NCBI RefSeq assembly: GCF_035084215.1
Contig: NC_090325.1
Coordinates: 132,308,001-132,372,000, forward strand
DNA length: 64,000 nucleotides
Direction: 5' to 3'
Source: Heptranchias perlo
Lineage: Eukaryota
Under the pieces are notes generated by a model. That model saw only the letters and a list, made by a program, of their open reading frames with translations, did not search any database and was not told the DNA's origin. Shown in pieces: positions 1 through 64,000 of this stretch. The translations under genes and the position numbers were made by a program. Positions within the stretch are counted from its first letter, which is position 1. Each line of letters opens with the position of its first letter.

Positions 1-47
1 GTTTCTGAACAGATGTCCGTGTTGCAATTTTTGGGATGAATTTTGGT

Positions 48-790
48 AACTTTAAATGGTGAGAAACTATTAAATGTTCATGTTTAGACGGATTTGGGTG
101 ACCTTGTACACGAAACACAGGAAGTTAGCATGCAGGTACCGCAAGCAATTAGGAAGGCAAATAGTATGTTGGCCTTTATTGCAAGGGGTCAAGGAAGTCC
201 TGCTGCAATTGGAGGGCTTTGGTGAGATCACACCTGGAGTACTGTGTACAGTTTTGGTCTCCTTACCTAAGAAAGGATATAATTGCCTTAGAGGCAGTGC
301 AACGAGGGTTCACTAGATTGATTCCTGGGATGAGAGGGTTGTGCTATGAGGAGAGATTGAGTAGAACGGGCCTATACTCTCTGGAGTTTAGAAGAATGGG
401 AGGTGATCTCATTGAAACATATAAGATTCTGAGAGGGCTTGACAGGGTAGACACTGAGAGGCTGTTTCCCCTGGCCGGAGAGTCTAGAACTAGGGGTCAT
501 AGTCTCAGGATAAGGGGTCGGCCGTTTAGGACTGAGATGAGGAGAAATTTCTTCACTCAGAGGGCTGTGAATCTTTGGAATTCTCTACCCCAGAGGGCTG
601 TGGATGCTCAGTCGCTAAGTATATTCAAGGCTGAGATTGATAGATTTTTGTAATCTAAGGGAATCAAGGGATATGGGGATTGGACAAGAAAGTGGAGTTG
701 AGGTCAAAGATCAGCCATGATCTTATAGAATGGCGGAGCAGGCTCGAGGGGCTGTATGGCCTATTCCTGCTCCTATTTCTTATGTTCTTA
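48..790 (+). mobile_element. CR1 LINE 3' fragment (RT C-terminus, 3'UTR, tail)
   Basis: ORF 219-653 has CR1 motifs HLEYCVQFWSP, RMGGDLIETYK, FFTQRAVNLWNSLP; ends in a TTCTTATG-like tail near 790. Confidence 0.9.
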
Positions 791-940
791 ACTTAAAAGT
801 GCAGTAAAACTTCTTGATTTGTACCTGAACTGCAGTTGTGCTGCAGCCTACAACATCAAAAATGTGTGAAAAGGCTTACCTGAATGCAGCTGAGGATCCC
901 TTTAAATAACACTGATGCAACTCTTTCCCGATTGTTAGCC

Positions 941-1130
941 CATCCTGTACACCTTGCCTATCTTGCACACTGCACTTCTTGTACACCCTGCTGATAATGC
1001 CAACCCTGTGCACTGTGCCCAACCTGCCTATCCTGCATACCTTGCACATCCTGCATCTCTTGCCCATCTTGCATTTTCTGTTTATCCTGCACACCCACCC
1101 ATCCTGCATATCTTACCATCCTGCACTTGT
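941..1130. repeat. Degenerate ~9-bp tandem repeat (CATCCTGCA-like)
   Basis: Recurring catcctgca/tatcctgca/catcttgca units; produce spurious MQD-repeat ORFs. Confidence 0.6.
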
Positions 1131-1804
1131 GTTTAACTGCAGCTTGAAGCATGACAAGTTTGTGTCCCACTGCATTTCCAAGGTCATTACTTCTTTCCTT
1201 ATGTCATACGTGAAGGCATTGAGTTTCAGTTTTTGCAGAAAAACAAGTTAAAAATGCGGACAATGATCCCAAATCGCCAATAAAAATCTTGAAATTCAAT
1301 GTAATAAAAGGAATTTAACCTATTCTGTATCCTTGAAACAGTGGCCTTGATCTAAGGCCTTTATTCAGGATTGTTTATCAGTTTTATGTTGCTTTTGAGT
1401 TGTCAGCTTTTTCAGGTTGTGTCAGCCATTTTGAAGAAGCTCGTCAGCTTTCCCGAGTTCTGTTGCTTGTCGTGTATGATAATGAATGTGATGACAGGTG
1501 CACGTACCAAAAAATTATAGGGGAAATTTTCCATATGGGCACTCCATGTAAACAAAATGGTGCACTCCCAGCCCCGAGTTTCCATTCAAGTGAAAAATCT
1601 TCCCCAAGTGAAAAATCTCCCCTTATATTCTGTGTGAATGTTTAATGAGGTGAGTGTAAGAACAGGACAAGCTAAAGGTTAGGGTGTAAGGGGCACCTTT
1701 TTACCTCCTGGGAATTAATGGTAAGTTTTTGAAACACTTTTATAGAGTGAGGCAGAGGCCATTGTAAGTGACGGATATACTTAGTACAGTGCATCTCAGT
1801 TGAT

Positions 1805-2030
1805 CTTGTAAGTCTGGTAAGATCAGTAAACCTTTTATGGCATTGAGTGGGCATCTGTCAATTGGTGGAATAGGCACTGTCTGCCTGGCCACCTCCTTTC
1901 ATTTATCTATTGTGGCTCCCATAGTGGCCCTCCTTTTATCCGTTCCAAAGAGGGCCTCCCTCCTGACCCTGATCTAACAAAATAGCACTTCAACATCAGC
2001 ATCTGCAAAGGGAGAAGGGCTGTGTTCTGC
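1805..2030 (-). pseudogene. Decayed Harbinger-type Myb/SANT domain remnant
   Basis: Minus strand reads PFADADVEVL ... TQCHKRFTDLTR, matching PRFSDSALDLL ... VQCRK.FNDLTR of the Myb gene at 15811. Confidence 0.6.
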
Positions 2031-2802
2031 AGCAATCCTCTTCAGCATTTTCAGATGAAGAAAATTTGGCATCTGCATACAAAGTTTTGTTTTTTGTGTT
2101 GGGAGGACTGTTGGGTGATCAAACATCTCTTAACAAAAACATATTGGTGGCAATGGGGTAAGTGTTCATCTTTACTGCCTGGGCAGTGATCTGACAGAGA
2201 TGATCACTAACTACAACTACTTCTTACCACCGTGTCTACTCTTTGTGCTTGCTAACTTACTCACTCAAGCTCCTGATCTTTTACTTCAATAAGGTACTCT
2301 CTAAGAGATAAAATGTGAAGAATGGGTTCTCCTGAAGCCCTTAAGGACTGAGGTGAGAAAGAGATGCAGGGTGTGAAGGACATGTCTCAGCAAAACTGCT
2401 GTATCTGAGCAACCCGTTTCTGGTAGTATTTCTGCTACAATGTCAAAGGTTGCTGGGTTCAAGTCTGATTCTCTCTCAGGTCCTGGCATTGGAGTGGGCT
2501 GTAATCAATACAGCGCATTGTTAATCTTATTAATGGCTCAGATGTGCTACTAGTCAGTGTGAGAACAGACTGACTAGTTCCAATTAAGTCCTGGAAGCCC
2601 TGAGAAATTGTTGTGTTAGGGCTGACCCTAAAAGAATCTATTAAAGCAGTGGCAGCTGCCAGTCCAGAAGCCACCGCTGTCCTTAGTACCTTCTTCTGGT
2701 GCCTTGTTGTCACAGAAATCTTCTAGACTGCCACACTCTATGGTGTGTTCTGCATGGCATGACAAACATCCTGCGTTGTGTTGCACGTACATGGCGGAGT
2801 CA

Positions 2803-3757
2803 GGGGTGGGAATTTTAAACCCACAGGATAGACTGGACAGTGGTGGAGAGGTGGGTTTAAATTGTTAAAAATGGGAAACCCAACCCCAACTCACTGTGAA
2901 TGCGCCTATTTCCGTTATTTTTTTATTCGTTCATGGGATGTGGGCATCGCTGGCGAGGCCGGCATTTATTGCCCATCCCTAATTGCCCTTGAGAAGGTGG
3001 TGGTGAGCCGCCTTCTTGAACCGCTGCAGTCCGTGTGGTGAAGGTTCTCCCACAGTGCTGTTAGGAAGGGAGTTCCAGGATTTTGACCCAGCGATGATGA
3101 AGGAACGGAGATATATTTCCAAGTTTAACCGGTTTAACCGGGGTGGGTTGGGGGTCGGGCGAGTAACCCGTTCGAGAGGCGGGTCGGTAATTGTAATATG
3201 ATAGTGAGGTTCTGTACCTCAGATTTTTTCAGCTATTTGGATTTAACGCCTACAGCACAGGTTTCCCGGAAACCCGGCCACTAAAGGGAGGTGAGAACTG
3301 CCGGATCCAGCAGCTAAGTACTTTTCCAGTACTGCTTGTGGGCCAAGAAGAGCAGGAGTGCTCCCCCCCAGCACCCCCCCGCCAAGCTAACCAGCCGCGA
3401 TCCCTCCCCCCCCACCCTGCGATTGGCTGACCCCTCGCGATCCGACCTCTCCTCCCTGCGATCTCCCCCCAGCCCCCGCAATCTGATCTCTCCCCCCCAC
3501 GATCTGATCTCTCCCCCCCCCCGCAATTTCTCCCTCCCTCCCTTCTCTCTGGTCCGTGGTTGCAGCCCGGTATAGCAGGCTTTCCAGCTTGGCAGCCAGA
3601 CAGCCTCTCAATCTGGCCGGCTGCCGGGTGGGAAACGGAGAAAAAAATTCCAATGAGGTCTTGACGTTAAACTTGGCAGGACCTCCGCCTTCCCCGTATT
3701 TCCAGGATTCCCTGCCGCTGACAGGCTCCCTCCCCGCCTCCCCGTAAATATCAGGGC
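2803..3757. mobile_element. Harbinger-type non-autonomous element (MITE) with C-rich core, interrupted by a LINE 3' piece
   Basis: Ends AAATATCAGGGCC; C-rich GATC repeats at 3360-3545 and the gcagcc..cagcct.tcaatc.ggc motif are shared with 54349-55625; GAGCAGGAGTGCTCC core is shared with ~10585 and ~25625; left end uncertain. Confidence 0.5.
2916..3123 (-). mobile_element. 3' end fragment of LINE family 2
   Basis: Reverse complement of 33390-33595, including the poly-A end. Confidence 0.85.
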
Positions 3758-3844
3758 CAAATCGTAAGCATTGAAACCATCACCGCTGCCTGTACATGAG
3801 ATTGACATTCGCCAAGCATTGTTCTTTTAAAGAGTAGGTCCTTG

Positions 3845-4128
3845 AAAAGGACAAGGGCAGCAGGCACATGGGAACAACACCACCTGCACGTTCCCCTCCA
3901 AGTCACACACCATCCCGACTTGGAAATATATCGCCGTTCCTTCATTGTTGCTGGGTCAAAATCCTCTAACTCCCCACCTAACAGTACTGTGGGAGAACCT
4001 TCAGCATATGGACTGCAGCGGTTCAAGAAGGCGGCTCACCACCACCTTCTCAAGGGCTATTAGAGATGGGCAATAAATGCTGGCCTTGCCAGCGATGCCC
4101 ACATCCCTTGAACGAATAAGAAAAAAGA
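3845..4128 (+). mobile_element. 3' end fragment of LINE family 2
   Basis: Nearly identical to 33316-33595; GGGCAATAAATGC ... CCCACATCCC..GAACGAAT followed by an A-rich tail. Confidence 0.85.
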
Positions 4129-7100
4129 ACTGAATCCGAATGTTCCTCAGCCAATGACGGTCATTTCTCCACCCTCCATGGAGGATCAACATTACCTTTC
4201 ACCTCCAAGTCCTCCTGCTCATAATGCTCAGCAGTTCAACTAGTGAAACCCCTTCTGATACATCAACCTCCTCATTCTGAATGGATACACCTGGGTTGGT
4301 GCTCGAGCACCTAAAATGTCATGATGGAGTTTGTGAGGGTGGGCAGGAATTAATGTCCCTGGCTGCTCATCTGACCTGTTCACCTCTTGTTGCCTGCAAT
4401 CCCATAGGAGGTAGAAAAACTGACATTTATTTAGCTGTGTAGACACTCACAGGTCTGCTCCTTCTAGATTCATTGTTACTCTTCATTGTTCTTCTCTTCA
4501 ATAAAGCATGTGGCCCTTTAATCAGTTGCACCATTTGAAATGCTGGAGTACCATTGAATTTTCCTCCCCCTCAGTGGCTGTTATCCAGTGAGGAACAGTT
4601 TGAATGCTCTAAACACACCCCAAATAGATAATGAGGCCCGCCCTACGAAAACTTGGGGAGTTGGCAGCAAGGTCACGTGGATGGGCGGTTGGAAGTCCCA
4701 GCCTGCCACTAACCCACTGACCTGATGGAAACCCGGGCCATAATTTTCAATGACGTTGAGCCAAACCAACCAAAAAAACAACATTTTACAACTGTCTCCT
4801 CCTTCGGGTTGCAAGGTGTAGTGAGCCAGAAACTTCCATTTGTTGCATTTGCCTCACGTGACTACATACACATGATCAGCAGCATCCATCCTTCCCTATA
4901 TCATTTCCCTGTGCAGGTTTGGAGCAGGGGCGAGCAATTTAATTCCTTTTACAAATATCTAGTTCCCAGCACTAATCACAATTTTATGACTTTCATCTAC
5001 AAAGCAGAAAGCAAATTTACAAAGTGAGTGTCTTGAAGTCACTTGTTAGTCATGACTAATTGCTTTGAAGAGACCTTTAAATCCATTTCTACTGGATGAT
5101 TTCTCATGATGCTCAATGCTTGCAGGCAGTGTGTTTTTCTTCTTCGGGTAAATTGCAGGATGATCATTGCCACTCAGAAATACTTCTTGTAATTGCTACA
5201 AAATCCTTTTTTTCTGATTTTTTAAAAATAAAATCTCTCCTATTTTGACATTTATTACTTCCAGTGTATAGTATTTTAAGCAGCAAAAGCAATTAATGTG
5301 ACATACAGTAGTGACCTGGTGTCAAAAAGGCTGCTAACGAGCTCTTCAAGGCACTTAACAGCTGCCGTCAGGTGAGCAACAAACATTCATTTAAAACTAA
5401 CTTGAATGTGTAGATGCAATGATAAAAATGAATTAGTGATAGGAACCACATGCTCAAGCATTTTCTCTGTATTAAATATATGTTGCTTGGAGCCTTTTAT
5501 TTTCCTTGAAAGCAAGGAACGAATTGTAAAGGGGGGAAAAATCCAATCTTTATTTTAATCACGGGGCAATTTGTACTTTTAATCATTTGAAGAGTTTCTT
5601 TGGCTGCAGAGGGAAGGAGAAAAACCCTCAGAACATGAAACACTTGAAACCAATTTGTTCATATTAAAATAGTTGCTCATTACTGCAAACTGAAGATTCT
5701 CATTAGTAAAGTGTAAGCCTCAAAGTGATTTTTAAGCTAACCACCAGAGTTCAGAGGCATAACCACATATAGTGTTGTGGGGGACATTAGGAGCAACAAT
5801 TGGGATTTGAAACATGGGGGAAAAGAAGACAAGAACACAACCCACGTTACAAAAAAAATGGGGAGGAAATTTTCCCCTCATCCTCCCCAGTAGTCGTGCC
5901 AATGTTACATTTCAAGAGCACCACTGTTCCGCAAGAGAAAGTATTTTCCTTCTTCAGGATTAACACCTTCTAAGCAACTGAGTATAGTACCTGTCATTTG
6001 TCATTTATTAACTCATCTTTTCGATTATGTTCTTCAACCTTCTGTTTAATCACTAACATTTAAATGTCATTTAAACACACAACATTGAAAAATGGCTAAC
6101 TTTTCTCATTGTTTCACTTCTAGGTCATATGGTCCTCCCTGCACTTTATTGTAATGACACATAAAAGCTCATATCTCACACCTCCAGGAACTGCCAACTA
6201 AAGATATTTATATTAATTTTTGTATTTTTTTTGTATTAAGAAACCTTGATACTCAACCCTTTACTTTACAAAATAAGTTCTAAAATGTCCAGTTTATTTT
6301 CAATTTTGTGAATGGTGTTGACAATATGATTTCATTCATGATATTTTTAGGCAGCTGATTACCTCAAATTTCAGAATGCACTTCAGTAATTTCAAATGAA
6401 CAGAATGCCATAACCCCTTTAGTTTTACTTAGGGCCCTCAAACTCTCTTCACTCAACATTTCACCACACGTATGCACTTTTCTCTTTTTGTTTCCTTTTC
6501 ATACAATGGTCAGAAAGATTCCTGCTCTCAGGCTCCTTTCAGATCAAGTTTCTGAAACCATTACATTTACAGTGAGCTGTTAAAACATCTACTTTTGTTT
6601 CCATGGTGCAGCTGTGACAGGATTTATAGGTGTTGGTGGAGGTACAGGATGTAAACCAGTCTGAGCAAGTGACTATCCAGACTGGCTTGCAGCATATACA
6701 GGATGAAATCCATACTGGACTAATCAGCTTTAGGATATGATTTGGAGGTCATGCTGAAGTGCCTTCTTGAAAAATGGAATAAGCATTTTTGGGCCCACAA
6801 ATACTGTCAGGGGGCATGCTGTGTGGCAATATGTAAGAGAGCAGGTCAATTCTGGATTGAGTACTCTGAAGACTTGGAAGGAAATCCATTAACAGTTCCA
6901 TGACTTAAGCAAGAGCTGCAATGTAAGGCAAGAAATTCAGCCTACCTTAATAAGAGCATGAAAGGAGGAGAGGGAGGTGGAGAGGTTTGATACTACTTAT
7001 CAAGAGATGTAGAAAACACTGCATACTGAGTTTTGTTCAGAAGGAAATAACAAGGAAGGTAGAACTAGTGAAAATATCAGGCCAGTGTAAATTACATTGC

Positions 7101-7800
7101 ACATGCATAATGGTAAACAAGGCTCAGCAGGAAGGAATTCACATGGTTGAAATCACCCTGAGTGAATGCACATTGCTCTTATACAAGGAGTGATACATCC
7201 TCCACGGAGAAGCCTAATATGCTACTGTGATCATATTGCTGCTAGGGGTGTATTGGAGTTGCAAATCCAAGACACAGTCATACCCAACTTGGACTGGCTC
7301 ACAGACAATTATCAAGGAGGGATGCTAAGACTTGATAAACTCACTGTTCTACACTCAGATCAGTAGACTTTGTGAGGAGATGGCATCCAATAGTGACAAA
7401 TGTAGAAAAGCACAGGAGCAACTGATTGACAGTTAGTAGTAGTTCTATGTCAATACAAAACACTGAACAAGACTGCAGGTGGTGCATCAAATATCATTGA
7501 GACTCACGAGCAAACAATAGCAATGAAGGTACATTAATGAAAGTCGCAACTGCAACCAGCAGCCACTCTGTCATCATAAACTGTAGGCTAGTTGGTTCAG
7601 TAGCCACTGACCACTGCTGCTCCCTCATCCGGGGGAGCATTTAGATAAACTGCACAGACACAATACTTACCCATTTTGTTATTCTTCTAGAAATGCTCCT
7701 AAGTGTTTTTCATTTTCTTTGTACCTGATAGTGCATTTTGGGGCATCCAAATGCTGGCAGTCAAGTGGAGAGGTCCAATCTCTTATAGTTCAGCTAGAAG

Positions 7801-9103
7801 TGCCGAGTGGATGATCCATCTCAGCCTCCTCCCGATATCCCCACCATCACGGAAGCCAGTCTTCGGCCAATTCGATTCACTCCACATGATATCAAGAAAC
7901 GGCTGAGTGCACTGGATACAGCAAAGGCTATGGGCCCCGACAACATCCCAGCTGTAGTGCTGAAGACTTGTGCTCCAGAACTAGCTGCGCCTCTAGCCAA
8001 GCTGTTCCAGTACAGCTACAACACTGGCATCTACCCGACAATGTGGAAAATTGCCCAGGTATGTCCTGTCCACAAAAAGCAGGACAAATCCAATCCGGCC
8101 AATTACCGCCCCATCAGTCTACTCTCAATCATCAGCAAAGTGATGGAAGGTGTTGTCAACAGTGCTATCAAGCGGCACTTACTCACCAATAACCTGCTCA
8201 CCGATGCTCAGTTTGGGTTCCGCCAGGACCACTCGGCTCCAGACCTCATTACAGCCTTGGTCCAAACATGGACAAAAGAGCTGAATTCCAGAGGTGAGGT
8301 GAGAGTGACTGCCCTTGACATCAAGGCAGCATTTGACCGAGTGTGGCACCAAGGAGCCCTAGTAAAATTGAAGTCCATGGGAATCAGGAGGAAAACTCTC
8401 CAGTGGCTGGAGTCATACCTAGCACAAAGGAAGATGGTAGTGGTTGTTGGAGGCCAATCATCTCAGCCCCAGGGCATTGCTGCAGGAGTTCCTCAGGGCA
8501 GTATCCTAGGCCCAACCATCTTCAGCTGCTTCATCAATGACCTTCCCTCCATCATAAGGTCAGAAATGGGGATGTTCGCTGATGACTGCACAGTGTTCAG
8601 TTCCATTCGCAACCCCTCAGATAATGAAGCAGTCCGAGCCCGCATGCAGCAAGACCTGGACAACATCCAGGCTTGGGCTCATAAGTGGCAAGTAACATTC
8701 GCGCCAGATAAGTGCCAGGCAATGACCATCTCCAACAAGAGAGAGTCTAACCACCTCCCCTTGACATTCAACGGCATTACCATCGCCGAATCCCCCACCA
8801 TCAACATCCTGGGGGTCACCATTGACCAGAAACTGAACTGGACCAGCCATATAAATACTGTGGCTACGAGAGCAGGTCAGAGGCTGGGTATTCTGTGGCG
8901 AGTGACTCACCTCCTGACTCCCCAAAGCCTTTCCACCATCTACAAGGCACAAGTCAGGAGTGTGATGGAATACTTTCCACTTGCCTGGATGAGTGCAGCT
9001 CCAACAACACTCAAGAAGCTCGACACCATCCAAGATAAAGCAGCCCGCTTGATTGGCACCCCATCCACCACCCTAAACATTCACTCCCTTCACCACCGGC
9101 GCA
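7801..9103 (+). mobile_element. LINE family 2 reverse transcriptase fragment (CR1/jockey superclade), open frame
   Basis: ORF 7807-9120 has GPDNIP, NYRPISLLS, QFGFR, LDIKAAFDRVWH, GVPQGSILGP, FADD; its 3' part overlaps 33139-33220. Confidence 0.95.
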
Positions 9104-10239
9104 CCCCTTTGACCTATTGACTTGAAAACATACAGGAAGTGGACAAGGGCGAAGCTGCAGGTCTCCCTGAAGTTCATGGATAGAACCATGCTATTCCTGT
9201 TATCCTTTCTCCACTCACTAACTAATTCACTTGCGTACACATGCACGTTCCAGCACAACACCAAGGCCATGTTATTAGCTATGTAACTTCTGTTTGAAAG
9301 TGTTTTGTTGCAGTTAGTATTCTAACACGTATTCCTCTTTAGTTTCTAGAGGTGAACCCCAAAATCAAGCTGCAGGTCCCAGTATCCCCCAAGAAGACAG
9401 CACCTGACAGCGCTCTGCGTCACTCACACCTTCTTTGGCACTAGCAGAGATGCATCCTTCCCAGGAGCTACAGAGAGTCAGTTTGAGGAGGATGCATTGG
9501 GTGTTCCACAAAGCATGAATGAGCGAAGTAGATGGTAGTGGCAGAGGATAAGCAGGAACCTTTTGGCCTAAGAACCAGCTGGTATCCTTGCTCAGCTGCA
9601 GAGCACTGAGATTAAAAAGAAAGATGTTTTCTGAGCACTAATGTTTCCTGCTGTCATTAGAGTCTGTGTTAGTCACCCTGCTGGTGAGTACTGTGGAAGA
9701 GTCCACTACCTACAATTGTGTAGTTTGCTGAGCAGAACTACAGTTAACCATGGAGCATGGGGCTACTCCAGACCCATCTTCAGCAGGGCCCTTAGTGCCA
9801 GAGATCCTCATCAGAGTGTTTGTGGTAAATGCCCTGACTGCTGCTATATGAGACATTGGGCTTCAATATATAACAGACTCTTCCATGTGGCTTCAACATG
9901 CAAGAGGATTGGATGGAGAGAGTTATTAGTAGGTCTTCAGTGCCCTTATAGCTGCCCAGAAGTCTATCCTTACACAGATCAGTGTATACATTGAGGGAGT
10001 GCCTAGCAGTAAAAGGGCATAGCTTCAGTAAGCACAGAAGAGGCTGCTGCCCGTTGTGGAGAAGCCACATCTGGCCCATCCAGCGCTACCCTCCCCCACA
10101 TGACAGAAGATGTGCCAGAAAGCTAGCGACTGCAGCATGGAGGCAGAGCATCACCAATGCAGAGCCATCTCTTGATCCAGCACTTGGAGTAACAAGGCCA
10201 CCTCAATCCCAAGAGCCTCCCACTGGCACCCAGTAGCCA

Positions 10240-10690
10240 TAAACCTTGGTGGGGGGGAGGGGGTTTAACTGGGAGACGGTTTCGGGCAGGCAGGGGGTAG
10301 AGCGAGCTTCAAACCTGTCCGACATCATCAGTTTGAGGCCCTGGTTATTTTAACTTTTGCGTCTCATTAACATTCCAGTATCCAGCTGCCCACCAGAAAC
10401 AGGTGAGAAAAGCAGGTAGCTGGCTTCGGGCAGGTCAAAATTGCATGGCCCAGAGACCGCCCAGACGCACCAAGGTAAATCATGGAGGTGGTGCGGAGGG
10501 GGGTGGTATTGGCATCATTTTGCGGATGGGAAGAGGGACGAGCCCAGGGCTGCAGAAGCCCAGACTTCCCTGTGAGTCCTGGAGGAGCACTCCTGCTCCT
10601 CCTGGCCTGACTAAGGAAAGTTTTTGATTTAACTTAGTGGGCTTCCTCTTCTTCCCCACTCAGTACATATTAATGAGGCTCCCGCTTTAG
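10240..10690. mobile_element. Harbinger-type MITE fragment
   Basis: Contains GGAGGAGCACTCCTGCTCCTCCTGGCC core also seen at ~3340-3365 (inverted) and ~25620. Confidence 0.45.
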
Positions 10691-11535
10691 TCAGTTCAAG
10701 GCAACAAAAAAAAAATTATTCAAATATAAGTGCTTGGTGTGTTTAAACAAAATTAGAAAAGACAAATGGAATTTGCCTGTTCATGAAATTTTGAGAGAAA
10801 CAATTGAAGAGGTGCCTTTCAAAATCATAGAAATCAAAAAAGGCCATGATTCATAGAAAACATACAAGCATTCAGATGAGACGAACTCACAGACAGTTTT
10901 ACAATCATCAGTTTTACAACTGAATTTACCAGCGAAAGTTGTAGCAGTCCGAGTCAACACTACTTCAAGCTCTACCAATACTATTGAACAACAAGCTGCA
11001 ACAATATCTAGCTGTAGCCACAACTAAAGTGTCAAGGAAATAATCTTATTGGATCCAACAACAAGGAACCAATGCAGGCTGATGAGGAAGCAGACAGTAA
11101 AGATTCATAAATAGATGACACAGACCAACCAAAGAAAAAGTAAGTAGTTCTCAACTAACTAGCTAGATCTAATCATATTGTGTATGCTTTTACATAGCCT
11201 GAAAATCTGTGTCCTAAGAATGGCAACTTTCCCCTAATTAGTTTTGTGACACACAAGTATGTCTGTCAAGAAATGAAAAGCCAGTAATTGGGCCTGCTGT
11301 CCGTGAGCTGTGTGATCATTATAACCTCAACTCTTCTCTGATTGCTCAGGAGCTATGCATCTTCAAAGATGTGCTCACAAAGTAGCTCACGAAAGTGTAT
11401 ATATTGAAGATCCTACCATCAAAACATGCAAAATGGACCATGAGTATGAGGATGATACAGAAGAAACAGAAATTGACGTTTCATTCTCAAGGTGGATTGA
11501 TTAATCCACTGAGGCTTGTCAGTTAGCTCTCAAGA

Positions 11536-11745
11536 TTTTCGAACTTATTAGTTCTGTATTTGATTTTGTGTTTGATTGCAGTAACGAATGTTGTTGCAGC
11601 ATGCACCATCAGCCATGAGACTATTATAAAGAACAAGCTACAGTCAACCATGTCAGACACATGACTATCAAATCTTTTGTTTCTATCCTGTGATATTTCA
11701 GAATCAATCATAAACAATGAGATTATATTGAGTTTTGCATTGACA
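11536..11745 (+). pseudogene. hAT transposase C-terminal dimerisation domain remnant
   Basis: Reads FSNLLVLY..IAVTN....IIKNKLQSTMSDT*LSNLLFLS..I...I....II.SFA, fitting the hATC pattern FPNL..LPVT...FS.LK.IKN.LRSTMS..RLSNL. Confidence 0.6.
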
Positions 11746-12786
11746 AGTAAGTCCAATGAGAAAGAAACTGCGGATTGCCTGATTGGATGCATCTTTTTAA
11801 ATCTATTTTTTCTACTATTACTAATATAAAGGTTAAGCATAATGATTGTCTTAAGTATATGGTTATATATACGTTAATTTAGTTCTACAAACACTGGTAT
11901 ACTGGGGGGACAAAATTAGCTCAGAGGAGGAGGGACTCTTCCAAAACCTGTGGGGAATGGGAACCACTGCTTCTGCATTCCCAAAACCCTCCAGAACCTT
12001 CCCCCTTCAAAATGACTTAACTTGCTGCCAGCCAGGCAGCCTCTGTGCCACCCAATATTGCACCAGCCCAAACCCGGCAATCTGCCTCTGAGCACTAGTT
12101 TAGGAAAGGCAGCTTGCTGACTCCATGCAATTCTCACATGTTCCTTTGGACAACCACCTGGGAGTTAAAATTCTCCCTTTAGAGTCTCCAAACTGAAACC
12201 TGAAGTATTTTCCCTACCTGCCTCCGCTGAAAATAAATACTTATCCTCACTGGATGCGTAGAATAAGTAAGCTATTATCCTATTCATATTACAATAATTT
12301 GATGACATAAATTGATGTTAGGAAAAGTTCAGTGACTTTGCTTGACATTAGAGCACATCCATAATGACTCTTGTTTCAAGTGAAATCACCAAGTTTTCAC
12401 CGAGCATATACTTCCTCCAATCTTTTACAGAAGTAACTTTGGAATGTGAACTGAACTGAACTCTTGTTTTTCATAACATCTCCAAAATACATTACTTTTT
12501 TTTTACGATATAAAATCTTGCTGACGCTTTCCACTTGATTTTTGCTTCAGTTATATGCACTAGCCCTGAAATTCCACAGAAGTTCTCCCATCTCCCGCTG
12601 TAACTTTGGTGGGAGACTGCAAGAACCCGGTGAAATTTCAGGGCCATCAGCTTTTTCCCGACATAGTTGGTAACAACAGTTTTCATATCAGAAACAGAAA
12701 CAGAAACCTTAACATTGATGGTGTAAAATGCTTGTTGAACACCCCAGATTGTTAGTAAAATGCATGTAATGGCCATGGGATTGAAC

Positions 12787-13245
12787 ATGAGCCTTAGCTT
12801 AGTAGTATTATTCTTGCCTCTGAGTCCGAAGGTTGTGGGTTCAAGCCCTACTCCAGATACTTGAGTACATAATCCAGGCTGATACTTCAGTGTAGTATTA
12901 AGGCAGTGCTGCACTGTCAGAGGTGCTGACTTTTGGATGAGACATTAAACTGACGCCCTGCCTGTCCTCTCGCATGCATGTAAAAGATCCCAAGGCACTA
13001 TTTCAAAGAAGAGCAGGGGAGTTCAGCCAGTGTCCTGGCCAATATTTATTCCTCAACCAACACCACTAAAACAGATTATCTGGTCATTTATCTTAATGCT
13101 GTTTGTGCGACCTTGCTTTGCATAAATTGGCTGCTACATTTCCCAACATTACAACAGTGACACTTCAAAAGTACTTAATTGGCTATAAAGCACTTTGGGT
13201 CCTGAGGTCGTGAAAGGCGCTATATAAATGCAAGTCCTTTCCTTT
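12787..13245 (+). mobile_element. DeuSINE (SacSINE1/AmnSINE1-like) SINE
   Basis: tRNA-like head (B-box GGTTCAAGCCC), Deu-domain-like core GTAAAAGATCCC..GAAGAGCAGGGGAGTT..GTCCTGGCCAATATTTAT, end GAAAGGCGCTATATAAATGCAAGT. Confidence 0.85.
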
Positions 13246-15810
13246 TCCTTTATTTGTACCATTGGTGCATTATGGGATCATTTCACTCATATGTAAGGCA
13301 TATGTAACACAATAAATGCTCCTTTTCTTGTGAGTCTGTTCCTCTCTTCTGCAAAATGATACTCATTATAGATCAGAACTACTGTAATATATTTTGTTTA
13401 CACAATACAATATTTCTAATTGCTCTGTTGGGTTAATGGATAGCATCCTTAGCTAGGTTAAAGGTTAATTAAACCCAAATCCCCTGCATATGACCTTTAA
13501 GCTAGTATTAGGAGGCTAAAGGGATCTACACTGTTAAGATACATGGAGCTAATTACCTGACGATAAATCTTGTACAGTGCACTGCAATTTCAACAGTCTT
13601 CAAAGATAATGGAAGGTATTAATGGTAACAGCTTTAAGCGCTTTTGTTTCACAGTCATAGTGGCAGGAGCTGTCAGACTGGATCAATACATGCTTTTCAG
13701 GCTTCCTTTGGTGCTGTAATCCAGCCTCACTAAGCAATGACCTTTTTGGCTGCCTGAGTATTTGTTGTTTTTTATTAATTGTTGGAGGAACGCATTGGGT
13801 ATGATAGTTAATGAGGGATGAGTAAAGTTTGGTGAATTGGCTTGATTTGGTCTTGATAAAATGCTGATTCCCCCTCAGTTCACCTCTACTTACGGAGAAA
13901 AACTTTGATATTCAAATGGACAAAATAATTAAGGTTTCAATACTGTCTCTACCTGAAATTTTGATAAACTCCAAGAGCTAAATGAAGGATTACTGGATTG
14001 ATTCCTTTAGTATCGTACAATAGATGGAGCCAAGCTCCTCTGGGCTTCCAGACATTGAAAAAACAGTGACATGAGCATTGCTATTGTCATTACCCAGAGG
14101 GTGGAGACAATATTATTACTGGCTCGTCTGTAGTTCCCCGCTGCTTAATGTTTAGGAATATGTTGCTAGCATCAAGAAAAAGAAAATAATGCCGAGAATT
14201 AAAGAGTTCAGACATGTCATATGGATTATAGTGCTCAGTACCTGAAATGTTGATATAACTTTTGTTATATTTTGTACAAATGTGCTAGGTTAGCAACTTT
14301 CCTGCCTTTAGTGAAAATATTTTCTTTTACTCGTTACCACATTTGTGATGTCATGATCCTTATTTTGATAGAATTCTGAATAAAGCACACAACATATATA
14401 ATAACATTCAGTTTGTTCCTCAACAGCAAATAAGTGTCGTTGTTTACAACATAGAAAGGTATTTCAAAAAGCACATATGCATTTGTGTTTCAGTGTCGAT
14501 ACATGTATATTCTAGCTGGAAGAATGAATGAGTTAAATGAGAAGACTGGAAATTTAAATAACATTGGACACATCGCTCAGTCCTGACATTAAGCAGCTAG
14601 ATATCAAAAAGAACATCCAAGTCACATTCCAAACTCAAATTTCGCCAATTTTGGTAAATTTGGACATTGCAACTTTGGCTGCGCTTGTCCCTCTAAATAG
14701 GTCAATACCTAGTCAAAGCAGCACAAAATCTTTCTCTGAATCAATACAATTGGTCCCATCATCATCATATATAAATGCAAGTTCCTTTCTCTCCTTTATT
14801 ATACGTTAGATGAGCAATCAAAATCTGGAGTAATAGTGACCAGGGCAAGAGCCATTTTTACATCATTTTTTAATATTATTTTTAATAAAAGCTTTTATCA
14901 TTGCTGGTGTAGTGGACACGGGCATACAGTCTTCTGATGAGAATTCATCTGTCTGTTGTTGTAGTGGGTAAGAATAGGTAGGGAAAATTAATGGGTATTC
15001 ATTCAAAGCAAGGGGATGGCTGGACAATGCACCAAGCACTCAGAATATACTGCCACATCTGCATTACAGTTTGCAAAACACTGACCCCTCTTCTCACTTC
15101 TTAAATCGTCTAATTATCGTCTCTGAAGTCAGACTTCCTTCTCTCTGGCTGCCAAAGGGTTAAGCTTCCTTTCACTTGCAGAATTCTGGCATGCTTTGTC
15201 ATTAACTCACCAAATGACTGGCATAACTGCTAGGATCCTCTCATCCTTTCATACCTGGTGGAATAGGTTGTTCTTTGGGATGCTCCTTGTGTTACCCCCT
15301 ACTACTCAAAGGGTCTCTTTGTTCTCTTTTCAAAGGAGAAGGCTGCACATAACCATCAGCAGAGAACCCGCACATCTAGAGGACCAATCTACAATGCTTC
15401 ACCCACCACAAGGAGCGGACACTCCAAATAATTGGGGTGAAGGCTATCCAGTGACGAACAGGCAGCTACATCTACAGTTTGAGTTCAAGGCATCACAAAG
15501 GCCTTGCTATTGTGTACAGAGCCCTTGGTTGTTTACTGCATGCTAACACATGGGGCATGATTTGAGCATGGTGGTGGGATCTCAGCGGGGGTGGGTGGGT
15601 CAATGTGCGCATGGGAAACCCGGAAAAAAATTTCCTACCTTGGTGCATGCGATCACAACTTAATTGAAGGCCATTAATGTGGCGTCCAGGTTTGGCGTCC
15701 CCACGTTGCGCAGCGGGTGCACTGTAGACCCGAATGACGAGCTGGGAGGTGGATTATTTAAGGGCCATTGCAACCATGGTTTTTGAGGGTGAAAGATGGA
15801 ATTTATAGAG

Positions 15811-17637
15811 ATGGAGCAGCACAGGACCAAGCCAGCACCCAGGTTCAGTGACTCTGCACTTGATTTGCTACTGGCCAGGGTGAGGAGGAGGAGGGACATG
15901 CTGTACTCGGGGGATAGGAGGAAGCCCCCTGCCTCTGCCACCAAGAATGTTTGGCTCGAGGTGGCAGAAGAGGTGACCAGTGGCAGCAACATACCCCGGA
16001 CTTGGGTACAGTGCAGGAAGTGATTTAATGACCTAACCAGGTCAGGAAAGGTGAGTACAATTACTGATTCACTTGCATCCTGTGGTGCACATCATTCCCC
16101 CCCCCCCACCATCACATTCTGCCCTGCAAAGCCTACTCCATCACATCACTCCTCACACCCACTTAAAGCTCATCGTCAACTTACCATCACTTTCTGTGCA
16201 TTTCCTCACCTCCCCATTTATGCACCCACCTCTCCCACTCGCCACAATCCTGATGCAATGTGATCAATATGTCTGGTAGTCACCCTCTGATGCGTCTCAT
16301 TCATTGTCAGCCTCACACAAAGCAATTTATCCATCGGATGGCCCCGTCATCCTCACTCACTCACACGTCTGTACTTTCTCCCCTTGTAGAAGTGAGCTCA
16401 GAATGCAAGGGAGAGGAGTCAGACTGGAGTGGGGACACCACAAATAGTGGCCCTCACAGAGGCGGAGGAGGTGGCCTTGGAAATTAGCCGAATGGTGGAG
16501 TGCCTGGCCATCGGGGATGCCAATACTGGCACCCTGCCAATGTCTGGCGACAGAACTTTAACATCCCTCACACATAACATGAATTGATGTTATCAATGAT
16601 TGATCTGTTGCACACCTCAGTATGCTCATCACAACATTACTCCTGCGATGATTCTTAATATTGCTGTATATTCTCTTCCAGAGCCTTCAAGGAGTGAAGA
16701 CGTGGATGAGGGCGATTCCTCAGAGGAGCTCCATGCCTCTAAGGGCGCACCGTCATATCTTAGTGAGCCATGCACTAGCGCAGGTACTCACATCTCAGTG
16801 GGTCCTAATCGACAGTTAGTTGGGTTGTCACCTGGCGAGTCACCACACACAAATGAGCACGAGCAGATACTGGTGGCAGGGCAGCTGTGAAGAGTCCACG
16901 TCGGTGGGCGCACTCCTCTGCTCAGCTTAACACAGATTCTGAACCCTGGGGGGCCATTGTTGAAAAGGAGAATGATCAAGGTACAGACGCACCTTTGCGA
17001 CGTATTGGAAAACGTACCACGCTCAGTCTCCACATTAGTGCAGAGGATGGAGGTGTCCACCTGCAGCATTAGTGGACTGGTGGCAGAGGTACGTGAGGGA
17101 GCGTCTGTAATGGATGGAATGGCAGCCTCCATGGCACTTCATGCACGGCTCACAAATGAGTCCATTCAGGCACTGACAATAACCGTGTGGACTCAGGGTG
17201 CACAATATTCTGCCGCCTTAAACAGGCTGACAGATATTTTAGAAGTGACTTTACAAAGCGTCACACATGTCCTTCAAGCTGCTCTCCAGCAGAGTGGTGG
17301 GAGTGATGTGGCCCTGGCCCAGGAGAGGGATGGTGGTAAAAGGGGACATGGGAGTGGGGACTCCACTCAAAGCGCTCCCACGTCTCACCCATTCCCCACC
17401 CCTCAACCAGTACCCGCAATGCTGACTCTTCTCCCGATGGTCGAGTCTGCCCATGCACAGGTGCTAGTGGAGCAGTCTTTAGAAGGGCTCTCATGGGCTC
17501 CAAAACCCAGAGGGCATAGGCCGAAAGTATCTAAGCAGTCAGGGCATGAATCTGAGCAACCTGCCACCACCTCTGCTGAAGCCACAGGGGATTCACCATG
17601 TAGAAGTAGTAAGAAGAGAAAGGCTAAGGTTTTGTGA
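15811..17637 (+). pseudogene. Harbinger Myb/SANT DNA-binding protein gene, 3 exons (~15811-16050, 16390-16546, 16682-17637)
   Basis: PRFSD..L..L...W.EVAEEV....RTWVQCRK*FNDLTR; donor GTGAGT at 16051; acceptors ttgtag at 16389 and ttccag at 16681; NLS-like KKRKAK near the end; stops and frameshifts present. Confidence 0.85.
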
Positions 17638-17958
17638 TCACAAAGGGAATGCACAAAGGTGTCTGACAGAATGTTATGTTTTTCATTTATATTTGATTTA
17701 TATTAAATGCACATTAAATGTTATAATTCTCACCACCAGTGGCCATGTCTTGCCCATTCTTGAGTCCCCTTTGTGAAAGCGCCCTTTCATGCGCTTCACC
17801 ATGAACGGAGAGACTTGATGCCATCATTGGGCACGTTTACAATGGGTGTATGTGTGGTTGTAGGACTGTTTTGTGTGGAGGGTGGGCGAGGTGCTGGTGT
17901 TTGTGGTGCTTCTTCCAGGTGATCTGAGGACTTGATTATCGTCACTTTCCAGATCTCC

Positions 17959-20599
17959 TTATGAGAATCTATCAAATATGAGTGACTCCCTGGCTTCACG
18001 AGCAGCCAGGTGAACCGCTGCTCTGCTGATGGGTTGCCCATCATCCCCCTCCTTCTCAATGTTGATGGCCAATGAGGATGCCTCATGATCGCATGAGATC
18101 TCAGCCACTGGTAACCCTTTCTGTTGAGCGATGTTGTGCAGGACGCAACACACGACTATTACTCTACACACTTTTTCTGGTGCTCACTGAAGGGCTCTAC
18201 CAGATTGATCCAGGCACCTGAAGTACATCGTCAGCATTCCTATGGCTTGTTCAATGACAGGCCTAGTGGTGATGTGACTGTCGTTGTACCGCTGCTGTGC
18301 CTCACTGGTGGGGTTTCGCGGAGGTATCATGAGCTACGTCAGCAGGGGTTATCCTTTGTCTCCAAAGAGCCAGTCCATAAGTCTGTTTTGTGGAAGAGGG
18401 CTGGTTTGCTGGATTCGCGCAGAATGAAGGAATCATGGCAGCTGCCAGGGAATTTGGCAAACACCTGCAGAAGTCTCTTCCAGTGGTCGCAAACCAGCTG
18501 CTCGTTGATGAAGTGATTTCCCTCTCGGTTGATGAACATTCCTGGCTCATGTGCAGGTCCTCGGATTGCCACATGTATGCAATCAATTGCGCCCTGTACC
18601 CGTGGGTAGCCAGCCAGAGAGTGGAAACCCGCTGCCCTCTCAGTCTGGCTGATGTCGTCGATGGGGAAGTTGACGTAGTCAGATGACTGAGAGATCCCGG
18701 TGATGTCACCAGTGGCACCTTGGAAGGATCCGGAAGTGAAGAAATTGAGGGCAGTGGTGACTTTAATTGTGACGGGCAATGCGTGCCCACTAGGCCCAGA
18801 CGGGAGCAGTTTTGCATGAAGGAGCGTGCAGATGTCTGCAACCATTTGGCAACTCAATCTGAGCCTTCATACGAACTGCTCCTCAGAGAGGTCCAGGAGG
18901 CTCATCCTCTGCCTGTACACCGTCTTACGAGGGCAGTACCTCCTGCGACCTCAGCCCCTCTGTTGTTCCCCTCTCTGCTCTTCTGCAGGTCCTTGTGGCA
19001 CACCTCTGTCTTGTGGAGCTGCAAATCCCAGAACTGCACGCCATGCCAGCCTCAGATGCTGATGTGCCTCCTCCTCAGATCATAGAATCATAGAATCATA
19101 GAATAGTTACAGCACGGAAAGAGGCCATTTGGCCCATCGAGTCAAGAGCAAGAGCAATCCAGCTAGTCCCACTCCCCCGTCCTTTCCCCGTAGCCCTGCA
19201 AATGTTTTCCCTTGAAGTACTTATCCAGTTCCCTTTTGAAAGCCACGATTGAATTGGCCTCCATCACCCCCTCAGGCACTGCATTCCAGATCATAACCGC
19301 TCACAGTGTAAAAAAGTTTTTCCTCATGTCGCCATTGGTTTTTTAGCCAATCACCTTAAATCTGTGTCCTTTGGTTCTTGACCCTTCCGCCAATGGGAAC
19401 AGTTTCTCTTTAATTACTTTATCTTTACCCTTCATGATTTTGAATAACTCTACCAAATCTCCTCTCAACCTTCTCTGCTCTAAGGAGAACAATCCCAGCT
19501 TCTCCAGTCTATCCACGTAGCTGAAGTCCTTCACCCCTGGAATCATTCTAGTAAATCCCTTCTGCACCCTCTCTAAGGCCTTCATATCCTTCCTAAATTG
19601 CGTTGCCCAGAACTGGACACAATACTCCAGTTGTGGCCGAACCAGTCATCATAACTTCCTTGCTTTTGTGCTCAATGCCTCTATTTATAAAGCCCAGGAT
19701 CCCGTATGCTTTTGTAACCGCTTTCTCAACCTGCCCTGCCACCTTCAACGATTTGTGCACATACACCCCTAGATCTCTTTGTTCCCGCACCCCTTTTAGA
19801 GTTGTACCCTTTAGTTAATATTGCCTCTCCTCGTTCTCCCTACCAAAATGTATCACCTCGTAGTTGTCTGCATTAAATTTCATCTGCCACGTGTCCGCCC
19901 ATTCCAGCAGCCTGTCTATGTCCTCCTGAAGTCTATCACTATCCTCCTCACTGTTTACAACACTTCCAAGTTTTGTGTCATCTGCAAATTTTGAAATTGT
20001 GCCCTGTACACTCAAGTCCAAGCCATTAATACATATCAAGAAAAGCAGTGGTCCTAGTACTGATCCCTGGGGAACACCACTGTATACCTACCTCCAGTCC
20101 AAAAAACAACCTTTCACCACTACTCTCTTTTTCCTGTCACTTAGCCAATTTTGTATCCATGCAGCCACTGCCTCTTTTATTCCATGGGCTTCAACTTTGA
20201 TGAGAAGCCTATTGCGCAGCACTTTATGTAACGTCTTTTGAAAGTCCACATACACCACATCAACCGCATTGCCCTCATTGGCCCTCTCTGTTACCTCATC
20301 AAAAAGTTCAATCAAGTTAGTTAAACACGACTTGCCTTTAACAAATCCACGTTGGCTTTCCTTAATTAATCCACACTTGTCCAAGTGACTGTTAATTTTG
20401 TCCCAGATTATCGTTTCTAAAAGTTTCTCCAGTTTAACCGTGGTTAAACTGACTGGCCTGTAGTTGCTGGGTTTATCCTTATGCCCTTTTTTGAACAAGG
20501 CTATAACATTTGCAATTCTCCAGTCTTCTGGCACCATCCCCGTATCTAAGGATGATTGGAAGCAGATGTAGTGCTGAATAAATCCATTGCACCCCCCAT
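17959..20599 (-). pseudogene. Harbinger (HARBI1-like) DDE transposase, interrupted by a CR1 insertion
   Basis: ALNFFTSGSFQ, GAIDCIHVAI, FPGSCHDSFIL, VCCVLHNIA; N-terminus (MGGAMDLF) lies beyond the CR1 at 20563-20599. Confidence 0.9.
19081..20562 (-). mobile_element. 5'-truncated CR1 LINE inserted into transposase #1
   Basis: (CATAGAAT)n tail at 19081; RT fragments with KFADDTK; CAGAT duplicated at 19076-19080 and 20563-20567. Confidence 0.92.
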
Positions 20600-22663
20600 C
20601 CAGCTGGTGTCAGTTTGAGGGGGTCCAAAATGTAGGTAAATATGTGTGAACACAAGAATTCTGAATGTGAACAAAGAAATCTCAGCCTAAACACAAAGAA
20701 TTTCCAGCCAAAGGTTTGTCTGAGAGAACTGATTGCCCTGCTGCAAAAACTCACCTTTTATTCACATGTGTCAATCACTGGTTTAAAGGTCCAAATGGCT
20801 GCCGGCTGTAACTCGCCTCTGTTTCCATGGCTTCTTTCAGAGGTCACGGGAGACACGTTGATGCAGAGTTAAAATCATTTCTCTGTCTCAATACACTGAA
20901 AATTAATCCCCTTAACAAGTTTAAGTCTCTTAATTGTCACTTTAAATATCGGCCCGCCGGTCCTTCGGCTTCCTGAAGCGCGCGCACCCAGATGTGTCTG
21001 GGTCAAATGCGAAAGTCGGCGGCTTGGAGCCGGGATTCGTTGCCGCTCCTAAAATCAGCTACTTTCAATGCCCCCTCCCCAGCCCCAGCCCACCTGAACT
21101 TGGGGGCTAAAATCATGCCCGTGTTTGCTTTCTGTTTGTGTAAGGGTCTGCCAAGATTAAGGAACTGACGCTAGGCACGAGCAGAAAACAGCCCCATCAC
21201 AACAGCACTTGTCAAGCACTCTGGACATTGCAAGCAGCAATCTGGGTACATCCACTGCAGAAATAAGGGGAGTCAGGAGGGTGAACTTGATGAAGTGCCA
21301 AGTGTCAGTGAAGAAAAGCAAATGGAGGTGGCAGCAGATAAGCAGTAACCAGAGGGATGAAGGGTCAAGGCCATGGGGCACCTGCTGTGGGATCTCTGGC
21401 CCAAGTGTTGAGGGAGTTTTGCTCACTAACACTGTGCCTGCCGCTATTGAAACATTTGGCTCAAAATTACAGGACGTTTTCATTTCTGATCTATAGAAGC
21501 CAATGGATTGGTTAGAGAGCATCTTGCTGCTAGGCTTCCCACTCTTTAATAGCAGCCATGGGACTTGGCCCAACAAAACCCATGGTCAGTAATTGGGGAA
21601 TAGTAGGAAAAGAGATGGATGTGGAGCTGACCCCTCAGGGTGATGACCTATCTGCCCTTCCAACCTGCCCCTTCAGAGAACAGCACAAGAGGAGGTAAGA
21701 AGAGCAGCAGCCAACCAGTGCCGATGTTGAAATATTGGCAGTAGTGGTAGGAATATCTCATAACTCAGAAGATACAGGACAATCACCATAGGTGAGTCAT
21801 GAGGTACCCACTGAGGAGCAGCAGTGTGCCATCACATTTACTGCACACTGAGGTAGGAAAAGTCATGAGATGAGAAAGTGGACAGCAACTTACACTATTA
21901 CTCAAGGAAAACACTGGCACACACATGTGGAAAAGGAAAATAAACTGGATGTTCTTTCTTTGGAATGTTTCTTTAAGATTTGTTGCCAAGAAGGTACATA
22001 TGACTGTTAGAGTTAGGGGGAAACATGTGGGGATGGTAATGAAGACAAAGGGGATTTGACTCACCATATTGGCATGGGGTGAGAGTAATACAGGGAGAGC
22101 CATAGGACTAGTCATTTAGGGGCTGAAGGGCTGTTTTCAACTGAAAGTCCTGTCAATCACTCCTTGGCACCATTGTATTTTCTCTCTGGCTCGTTGTACG
22201 AGTTCCTGACTGTTAATCCTGAGGGAAGCACGGGGAAACCCAAGGCTGTTAGCAGCTATCCACCCATTTAGCCTCATTCTTCAAATAGTTGTGGCACCGT
22301 GAACTATCACAAATGAAAACATCGTGGTCGCTGCTAGGAGATCTTGCAGTCACCTGCACAACAGTGATAGAATAGACTTCTGAGCAAAGGAATGCTGACT
22401 TGCACAAAAAGAACAGCAATCAGCAGAAAAAATAGATGCACAAGCTCTATTACACAAAATTCTGTTGTCAAGTCAATAATAGCTTCAACTATGAGAAATA
22501 TGGCAACCTAGCTTTAATTGGTGGAGTTGTAGAGTAAAGAGCTCACAGGCCTTCCAACTTCCATTTTATACAGGCGTTCTGTGAAATAGCATGGTGCTGC
22601 TGAAGAGCTTAGGGATTTAGTTGTGGGGCCAATATACATTAACTGAAATAATTTTATCGTGTG

Positions 22664-23620
22664 TAGAATCACCGAATGGTTACAGCATAGAAGGAGGCCA
22701 TTTGCCCTATCGAGCCCATGCCAGCTCTTTGTAAGAGCAATCCAGTTAGTCCCGTTCCCCCACTTTTTCCCCGGAGCCCTGCAAATTTTTTCCCTTCAAG
22801 TATTTATCCAATTGCTTTTTGAAAGCCACAATTGAATTTGCTTCCACCACCCTTTCAGGCTGTGCATTCCAGATCATAACTACTTGTTGTGTAAAGAAGT
22901 TTTTCCTCATGTCACCTTTGGTTCTTTTGCCAATCACCTTAAATCTGCGTCCTCTTTTTTTTGACCTTTCCACCAATGGGAACAGTTTCTCTTTACTTAT
23001 TTTACCTCACACCCTTCATGATTTTGAACATTTCTACCAAATCTTCTCTGCTCTAAGGAGAACAATCCCAGCTTCTCCAGTCAATCCACATAACTGAAAT
23101 CCCTCATCCCTGGAACCATTCTAATAAATCTTTTCTGCACCCTCTCTAAGGCCTTCACATCCTTCCTAAAGTGCAGTGCCCAGAATTGGACACAATCAGT
23201 TGTGACTGAACTAATGTTTTATAAAGGTTCAACATAACTTCCTTGCTTTTGTACTCTATGCCTCTATTTATAAAGCCCAGGATCCCGTATGCTTTTTTAA
23301 CCACTTTCTCAACCTGCCCTGCCACTTTCAAACATTTGTGCACATAAAGCTCCTGGACCCCTTTAGAATTGTACCATTTAATTTATATTGCCTCTCTTCA
23401 TTCTTCCTGACAAAATGTATCACTTCGCAGTTCTCTGTGTTAAATTTCATCTGCCATTTGTCCGCCCATTCCACCAGCCTGTCTGTGTCCTCTTGAAGTC
23501 TATTACTATCCTCCTCACTGTTTGCTACATTTCCAAGTTTTGTGTCATCTGCAAATTTTGAAATTGTGCTCTGTACACCTATGTCCAAGTCATTAATATA
23601 TATTAAAAAAAGAAGTGGTC
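22664..23620 (-). mobile_element. 5'-truncated CR1 LINE
   Basis: GPLLFLIYINDLD..SKFADDTKLG and FFTQQVVMIWN fragments; tagaatc tail. Confidence 0.9.
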
Positions 23621-24024
23621 CTTTTGTGTACCATTGTGTAATGACATCAGTGCATGAACATAGCACAGTCCCTAAAATTTCAGAAACTTTGTCCTCCACA
23701 GATTGGGGAGTGCATCGCCAAGTGCCCATTTACCTTTTACCACTTCCCTGCAAGAGACCACTCCCCAAACACGACATCAGGAAAATTGGCTCTATAGTCA
23801 TTTAGGATAACCATGTTCCACCTCCTGAAAATGGAGCTGGTGCTAAAGATACATTCAGCAGGATCTAGAAGATAGATTAGGAGCAGATCCACAGGCTATC
23901 CAGAATTTTGGTCAACTATAGCTGAGATAAGTGGATTCTACACCTTTCCTTGGCACTTCCTATGTGATCTTGAACTTTTCTGTCATTTTGTTGGAATATG
24001 GGGTAAAATAGAGACATTGCTTTA

Positions 24025-24505
24025 AGTGTCAGCTTGGCTCACTACATAGCACTTTTGCCTCTGAGTCATAAGGTCATTGTTTCAACCTCCATTCCCGGAC
24101 TTGAGCACTTATTTTAGGCTGGCACTTCAGTGCAGTACTGAGGGAGTGCTGCATTGATGGAGGCACATCTTTCAGATGAACCAAGGTAGATGTAAAAGAT
24201 CTCATGGCAGAATTTGAAGAAGAGCAGGGAAGGTGTCCTGGCCAACATTAATCCTTCAACCAACACCACCAAAATGCAGAGAACTGCAAAGTGTTACATT
24301 TTGGCAGGAAGAATGAGGAGAGGCAATATAAACTAAATGGTACAATTTACATCACTGGTATTTGGAGGACCTTGCTATGTGCAAACTGGCTGTTGCATTT
24401 CCTTACATAACAGTGACTGCACTCAAAAGCAATTCATTGGGTCTGAAGAAGTTTACAGCCAATGAATTGAGGTTGTGAAAGGCGCCATATAACTGCATGT
24501 TCTTT
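24025..24505 (+). mobile_element. DeuSINE-like SINE containing a short CR1 insert
   Basis: Similar to 12787-13245; ~24275-24348 matches CR1 RT sequence. Confidence 0.8.
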
Positions 24506-24751
24506 ATTTCTTTAAATGTATAGAAGTCAAAATTAGCTTCTGCATGATCTTGAAACCAAGTAACATTACAAGTTGGCAAAGTACTCTAGAATGGGATTGA
24601 ATGGTCATCAAATGAATACCATCCAGATAAATCAATAGCTGAAACAATAAATAAAATAAGAAAACTAAATAAAATGGCACAGATCTTCGGTCTATAGAGT
24701 ATCCAAGCACGAGAACTACTTTCCTTTGGCGCAGCTAACCATTCTATGGGA

Positions 24752-25085
24752 AAACTTGCATTTATATTGCATCTTATCGTATGTCCTAGAAATGGGTCAA
24801 AGCATTTCACAATAAATTACTTTGAAGTGTAATTAATGTAGTTATGTAGGCAAATGCAACAGCTATTCTGTGCACAGCAAGATCTCATAACAGCCATAAG
24901 GTCAATGACTGTGATGGTGTGATTGGTGATGTAGGTTGTGGGAGGAATGGTGATTAGAACCTCTCCTTCAAATACTGCCATGGGATTATCAACATCCACT
25001 TTAACCACAAGAACAAATATGCAGAGTCTCAGTTTAATGTGTTATTTGATGGACGTCACCTCTAGGAATACAGCACTCTTTCAGA
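24752..25085 (-). mobile_element. Decayed DeuSINE-like SINE
   Basis: ACTTGCATTTATAT tail on the plus strand; GCACAGCAAGATCTCA and GCCATGGGAT are inverted core motifs. Confidence 0.6.
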
Positions 25086-25346
25086 TTGCATTTTTGACAC
25101 CTAAACCAGATGGTCCTGAGAGAGAAAGAACTTTACAAGAGCTCAGAGAGGCTTGGATGAATCTGGGAAAGAGTTCAAAAGATTAAAGAAACAAGTAAGT
25201 GTTAAGAGTGAGACTTCAAAGTAATATGCTGAACTACAGTTTGAACATGCCAGGTAGATTTGTTATTCAAAGCTTTTAACTTGTCAGCTATGCAAGGATT
25301 CTAACCATAATTTAACTTTGCTGACTTTATGTCAACCTTGAACGTT

Positions 25347-25973
25347 AGGGTGGAAATTCGATTCTGCCCCATTTTGGAAGCGAAGGCAGCAAGGCGGCTG
25401 CAATGAGCACCCGAACCGGGAGGCCCAAGGCCGGCGCAAAATTAGGCCTCAGGCATTTAAATAATGTGGGCAAGTCCTCCACAGCCAGCTCTCCCTTTTA
25501 CAGCAGTTAATTTCAGGTCACCTGCCTCATCAGCAGCGGCCTCCGGTAAATGCCGTCGCAGTCAGGACAGCAGGAAGTGGGCCGATCGCTAACAGAGGCT
25601 GTCAGCAGTACTGTGGAGCTAGGAGGAGCATTTTTGCTCGTTCTGGCTCCACAGGAAGGTTTTGTAAAAAAAACATGTTTTAAAACTTACCTTTAGTTGG
25701 CAGCCGCTGCTTAGGCCACAGCAGCCGCTGAAGAATCCTGAGCGGGGCAAGCCTGACGCCTTCCCCACTCATCACAGAACAACTTCAGTGAGAAGATCGA
25801 AAGCAAACATTGGGCCCCCTCAATTAGATGGCTGCCATGGACACCTGAGAAATGGCCCAACCCAATCTTGGGTCAATGCTTTTCAGGCGTCTTTGGGGTG
25901 TAGGACGTTGGTCCACGAAATTTAGCCTCATTACGCCCATTTACGCCCAAAAAACAGGTCCAATTTCTACCCC
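25347..25973. mobile_element. Harbinger-type MITE
   Basis: TIR-like AGGGTGGAAATTC / CAATTTCTACCCC; flanks GTT/ATT. Confidence 0.6.
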
Positions 25974-26714
25974 ATTGACTGTCACTTTATTTGTATTAAG
26001 TGAAGCCCAGCCAATGCTGAGTTACTGAGGTACACTTAGACTGCCTTTGTATCTGTAGGGTTACTAATTTTGTTAGTTAATCACATATGCTGAAGTACTT
26101 CATAAAAAGGTTGGGTTGCCTAATGGTTATGATATCGGACTAGCAACCCAGTATGGCAAGTTGTGAAATTGAATTCAATGGGTTCGATTTTTAGCTGAAG
26201 TGTGGGTGCGTTGGGGATGGGGCGTCTCCGAAAATCGGGGAAATCCCAAGTGGGTGAGGAAGCCAGCTCCAACCCGCCAACTTCCGGGTTCCCCACAGAT
26301 GCGTCTGTGTGCGCGCGCGCCTCACGAATGCGGAAGCCCCACAGGCAAATAAAGACGACGGGATGATAATTAACACAGTTATTTAGATAGTTTAATTATT
26401 TGAAGTAATTCATTTCATGGTGATTGAGGTCGGGGACTGATTTTCATTCAGCCTCAGTATGTTTCCCGTGCTGTGGGAAACACTTCTTGTTTTAGGAGAC
26501 GTGTTTCAGCCAGCAGCCAGTTGGACATTGAAATGTTTGTTTGACAGATGGTGATAAAAGGTGAGTTATTGCAGCAGGGCACTCTGGTCTTTCAGACAAA
26601 CTTTTGGCTGGGAGATCTTTGTGTTTACATTGAAAATTCTTAGTTTCCTCTCAGAATTGTTCCTTTACATATATTTACCAACTTTTCGGACCCCCTCAAA
26701 CTGATACCATCAGG

Positions 26715-27926
26715 ATGTGGGGCGCCATGGCAGCATTTACCAGTACATCCAAAGACGAGCAACATCACCAGCTTCGCCAAACACGGCATGCACTTCTGCC
26801 ATTTGGAGCTCCACCACACAGTGCTGCGCCATGGGCACCTGCACTAGAGCACAGAGAGCAACAACAGAGAGAGCGACGTCGCAGAAGGCACTACCCTCGC
26901 CAGAGGGTCTAAAGAACAAGGCTCAGCCTCCTGGACCTCTCTGAGGACCAGTGCATACGAAGGCTCAGAGTGAGTCGCCAGATGGTCGCAGACATCTGCA
27001 GCCTCCTTCATGACGAGCTGCTCCCGGCTGGGCCGAGCGGCATCTCATTACCCATCACTGTCAAAATCATCACTGCCCTCAACTTCTTCGCCTCCGGGAC
27101 ATTCCAGGGTGCCACCAGGGACATCGCCGGGGTCTCTCAGTCGTCTGCCCAAAAGTGCATAAGGCAAGTCACCAATGGCTTGTTTTGCAGGGCCTCACAA
27201 TATATCAATTTCCCCATGGATGACTTCAGCCAGACGGAGAGGGCAGTGGGATTCCACTCTGTTGCTGGCTTCCCATGAGTGCAGGGTGTAATTGATTGCA
27301 CCCATATAGCAATCTGAGCACCTCCACATGAGCCAGGACTGTTCATCAACAGAAAGGGTTATCACTTTATCAACACTCAGCTCGTTTGTGACTACCACAA
27401 AAGATTCCTTCACGTGTGCGGCAGATTCCCTTGAAGCTTCCACAATTCCTTCATTCTGAGGGAATCCAACATCCCGCGGCTCTTCCACGCACTGACCACC
27501 CTTAAGGACTGGCTCCTCGGAGACAAGAGATACCCCCTGCACATGTGGCTCATGACACCTCTGAGGAATCGCGTCAGCGAATAACAGCGTTGATACAACG
27601 ACAGCCACTTCGCCACCAGGTCTACAATTGAGCAGGCTATAGGGCTGCTCAAGATGTGATTTAGGTGCCTTGATCGTTCTGGGGGAGCGCTTCAATATGC
27701 ACCAGACAGAGTGGGATGCATTATAGTCGTGTGTTGTGTCCTGCACAACATGGCACAACAGAGAGAGGTGCTGCTTGAGGAGGCCCCATCCACATCTGCC
27801 ATCCACATTGAGGAGGAGGTGGCAGAGGAGGAGGAGGAGGAGGAGGACGAACCCATGGGCAGAGCAGTGGCTCACCTGGCTGCTCATGAGGTCAGGGAGT
27901 CACTGATATCTGAACGGTTCTCCTAA
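26715..27926 (+). pseudogene. Harbinger DDE transposase, single frame with 7 in-frame stops
   Basis: ALNFFASGTFQ, GVIDCTHIAI, WLLGDKRYP, TIEQAIGLLK, VCCVLHNMA, acidic tail; ORF pieces at 26715, 26970 and 27711 share one frame. Confidence 0.93.
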
Positions 27927-28244
27927 CCTCAGAAAGTGAGAAGGGTCCAGTCCTCAGGCCACCTGGAAAGAGCAGCGCCCACACCAGCACCCCCTCCACC
28001 CCTGCACAAAACAGTCCTGCAACTACACATACACCCACTATAAAGTGACTCAATGGGTGGCATCAAGTGTCGCCGTTCATGATGAAGCACATGAAAGGGC
28101 GCTATCACAAAAGCCAGTCAAGAATGGGCAAGATGTGGCAGTAGTGGTGAGAATGATAACTTTTAATGTGAATATAACAAAAAACAAATATAAATGAAAA
28201 ACATGACAGTCTGTCAGACACCCTTGTGCATACCCTTCGTGATC

Positions 28245-30047
28245 ACAAATCCTTAGCCTTCCTCTTCCTACCGCTTCTATGTGGTGTTTCCCCTGTGGCT
28301 GCAGCAGAGGTAGTAGCATGTTCATGCCCTGACTGCTTAGATGCTTTTGGCCTACACCTTCTGGGGTTTGGAGCCCCTGCCAGCTACTCCAAAGACTGTT
28401 CCACCTGCTCCTGTGCAGGGGCAGACTCGGCCACCTGGAGAGGAGGCAGCATTGCAGGTACTGGTTGAGAGGGGGGAAACGGGTGAGACGCGGGAGCACT
28501 TTGAGTGGCGTCCCCACTTCCATGTCCCCTTTTGCCATCATCCCTCTTCTGGGCCAGGCCCACATCACTCCTACCACCCTGCTGGAGAACAGTTTGGAAG
28601 ACATGTGTGAAGCCTTGTAAGGCTACTTCTAAAGTATCTGTCAGCCTGTTTAAGGCGACAGAATGTTGTTCACCCTGAGTCCGAACGATCGTTGTCAGGG
28701 CCTGAATGGACTCATTTGTGAGCCGTGCTTGAAGCTGCGATTCTCTCCATCGTAGACATTCCCACACTTATCTGTGCCGCTATTCCACTAATGTAGGAGT
28801 TGGACTCCTCCATCCTCTGCACTATTGTGGAGAGTGTGTGTGGCACCTGTTCCAGTACCTGACAAATGTGCTGCTGTCCCTCACTCATTCTCCTTTTAAA
28901 GGATGGCCCCGAGGTTCAGCATCTGCATCCAGCTGAGCAGAGCCTGGACAGGAGTGCGCCCACCAACACGGATTCTCCTCAGCTGCCCCTGCCACCAGTG
29001 TCTGCTCGTGCTCATTTGTGTGTGGTGACTCACCAGGTGCCAACCCAATTAACTGACTAATAGGCCCCAGCGAGGTGTGAGTATCTGCACTGGTGGATGG
29101 CTCAGTAAGATGTGACAGTGTACCCTCAAAGGCTGGGAGCTCCTCTGAGGAATTGCCCTCTGCCGTCACTGTGGTCGTTGGAGGGCCTGTAACAGAACAG
29201 AAGGCAATATTAAGCATCATTGCAGATGTGTCATGTTGCGATGAGCATACTGAGGTGTTCAACATGCCAAACATTGTCAACATCAATTCATATGTGTGAT
29301 GAATGTTAAAGATGTGTCACCAGACGTTTGTGGGGTGCCAGTCTCAGCGTCCCCGATGGACAGACACTCAAGGGTGCGGCTGATCTCCAGGGGCTCCTCA
29401 ACAGACACTCAAGGGTGCGGCTGATCTCCAGGGCCTCCTCCTCCGCCTCTGTGAGGACCACTATTTGTTGTGGGTCCTCACTCTCTCGGGTGCATTTTGT
29501 GCTCTCTTCTCCTGGAACGGGAGAAAGTACAGACGTGTGAGTGAGTGATGGTGAAGTGGTCAGCTGATGGATGCATTGCTTTGGGTGAGGCTGACTGTGA
29601 AAGAGGTACATCAGAGGGTGAGTATGAGACAGAGACATCACATTGGATCATGGTTGGGGTGAGTGGTAGTGTTGGAGTGACTAATGGGGAGTGAGGAAGT
29701 GCAGGTAAGTTGAGGATGAGCCTTAAGTGGATGTGAGGAGTGATGTGATGGAGTAGTCTTGGCAGTGCAGAATGTGTTGGGCGGCGGGGGTGGGCGGGGT
29801 GATGTGCAACACGGAATACAGGAGAATCACTGAAGCACTTCCTGCACTGGATCCAGGTGTGGGAGATGTTGCTGCTGCTGGTGACCTCCTCTGCCACCTT
29901 GAGCCAGGCCTTCTTGGTAGCAGAGGCAAGCACTTCCTCCCGTCCATGGGGTAAAACACTTCCCTCCTCCTCCTCAACTCGGCCAATAGCTGCTGCAGTG
30001 AGGCATCATTAAATCTTGGAGCAGCCTTACCCCTGTGCTGCTCCATT
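28245..30047 (-). pseudogene. Harbinger Myb/SANT protein gene of element #2
   Basis: MEQHRGKAAPRFNDASL ... KKAWLKVAEEVTSSSN.SHTWIQCRK; exons 2 and 3 are homologous to 16390-17637. Confidence 0.88.
29360..29440. repeat. 41-bp direct tandem duplication within Myb exon 2
   Basis: ACAGACACTCAAGGGTGCGGCTGATCTCCAGGG at 29360 and 29401. Confidence 0.9.
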
Positions 30048-31499
30048 GTGCCTTTTTGGTCTTTGTTGCAGCAAAAGCCTTTGGAGCAATGGCCCTTTAA
30101 ATAGAGCCGCTCCAGCTGACAGCCTGTCATGGGGGTGCACAGTCCGCCCACTGAGCAGCTTTCGGACGGCACACCCGGAAGCCACATTAAGAGCCACTAA
30201 TTAACTCGCAATCACGTGGGAAATGGTAAGATTTTACTGGTCGGATCACCCACGCGCCCATTGACCCCCCCCCTCCCCCGCTGCCATCCTGCTGCCTTTT
30301 GAAAATCGAGCCCAATAAGTCTGGTCATTTGTGAACTAGCATCATGAAAATAACATGACTATGAAAGCTTCCAGATTATTGTAAAACTCAGCTAGTTCAC
30401 TAATGTCCTTTGGGGAAAGAAGTCTGCCACCCCTACCTAGCCTGGCCTCTTTAATGTTTAGTCATAAGCGTATTAATAAAGAAATAATAATTATTTTTTT
30501 TATCTGACTTGTTCTTGGATGACTTTTGCAAGACAAGATTATTTAACTCCCTTAGTATTGCTTTGTGTCCTCGAAAGAGTTGTTTGGTTTGTGTAACTGT
30601 CAATATATTTTGGACAGGTCAATTTTTGAAAGCTAAATTTCAGCCATCTAATAAACCCTAAATGCAGACAGTCAATCTCCAGTCAGTCTTCGATGAGGAG
30701 TTAATGTGAAGGATTTAAAGATTCTTCTGTTGCCTTTTGATTAATATTCTTTACAAAGTTTATGGGTTTACCAATCACAGGAATTTTACAAACCGAAGGG
30801 CTGGGAAGGTTCTTCAGCTTGGAGGTTAGTCACAAAGTTCAATATAATTTCTTAACAATATTCAACTGATTTGACCCACGTCAAAACATTTTGTTGAGTA
30901 AACCCTGAATAAAAAAACAAAAAAAAAGGACAATGTGCTATGCAAATAACTAAAGACAATAGAATGAATAAACAGGGAATCATGCCAACATATCCTTTTA
31001 GAACACTGCAAGAAGGATTATCATTGGAAAATTCCACCATACAGCCCTGACATTGGCATGCACAAACAGAATGAAGCTCAAACTATGTTATGACTGCATT
31101 AAATGTTGCTCACAACTGCACTAAAAGAGAAATCTCTGTTCTGATTTGGCAGGTGCTGGCAGCGGATGTGGAGATTTCTGTGGGACTTTGTGTAAAGTTT
31201 TTTTGGATTAGACTGCAGCGGTCCCTTTGAAGACTGGTTTGGTCACTCTACACAAAAATCGCATTTGCATTCTAAATGCATGTTAGGACCTCTTAATAAA
31301 TATATTAATAAATTTATTAATGAAGTTCCTGTTTTGGGTTGGAGCATTGGCTGCCTAAATCGAGGCCTGCTCCAATATCGCATTGGCCGGGCTTTGAGCG
31401 GTAACTGAATGGTAGTTTTTTTTTTCCATTTTTGTCTCAGGATCGCTCAGTTCACACCGAAAAACAGGGAGGTAATAAGATGAAAATCACCTCCGAGTA

Positions 31500-31750
31500 A
31501 GTATGAAATTGGATTCAATAAATCTGGTAATTTGGGAGCTAGCACCAGATAAAAAATGACCATTCAATCTACTATTCTGTGGTAAAGCCCCAGTGGGTTC
31601 ACTAATGTAATTCAAAAAAGGGAGACCTGTCTTACACTATGTTGTTGACTTTTAATGCCCTCTTTTAATGGCCCAGCAAGCCACCTCAGTGGTCCAGAAG
31701 GCCCACCTTCACTAAGTGAAAGGAGGTAAATTGGCAGCAACCTTACCAAA
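31500..31750 (+). mobile_element. Decayed SINE (same family as 26115/30314)
   Basis: Shared TGAAATTG.ATTCAATAA.TCTGG and GTTCACTAATGT blocks. Confidence 0.5.
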
Positions 31751-32785
31751 ATAGAGTTCTTATCACTGCATTGCGATTTAACAACTGGTGGCAACATATC
31801 ATGTGAGATGCTTGTCAACATTGTATGCATTATCCAGGAAAAGCCTGCTGTAGTTGTAGACCTCCTGCCACTAGATGGCTCTGTGGTGTGAGTTGTTGCG
31901 GTCTACCACCTATCTAGTTTTCCACCCAATTTTTGGCTTTTTTTGCCGCAGTTTCTTGGGTGTTTCATCCGATAGCAAAGGCACCTGAGACCCCCTTGCT
32001 CATTTGTGGACCTCCTCCTACCTGCCTGACCTATTTGCAGCCATCCAATTTCGGTCCTCGGGCTGTAGCATAACCGTTCCCCACCAACCTTTTTTATCTT
32101 CATAACTTTGGCTGTTTCCTACCTCCTGTTTAATATCCTCATTGGTATAGTGTTTGGGCTTTAAGCCTACTGCGTTGAGTTTTGCAATCCTCCACATCAG
32201 AACCCCAACCTCTTGGCCTTAAGCCCCTCACCCCCTATTTACTTGCACCCCTCCTTCTCCATGGGAGATTTTTCTCCCAGTGACTGCTGTTGATGGCAGT
32301 TAAGCCACCACTGAATTGTTAAAGAACAAGAATTCTTTACAAGGACTTAAGCTCATTATAGTAATCAAATATATAGTATTAACTATTTAAGTGGATTAGC
32401 AAAGAGCCTCTTTTTTAGCTCAAATATTAAAAGGGTTGTTAGTTTTTTTAATCACCCTTCACTTCAATGCAGGTGGAGAGGTGCAATGAGATCCACCACG
32501 AGGGACCATTTACATGACCATGGGGATGGAACAAGAGTTTATGCTCTGACTTACTGTAAGTAATGCCATGGGATTATAAGTATAAATGTAGCCCTCGTCT
32601 TTATTTCCATAAATTGTTGAGTACTGATATAGAACAACGAACAGTAGATTACTGTCATTAAATTTACTGCAATTAACTTTTAAAAGTATCTTGTCATAAT
32701 ATTGTTCTTGATAATTTAGGGTCACTAGAGTTAAAGCAGCTGAAGAATTTAATGTAGGTGTGTCAAACTTCCAGGAAGTCTCAAT

Positions 32786-32944
32786 GGGGTAGATCTTGAT
32801 AGCGAATTGGCAGCCTGTTTTACATCTCTCCTGATTTTTATTTCCATTGAAGTCCAAGGAAATAAAAATTGAGAGAGATGTAAAATGGGCCGCCGACTCG
32901 CCATCACCCGTTTTACACTATCCCACAAAGTCAAGATCTACCCC
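32786..32944. mobile_element. 159-bp Harbinger/Tourist-like MITE
   Basis: Perfect 14-bp TIR GGGGTAGATCTTGA / TCAAGATCTACCCC, AAT TSD, internal hairpin TTTTACATCTCTC...GAGAGATGTAAAA. Confidence 0.9.
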
Positions 32945-33138
32945 AATCTCTTTATTTTATACGTTGAAAAATCTGTCCATTCTTCTATACAGCATAACAT
33001 ATTAGTGCTGTTTAAGTAGCAAGCTCTCAAGGTACAACAGATATCTTCACATTCTACCAGCTTTAAAGGTCTAATTGGAACCATAGTTCATGCACTACTG
33101 TTTTAGTTATGCAGATGATACAAGATGATACAGATGAT

Positions 33139-33595
33139 ACACCATCCAGGACAAAGCAGCCCGCTTGATTGGCACCCCATCCACCATCCTAAACATTCAC
33201 TCCCTTCACCACCGGTGCACTGTGGCTGCAGTGTGTACCATCCACAGGATGCACTGCAGCAACTCGCCAAGGCTTCTTCAACAGCACCTCCCAAACCCGT
33301 GACCTCTACCACCTAGAAGGACAAGGGCAGCAGGTACATGGGAATAACACCACCTGCACGTTCCCCTCCAAGTCACACACCATCCCAACTTGGAAATATA
33401 TCGCCGTTCCTTCATCGCCGCTGGGTCAAAATCCTGAAACTCCCTTCCTAACAGCACTGTGGGAGAACCTTCACCACACAGACTGCAGCGGTTCAAGAAG
33501 ACGGCTCACCACCACCTTCTCAAGGGCAATTAGGGATGGGCAATAAATGCCAGCCTCGCCAGCGACGCCCACATCCCACGAACGAATAAAAAAAA
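33139..33595 (+). mobile_element. 3' end of LINE family 2
   Basis: Starts in sequence matching 9024-9103 and runs to a poly-A tail. Confidence 0.9.
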
Positions 33596-33714
33596 GTTCT
33601 TAGAAACTTACATACACACAAAAAAACATTGTTTAACAAAGACTGTTTTCACTTTTGTTTAATTTGTCAAAAACTAAAAAAAGTGTTGAGTGTTATTTGA
33701 TATATTGCCTCAAT

Positions 33715-35395
33715 ATTTACCGGGGGGCTAACAAGGTGGGTATGACATTAGATGAAGAGATCAAAAAAAAATATAAAAACAATTAAAATAGAAAGGGGGA
33801 GATAATTGCTAAACTAATCAGAGGATAGATAGGATAATCTGGATGGCTTGCCTCCACGAATATTAAAAGAAGTTAGGGAGGAGATAGCAGAGGTACTATT
33901 ACATATGTATAAAAATTCATTATAAAAGGGAATAGTGCCAGAGGACTGGTGGACAACTAATGTGATTCCTATATTTAAAAAGGGAGATAGAACAAGTTCA
34001 GGAAACTATAGAGCAGTCAGCTTAATGACATTGGTGGGAAAGATAATGGAATCCTTACTCAAAGATGTAATAGAAAAACATCTAATAAATGAAAATATAA
34101 TAAAGAATAGTCAGCACGGATTTCAGAAGGGAAAGTCATGCTTGACCAACCTTATTGGATTCTTTGAAGAACTAAAAGAAAGGGTAGACAAGGGTAATGT
34201 AGTTGATGTAATATATTTTGATTTTCAAAAGGCTTTCAATAAGGTATAGCATTGTCGACTCATGACTAAGGTCAGAATATGTGGAGTCAGGGGACAGGTA
34301 GCAGAATGTATAGCAAGTTGGCTACAAACAGAAAATTGAGAGTAAGAGTTAAGGGTAGCTACTCAGACTGGCAAAAGTTGAGAAGTGGTGTTCCACAGGG
34401 ATCAGTGTTGGGCCACTGTTGTTCACAATTCCCATTAACGATTTGGATTCGGGAATCGGAAGTAGAATTTCAAAATTTGCCGACAACACCAAATTGGGAG
34501 GTGTAGTTAATACAAAGGAAGAATGCATCAAAATGCAAGAGGACATTAATAAACTTGCAGAATGGGCATGTAATTGGCAAATGAATTTCAATATAAATAA
34601 GTGTGAGGTGTTGCATTTTGGTAGGAAGAATAAGAGGATCACATACTGCTTGGATAATAAGAGTCTAAATGGGATAGAAGAACAAAGGGATCTAGGGCTA
34701 CAGATACACAAATCACTAAAAGTAGTGACAGGTTATTAAGGCCATAAATAGGCAAATGAAGAACTAGGGTTCATTTATAAAGGGATAGGATTGAAAAAAA
34801 GAGAAAAATGTTAAACATGTATAGAAGCTCGGTTAGACCATACTTGGAGTACTATGAACAGTTCTGGTCTCCATATTATAAAAAGGGTATGGAGGCATTG
34901 GAGAGGGTGCAAAAATGATTCACAAGGATGATACCTGAACTGAGAGAATATAATTATCAGAAAAGGTTGAACAGGCTGGGGCTCTTTTCTCTAGGAAAGA
35001 GAAGACTGAGGGGTGACCTGACTGAGGTCTTTAAGATAATGAAAGGGTTTGATAGGGTAGACGTAGAGAAAATGTTTCCACTTGTGGGGGAGTCCAAAAT
35101 TAGGGGTCATAAATATAAAATAATCCCTATTAAATCCAATAGGGAATTCAGGAGAAACCTCTTTCCCCAAAGAGTGGTAAGAATGTGGAACTCGCTACCA
35201 CAAGGTGTAGTTGAGGCAAATAACATAGATGCATTTAAGAGAAAGCTAGATAAGCAGATGAGGGTGAAAGGAATAGAAGGGTATGCTGATAGGCTTAGAT
35301 GAAGTAGGGAGGGAGGAGGCTCATGTGGAGCATAAATGCCAGCATAGATCAACTGGGCTGAATGGCCTGTTTCTGTGCTGTAATTTTGATGTAAC
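33715..35395 (+). mobile_element. Decayed CR1 LINE (RT to 3' end)
   Basis: PEDW..NVIPIFKKG, SQHGFQKGKSCLTNL, GVPQGSVLG, KFADNTKLGG, RRLRGDL. Confidence 0.92.
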
Positions 35396-38300
35396 TCGAT
35401 GTAAATAACATATAAAACAAGAAAAAAGTAATTTAGCCCAACATCCTTGCTCATCCCTTTATATTTTTGGTTGTGGTGACCAAAAATATCTGTGCAGTCC
35501 AGTTCAACAGCTTGACATTGACAGATATATGTGTGAAAGGTTACATAACTTGGGTTTGATATTTAAGATAAGCAGAGTGACAGGTATTTGCAAAGTCTTG
35601 TTCCAAGTTGAAATTTGACTGTGTTAGATTTCTCAGTCAGGTGTTAAATCATACGGTCACTGATATTGAAAACATTACCAGATTATTTACTGCACTTCAG
35701 AACACTGCAAAGAAATCAGTCAGGAACAAAGTTGAATTATCTTGTCAATGTCGAAACACCGGAGAACAGTTCCATATTAGTTTCCAGTTGGGGGGGATAA
35801 CGTATGAAAAACATTTAATTATATGCTCATAAACATTAGCTTAAAATCATATCTATTGAAAAATACAACTTTCATGGATTCTATTTCAATTAAATTATCA
35901 TTGATTTGTTCGTTCAAGTAAACAGACAAAGATTTCATCAGTCAACTAACTTGGACTTGGGACATGAAATGAATATTTTGCTAAATGTCGCAAATATAAC
36001 ACATATGGCAGTTATTGGATCATATAGCAGCAATGGAAAGATAAATCCTCACTAACAACAATTTTAGTTAAGAGGATTATTATGATTGGAAAATCTTACT
36101 TGTTCATACAATGAACTGTCTGCATAAAATGCCTAGTCTACTTGACTGATGTGTTGTTCTGCATTCACAAGAAGTTTACGGGCAATAATACATGCCATTT
36201 ATTGCAGAAAAGAAGAAAATGTACAGTGCACAAACAAACAATCATAAATTAACACTGAATGGTGGAAAATAAATGGGCTAATATTGTAGAAATTAAATGA
36301 CAAGCAGTACTTGCTGGGACATGATTTTACACTTACAATTAACAATTGCCAAGATCTGTCCGTAACTACTCCTTTGTTCTGGTGAGGTTATTCGGGGGCT
36401 GTCTTGCCAAGTCTCCTCTGTTCAGTGTTATTTTTGATACCTCAGCAGGATCTTATCTCTTTCCTGTACATGCCTGCAGTCACCCCAAATTACAGGAGCA
36501 GTGAAGACCGCAATTGTAGTTTGACATGTCTCTGTATTGTCTGTGCCGGGGAACTGGTTATATCTTCATGCAGGACTAACAAAGTCCTGGGTAGGAAAGG
36601 ATTGCCACGGGCACTATTAAATTATTAAATTACCAGCTTTATTGCCAGCAGAGAAAGAAGTGCCTCTTCCCATTGAATCATTCTGACAATTCTGCCCATA
36701 AGCCTGATTCCAGAGTTTCCATCAGCGTGTTATCAAATGTATCTGGACCAATGCCGTCCAAGTGTTCTCCAGACCCATTGTCGATGTCCAACAATTTATG
36801 TTAGAATCATTCTGCATTATGACATTTCCACTCAACCTTCATATTTTCCACCTCGTTTTAACAGAATGTTCTGGAACATTCTAACACTGTTGTTGAAGTT
36901 GGCCCAGCGAGGGGAAAAATAAAACATGTGTACCAATGCTTAATATTGGAAATAGAGTAGTATATTCTTTAAAAAAAGATACTTGCTGGGGCATGATTTC
37001 ACATTTTTATATGGTGAGGTAGTAACAGCCGGTGAAAGGTTCTGTGCCTTTGGCAAATTGATCCTGTTCTGTGCAGACCTCAGAAAAGAACTACTTGACA
37101 AGTCTATCTATCTTTTACCCCTGACTCTTGTTCAGGTGCATCATAAAAGTGCAACTGAACACCTTAAACAAAATTAAGAAATTATATTTTCATCGGGGAT
37201 TAAAGACAGTTGTTGAAGTATTAGCATTCACCTGAACATTCATGTTTAATTTAATCAGACCGGATATGGATACTCACATGTGGGAATTTTATATTAACAT
37301 GGAATTTTTAAAAAATAATGCTGCACCATACTGATATGTTTGCAATTAATGTCTAATTGTAAAATGCCACCAAATGCTGTAGGAAAGTCTGAGTCAGGTA
37401 CTGGAGTTCCTGACTTTTTGAGTTCAAAAATACCTTTGATATGGAGTAATACTTCATAATGAAATTCATAAAATGCCATTATTTCCCTTGTAACAACTGA
37501 GGTTAGTTGTCCTACAATAGTGGACATTTTAACTAGTCAACCACTGAGTGGCGCCTGTGGAGAGCACATAAACTGTTATCAATTTTCCACCGGGGACACA
37601 TGTTGAGTTACAATACATATATCGCAGGTGGGAAGTGAAGGAGTGTGATGGACAAAGGTAGGATAATGTGCTCTAAATTGACATCATGCATCACCATCAG
37701 CTGTAGAAAAAGACAGTGCTGAAAAGACACCTCGTATTCAGCGAAAAAATTGACCAGAGGAAAGAAAATATTTCATAAACGTTTAATGACAGTTCTTTAC
37801 TCATTTAATATCTTTTAACAAAATTGCACACAAATAATTTGCAATATTAATTGAGAACTTTGCTTGTACAGTTTTAAACTAAAGCAAACCTTTTCAGATG
37901 ATGCATTAGTTGTACTTTCATATTTTAAGAACAAAGTAAAAACAAAAGGTTCTTAAATAACAAGCATAAATATCTGTCCATCTGCTCTGTGTAGCTGAGA
38001 TATATCTAAAACATTCAAAAAGGAAGGTTGGAATACTGTTGAAGATGTTTTTAAAATGTTAGTTAATCTCCTGTGGCGTTATTAATTGACAACTTTTTAA
38101 AAATATATTGTCTATGTCACCTTGTACCTATCTTTCTGCTTCTTTCCCACTCCACAATTTATCTATCTCCCTCTTTTTTGTCTTCCACTCTGTCTCCCAG
38201 TCTCTTGCTCTCTCTCTGCCTCTCAAACTGTCTTTCACTGTCATCCCTGTATCTGTTTGTATCCAGTTCTACTTCTTGCCCTTTTTTGTTAAACAGGATT

Positions 38301-39496
38301 TTTAACATGAAGTGGCTAATTATATGAGTAACTTTAGTAATTCTTTTTCAGAAATGGACATCTTTTATGTATTTGTTATAAGTTTTATTTGTAGGGCTAT
38401 GTCGTGGTGTCGGTGAGAAACCAAAATGGCCACTGAAAGTAGTTATTTTGGATGCTTTGATTGGGGTTTGACAATGGTCGATTTTGGGATATTTAAGAGA
38501 TCCGGGGTCTGACAGTAATTAATGAGGACCAGGCTCTCAGAGTATCAGGGATCTGATCTGGCAGTGCATTGGAATGATATCTAGGGTCTAATAATACAAA
38601 GGAGTTTGTCTAGAATCTGGCAGTGCTGGGGAGGGGTTCTGAGTCTGGTAATGCTTGGGAAAAGAGGATGCTGAGGCCTGTAAACCACAGAGTGTTGGAT
38701 TAGGATACAACATCAAAGATTAGGCCTAGGATGGTTTGGTACAGTGCAGGTCTTGGAGCATCTAAGCTCATGAGGGAAAGTGAAGTAGGAGAGGGAGCAA
38801 AGTTGTGGTGGCTCAAGCCCTGGAGAGGCCAGGCATGTGAGAGAATTGGAACTGGATGGGAGGTTAAAGTGCATGGAAAGCTGGGGCCTGGTTAATGCAT
38901 GTGCAAACTAGCACTGAGGGGTTTTGAGAGACTCAGAACTGCATGAAGCCTGGAAAATATCATAAAGGAAGAGCCAGAGAAAATGTGGAAGCTCTGGGAA
39001 AGAAATCGAATTCACTCCCAAACCTCAGAGATAGGGACAGGCGAAGAGAAGGGAAATGGTTAACTTTATGGGTAAGTTTGATTGGCCCTCTCAGTCTCCC
39101 AACATATCCAGAGAAATGGCTTGAATGGCTGTTTGTAGCCATTTGCACTGTTTCTCCAAGGAGTCCAGGCATTTTTTTTTACACATGTATGCTTTTATGT
39201 AATAAATCTTGTTCATAGAGCCATTTGGTGGGTTTGGTGAGAAACCAAATATCTGCTGCAAATAATTTTATTGGTTACTTGTTAAGTGAATTTATTGGTT
39301 GGTTCATGGAAGATGGTTCTCGTTGGCTGTGGATTTTTCCTACCTGTTTATTTTTATTAGTGGTTTTAAATGGTCGGTTTAACAGACAGATTTTAGTTAA
39401 TATCAGTGGGTGATTTGGATCAATAATGTTTTTTTATGATAGACAAAATGTAATGTGACAGTGTTGGTATGGCTGACAAGCACTAGATGCAAGATT

Positions 39497-39522
39497 TATA
39501 TATATATATATATATATATATA
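39497..39522. repeat. (TA)n microsatellite
   Basis: Visible directly in the sequence. Confidence 0.95.
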
Positions 39523-39567
39523 GACAATATTCATCATGACTAATATTTGTCTTCTCATATTGAATAG

Positions 39568-40450
39568 ATCTTCCTGTATCCCTGATTCCTTCACCTGCGG
39601 GAAGTGTGTCCAGCTGCAGCTATTGTTTGACCGCTTGACGGCTCTGGAGCTGCGGATGGACTCACTTTGGAGCATCCGCGATGCTGAGAAAGTCGTGGAT
39701 AGCACGTTCAGTGAGTTGGTCACACCGCAGATAAAAATTACTGAGGGAGATAGTGAATGGGTGACCAACAGACAGGGGAAGAGTAGGAAGGCAGTGCAGG
39801 GGTCCCCTGCGGTCATCTCCCTCCAAAACAGGTGTACCGTTTTGGATACTGTTGGGGGAGATGGCTCACCAGGGGAAGGTGGCAGTGGCCAGGTTCATGG
39901 CACCGCGGTTGGCTCTGCTGCACAGGAGGGCAGGAAAAAGAGTGGCAGAGCTATAGTGACAGGGGACTCGATTGTAAGGGGAATAGACAGGCGTTTCTGC
40001 GGACGCAACCGAGACTCCAGGATGGTATGTTGCCTCCCTGGTGCAAGGGTCAAGGATGTCTCGGAGCGGCTGCAGGACATTTTGGAGGGGGAGGGTGAAC
40101 AGCCAGTTGTCGTGGTGCATATAGGCACCAACGATATAGGTAAAAAACAGGATGAGGTCCGACAAGCTGAATTTAGGGAGTTAGGAGTTAAACTAAAGAG
40201 TAGGACCTCAAGGGTAGTAATCTCAGGATTGCTACCAGTGCCACGGGCTAGTCAGAGTAGGAATGACAGGATAGCTAGGATGAATACGTGGCTTGAGAGA
40301 TGGTGCAAGAGGGAGGGATTCAAATTCCTGGGACATTGGAATCGGTTCTGGGGTAGGTGGGACCAGTACAAATTGGACGGTCTGCATCTGGGCAGGACTG
40401 GAACCAATGTCCTAGGGGGAGTGTTTGCTAGTGCTGTTGGGAGGGTTTAA
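39568..40450 (+). CDS. CR1 ORF1 (partial Zn-finger/leucine zipper plus SGNH/GDSL esterase)
   Basis: CGKC..LQLL..RL..LE; GDS, CLPGA, HIGTND and DGLH esterase blocks; true N-terminus missing. Confidence 0.88.
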
Positions 40451-43403
40451 ACTAATATGGCAGGGGGATGGGAACCGATGCAGGAAGTCAGTGGGAAATA
40501 AAGTGGTGACAGAAACAAAAGGCAGTAAGGGAGAGTGTACAGAACATGACCGGACAGATGGTCTGAGAAAGCAGGGCAAAGACCAAGGGAAGTCTAGATT
40601 AAACTGCATTTATTTCAATGCAAGAAGTCTGATGGGCAAGGCAGATGAACTCAGGGCATGGATGGGTACATGGGACTGGGATGTTATAGCTATTACTGAA
40701 ACATGGCTAAGGGAGGGGCAGGACTGGCAGCTCAATGTTCCAGGGTACAGATGCTATAGGAAAGATAGAGCAGGAGGTAAGAGAGGAGGGGGAGTTGCGT
40801 TCTTGATTAGGGAGAACATCACGGCAGTAGTGAGAGGGCATATATCCGAGGGTTCGCCCACTGAGTCTATATGGGTAGAACTGAAAAATAAGAAGGGAGA
40901 GATCACTTTGATAGGATTGTACTACAGACCCCCAAATAGTCAACGGGAAATTGAGGAGCAAATATGTAAGGAGATTACAGACAGCTGCAAGAAAAATAGG
41001 GTGGTAATAGTAGGGGACTTTAACTTTCCCAACATTGACTGGGACAGCCATAGCATTAGGGGCTTGGATGGAGAGAAATTTGTTGAGTGCATTCAGGAGG
41101 AATTTCTCATTCAGTATGTGGATGGCCCGACTAGAGAGGGGGCAAAACTTGACCTCCTCTTGGGAAATAAGGAAGGGCAGGTGACAGAAGTGTTAGTGAG
41201 GGATCACTTTGGGACCAGTGATCATAATTCCATTAGTTTTAAGATAGCTATGGAGAAGGATAGGTCTGGCCCAAAAGTTAAAATTCTAAATTGGGGAAAG
41301 GCCAATTTTGATGGTATTAGACAGGAACTTTCAGAAGTTGATTGGGAGAGTCTGTTGGCAGGCAAAGGGACGTCTGGTAAGTGGGAGGCTTTCAAAAGTG
41401 TGTTAACCAGGGTTCAGGGTAAGCACATTCCATATAAAGTGAAGGGCAAGGCTGGTAGAAGTAGGGAACCTTGGATGACTCGGGAGATTGAGGCCCTAGT
41501 CAAAAAGAAGAAGGAGGCATATGACATGCATAGGCAGCTGGGATCAAGTGGATCCCTTGAAGAGTATAGAGATTGCCGGAGTAGAGTTAAGAGAGAAATC
41601 AGGAGGGCAAAAAGGGGACATGACATTGCTTTGGCAGATAAGGCAAAGGAGAATCCAAAGAGCTTCTACAAATACATAAAGGGCAAAAGAGTAACTAGGG
41701 AGAGAGTAGGGCCTCTTAAGGATCAACAAGGTCATCTATGTGCGGAACCACAAGAGATGGGTGAGATCCTGAATGAATATTTCACATCGGTATTTACGGT
41801 TGAGAAAGGCATGGATGTTAGGGAACTTGGGGAAATAAATAGTGATGTCTTGAGGAGTGTACATATTACAGAGAGGGAGGTGCTGGAAGTCTTAACGCGC
41901 ATGAAGGTAGATAAATCTCCAGGACCTGATGAAATGTATCCCAGGACGTTATGGGAGGTTAGGGAGGAAATTGCGGGTCCCCTAGCAGAGATATTTGAAT
42001 CATCCACCGCTACAGGTGAGGTGCCTGAAGATTGGAGGGTAGCAAATGTTGTGCCTTTGTTTAAGAAGGGCGGCAGGGAAAAGCCTGGGAACTACAGACC
42101 GGTGAGCCTGACATCTGTAGTGGGTAAGTTGTTAGAGGGTATTCTGAGGGACAGGATCTACAGACATTTGGAGAGGCAGGGACTAATTAGGAACAGTCAG
42201 CATGGTTTTGTGAGAGGAAAATCATGTCTCACGAATTTGATTGAGTTTTTTGAAGGGGTAACCAAGAAGATAGATGAGGGCTGTGCAGTAGACATGGTCT
42301 ACATGGACTTCAGCAAAGCCTTTGACAAGGTACCGCATGGTAGGTTGTTACATAAGGTTAAATCTCATGGGATCCAAGGTGAGGTAGCCAATTGGATACA
42401 AAATTGGCTTGACGACAGAAGACAGAGGGTGGTTGTAGAGGGTTGTTTTTCAAACTGGAGGCCTGTGTCCAGCGATGTGCCTCAGGGATCGGTGCTGGGT
42501 CCGCTGTTATTTGTTATTTATATGAATGATTTGGATGAGAATTTAGGAGGCATGGTTAGTAAGTTTGCAGATGACACCAAGATTGGTGGCATTGTGGACA
42601 GTGAAGAAGGTTATCTAGGATTGCAACGGGATCTTGATAAATTGGGCCAGTGGGCCGATGAATGGCAGATGGAGTTTAATTTAGATAAATGTGAGGTGAT
42701 GCATTTTGGTAGATCGAATCGGGCCAGGACCTACTCCGTTAATGGTAGGGCGTTGGGGAGAGTTATAGAACAAAGAGATCTAGGAGTACAGGTTCATAGC
42801 TCCTTGAAAGTGGAGTCACAGGTGGATAGGGTGGTGAAGAAGGCATTCGGCATGCTTGGTTTCATTGGTCAGAACATTGAATGCAGGAGTTGGGATGTCT
42901 TGTTGAAGTTGTACAGGGCATTGGTGAGGCCACACTTGGAATACTGTGTACAGTTCTGGTCACCCTATTATAGAAAGGATATTATTAAACTAGAAAGAGC
43001 GCAGAAAAGATTTACTAGGATGCTACCGGGACTTGATGGTTTGACTTATAGGGAGAGGTTAGACAGACTGGGACTTTTTTCCCTGGAGAGTAGGAGGTTA
43101 AGGGGTGATCTTATAGAAGTCTATAAAATAATGAGGGGCATAGATAAGGTAGATAGTCAAAATCTTTTCCCAAAGGTAGGGGAGTCTATAACGAGGGGGC
43201 ATAGATTTAAGGTGAGAGGGGAGAGATACAAAAGGGTCCAGAGGGGCAATTTTTTCACTCAAAGGGTGGTGAGTGTCTGGAACGAGCTGCCAGAGGCAGT
43301 AGTAGAGGCGGGTACAATTTTGTCTTTTAAAAAGCATTTGGACAGTTACATGGGTAAGATGGGTATAGAGGGATATGGGCCAAGTGCAGGAAATTGGGAC
43401 TAG
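40446..43403 (+). CDS. CR1 ORF2: AP-endonuclease plus reverse transcriptase, uninterrupted
   Basis: FNARSL, ITETWL, GDFNFPNIDW, SDH (EN); NYRPVSLTS, DFSKAFDKV, VPQGSVLGP, FADD (RT); no AUG before the EN domain. Confidence 0.95.
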   Translation, partial: FKLIWQGDGNRCRKSVGNKVVTETKGSKGECTEHDRTDGLRKQGKDQGKSRLNCIYFNARSLMGKADELRAWMGTWDWDVIAITETWLREGQDWQLNVPGYRCYRKDRAGGKRGGGVAFLIRENITAVVRGHISEGSPTESIWVELKNKKGEITLIGLYYRPPNSQREIEEQICKEITDSCKKNRVVIVGDFNFPNIDWDSHSIRGLDGEKFVECIQEEFLIQYVDGPTREGAKLDLLLGNKEGQVTEVLVRDHFGTSDHNSISFKIAMEKDRSGPKVKILNWGKANFDGIRQELSEVDWESLLAGKGTSGKWEAFKSVLTRVQGKHIPYKVKGKAGRSREPWMTREIEALVKKKKEAYDMHRQLGSSGSLEEYRDCRSRVKREIRRAKRGHDIALADKAKENPKSFYKYIKGKRVTRERVGPLKDQQGHLCAEPQEMGEILNEYFTSVFTVEKGMDVRELGEINSDVLRSVHITEREVLEVLTRMKVDKSPGPDEMYPRTLWEVREEIAGPLAEIFESSTATGEVPEDWRVANVVPLFKKGGREKPGNYRPVSLTSVVGKLLEGILRDRIYRHLERQGLIRNSQHGFVRGKSCLTNLIEFFEGVTKKIDEGCAVDMVYMDFSKAFDKVPHGRLLHKVKSHGIQGEVANWIQNWLDDRRQRVVVEGCFSNWRPVSSDVPQGSVLGPLLFVIYMNDLDENLGGMVSKFADDTKIGGIVDSEEGYLGLQRDLDKLGQWADEWQMEFNLDKCEVMHFGRSNRARTYSVNGRALGRVIEQRDLGVQVHSSLKVESQVDRVVKKAFGMLGFIGQNIECRSWDVLLKLYRALVRPHLEYCVQFWSPYYRKDIIKLERAQKRFTRMLPGLDGLTYRERLDRLGLFSLESRRLRGDLIEVYKIMRGIDKVDSQNLFPKVGESITRGHRFKVRGERYKRVQRGNFFTQRVVSVWNELPEAVVEAGTILSFKKHLDSYMGKMGIEGYGPSAGNWD

Positions 43404-44589
43404 CTTAGTGATATAAATTGGGCGACATGGACATGTTGGGCCGAAGGGCCTGTTTCCATGTTGTAACTTCTATGATTCTATGATTCTATCTTAATATGAC
43501 TGTTTTTCCTCTTCCCTTAAGAAAACCAGGTACATTAACTCAAGGATGGTTTTTTATATTTTTATCGAATTTTAAAGGTGAGGCTTCTTAAGGAGGGTTT
43601 CCCTTTAATGCCACTCTATGACATCGACCCCATTAGTATATATTTCAGAATGCCTGGAAGGAGGTGGAAACTGCAGCTGACCCCTACTGTCACTGGCTGT
43701 GCTAGTCCTATGGTGTGGTAGTTATCCTAGCAGTAGATGGCACAGCTCTGCTTCTAGCTTTCTGCTGACCTGAAGAAAGCACCTCACAGTCATTACTAGG
43801 TAGCTGCAACAATGCCTGCAAATATGGTTGGTGGCATCTTGGCGAGTACGACCAAACAGACTTTGGCGGCTAATGATCAACTTGGCATGCATTCTTTCAA
43901 CCAATACCACTGAAAACATGGCATTCAGATAAATTACTGTTGCCATTGGAATGTTGTCCAAGCTTCTTTTAGAAATAGGACAATCTGCATGCATTAACCA
44001 CCTTGACAAAGCAAGGTCTTGTCACCTCTGTCTGCAGATGTAGATGCAGATGTGAGAGTACCAGCAGGTGGACACAGAGCACCCTTCTTGCAGCCTGACC
44101 TGCTTGGCATTCTTCCATTGATCCTCCACCTCTTCCACACATGTCAAATAGGGGGATTCTCACAGGGAGACTGATTGGTGCCAATAAAAGTGTTGGGAGA
44201 CTGCAAATGTTAACTAGCCCCACCTCACTGATAAAATTAAACAACATTTTCAATGATTTTTCTTGTTATATTTGAGGTCCTTTGTGAGCTGTTAAATTTA
44301 TAACTGTTGAAATCACATGGGAATAATTCCCTCTCTGTACTCAGGGAATAGACTAGGATAATAATTGTATATATGTGCCTTTGAATTCTTCCCAACTTGT
44401 AAGTGGTTGTATTTGGCCTTGGCTTTGTGCTTTATGTTACAGAACTCAATACTTTTTTCCATTTATTATAAAACAGAAGGCAGGCAGAGTAGACTGTGGA
44501 CCAAACCAGAGATGCAGTTGTTGAATGGAGAATATTTTCACTGTGCTGCCTCCAAATTCATTCCAAAAGTCAACTTACGTTATGTTGGA

Positions 44590-44782
44590 AAAAGAACAGA
44601 ACATTTTGGAAACATTCAGTAGGTCAGGCAGCATCTGTGGAGAGGACAAGAGTTGACATTTCAGGTATAAACCCTTCCTTGGTTCTGAGGATGGGCTTAT
44701 ATCCAAAATGTTGCCTCCTGTCCTTTCCACAGATGTTGCCTGACCTGTTGAATGCTTCCAGAATTTGTAGTATTTTGCTTTT
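44590..44782. repeat. Palindromic Penelope pLTR-derived element
   Basis: Arms AGGTCAGGCAGCATCTGTGGA / TCCACAGATGTTGCCTGACCT; both arms match the pLTR at 44900-44990. Confidence 0.8.
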
Positions 44783-44949
44783 ACTTTATATTGGGAGAGT
44801 TTCAGACCACAAAAATCGTTATGCTTACATGGGTAACCAGATTTTAGGCAGATCAAAAGCAAAATACTGCAGATGCTGGAAATCTGAAATAAAAACAGGA
44901 AATGCTGGAAATATTCAGCAGGTCAGGCAGCATCCGTGGAAAGAAAAAC

Positions 44950-44990
44950 AGATTTAATGTTTCAGGTCGAAGACCTTTTGTCAGAACTGG
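44950..44990 (-). ncRNA. Degenerate minimal hammerhead motif in Penelope pLTR
   Basis: CTGACAA-AAGGTCTTCGACCT-GAAAC-ATT; the core appears mutated from CUGACGA and GAAACGU. Confidence 0.45.
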
Positions 44991-46563
44991 AAGAATTAAA
45001 GATTTAACAGTTTTTAAGCAAGTACAGGGGCAGCGAAAGGGGGGAGAGGGGAGGAAAGAACAAAAGGGAAGGTCTGTGATAGGGTAGAGGGCAGGAGTGA
45101 TTAAATGACAGAAGGGATGATGGTGCAAGGCAGAGGGGATGGTAATGGGCCAAGTAAAGAAATAAAAGATAGGTCTAGAGGAGCTGTAAATGGCAACAGC
45201 AGAACCATCACCAGCACTTGCTATCCAAAAAAAACGGAGCATTGGTTATGGTCTGAAGTTATTGAAATCAATGTTGAGTCCGAAAGGTTGCAAAGAGCCT
45301 AATCGAAGGATGAGGTGTTGTTCCTCGAGCTTCCATTGAGCCTCAATGGAACAGTGTAGGAGGCCGAGGGCAGAGAGGTCAGAGTGGAAGTGGGAACCAG
45401 AATCAAAATGACAAGTGACCAGAAGCTCAGGCTCACGCTTGTGCACTGAACTGAGGTGTCCAGCAAAGTGATCACCCAATCTGCATTTGGTCCCGCAATG
45501 TAGAGGAGACCACATTGTGAGCAGCGAATACAATATACTAACTAAATTGAAAGAAGTACAAGTAAATCGTGTTTCACCTGGAAGGAGTGTTTGGGGCCCT
45601 GGACGGTGGGAAGGGAGGAGGTGAAAGTGCAGGTGTATCATTTCCTGTGCATGCATCGGAAGGTGCCGTGGGAAGGAGAGCTGGTGTTAGGGTTGATGGA
45701 AGAGTGGACTAGCGTTTCATGCAGGGAATGGTCCCTTCAGAATGCTGAAAGGGGAGGGGAGGGGTAGATGTGTTTGGGGGCGGCATCACGCTGGAGGTGG
45801 TGGAAATGGCAGAGGATGATTCATTGAATGTGAAGGCTGGTGGTGTGGAAGGTGAGGACAAGGGAGACCCTATCATGGTTCTGGGAGGGAGGGGAAGGGG
45901 TGAGAGCAGAAGTGTGGAAAATGGGATGGGCACGTTCGAGGACCCTGTCAACCACAGTGGACGGGATTCCTCGGTCGAGGAAAAAAGAAGACATCTCGGA
46001 AGCATTGGTGTGAAAGGTGGCATCATCAGAACAGATGCGACGGAGACGGAGGAACTGGGAGAATGGAATAGAGTCCTTAGAGGAAGCGGGGTGGGAGGAA
46101 GTGTAATCAAGGTAGTTATGAGAGTCGGTGGGCTTATAATAGATATTGGTTGACAGCCTATCCCCAGAAATGGAGATAGAGAAGTCGAGGAAGTGAAGAG
46201 TCGGAGATGAACCCACATGAAGGTGAGGGAAGGGTGGAAATTGGAAACAAAGTTAATGAAATTTTCCAGTGGACATCCACTCCCTCTACACCTCCATCCC
46301 CCATCAGGATGGCCTGCAGGCCCTTTACTTCTTCCATGAACAGAGGCTCAACCAGTCTCCATCCACCACCATCCTCCTCCGCCTGGTTGAATTTGTTCTT
46401 ACGTTGAACAACTTCTCCTTTGACTCCACTCACTTCCTCCAAATAAAAGGTGTCACTCTGGGAACCCGTATGGGTCCCAGCTATGCCTGCCTTTTCATGG
46501 GATACAAGGAACATTCTTTGTTCCAGTCCTACTCAGGTCCCCTCCCTCACCTCTTTTTCCGGT

Positions 46564-46653
46564 AAATGTACGGAATCTTACAACACCAGGTTATAGTCCA
46601 ACAAATTTATTTTAAAATCACAAGCTTTCGGAGATTATCCCCTTCGTCAGGTA
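46564..46653 (-). mobile_element. Penelope pLTR fragment (second family) with hammerhead core, inserted into the RT YIDD motif
   Basis: Minus strand AC-CTGACGA-AGGGGATAATCTCC-GAAAGCTT-GTGA...; matches 62499-62587. Confidence 0.85.
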
Positions 46654-46920
46654 CATTGATGACTGTGTTGGTGCCGTTTCCTGCTCTCACCCTGAACTGG
46701 AAAATTTCATCAACTTTGCTTCCAATTTCCATCCTTCCCTCGCCTTCACATGGTCCACCTCCGACTCTTCCCTTTCCTCCCTCGACTTCTCTACCTCCAT
46801 TTCTGGGGATAGGCTGTCAACCAATATCTACTACAAACCCACTGACTCCCATAACTACCTTGATTACACTTCCTCCCACCCTGCTTCCTGTAAAGACTCT
46901 ATTCCATTCTCCCAGTTTTT

Positions 46921-48800
46921 AGTAACATAGGAATAATAGGAACAAGAGTAGGCCATTTAGCCCCTTGAGCCTGTTCTGCTATTCAATGACATCATGGTTG
47001 ATCTGTGACCTAACTCCATATACCCGCCTTAGCTTCATATCCCTTAATACCATTGGTTAACAAAAATCTGTCAATCTCAGATTTAAAATTAACAATTGAA
47101 CTAGCATCAATTGCCGTTTGCGGAAGAGATTTCCAAACTTCTACCACCCTTTGCGTATAAAAGTTTTTCCTAACTTCACTCTTGAAAGTCCTGGCTCTAA
47201 TTTTTAGGCTATGTCCCCTAGTCTTAGACTCCCCAACCAGCGGATGTAATTTCTCTCTATTTACCCTATCAGTTCCCCTTAATATCTTGAAAACTTTGAT
47301 CAAATCACCCTTTAATCTTTTAAATTCAAGGGGATACAACCCCAGTTTGTGTAATCTCTCCTCGTAATTTAACCCTTGGAGCCCAGCTATCATTCTAGTA
47401 AATCTACGCTGCACTCCCTCCAAGGCCATTAGATCCTTCCTTAGGTGCGGTGCCCAGAACTGAACATAATACTCCAGGTGTGGTCTAACCAGAGCTTTGA
47501 ATAACTGTAGCATAACTTCTTCCCCCTTGATTTCTAGTCCTCTAGATATAAAGGCTAGCATTCCATTAGCCTTTTTGATTATTTTCTGTACCTGCCCATG
47601 ACATTTTAATGATCCCCCAAAACTTCTTTGGAACTCTATTGTTTCGAGCTTTTCACCATTTAGAAAGTAGTCTGATCTATCCTTTTTAGGTCCAAAGTGG
47701 ATGACCTCACACTTGCCTACGTTGAAATCCATTTGCCACAGTTTTGCCCATTCACTTAATCTATTAATATCTCTCTGTGATTTTATGCTTCCATCTACAT
47801 TGCTTACAATGCTGCGTATCTTTGTGTCATCAGCAAACTTGGATAGGTGACTCTCTATCCCATCATCTAAGTCGTTAAAAAATACAGTGAATAGTTGAGG
47901 CACCAACACTGTGGGGCACCACTAGTCACATCCTGCCAATTTGAGTACCTGCCCATTATCTCTACACTCTGTCTCCTGCCAATTTCCTAACCAGGTCAAT
48001 AATTTCCCCTTAATTCCATGAGCTTCAACTTTAGCTAATAATCTCTTATGAGGGACTTTATCAACTTTAACTTCTGGAAGTCCATATAAACAACATCCAT
48101 AGACAGTCCCGTGTCTACTATTTTAGTCACCTCTTCAAAAAATTCAATCAGATTCATCAAGCATGACCTACCCTTTACAAATCCATGCTGGCTTTCTCTG
48201 ATCAGCTGAAAATGTTCAAGGTGTTCAGTCACTCTATCCTTAATTATAGACACTAGTAATTTCCCGACAACAGATGTTAGGCTAACTGGTCTATAATCCC
48301 CTGATTTCCCCCTTCCACCTTTCTTAAATAGCGGAGTGACATGTACAATTTTCCAATCTAAAGGAACGGTTCGTGAATTGGGAGAACTTTGGAAGATTAT
48401 AGTTAGGGCAATTGCACTGTTCTCACCTACTTCCTTTAAAACTCTGGGATGGAAATCACCTCATCCTGAGGATTTGTCACTCTTTAGTGCCATTATTTTC
48501 TTAATTACTGTTAATTTGATTACATTAATTATGGTGAGTCCCCATCCCTGATTCAAAATTAGTTTCGTTGGGGTGTCCAGCATGCTATCCTCTTCCTCTA
48601 CTTCAAATACTGACGCAAAGTAATTATTTAACATGTCAGCCATTTCTTTATTTTCATTTGCAATATCACCATTATCAGTTTTTTACGGGACCCACATTGC
48701 TCTTGACCACCCTCTTTTTCCTAATATAATTGTAAAAATTTTTTGTGTTGATTTTAATATCCCTTGCAATTTTCCTTTCATACTCCCTTTTTGCAGCTCT
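46921..48800 (-). mobile_element. CR1 LINE fragment inserted into the Penelope right arm
   Basis: ORF 47010-47909 has SKFADDTK and RPHLEYYVQFWAP; (CATAGGAA)-like tail near 46925; Penelope sequence resumes at ~48801. Confidence 0.92.
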
Positions 48801-49751
48801 CCCTCTCCGTCATATCTATTCTGACGATGCCACCTTCAACACCAGTGCTTCTGATATATCTTCCTTTTTCCTCAACCAGAGATTCCCCTCCACTGTGGCT
48901 AACAGGGCCCTCGACCATGTCTGTCCCACTTCCCGTATTTTTGCCACCCTCCCAGAACCACGATAGGGCCCCCCATGTCCTCACCTTCCACGCCACCAGC
49001 CTTCACATTCAACAGATCATCTTCCGCCATTTCGGTCATCTCCAGCATGATGCCATCACCAAACACATCTTCCCCTTCCCTCACCTTTCAACATTCTGAA
49101 GGGACTGTTCCCTCCTGATCCACTCTTCCATCATCCCCAACACTCGCTCCCCTTCCCACGGCACCTTCCCATGCAAGCGCAGGAGATGCAACACCTGCCC
49201 TTTCACCTCCTCCCTTCCTATCGTCCAAATACCCCTTCCAGGTGAAACATCTTTCAATTTAGTATACTGTATTCGCTGCTCACGATGCAGACTCCTTTAC
49301 ACTGGGAAGACCAAACACAGATTGGGTGATTGCTTTGCTGAACACTTTCGTTCAGTCCTCAAGCGTGACCCTGAGCTTCCAGTCACTTGTCATTTTAATT
49401 CCCTGCCCCACTCCCACTCTGACCTCTCTGTCCTCGGCCTCCTACACTGTTCCAATGAAGCTCAATGAAAGCTCGAGGAACAGCACCTCATTTTTTGATT
49501 AGGCCCTTTACAACCTTCCTGATTCAACATTGATTTCAATAACTTCAGATCATAACTTTCTCTCTCCACAGATGCTGCCTGACCCGCTGAATATTTCCAG
49601 CATTTTCTGTTTTTATTTCTGATTTAGGCAGTTCAGAGCTCCACTCTTATTATCAACTCCACTCTGACCTCTGATTGTCATTGTAGGTAGGGCAGAAGAA
49701 AGTGTGTAAAAGTGAATCTCCACCGCAACTGTTACACAGGTTAATGTGATA

Positions 49752-49920
49752 AAAGCAGAATTATGCAGCAGGCTGATCAGTATCTGGAAGAGAAAGATAG
49801 GTTAATGGTTTGGGTGTGACCTTCACCAGAGCTGCATGACATTCTTACGATGGGTCACATCCAAAATATTAACCTATTTTTCTCTCCCAATTGCATTTTC
49901 AGCATTTCTGTTTCTCTTTC
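49752..49920. repeat. Decayed palindromic pLTR-derived element
   Basis: GAGAAAGATAGGTTAAT..TTTGGGTGTGACC / GGTCACATCCAAAA.ATTAACCTATTTTTCTC. Confidence 0.65.
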
Positions 49921-52664
49921 AAATTTCTAACACTTGTATTTTTTTCTTTTCATCTCCACAAATCGATGAAATAATCATACCAAAGTGCTGATCTCCCAGC
50001 TCATCACAAGCCCTTCAATTACTTGATTAAAATGAAACAAATGAGAAAGTCATACTGCAAACTGAAATTATTTTGTTGCTTTCCTTCATAAATCCTTGTG
50101 ATCGGGTTTTGAAAATGGTTTCTAGATGGTGGAGAATGCTTGACATAAACGTTTGCAGACATTTATCTCTCCCAAATTTGCAGTGTGCTTCCCTGCAAGT
50201 TGAAATGATTAATTATTTTACAAATCTATCTATTGGAAATGGTACCTATTGGAAATGGTAACAATTATTGTACTTAACCATGTACTTTGAAAATAAATAC
50301 TCTTGTACCAACTGCTAAATGAAAAATCACTGCAAGCCTGCTCATTAAGGAATAGCTTTTAAACCCATATAATCTTCTGTCTACCTACCTGCAGGCTGTA
50401 GTTCCCACAAGCTGCCTTCTAAAACTTCCTCTGCTTTGAACACTTAATAAAATTACATCTGTTTCAATATAAGTTAAACATTTCAGTTGACTTGTTTTCC
50501 TTTTTTCCTAAAGGTCTGAAGATTGCGACAAATTAGATTAAACCCTCTGACCCAAAATGAGTGTGTTGGTCACGTGGGTGCCTTTCTTCAAACTCACTAC
50601 CATCAATCATAACTGATAATAATTTCATCACGTTGAATCAATTAGGTCTGATGAGTTTAGATGTGATTATTCATTTTTCTGTTTTGCTCAGGTGGATGCT
50701 ATTAAACCTTAATCATAAAGCAAAAGGACTTTTGAGGGGCTGAGAGGTTTTGAATCAGAGTTCAAGTATTTGTTCTACTTGCTGATGCTTTCAATCCAGT
50801 CAAATATGCTATTCTCTGAATATACATTGCATTGAACTATTTTAAATAGTTAGCAAAATGTTATATTACAAACAGGCATTAGTACTAGTCTTTTTACCAT
50901 TGGCATTTTTACTATTGGAAATACAAAATGCTAACTCAATAGAAGCATTTGGAAGAAAGTTTTAAAAAGTAACAAGTAAGATTTTCCATGGTTGTTAAAG
51001 TTATTTTGGCAGAAACTCGAATAGCTCAAATGTAACACTGACATTTTTCACTTTTCACATTAGTTTACAGCAAATGATAAGTAAATCATCGAATGGAATG
51101 TAAGATGTAACAATGCAAATTAATCAACTGAACAATGTAAATTGCCCACTTGACCCTTATTATCAACTGTGACTTATTTTCTGCTGGTAGTAACTAACAA
51201 AAAATGGCTTACCAAACTCATTAGGAGGTGTAAATCAGGTTCAACGGAGCATGAACTTCATACTCCAGTGAAATAAATCATTAAAAATGAAGACCGGATC
51301 ATGGGCCCTATAAATACATTTGGAAAGGCCTGAGCTAAAAAAAATTCTGAAGGGCTGAAAATTAATTTGGCGTAGTTAGCAGCACTCTCATCTATGAATC
51401 AGAAGATTAGATTCAAATCCAACTCTTGGTTTTAAGCGTGTAATCTAGGATGACAAACCAAGTACTAAGGAAATGTTGCACTGAGTTCAAGCAACCAAAG
51501 TTAAAGTGAATTATGCATACTCAAATTACTGCTACTTTATTTGTCTAAAAATATGGAGCGTCCCATTGCCTATTTTATTATTGCTCCACATTGACTTTTT
51601 TTTGGGTAATAATTTTAAAGATTGAGACAATATTATGGTTTTAATTGAAGGGTTTGCCATTGTGGAAGATTGGTGCATGGTTAATGATACTAAGTTACTG
51701 ATACTGATTCCATGGTTGGGTGTTCCTGGTGCGGAGTGGCATTCCCCAAAAGCACTGTCCAGGAAATCATTGGGGCCCATTCTACCTGATTTTCTGTCCA
51801 TTAATTTAAATGGATGGAAAATCAGTCACTGCAGGCCCCTGGTTTCTCAGCAAATGTTCCATGCAAATACCATTCTACGCTATGAGTGTCTGCCACAGAA
51901 TCAGCCCTATTGTACCAGTTCAGTGAGATGGCAGAGTGAATTCAAATCTAGGGGTCATAACACAGTTTAAACCTGAAAAACAGTAGCCAACAGATCACTT
52001 GCAATCACTAAACAAACGGATTGTCCTTGCTTTCAACTGGAACCCATGAAGGGAATTTTTAAATTGTGACCCCTGGTACCATGAACAATTTGCTTGGATC
52101 AACTTGTTCAATCTCCTTTGTAATTCTGAAAACCTCAAATTCCTTTCCTCACTTTCCTTTACTTAGCCACATACCAGAAATTCCTGATATTTGGAATTGG
52201 AGCTCCCTCATGGTTGCATCATTTTGAATTTTTATGCAGCCCAATATTTCTATATAACACAGCAGTTTCTATAAATAACAGAATATATGATGTCATGGAT
52301 TAGTGATTAAGTAGAGTGCAAGTCTCACTCGATAGGAGTTCAGGTCAGAGAATCAGGCACATTTTGCAGTGTTCTGGGGAGTTATTCTCAATTGATTTCA
52401 CCGGAAAGGAAAATCAGGTGGTTTCTTTAACAGGGTCCCGACCCACAACGCCAGTTTTACGTTCCAGCAGCTAGTTGAAAATGACCCCCTTGATTTTTCC
52501 AACATTATTTCAATGAGCATAATATAGACAGCAGCAGAGTCTCTGAAAATGTACCCTAACGCATCTTACAAAGTAGGAAGAATTGATCCCTGCTTCAAAT
52601 AGCCTAATAGTGCACAAACATGTTGCAGAAAATTATCTGGCCTATTTCAGTCAGAACAACGCGT

Positions 52665-52790
52665 TCGATAAATATTGGCCAGGACACTGGGAGAACTCCC
52701 CTGCTTTTCTTTACATAGTGCAGTAGGATCTTTTATATCCACCTGAACAGGCAGGCAGGGCCTCAGTTGAATACCTTATCTGAAACATGG
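52665..52790 (-). mobile_element. DeuSINE core fragment
   Basis: ATAAATATTGGCCAGGACACTGGGAGAACTCCCCTGCT is the reverse complement of the SINE core. Confidence 0.75.
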
Positions 52791-54348
52791 ATCCGAGCAG
52801 GAGGCATGAATTCAGGAGAGGGGAGAAAAGGGAGGAAACTGGCAATAATATAAAAAAAAATCTGCTCTCAGACTGTCTCTAACCAATAGTTAAAAGAAAC
52901 TATGGGAATAAGCCAGAAAAGTTGCCACAGCTAACATTCCTGTTTCTAGGCATGTTCCTTGGTCATAAAGTTTATTTTTGTTTTTGTGTTGAGAACAATC
53001 TGTTGACTCACCAATCTGCCACAAATACTGAAGTTTATGTAAAATTATACAAGTGACTTCACTCCCATCATTCCCCACACAGTGGACTCCTCAATGTCGC
53101 TGAGCTGAAATCTTTCTGTTAAAAAAAACAGCCCATTGAAAGAGCACAGAATTCCCTAGAGCTGTCATCTGTATGAGGGTTAGAATAAGACATATGCATT
53201 GTGAATTAATTATCATACATATTTTGTATGAGAAAAGGGCAAATTAGGTAAGTAGGTTACACCTCACAGAAATATGATAGTTAAAGGTTTTGTTTGCTGT
53301 ATATTGAAAATGAAAATGGTTTAATTTTTTTCCATGTAACTGATGCAAAACAAATGAGATATCAGTTATTGTCAGCAGCATTGTGTAAAGTTGACAGAAT
53401 TTTTTCCAGTTATGTTATTTGAAAATATGATACTTTTGGATTTCAGCTTTCTGTTGTTGCATTGGGGCTGCTGAGGTGAAAGTGCTGCTACATCTCTTAG
53501 ATCTTGCCCTCTACTGTGACACTTGCCTTCTTTCCTTTTGCATCCATTATTGTCTCCAGTTTACTGTGGAGCTCTGCACAGTACATCATAATGTACCCAT
53601 AGTCATTGATGGCAGGTCAAAGAAGTCCCTGAATTCACCAGCCTAACTGCCCTGGGATACACTTGGGCCTTCAAAGCATTCTGCCATGAAGTAATTAGAA
53701 CTAATAGTCACTTCAGGCAATAGCCTGTGAAACAAGCAAGGTAATTCAAGCTTTGGGTATGGCAACAACATGCTTGGTGGTCCTACAATCCACCAACATC
53801 AGACAGAAAAAATAAATTGAAAAAGCTTCTCAACCAATTCACAAAACACTGCTCAACAGTGCAATATAATGAACAATTATTAGACATACAGCTTTCTGAA
53901 GAGCAAACTAATAAGTAGTCAATTATATATTTTTTGTAAAACTCTTGTTTTTCTAACATTTCAATTATTTTATTTTAATAATATATTTTAATAGGAACTT
54001 TAATGTATAGAAAAAGTTGCGGCTTTTATTAATCAGATGAGAATTAGAGCATTATAGCAATTTCAATGCAGAAGGAAGCCATTACATAAACCTCAGACTG
54101 CAGTGTATTTATAAGATTTTCTATTTACAATTTTGTTCTTATACCATGTTTGCATTGTCCAAGACATGAAACATTACAGGGAGTAACACTGTGTACAGTA
54201 TGTGTTTTTAGATTTGTTAGTGCGAGATTACTGAAGCCAAGTCAGTCTGAATTTCATTACTTCATTAAAACCGGGTTCATGTTTATTCCTTTTCTTACCT
54301 CCTACTTTTCAGTCCTTTTCTCATTTCCTTTTGGTCCACCCACACCAT

Positions 54349-55625
54349 GGACTCAATTTTAAAATCAAATTACGGGTGCGTTAGGGGCAGGGGGGGCTGC
54401 GAAAATGGCGAAAATCCTGAGCAGGTTCGGAAGCTAGCTCCAACCCGCTGACTTCCGGGTTCCCCACAGACATGCCTGTGTGTGTGCGTGCTTCACGAAT
54501 CTGGAAGTCCTGCCGGCAATTAAAGCCGGTGGGATGACAGTTAAAGAACCAAATGTACCTCGTATTCACGGTACTTTATTTCTGAAATGGTAGATAGTTG
54601 AAACGATTTTAAACTTACCTGGACGACTTTCCCACGGCTTCCGATTCACACCTGGTGAAACCAGGCAGCGATCTCCCCCTCTCCCCACGATCTTCCCCTC
54701 TCCCCCGAATCTCCCCCTCTCCCCCCATTCTCCCCCTCTCCCCCCCGATCTCCCCCTCTCCCCCCCGATCTTCCCCTCTCCCCCCAATCTCCCCCCGATC
54801 TTACCCTCCCCCCCCGATCTTACCCACCCCCCCGATCTTCCATTCTCTCCCCCCCAATCTTCCCCTCTCCCCCCGATCTCTCTGTCTCCCCCCCGATCTC
54901 CCCCTCTCCCCCCTGATCTCCCCCCCGATCTTACCCTCTCCCCCCGATCTTCCATTCTCTCCCCCCCGATCTTACCCTCTCCCCCGATCTTCCATTCTCT
55001 CCCCCCGATCTTCCACTCTCCCCCCCAATCTTACCCTCTCCCCCCGATCTTCCATTCTCTCCCCCCGATCTTCCACTCTCCCCCCCCCGATCTTACCCTC
55101 TCCCCCCAGTCTTCCCCTCTCTCCCCGTCTTCCATTCTCTCTCCCCGATCTTCCACTCCCCCCTCGATCTTCCACTCTCCCCCCCGATCTCCCTCTCTCC
55201 CCCCAATCTTCCATTCTCTCCCCCCCCCGATCTTACCCTCTCCCCCCAATCTTCCATTCTCTCCCCCCCCGATCTTACCCTCTCCCCCCGATCTTCCATT
55301 CTCTCCCCCCCAATCTTACCCTCTCCCCCCGATCTTCCACTCTCCCCCCCACCCCCAATCTTCAGCATCCTCCACTCTCTGTTCCAGCACCAGATGACGT
55401 TTCACTCTCTCTCTTTTTCTCCCCCCCTTCGGCGTTGCAGCTCCTGTCGGCAGCCAGCCTGTCAATCAGGCTGCCAGGCGTAAAACCTGGAAAGAACTTT
55501 AATCACCGTCAATTACATTGCAGTCGCATTGGAAAAGGTAAGCTTTTTTTATTCGGGTTTGCCACGGGCACCTTCACCACCTCCCACCCCAGCTGCCAAC
55601 CCACCACCATTTCAAAATTGAGCCC
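54349..55625. mobile_element. Non-autonomous derivative (MITE) of the Harbinger #2 family
   Basis: TIR GGACTCAATTTT / AAAATTGAGCCC, CAT TSD; first ~190 bp align with 26180-26370 (AGCTCCAACCCGC..ACTTCCGGGTTCCCCACAGA). Confidence 0.85.
54668..55365. repeat. C-rich minisatellite, ~19-23-bp unit CCCCCCGATCTT(A/C)C(C/A)(C/T)TCTCT
   Basis: About 30 tandem units visible directly. Confidence 0.95.
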
Positions 55626-56645
55626 CATTTGTCATTCCTTGCCCAAAGGGAAGAGCAAATAACCTGCTCCCAAGCCTCCATTGATGCTACATTGTAACCT
55701 GGCATGAGGAGGCGATCACGAATGGCCTGAGGTGAGATGCCCTTAGTTTTCTGCGCACTTCCTGTTCGGAAACACCTAGCCTCCACACTCACCACCTTCC
55801 TCTGCAGCCAAACTATTTTTTCTTAAAAATGTCAGTCACATTACACAACTACAATCCTGATTTCAGTTAAAACCAATGGAGTACTAAGTTGAGTCTGACA
55901 CTTTTACAACTATACTTTCATACTTTCAGCTACACTGACAGCACTTCCTCAAAATATATTTTAAATAATAAGATACAAAATAAGGTGCAAAATATCCCAA
56001 AAGTACATTTTGAGTTTAATAAAATTAGGAACTATACACCCTTATCATGATAACATTGTCAATTTTAAAATCATTACTGATGCACTTAAAAAGCACAAGA
56101 AAAACACTTTAGAAAAATAAAACTTTGCAAATAGGAATTTTCGACTTGTCAGGATCAAATGGTCAAGTACTTTTGTAACAGTAGAACGTGGTAAGTGAAC
56201 CTAATGAGACATACTCAGTAAAGAACTTTAAAAGACAGAGGAAATACTAAAACCAGATGGCAGGTGGATTACAAGTCCTTTCAATATCGCAATAGAAAAT
56301 TCCTTGGTGGTTTAATTTACTCGGGTGGTAAACTAGTTAATATGTTTGCATAAAATTCTGTGCAGTACTTTGTTTAGGTTGCTAACCCATTAGAAATAAA
56401 CCAGTTCAGAATAAACAAGTTGACAACCTTGTTATAATAGCAAAGGAATTTTACCCAAATGTATCAACCAGTGCAATGCCAGAAAAGATTACACCCCTTG
56501 GTGATTTAAATATTTTCTGGCAAACCTATTTTCAGAAGTTAGTGAATAGTATGCCCTGATGGTGGTAATAACTTAGCATTCCTCAAATGTAACAAAGAGT
56601 TCTGAGTTAAAATATTCTTCATCACTGAGGAGCCTATACCGCCAA

Positions 56646-58460
56646 CATGGAACCATAGAATCATAGAAGGTTACAGCACAGAAGGAGGCCATTCGGCCCA
56701 TCAAGTCCGCACCGGCTCCATGCATGAGCAAACCAGCTAGTCCCACTGCCCCACCCTATCTCCGTAGCCCTGCACATTTTTTTTGTTTCAAGTACTTATC
56801 CAGTTCCCTTTTGAAGGCCATGATTGAATCTGCCTCCACCACTCCCTTGGGCAGTGCATTCCCGATCCTAACCACTCGCTGTGTAAAAATGTTTTTCCTC
56901 GTATCACCTTTGGTTCTTTTGCCAATCACCTTAAATCTATGCCCTTTGGTTCTTGACCATTCCGCCAATAGGAACAGTTTCTCTCTATTTACTCTGTCTA
57001 GGCCCTTCATGATTTTGAATAGCTCTATCAAATCTCCTCTCAACCTTCTCTGATCCGAGGAGAACAATCCCAGCTTTTCCAGTCTTTCCATATAATTTAA
57101 GTCCCTCACCCTTGGAATCATTCTAGTAAATCTCCTCTGCACCTCTCTAAGGCCTTCACATCTTTCCTAAAGTGTGATGCCCAGAACAGGACACAATACT
57201 CCAGTTGTGGCCGAACCAATGTTTTATAAAGGTTCATCATGACTTACTTGCTTTTGTACTCTATGCCTCTATTTATAAAGCCCAGGACCCCGTATGATTT
57301 TTTAACACCTTTCTCAACCTGCCCTACCACCTTCAACAATTTATGCACATGCACCCCCAGATCCCTCTGTTCCTCTACCCCTTTTAGAATTGTGCCCTCT
57401 AGTTTATATTGCCTCTCCTCATTTTTCCTACTGAAATGCATCACCTCGCATTTTTCTGCATTAAACTTCATCTGCCACATGTCCGCCCATGCCACCAGAG
57501 TATCCTCTTGAAGTGTATCACTGTCCTCCTCACTGTTCACTACCCTTCCAAGTTTTGTGTCATCTGCAAATTTTGAAATTGTGCCATGTACTCCCAAGTC
57601 CAAGTCATTAATACATATCAAGAAAAGCAGTGGTCCCAGCACCGACCCCTGGGGAATACCACTGACACACCTCCCTCCAGTCCGAAAAACAACCGTTCAC
57701 CACTACTCCCTGTTCCCTGTCATTTAGCCAATTCTGTATCCATGTTGCTATTGCCCCCTTTATTCCATGGGCTGCAATTTTAATAGCAAGCCTACCATGG
57801 CACTTTATCAAATGCTTTTTGAAAATCCATATACACCACATCAACTACATTACCCTCATCTACCCTTTCTGTTACCTTATCAAAAAACTCTATCAGTTTG
57901 GTTAAACACAATTTGCCTTTAATAAATCCGTGCTAGCTTTCCCTAATCAATCCACACTCGCCCAAGTGACTGTTAATTCTGTCCCAGATTATCGTTTCCA
58001 AAAGTTTCCCCAACACCGAGGTTAAACTGACTGGCCTATAGTTGCTGGGTTTATCCTTACACCCTTTTTTGAACAAGGGTGTAACATTTACAATTCTCCA
58101 GTCATCTGGCACCACTCCCTTATCTAAGGATGTCTGGAAGATTATGACCAGTACCTCCGTAATTTCCACTCTTACCTCCCTCAGCATCCTAGGGTGCATC
58201 CCATTCGGACCAGGTGACTTATCTACTTTAAGTACAGCTATCCTTTCTAGTACCTCTTCTTTCTCAATTTTTAGCCCATCCAGTATCTTAATTATATCTT
58301 CCTTTACCGAGACTCTGGCAGCATCTTCTTCCTTGGTAAAGACCGATGCAAAGTACTCATTTAGTATCTCAGCCATGCCCAGTGCCTCCATGAGCAGATC
58401 TCCTTTAATGGTGCCCAATTGGCCCCACCCCTCCTCTTACTACCCGTTTACTGTTAACAT
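56646..58460 (-). mobile_element. Decayed CR1 LINE (tether/RT to 3' tail)
   Basis: LNEYFASVFT, KSPGPNGMHPR, KFADDTKLG; catagaat tail. Confidence 0.93.
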
Positions 58461-58512
58461 GTCTGTGAAGCAAAAATTTCTCTGGCCATAATGTAGTGAA
58501 ATTGTAGATATA

Positions 58513-60164
58513 GGGTGCTAAATTGGGCCATGTAGCGCCTGTTGTTTCAGCGCTATGTGGCCTTTTGAGGTGCCAAGATGGCGTCTTGGCTGCGCATTCA
58601 TGTTTCCAGCATGACATGCGCCGGGCGCCATCTTGGTATAGGAGTTATCGCATGTACAAATACCAAATGCTGGCTGCATGTAAAGTAAGGAGAAAATGGA
58701 TACAATCAGTGCGCAACACTGATTTAAAGTGATAGACATCATTTTGGGACTTAACGCACAGTCTTAGCCCCAACCATCTGGACGTGTCTTAGAGTGCCTG
58801 GAGGATCCCCACTAGTGCTATTTAAAGGGACCATGCAGGATTTACAGGTTAGTGATTGGATTATTGCTTCTGGCTGCTGAGACATTTGTAACTGTTTTTG
58901 GAGGTCTCCTAAACTTGAATACTAGAACTAGGGGACATAGCCTAACATTTAGAGCCAGGACATGCAGGAGTGAATTTAGGAAAAGCTTCTACACATAAAG
59001 GGTGGGAGAAGTTTGGAACGCTCTTCTGCAAACAGCAGTTGATGCTAGCTCAATTGTGAATTCTAAATCTGAGATTGATAGATTTCTGTGAACCAAGGGA
59101 TATGGGGCTAAGGTGGGTATATGGAGTTAGGTCACAGGTCCACCATGATCTCATTGAATGATGGAAAAGGCTCGAGGGGCTAATTGCCACTGCCACTTGC
59201 TGCCTCCTGATATGTGCCACCTTCTGCAAGAAAGCGGAACGTGTGTCTGGGTGATATGCCTGTCATGGTTGAATTGCTGCCAGTGTGTGTGGCTGTGAGT
59301 TGTGGGTGGGCAGTTTGCAACAGAGGTAATGTGTAAGGGTGAGAGGAAGCATCTGATTGAAAGAGTTGAGTACTGATTGAAAGAGTTTGTTGGTATGTGG
59401 GTGATGGGGGGGTGTAGTGCGTAGAGCAGTGGATGTGGCTAGTGGTGCAGTTGGTCGGAGACGCCATTTGACTGTTGACCTCACTCACCTTGACCACTCG
59501 TGTCAAAGCATTGAACTTCTTCCTGCACTGCATCCATGTTCATGGTGCTATGCGCCTGGCATTGACTTTGTTCCCCTTGCTTCCCACTGCCTTTTGGGCA
59601 TATATCTGGAGGGCCTCTTGCCCCTACCCCCACCCCCCTCCCACGGGTATAGGATGTCCCTCCTTCTGTCCATCTCTTGCACCAAGGCCTCTAGTCAATC
59701 ATCAGAGAACCTTGTTGCACATACTCTCACAGGCCTGGTACAAACTCAGATCGGCAGATTGGTGAGGTCTGGCATGCAGATTGGAGAATGTGGGATTTAG
59801 TAGTGCACAATCTTTATTTAATGTTTTAACATAACTCATCAGTGTTTAAACATAGGGATGGGACCTGCATCTATGTTTTACATATGTGATTTCTGATTTC
59901 CATTCAGACTCCGTGAAGACAGCAGGCTGTTATTTTTAGCAAATAACATGTATCGTCTACCTTTAAGAGATTTGAAGCGACATCCTCCCTTTAAGAGGTT
60001 GGGGCTTCCCCTGCTGGTGGAACATGCAAATTGCATTGAATCAACGTGCAAGGCCTGGATTTTAAAGCAGCTTGCAGGTGAATACTGAGGCAGGACAAAA
60101 TTTGGGTTAATAACAGATCACGCTACCTATGCCCAATAATAGGCCCGATCAAATTTTTTCCCCC
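58513..60164 (-). mobile_element. Internally deleted Harbinger derivative with Myb exons and a CR1 3' piece
   Basis: ATA on both flanks, G-rich/C-rich termini; RFSDD*LEALVQE..RRRDILYP ... QCRKKFNALTRVVK|GTGAGT (donor at 59488). Confidence 0.65.
58915..59185 (+). mobile_element. CR1 3' fragment without tail
   Basis: Matches the reverse complement of ~46960-47225 (ACTAGGGGACATAGCCTAA...AAATCTGAGATTGA). Confidence 0.8.
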
Positions 60165-61428
60165 ATAATGTCATGAAGATTCCTCTGGTCATTTTCTCCA
60201 GTAAAATTGCAAACATGTTGTAAACAAATGTTAATGATTTCACTCAAAATACCAAACAGAGGAATTCCTCTTGAACAGTTTAATGATTATCGTTACATGT
60301 ATTGACTAGAGAAATTCTTGCCTCAGTATAAATATCAAGATATTTGAATGGAAACTTTGAGTATTCTCCAGGTATTTGAGTTTGGGGGGCTCACTGAGTG
60401 TTACAGTTCTTGAAGTTAATATTATATGTATAAGTTAAGTAGGAATGGTTGAGTTTTCTTTTAATTTTGTCTTTGTTACTGTATTTAACATCAAATTAAA
60501 AAACAGCAATTTTAATTTTGAAAAGTGACAAGCAAATAGTTTTTAACACCATGAATCTTGGATGTATCATGTACATGAGGTGAATTTAATAAGTGTGCTG
60601 AGTTGTTAGTCATCTATCCATGGCTTCTTGATCCTTGTCTTACACTGCTTGGTCCTCATAAATCATTGTCAAGGAAAAGAATTATGTTGTACCAGTTCCT
60701 CTTTTTTGGCAGTTTTGCTCAGATGCAGTATCAGAATGACACCTTTTTAATCATCTCTTCATTATCAGTCACTTGCATCAGACAGGAAATTTGAGAAAAA
60801 TTACCTCACATCCAAATAATTTGCTTTGAGGTTTAAGTTAAAATAGCAGTAAATGTGCCAAAACCAAAAGAATTTTACTCTACCTAACAGGTCGGTAGGT
60901 ACAAAAAAGGTAAATAAATAAACTATAATTTTAAGTGTAATGTCCCAATGGGCTGCTTTCATTGTCAATGCAAATTCTATAGCTTGTAGTTCTGTCTTTT
61001 CTAAATCAAGTGGATAAAATTAATAAATATGAAACAGTATAGAAACATTTTTTTTGGATAACAATTTGTTAGAGTATCTTTAAATATAAGGATGAGATAG
61101 ATGGGCACTTATCCTGCCCCATCTGTTCTTATTTTTGGATGTTGGATGGTTTATCTAAATCTACTGGTAGCTCTTGATCCATTTTTGTAAAAATGCTATG
61201 ATTAAGAAAATGGTAAATATTGATTCAAGGACAATACATAATTCCTTATTTTATTTTTCAGGCTTTTAAACTCACATCCATTACTTTCTCCACAGTTATA
61301 TCTGTCTTGCTTTGTTCCATGCAGGGTATTCTGCAATGTCTGAAAATAAATTAGGTGATACATCGGTACAAATAAGTTATAAATAAAATGCAGCACAAAT
61401 AATTACATGAGGGCAGATGAATTATATT

Positions 61429-62226
61429 GGTCTAGAAATTGCTTTTAAAACAATGTTGAGCCTAACAGCGCTCACCGTTATTAGTGGCGAAATCGAAGAG
61501 CAAGTTTCAGTGACTGTACATGTGCAGTTAAACGCGGAAATCCGGAACTTGCTCTTCCTGGTGCACCTGCAATGTGACAGCTTTGCCTTAAAGGGACATC
61601 GCCAGCTGCAATCAATGGAATCAACAAACCAGCACCAACTTGCTCTCCTGCCCAGTTGGAAACTAACTAATCTCGCCACAAAACAGGTACACTAAGATTT
61701 TTAAGTCTAAACTAAGCTTTAACAGTGTGGTAAGTCTTAATGACTGCCAAACAACCTCTCTGGCACTAAAAATTAACTTCTAAAAGTGCAGAGTCTCATT
61801 ACTCTTGATTTTAATAACTTATGGACATTTAAAAAAACATTTTTTAAATTAAAAATTTTTAAATTTTTCTTTACTTTTTCCTTCTATCTCTTTTATCTGA
61901 GTCTTTTAATCTTAACCTCTCTTTATTTTGCTTTCTCTATGTCATTTTATAATACCTTATCGGGCACGTCCGGGTTTTTAATCTGCGCTGTTTATCTATG
62001 AACTGCACTTCCTGGTTCTCACAATGTGGCTTGCTTCAAGCTGATTGGCTGAGGGGCCCTAGAGATCCTTTCGCCATTCACATAGCCTGGGAAAGAACGC
62101 TGATGTTATTTGAACTCGGATTTCAAGGAAGTTACTGCCAAAAAGAACTCGGTAACTTAGTGGGTCAATTTCAATCCAATGAGCAGCGAGCACTGCTGGT
62201 TCGCCACTCGGAGCAATTTACGGGCC
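61429..62226. mobile_element. Harbinger-type MITE
   Basis: TIR-like GGTCTAGAAATTGCT / AGCAATTTACGGGCC; ATT TSD on both sides. Confidence 0.7.
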
Positions 62227-62496
62227 ATTATTTGCGGTAGGACAAGTCATAAGGTCAATGTAATATTTGACTTGTAATACAATACTGTAAGCCAAGATAA
62301 TAAAAAAGGATGAAGGACTTGATAATGCTCATATTGACCATTTTATTAGTGTTCAACAACAACAACTTGCATTTATATAGTACCTTTAATGTAATAGAAC
62401 GTCCCAAAGCACTTCACTGGAACATATTGATATATAGCAGAGACATATTCTGATGTATAAACCAAGCCCTGATATTCATATGATATGAGGTGAGAC

Positions 62497-62533
62497 TCAC
62501 CTGACGAAGGAGAAAGCCTCCGAAAGCTTGTGA
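62497..62533 (+). ncRNA. Minimal type I hammerhead ribozyme motif (Penelope pLTR)
   Basis: Stem I TCAC/GTGA; core CTGACGA; stem II GGAG/CTCC; GAAA; palindromic AGCT helix III; cleavage predicted after U62529. Confidence 0.75.
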
Positions 62534-62625
62534 TTTTCAAATAAAACAGTTGGACTATAACCTGGTGTTGTAAGATTCCTTACATTTGTCAACCCCAGTC
62601 CATCACTGGCATCTCCACATCATCA
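62497..62625 (+). mobile_element. Penelope pLTR fragment
   Basis: Hammerhead motif, AATAAA and GTTGGACTATAACCTGGTGTTGTAAGATTCC; same family as 46564-46653. Confidence 0.8.
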
Positions 62626-62659
62626 TATAGGATAGACATTGGGGCATAGATGTTTAGTG

Positions 62660-63110
62660 TCTGTTTGACTCAGTTGGTGGCACCTTTCAGCAGATGATTG
62701 TTGATGCAAGTCCCACTACAGACGTAATCATATAATCTAGTCTGGCACTTCAATACAGTACTGAGGGAATGCTGCATTGTTGGAGGTGCCAGCTTTCAGA
62801 TGAAACGTTAAACCAAAGCCTTGTCAACCTATTCAGGTGGATGTAAAAGATTCCATGGCATTATTGGAAGAAGAGCTGGGACTTTTTCCAGCATCCTGGC
62901 CAACATTTCTTCGTCAACCAATGCCACCAAAAACAGATTATTTGCTCATTCATCTCATTGCTGTTTGTGGGACCTGGCAGTGCACAAATTGGCTGCCACA
63001 TTTTCCTACATAACAATGACTGCACTTCAAAAGGTAATTCATTGTCTGTGAAGCACTTTGGGATTTCCTGAGGATGTGATAAATTGTTACATAAGTGCAA
63101 ATTCTTTCTT
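62660..63110 (+). mobile_element. DeuSINE-like SINE
   Basis: CAGTACTGAGGGAATGCTGCATTG ... GTAAAAGATTCCATGGCA ... AAATTGGCTGCC core. Confidence 0.8.
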
Positions 63111-63358
63111 TAAGTATAAAGTGTGCAGACTTTGCCTGAGAGAAAGGAATTTATTTCTTCATTAGTTGATATTTTGGGGATTGGAATTGCTCTGTGCAAT
63201 GTTAACAACAGGCACGTTAATGCAATTGTATGAAATTCCTCTGTCATATATTGTAACAAAGGTGTAATCCCACCTTTGTTAAAATAGTGGACACGGGGAT
63301 TACATATGAACTTGTCGATGTGTTTGTTACTGATATTCCATAGCATGATTTCAACCCA

Positions 63359-63985
63359 TGTATGTTGCAAATTAGTCATTGTAACTCTAAGAATATAGTT
63401 TAAAACAAGCATGGTCAAGTATCCCATCTCGCATAGCATCCAGACAAGAGAGCAATGCTGGGGAGTGGGGGGGAGGCAGGGGGCGAAGTCCCGTCTCTGT
63501 GTTTGAAGCAAAACAGAACACACAAGACCATGAGATACAGATAAGAAGAGCCTACCCATTCCTAAGAGGAACAAACAGCTTGTAAACAGAGATGGAGGTC
63601 AAGGTGACTAGTTACGTTATGCAAATCAACTCATCTTAAGTTGCTAATGTGGTGTCAGCCTGGCAGGATAATGAACAACCAGGAGATAAGGATAGAAATG
63701 CTTATGTGAAGAACAAAGCAGCCAAATAGTATAAAGATAGGGCATGCTCCGTCCCAAAAGTTAGAGCTCTCGGGACAGTTGGAAGTCGATAGTGAAGAGG
63801 CAGCTTACAGAGGTCGAGTCTGATCAATCTTAAGTCCGCGGGAACCAGATTGTATTAATTGCTTGTCATTTAATATAATCTGAAGGCAGTTGTATTATAA
63901 TACTGTTGTAAGTCAATATTAAAACTTCTTGTTGAATAATCACTCGGGCCCGAATCACGCGGAAGTTATTGTTGAAGGACTAACA
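63359..63985 (+). mobile_element. Probable solo LTR
   Basis: TGT...ACA ends; flanks ACCCA/ACCCT; TATAAA at ~63730; ATTAAA at ~63918; CpG-containing. Confidence 0.55.
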
Positions 63986-64000
63986 ACCCTTTGTTGTGAC

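What the first reader, a model, noticed from the sequence alone, without database searches (positions are those of the whole stretch)
40430..40635. Candidate -1 programmed ribosomal frameshift linking CR1 ORF1 to an AUG-less ORF2
Seen: ORF2 is open from the ORF1 end, but its first AUG (MGKADE) lies inside the endonuclease domain, after the conserved NARSL motif. At the junction is TTTAAAC (40446-40452), followed by TAA, a short spacer and a G-rich tract (GGCAGGGGGATGGG). Known: U_UUA_AAC is the coronavirus-type X_XXY_YYZ slippery heptamer. Inference: with one more G in the run at 40439-40441, ORF1 would read GTT GGG GAG GGT TTA AAC TAA (VGEGLN*). That puts the heptamer in the correct phase, so a -1 slip enters TTT AAA CTA ATA TGG (FKLIW), the ORF2 frame, giving a gag-pol-like esterase-EN-RT fusion. 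In this copy ORF1 is 1 nt out of that phase (VGRV*), which I attribute to a homopolymer deletion or sequencing error. I do not know of this mechanism being established for vertebrate CR1.
Basis: partly seen in the sequence, partly recalled or inferred. Interest (0 to 1): 0.75.

Follow-up and report, generated by a model that had tools for sequence, protein, structure and literature searches.

The report
Conserved frameshift site in CR1 LINEs
In a common vertebrate jumping gene (CR1), relatives from sharks to crocodiles and lizards end the first gene with the same seven-letter slippery sequence plus a stop, with the second gene one base back, so ribosomes likely slip to make one fused protein as retroviruses do; this copy has three G's where sister copies have four, and some close sisters also carry a start codon at that spot.

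Summary
This is a 5'-truncated shark-type CR1 LINE. ORF1 ends VGRV* here, but 45 of 50 relatives that pass the last esterase motif end xLN*, none GRV*, and sister copies in four runs carry the extra G. In published consensus sequences, 18 ORF1 ends from shark to alligator read T-TTA-AAC followed by any of the three stops. Five synonymous variants tested gave 0 junction hits. Six of the 18 share the G-tract after a 7-nt spacer of variable sequence. More distant ORF1s end GN or KN, and the residue before changes as G_GGA_AAC and A_AAA_AAC require (22/1 against 0/9). A -1 frameshift giving an esterase-endonuclease-RT fusion is the best reading (0.8), but it is inferred and not measured. One correction: 'AUG-less' holds for this copy, not for all sisters. 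The closest consensus and 2 other junctions (3 of 18) read UAAUG, so SART1-type stop-start coupling is a real rival. No hairpin, pseudoknot or 3'-end pairing was supported as the stimulator. I found no report of this for vertebrate CR1 in the library searched.

The parts
39573..43489 (+). 5'-truncated CR1 LINE copy; begins inside the ORF1 zinc finger, no 5' UTR; possible 5-nt target-site duplication ATCTT (39568-72 and 43488-92)
   Evidence: the duplication is short and could be chance
39575..40450 (+). ORF1 remnant (half zinc finger, coiled-coil-like stretch, SGNH esterase at about 39962-40402); ends VGRV* in this copy
   Evidence: Pfam PF13472 E 2.8e-13; the profile of relatives hits PDB 4c1b 'ORF1-encoded protein' at E 1.1e-37; alignment
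40439..40441 (+). G run: three G here, four in sister copies; puts this copy's ORF1 out of phase with the heptamer
   Evidence: table 4 (35, 5, 40, 58 contigs); catshark and stingray consensus
40446..40452 (+). slippery heptamer U_UUA_AAC (last two ORF1 codons Leu-Asn in relatives; Phe-Lys-Leu in the -1 frame)
40453..40455 (+). ORF1 stop of in-phase relatives, directly after the heptamer (TAG 11, TAA 6, TGA 1 of 18 consensus junctions)
40455..40457 (+). ORF2-frame codon overlapping the stop: ATA here, ATG (UAAUG) in 3 of 18 consensus junctions and probably in many close sisters
40463..40472 (+). conserved G-tract GGGGGATGGG, 10 nt after the heptamer; candidate stimulator (also encodes G-x-G in ORF2)
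   Evidence: depth peak at 40438-40473 in all four runs
40446..43403 (+). ORF2, 985 codons from FKL without a stop: 57-codon linker, APE endonuclease, reverse transcriptase (about 42072-42743)
40632..40634 (+). first in-frame ATG of this copy, inside the endonuclease after motif I; not conserved
   Evidence: T40633C in 73 and 69 contigs of two runs; ACG in the catshark consensus
43404..43489 (+). 3' UTR ending in (ATTCTATG)-type repeats

Best explanation
The junction is a conserved X_XXY_YYZ slippery site (U_UUA_AAC) directly before the ORF1 stop, and a fraction of ribosomes likely slip back one base there and continue in ORF2, which would give an ORF1-ORF2 (esterase-endonuclease-RT) fusion beside free ORF1 protein. 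Shown here: the place, phase and conservation of the heptamer, the free choice of stop codon, the fixed-length spacer and G-tract, and the lack of a conserved ORF2 AUG. Inferred: the slip itself, the fusion protein, and a stimulating role for the in-phase stop and the G-tract (a weak two-tier G-quadruplex or a bound protein). This copy is 5'-truncated and out of phase by one G, so it is a record of the signal and would not use it as it stands.
For: (1) Of 74 ORF1 relatives, 50 pass the DGLHL motif; 45 of these end xLN*, none GRV* (counted). (2) Among 150 representatives at 50% identity, 53 end LN at the junction, 10 GN and 3 KN, and 8 more have KN at that place followed by a short tail. The residue before LN is one of Y/C/D/H/F/N in 22 and one of Q/E/K/M/W in 1; before GN/KN the counts are 0 and 9 (Fisher p 3.6e-7, not corrected for kinship). 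Q/E/K/M/W make up 19% of the five residues further upstream (binomial p 2e-4). This is the pattern U_UUA_AAC, G_GGA_AAC and A_AAA_AAC demand, and these three are among the four most shift-prone heptamers named in PMC5009743 (passages). The types interleave on a tree built without the junction residues (GN needs 6 changes, internal KN 2). (3) Named LN-ending ORF1s come from sharks, rays, chimaera, sturgeon, an eel, turtles, lizards, a snake and birds. (4) DNA: 17 of 23 TTTAAACTA hits in the supplement of PMC13343379 lie at the ORF1 end, plus one with TGA. Five synonymous variants followed by TAG gave 0 junctions among 5 hits, although TTA is only 15% of Leu and AAC 29% of Asn codons in this ORF2. 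A search on upstream ORF1 motifs found 6 rows; all 5 with a visible junction have the heptamer. (5) Depth peaks over 40438-40473 in 4 of 4 runs (for example 38,926 to 909,289 to 18,481 in X14), so the junction is better conserved in DNA than the coding sequence on both sides. (6) Five proteins from copies with a natural indel run on into FKL, and none has Met after it (P0032, P0063, P0075, P0113, P0234). (7) ORF2 homologues have no shared start position (first 60 of 116 printed).
Against: No translation was measured. UAAUG is present in 3 of 18 consensus junctions, including the one closest to this copy, and G at 40457 is the majority in three of four runs (haplotypes not resolved). No stable hairpin follows the heptamer (z -0.9 to -1.9), no Rfam family matched, and the predicted G-quadruplex has two tiers only (-6.7 kcal/mol). 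The GN, KN and FF types rest on protein only: no DNA was seen, and none of the 14 such proteins looked up carried an organism name. 28 of 91 tree rows have none of the LN/GN/KN ends. The main supplement search contained the heptamer and so is circular; only the first 400 nt of each consensus were visible, and several have collapsed indels. One search left 52 difference rows unshown, so invariance of the heptamer in reads is not proven.
Confidence: 0.8

Rival explanations
1. Termination-reinitiation: the ribosome stops at the ORF1 stop and restarts in ORF2, at the overlapping UAAUG where present (SART1 type) or at a near-cognate codon (L1 type), giving a separate ORF2 protein.
For: UAAUG in 3 of 18 consensus junctions, including the closest; G at 40457 in 68%, 60%, 74% and 7% of depth; near-cognate codons in the ORF2 frame (ATA 40455, GTG 40491/40503/40506, CTG 40563); precedent in SART1 and L1 (PMC3708506 and PMC2881922, passages).
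Against: 15 of 18 junctions lack UAAUG and 11 use TAG. Reinitiation gives no reason for an invariant T-TTA-AAC or for switches among canonical heptamers. In 8 KN-type ORF1s the frame runs on past the site. It could still be a second route in the UAAUG families.
Confidence: 0.13
2. Leu-Asn is kept for ORF1 protein function (a C-terminal motif) and the heptamer is a by-product; ORF2 is translated by some other route.
For: LN is terminal and highly conserved.
Against: A protein constraint would allow synonymous codons (0 found) and would not exclude Q/E/K/M/W before LN while favouring Q before GN. A starred clade of 7 related esterases ends without LN.
Confidence: 0.04
3. The frames are joined at the RNA level, by splicing at the junction AG or by polymerase slippage on T3A3.
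For: 11 of 18 junctions end the motif in TAG, which contains AG.
Against: 7 of 18 have TAA or TGA; upstream is G-rich with no pyrimidine tract; the runs are only three bases long; no recurring joint at the site among the joints shown (DNA contigs only, so weak).
Confidence: 0.03

Closest known systems
Dictyostelium TRE5-A and TRE3-A (APE-type non-LTR elements)
   Same: [quoted passage not shown]
   Different: Different LINE lineage, ORF1 type and host. I did not see the primary data or their shift site, so I cannot say whether it was measured.
Coronavirus 1a/1b and retroviral gag-pol -1 frameshifting
   Same: Same heptamer class; U_UUA_AAC is the IBV site (PMC5009743 passages); structural or accessory protein fused to the polymerase.
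   Different: No pseudoknot or strong hairpin found 5-8 nt downstream; a short G-tract instead. The stop follows the heptamer directly (as in Rous sarcoma virus; recalled, from no call). The host is a non-LTR element.
SART1 UAAUG stop-start coupling; L1 unconventional ORF2 initiation
   Same: Bicistronic LINE RNA in which ORF2 translation depends on ORF1; UAAUG occurs in 3 of 18 CR1 junctions.
   Different: Most CR1 junctions have no AUG, and the conserved element is the heptamer.
Vertebrate canonical CR1 with esterase ORF1 (for example the catshark consensus ScyCan_CR1-1a of PMC13343379)
   Same: Esterase ORF1, APE-RT ORF2 and the repeat tail; the catshark consensus is closely alike across the junction by eye.
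   Different: That survey's main text has 0 hits for frameshift, slip, overlap, start codon or translat, so the junction signal is not described there.

Membership tests
Vertebrate CR1 LINE (esterase-type ORF1) | ORF1 with SGNH esterase | tested here: met
   PF13472; PDB 4c1b E 1.1e-37
Vertebrate CR1 LINE (esterase-type ORF1) | ORF2 with APE endonuclease followed by RT | tested here: met
   PF03372, PF14529, PF00078
Vertebrate CR1 LINE (esterase-type ORF1) | 3' end of short ATTCTATG-type repeats, no poly(A) (feature recalled) | tested here: met
   43470-43489
Vertebrate CR1 LINE (esterase-type ORF1) | RT groups with CR1 on a tree of reference elements | not tested
   no RT tree built; assigned by likeness to published CR1 consensus and shark/ray ORF1s
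Canonical -1 programmed ribosomal frameshift signal | X_XXY_YYZ heptamer in phase with the upstream ORF | tested here: met
   met in relatives; not in this copy, which has three G instead of four
Canonical -1 programmed ribosomal frameshift signal | downstream ORF open in the -1 frame from the heptamer | tested here: met
   985 codons from FKL; read-through proteins
Canonical -1 programmed ribosomal frameshift signal | heptamer conserved beyond protein need | tested here: met
Canonical -1 programmed ribosomal frameshift signal | 3' stimulator (pseudoknot or hairpin) 5-8 nt downstream | tested here: inconclusive
   no significant fold; conserved G-tract at 10 nt; two-tier G4 predicted from 40459; pseudoknots not modelled and no covariation alignment available
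Canonical -1 programmed ribosomal frameshift signal | measured frameshifting and a trans-frame product | not testable with these tools
   needs a reporter, ribosome profiling or mass spectrometry
SART1-type UAAUG stop-start coupling | conserved overlapping UAAUG | tested here: not met
   3 of 18 consensus junctions; absent in this copy

The most novel reading that the evidence does not exclude
Esterase-ORF1 CR1 elements of jawed vertebrates, and related elements in unnamed hosts, have made their reverse transcriptase as a gag-pol-like fusion by -1 frameshifting since before sharks and amniotes split, swapping among the canonical heptamers, and they use a non-canonical stimulator: an in-phase stop plus a short G-tract bound by a protein or folded as a quadruplex, with no pseudoknot.
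Probability: 0.45. Interest if true: 0.85.

Novelty: new variant of a known kind. Interest (0 to 1): 0.72.

Why it matters
How LINEs translate ORF2 is described as unclear (PMC3708506 introduction, passage), and the frameshifting review PMC5009743 discusses LINEs without naming CR1 (0 hits in the 300,000 of 449,034 characters held). CR1 is the most abundant transposed family of birds, crocodilians, turtles and snakes (abstract start of PMC4316615). A -1 frameshift would set the ORF1:ORF2 ratio and tie the polymerase to the ORF1 oligomer, as in retroviruses. It would also mean that gene models starting ORF2 at the Met inside the endonuclease are cut short (for example P0266), and it would tell anyone studying CR1 mobility in culture that the native junction must be kept. 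A 30-40 nt cassette makes the question directly testable.

Tried and rejected
No whole genome was held, so copies could not be counted in the window's own assembly; the window has no second ORF1 or junction. DNA scans of viral, metagenome and prokaryote collections gave no CR1 locus; the four loci are bacterial-type SGNH genes; plasmids and phages gave no match. Local hairpin stimulator: not significant. Pairing of the junction with the element's 3' UTR, a lead from earlier finding e1-9772336: the best 3' UTR window ranked 7 of 301 overlapping windows and the duplex is bulged and rich in G-U pairs, so not supported; no covariation test was possible. Rfam: one weak mir-219 hit far below its cut-off, rejected. 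UGGGA motifs of the calicivirus reinitiation type (motif recalled) lie at 40329, 40358 and 40438, two of them where Leu-Gly-His and Trp-Asp are encoded; inconclusive. In one search, three 'internal LN' and two 'internal GN' matches included spurious ones, so the test was redone on terminal residues only, with P0073 dropped because its LN is not at the junction. Whether the three-G run is a real mutation or a sequencing error could not be decided. Supplements of PMC8665684 and PMC4120745 held no searchable junction. Two older papers were not held.
Full report
What is there. The finding lies at the ORF1/ORF2 junction of a CR1-type LINE on the + strand, about 39573-43489. ORF1 encodes an SGNH esterase (PF13472; a profile of 31 relatives hits PDB 4c1b at E 1.1e-37). 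ORF2 encodes an APE endonuclease and a reverse transcriptase and is open for 985 codons from the heptamer. The copy starts inside the ORF1 zinc finger (alignment), so it is 5'-truncated. The nearest named ORF1 relatives are from a sawshark (72-76%) and from rays.

Is this copy the odd one out? Yes. Of 74 ORF1 relatives, 50 run through the last esterase motif DGLHL; 45 end xLN*, one IN*, two run on into FKL, one is frameshifted just upstream and one is divergent; none ends GRV* (counted). In four public runs from four organisms, laid as contigs, an extra G behind 40438 is seen in 35, 5, 40 and 58 contigs, 32-70% of depth; I take these shares as under-counts because short contigs end near the run. 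The closest published consensus, from catshark, has four G. Whether the three-G run is a mutation or a read error is undecided.

Is the heptamer conserved as DNA? Supplementary Table 2 of PMC13343379 lists consensus sequences, of which only the first 400 nt of each were visible. TTTAAACTA gave 23 hits: 17 at an ORF1 end (halosaur, bowfin, coelacanth, bullfrog, elephant shark, stingray, sawfish, catshark x2, dogfish x3, alligator x2, crocodile x3) and 6 elsewhere (placed by eye). A TGA version added bearded dragon. The stops are TAG 11, TAA 6 and TGA 1. That search is circular, so I ran two checks. Five synonymous variants before TAG gave 5 hits, none at a CR1 junction. A search on upstream ORF1 motifs gave 6 rows, and all 5 with a visible junction had the heptamer. 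In this ORF2, TTA is 15% of Leu codons and AAC 29% of Asn codons, so codon bias does not explain it. In 6 of the 18 (alligator x2, crocodile, elephant shark, sawfish, catshark) the tract GGGGGA(T/G)GGG follows the stop after 7 nt of variable sequence, as in the window; several others show a shorter G-rich stretch in visibly collapsed consensus. In the reads, depth peaks over 40438-40473 in 4 of 4 runs (X14 38,926 / 909,289 / 18,481; X15 10,774 / 185,761 / 13,392; X1 508,857 / 945,001 / 416,827; X6 130 / 314 / 56). No substitution is listed inside 40439-40456, but 52 rows were not shown.

A test that needs no DNA. If ORF1 ends in X_XXA_AAC, its last two residues are LN, GN or KN, and the codon before must end in T, G or A respectively. 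Among 150 representatives at 50% identity, 53 end LN at the junction, 10 GN and 3 KN, and 8 have KN at that place with a short tail. Before LN, residues whose codons can end only in C/T number 22 and those whose codons can end only in A/G number 1; before GN/KN the counts are 0 and 9 (Fisher p 3.6e-7, uncorrected for kinship; binomial p 2e-4 against the 19% background upstream). On a tree of 91 esterase domains cut before the junction, GN needs 6 changes and internal KN 2, and one starred clade of 21 rows mixes LN, GN, KN and FF ends. The three heptamers implied are among the four most shift-prone ones listed in PMC5009743 (passages). Named LN ends come from sharks, rays, chimaera, sturgeon (flagged by the source as unverified), an eel, turtles, lizards, a snake and birds. 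28 of the 91 rows have other ends, among them a starred clade of 7 that I take to be L2-type elements (inference).

Is ORF2 without an AUG? In this copy, yes: the first ATG (40632) follows the Asn of endonuclease motif I (40617), and it is not conserved. Changing a conserved Asn near the start of the Zorro3 endonuclease (N17A) cut mobility to under 5% (PMC1965478 passages); that it is the same Asn is my inference. Five proteins from copies with a natural indel read into the -1 frame as FKLNLQG, FKLDVQG, FKLDRLG, FKLGNLG and FKLDPLG (stingray x2, unnamed, turtle, anole), none with Met. ORF2 homologues start at scattered positions (60 of 116 printed; callers may write GTG or TTG as Met). That is the SART1 arrangement (PMC3708506 passages). 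It occurs in 3 of 18 junctions, so it cannot be the general mechanism, but it may be a second route in this copy's own family.

How it most likely works. A ribosome reaches UUA-AAC with the stop next in line; some slip one base to UUU-AAA and read on through a 57-codon linker into the endonuclease and RT (inferred). No hairpin downstream beats shuffles clearly, Rfam has nothing, and pairing with the 3' UTR is not supported. The candidates for a stimulator are the in-phase stop and the G-tract. G-quadruplexes 6-8 nt behind UUUAAAC gave about 7% shifting in reporters (PMC3919603 passages); the one predicted here starts 6 nt behind the heptamer but has only two tiers, and its first GG is not shared by the crocodilian junctions. 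The tract also encodes G-x-G, so a protein constraint is not excluded, though the Gly codons are GGG in the window and those six junctions while GGG is 23% of Gly codons in this ORF2.

What is known. -1 frameshifting is well known in viruses, and a review states it for the Dictyostelium LINEs TRE5-A and TRE3-A (PMC5911963 legend). For vertebrate CR1 I found no report in searches, nor by term look-ups in PMC13343379, PMC8665684, PMC4120745, PMC3905857 and PMC5009743; all of these were seen as passages, not whole texts. The library lacks most subscription papers, two older papers were not held, and Repbase notes and the cut parts of the supplement were not seen, so an earlier mention is possible. 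Three earlier AI notes from this scan reach the same idea in other genomes; they are not independent evidence.

Verdict. The feature is real, strongly conserved and best read as a -1 programmed frameshift signal (0.8); reinitiation is the main rival (0.13). It is a new variant of a known kind. Interest 0.72.

Noticed in passing
window 49-698, 7834-9102, 19166-20561, 22749-23642, 33842-35287, 47016-48800, 56789-58424, 58840-59127: Eight further decayed, 5'-truncated CR1- or L2-like ORF2 fragments (27-60% identity to this ORF2); none reaches ORF1 or the junction.
   Followed up: no
proteins P0005 and P0258: Shark-type CR1 ORF1 and ORF2 filed in NCBI under Pseudomonas aeruginosa and Carnobacterium maltaromaticum on 3-4 kb contigs; probably host DNA in bacterial assemblies.
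   Followed up: no
proteins P0033, P0061, P0062, P0072, P0075: Ray gene models named for host genes (ribosomal protein S24, TMEM204, ABHD14A-like, hydroxyacid oxidase 2) contain CR1 ORF1 sequence; exonisation or mis-annotation.
   Followed up: no
PMC13343379 Supplementary Table 2, row AldAff_Crack-2: A consensus labelled Crack appears to carry remains of an esterase ORF1 and the CR1 junction, although the paper says no ORF1 was detected in vertebrate Crack elements.
   Followed up: no
PMC13343379 Supplementary Table 2, rows SquAca_CR1-18 and SquAca_CR1-3: TTTAAACTA followed by a short G-rich stretch also occurs in the 5' UTR of two dogfish CR1 families; meaning unknown.
   Followed up: no
proteins P0121, P0147, P0172, P0141, P0158, P0171: Related ORF1s with FF or FL at the junction position, which would fit U_UUU_UUN heptamers; no DNA seen.
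   Followed up: partly
proteins P0275 and P0281: Distant ORF2s called as starting MDIQG, which resembles the L-D-x-Q-G that follows FK at CR1 junctions; the 'Met' may be a TTG or CTG at a shift site.
   Followed up: no
proteins P0284, P0298, P0300: NPGP (2A-like) motifs ahead of the endonuclease in distant ORF2 homologues, a known recoding route in CR1-group elements (PMC3708506).
   Followed up: no
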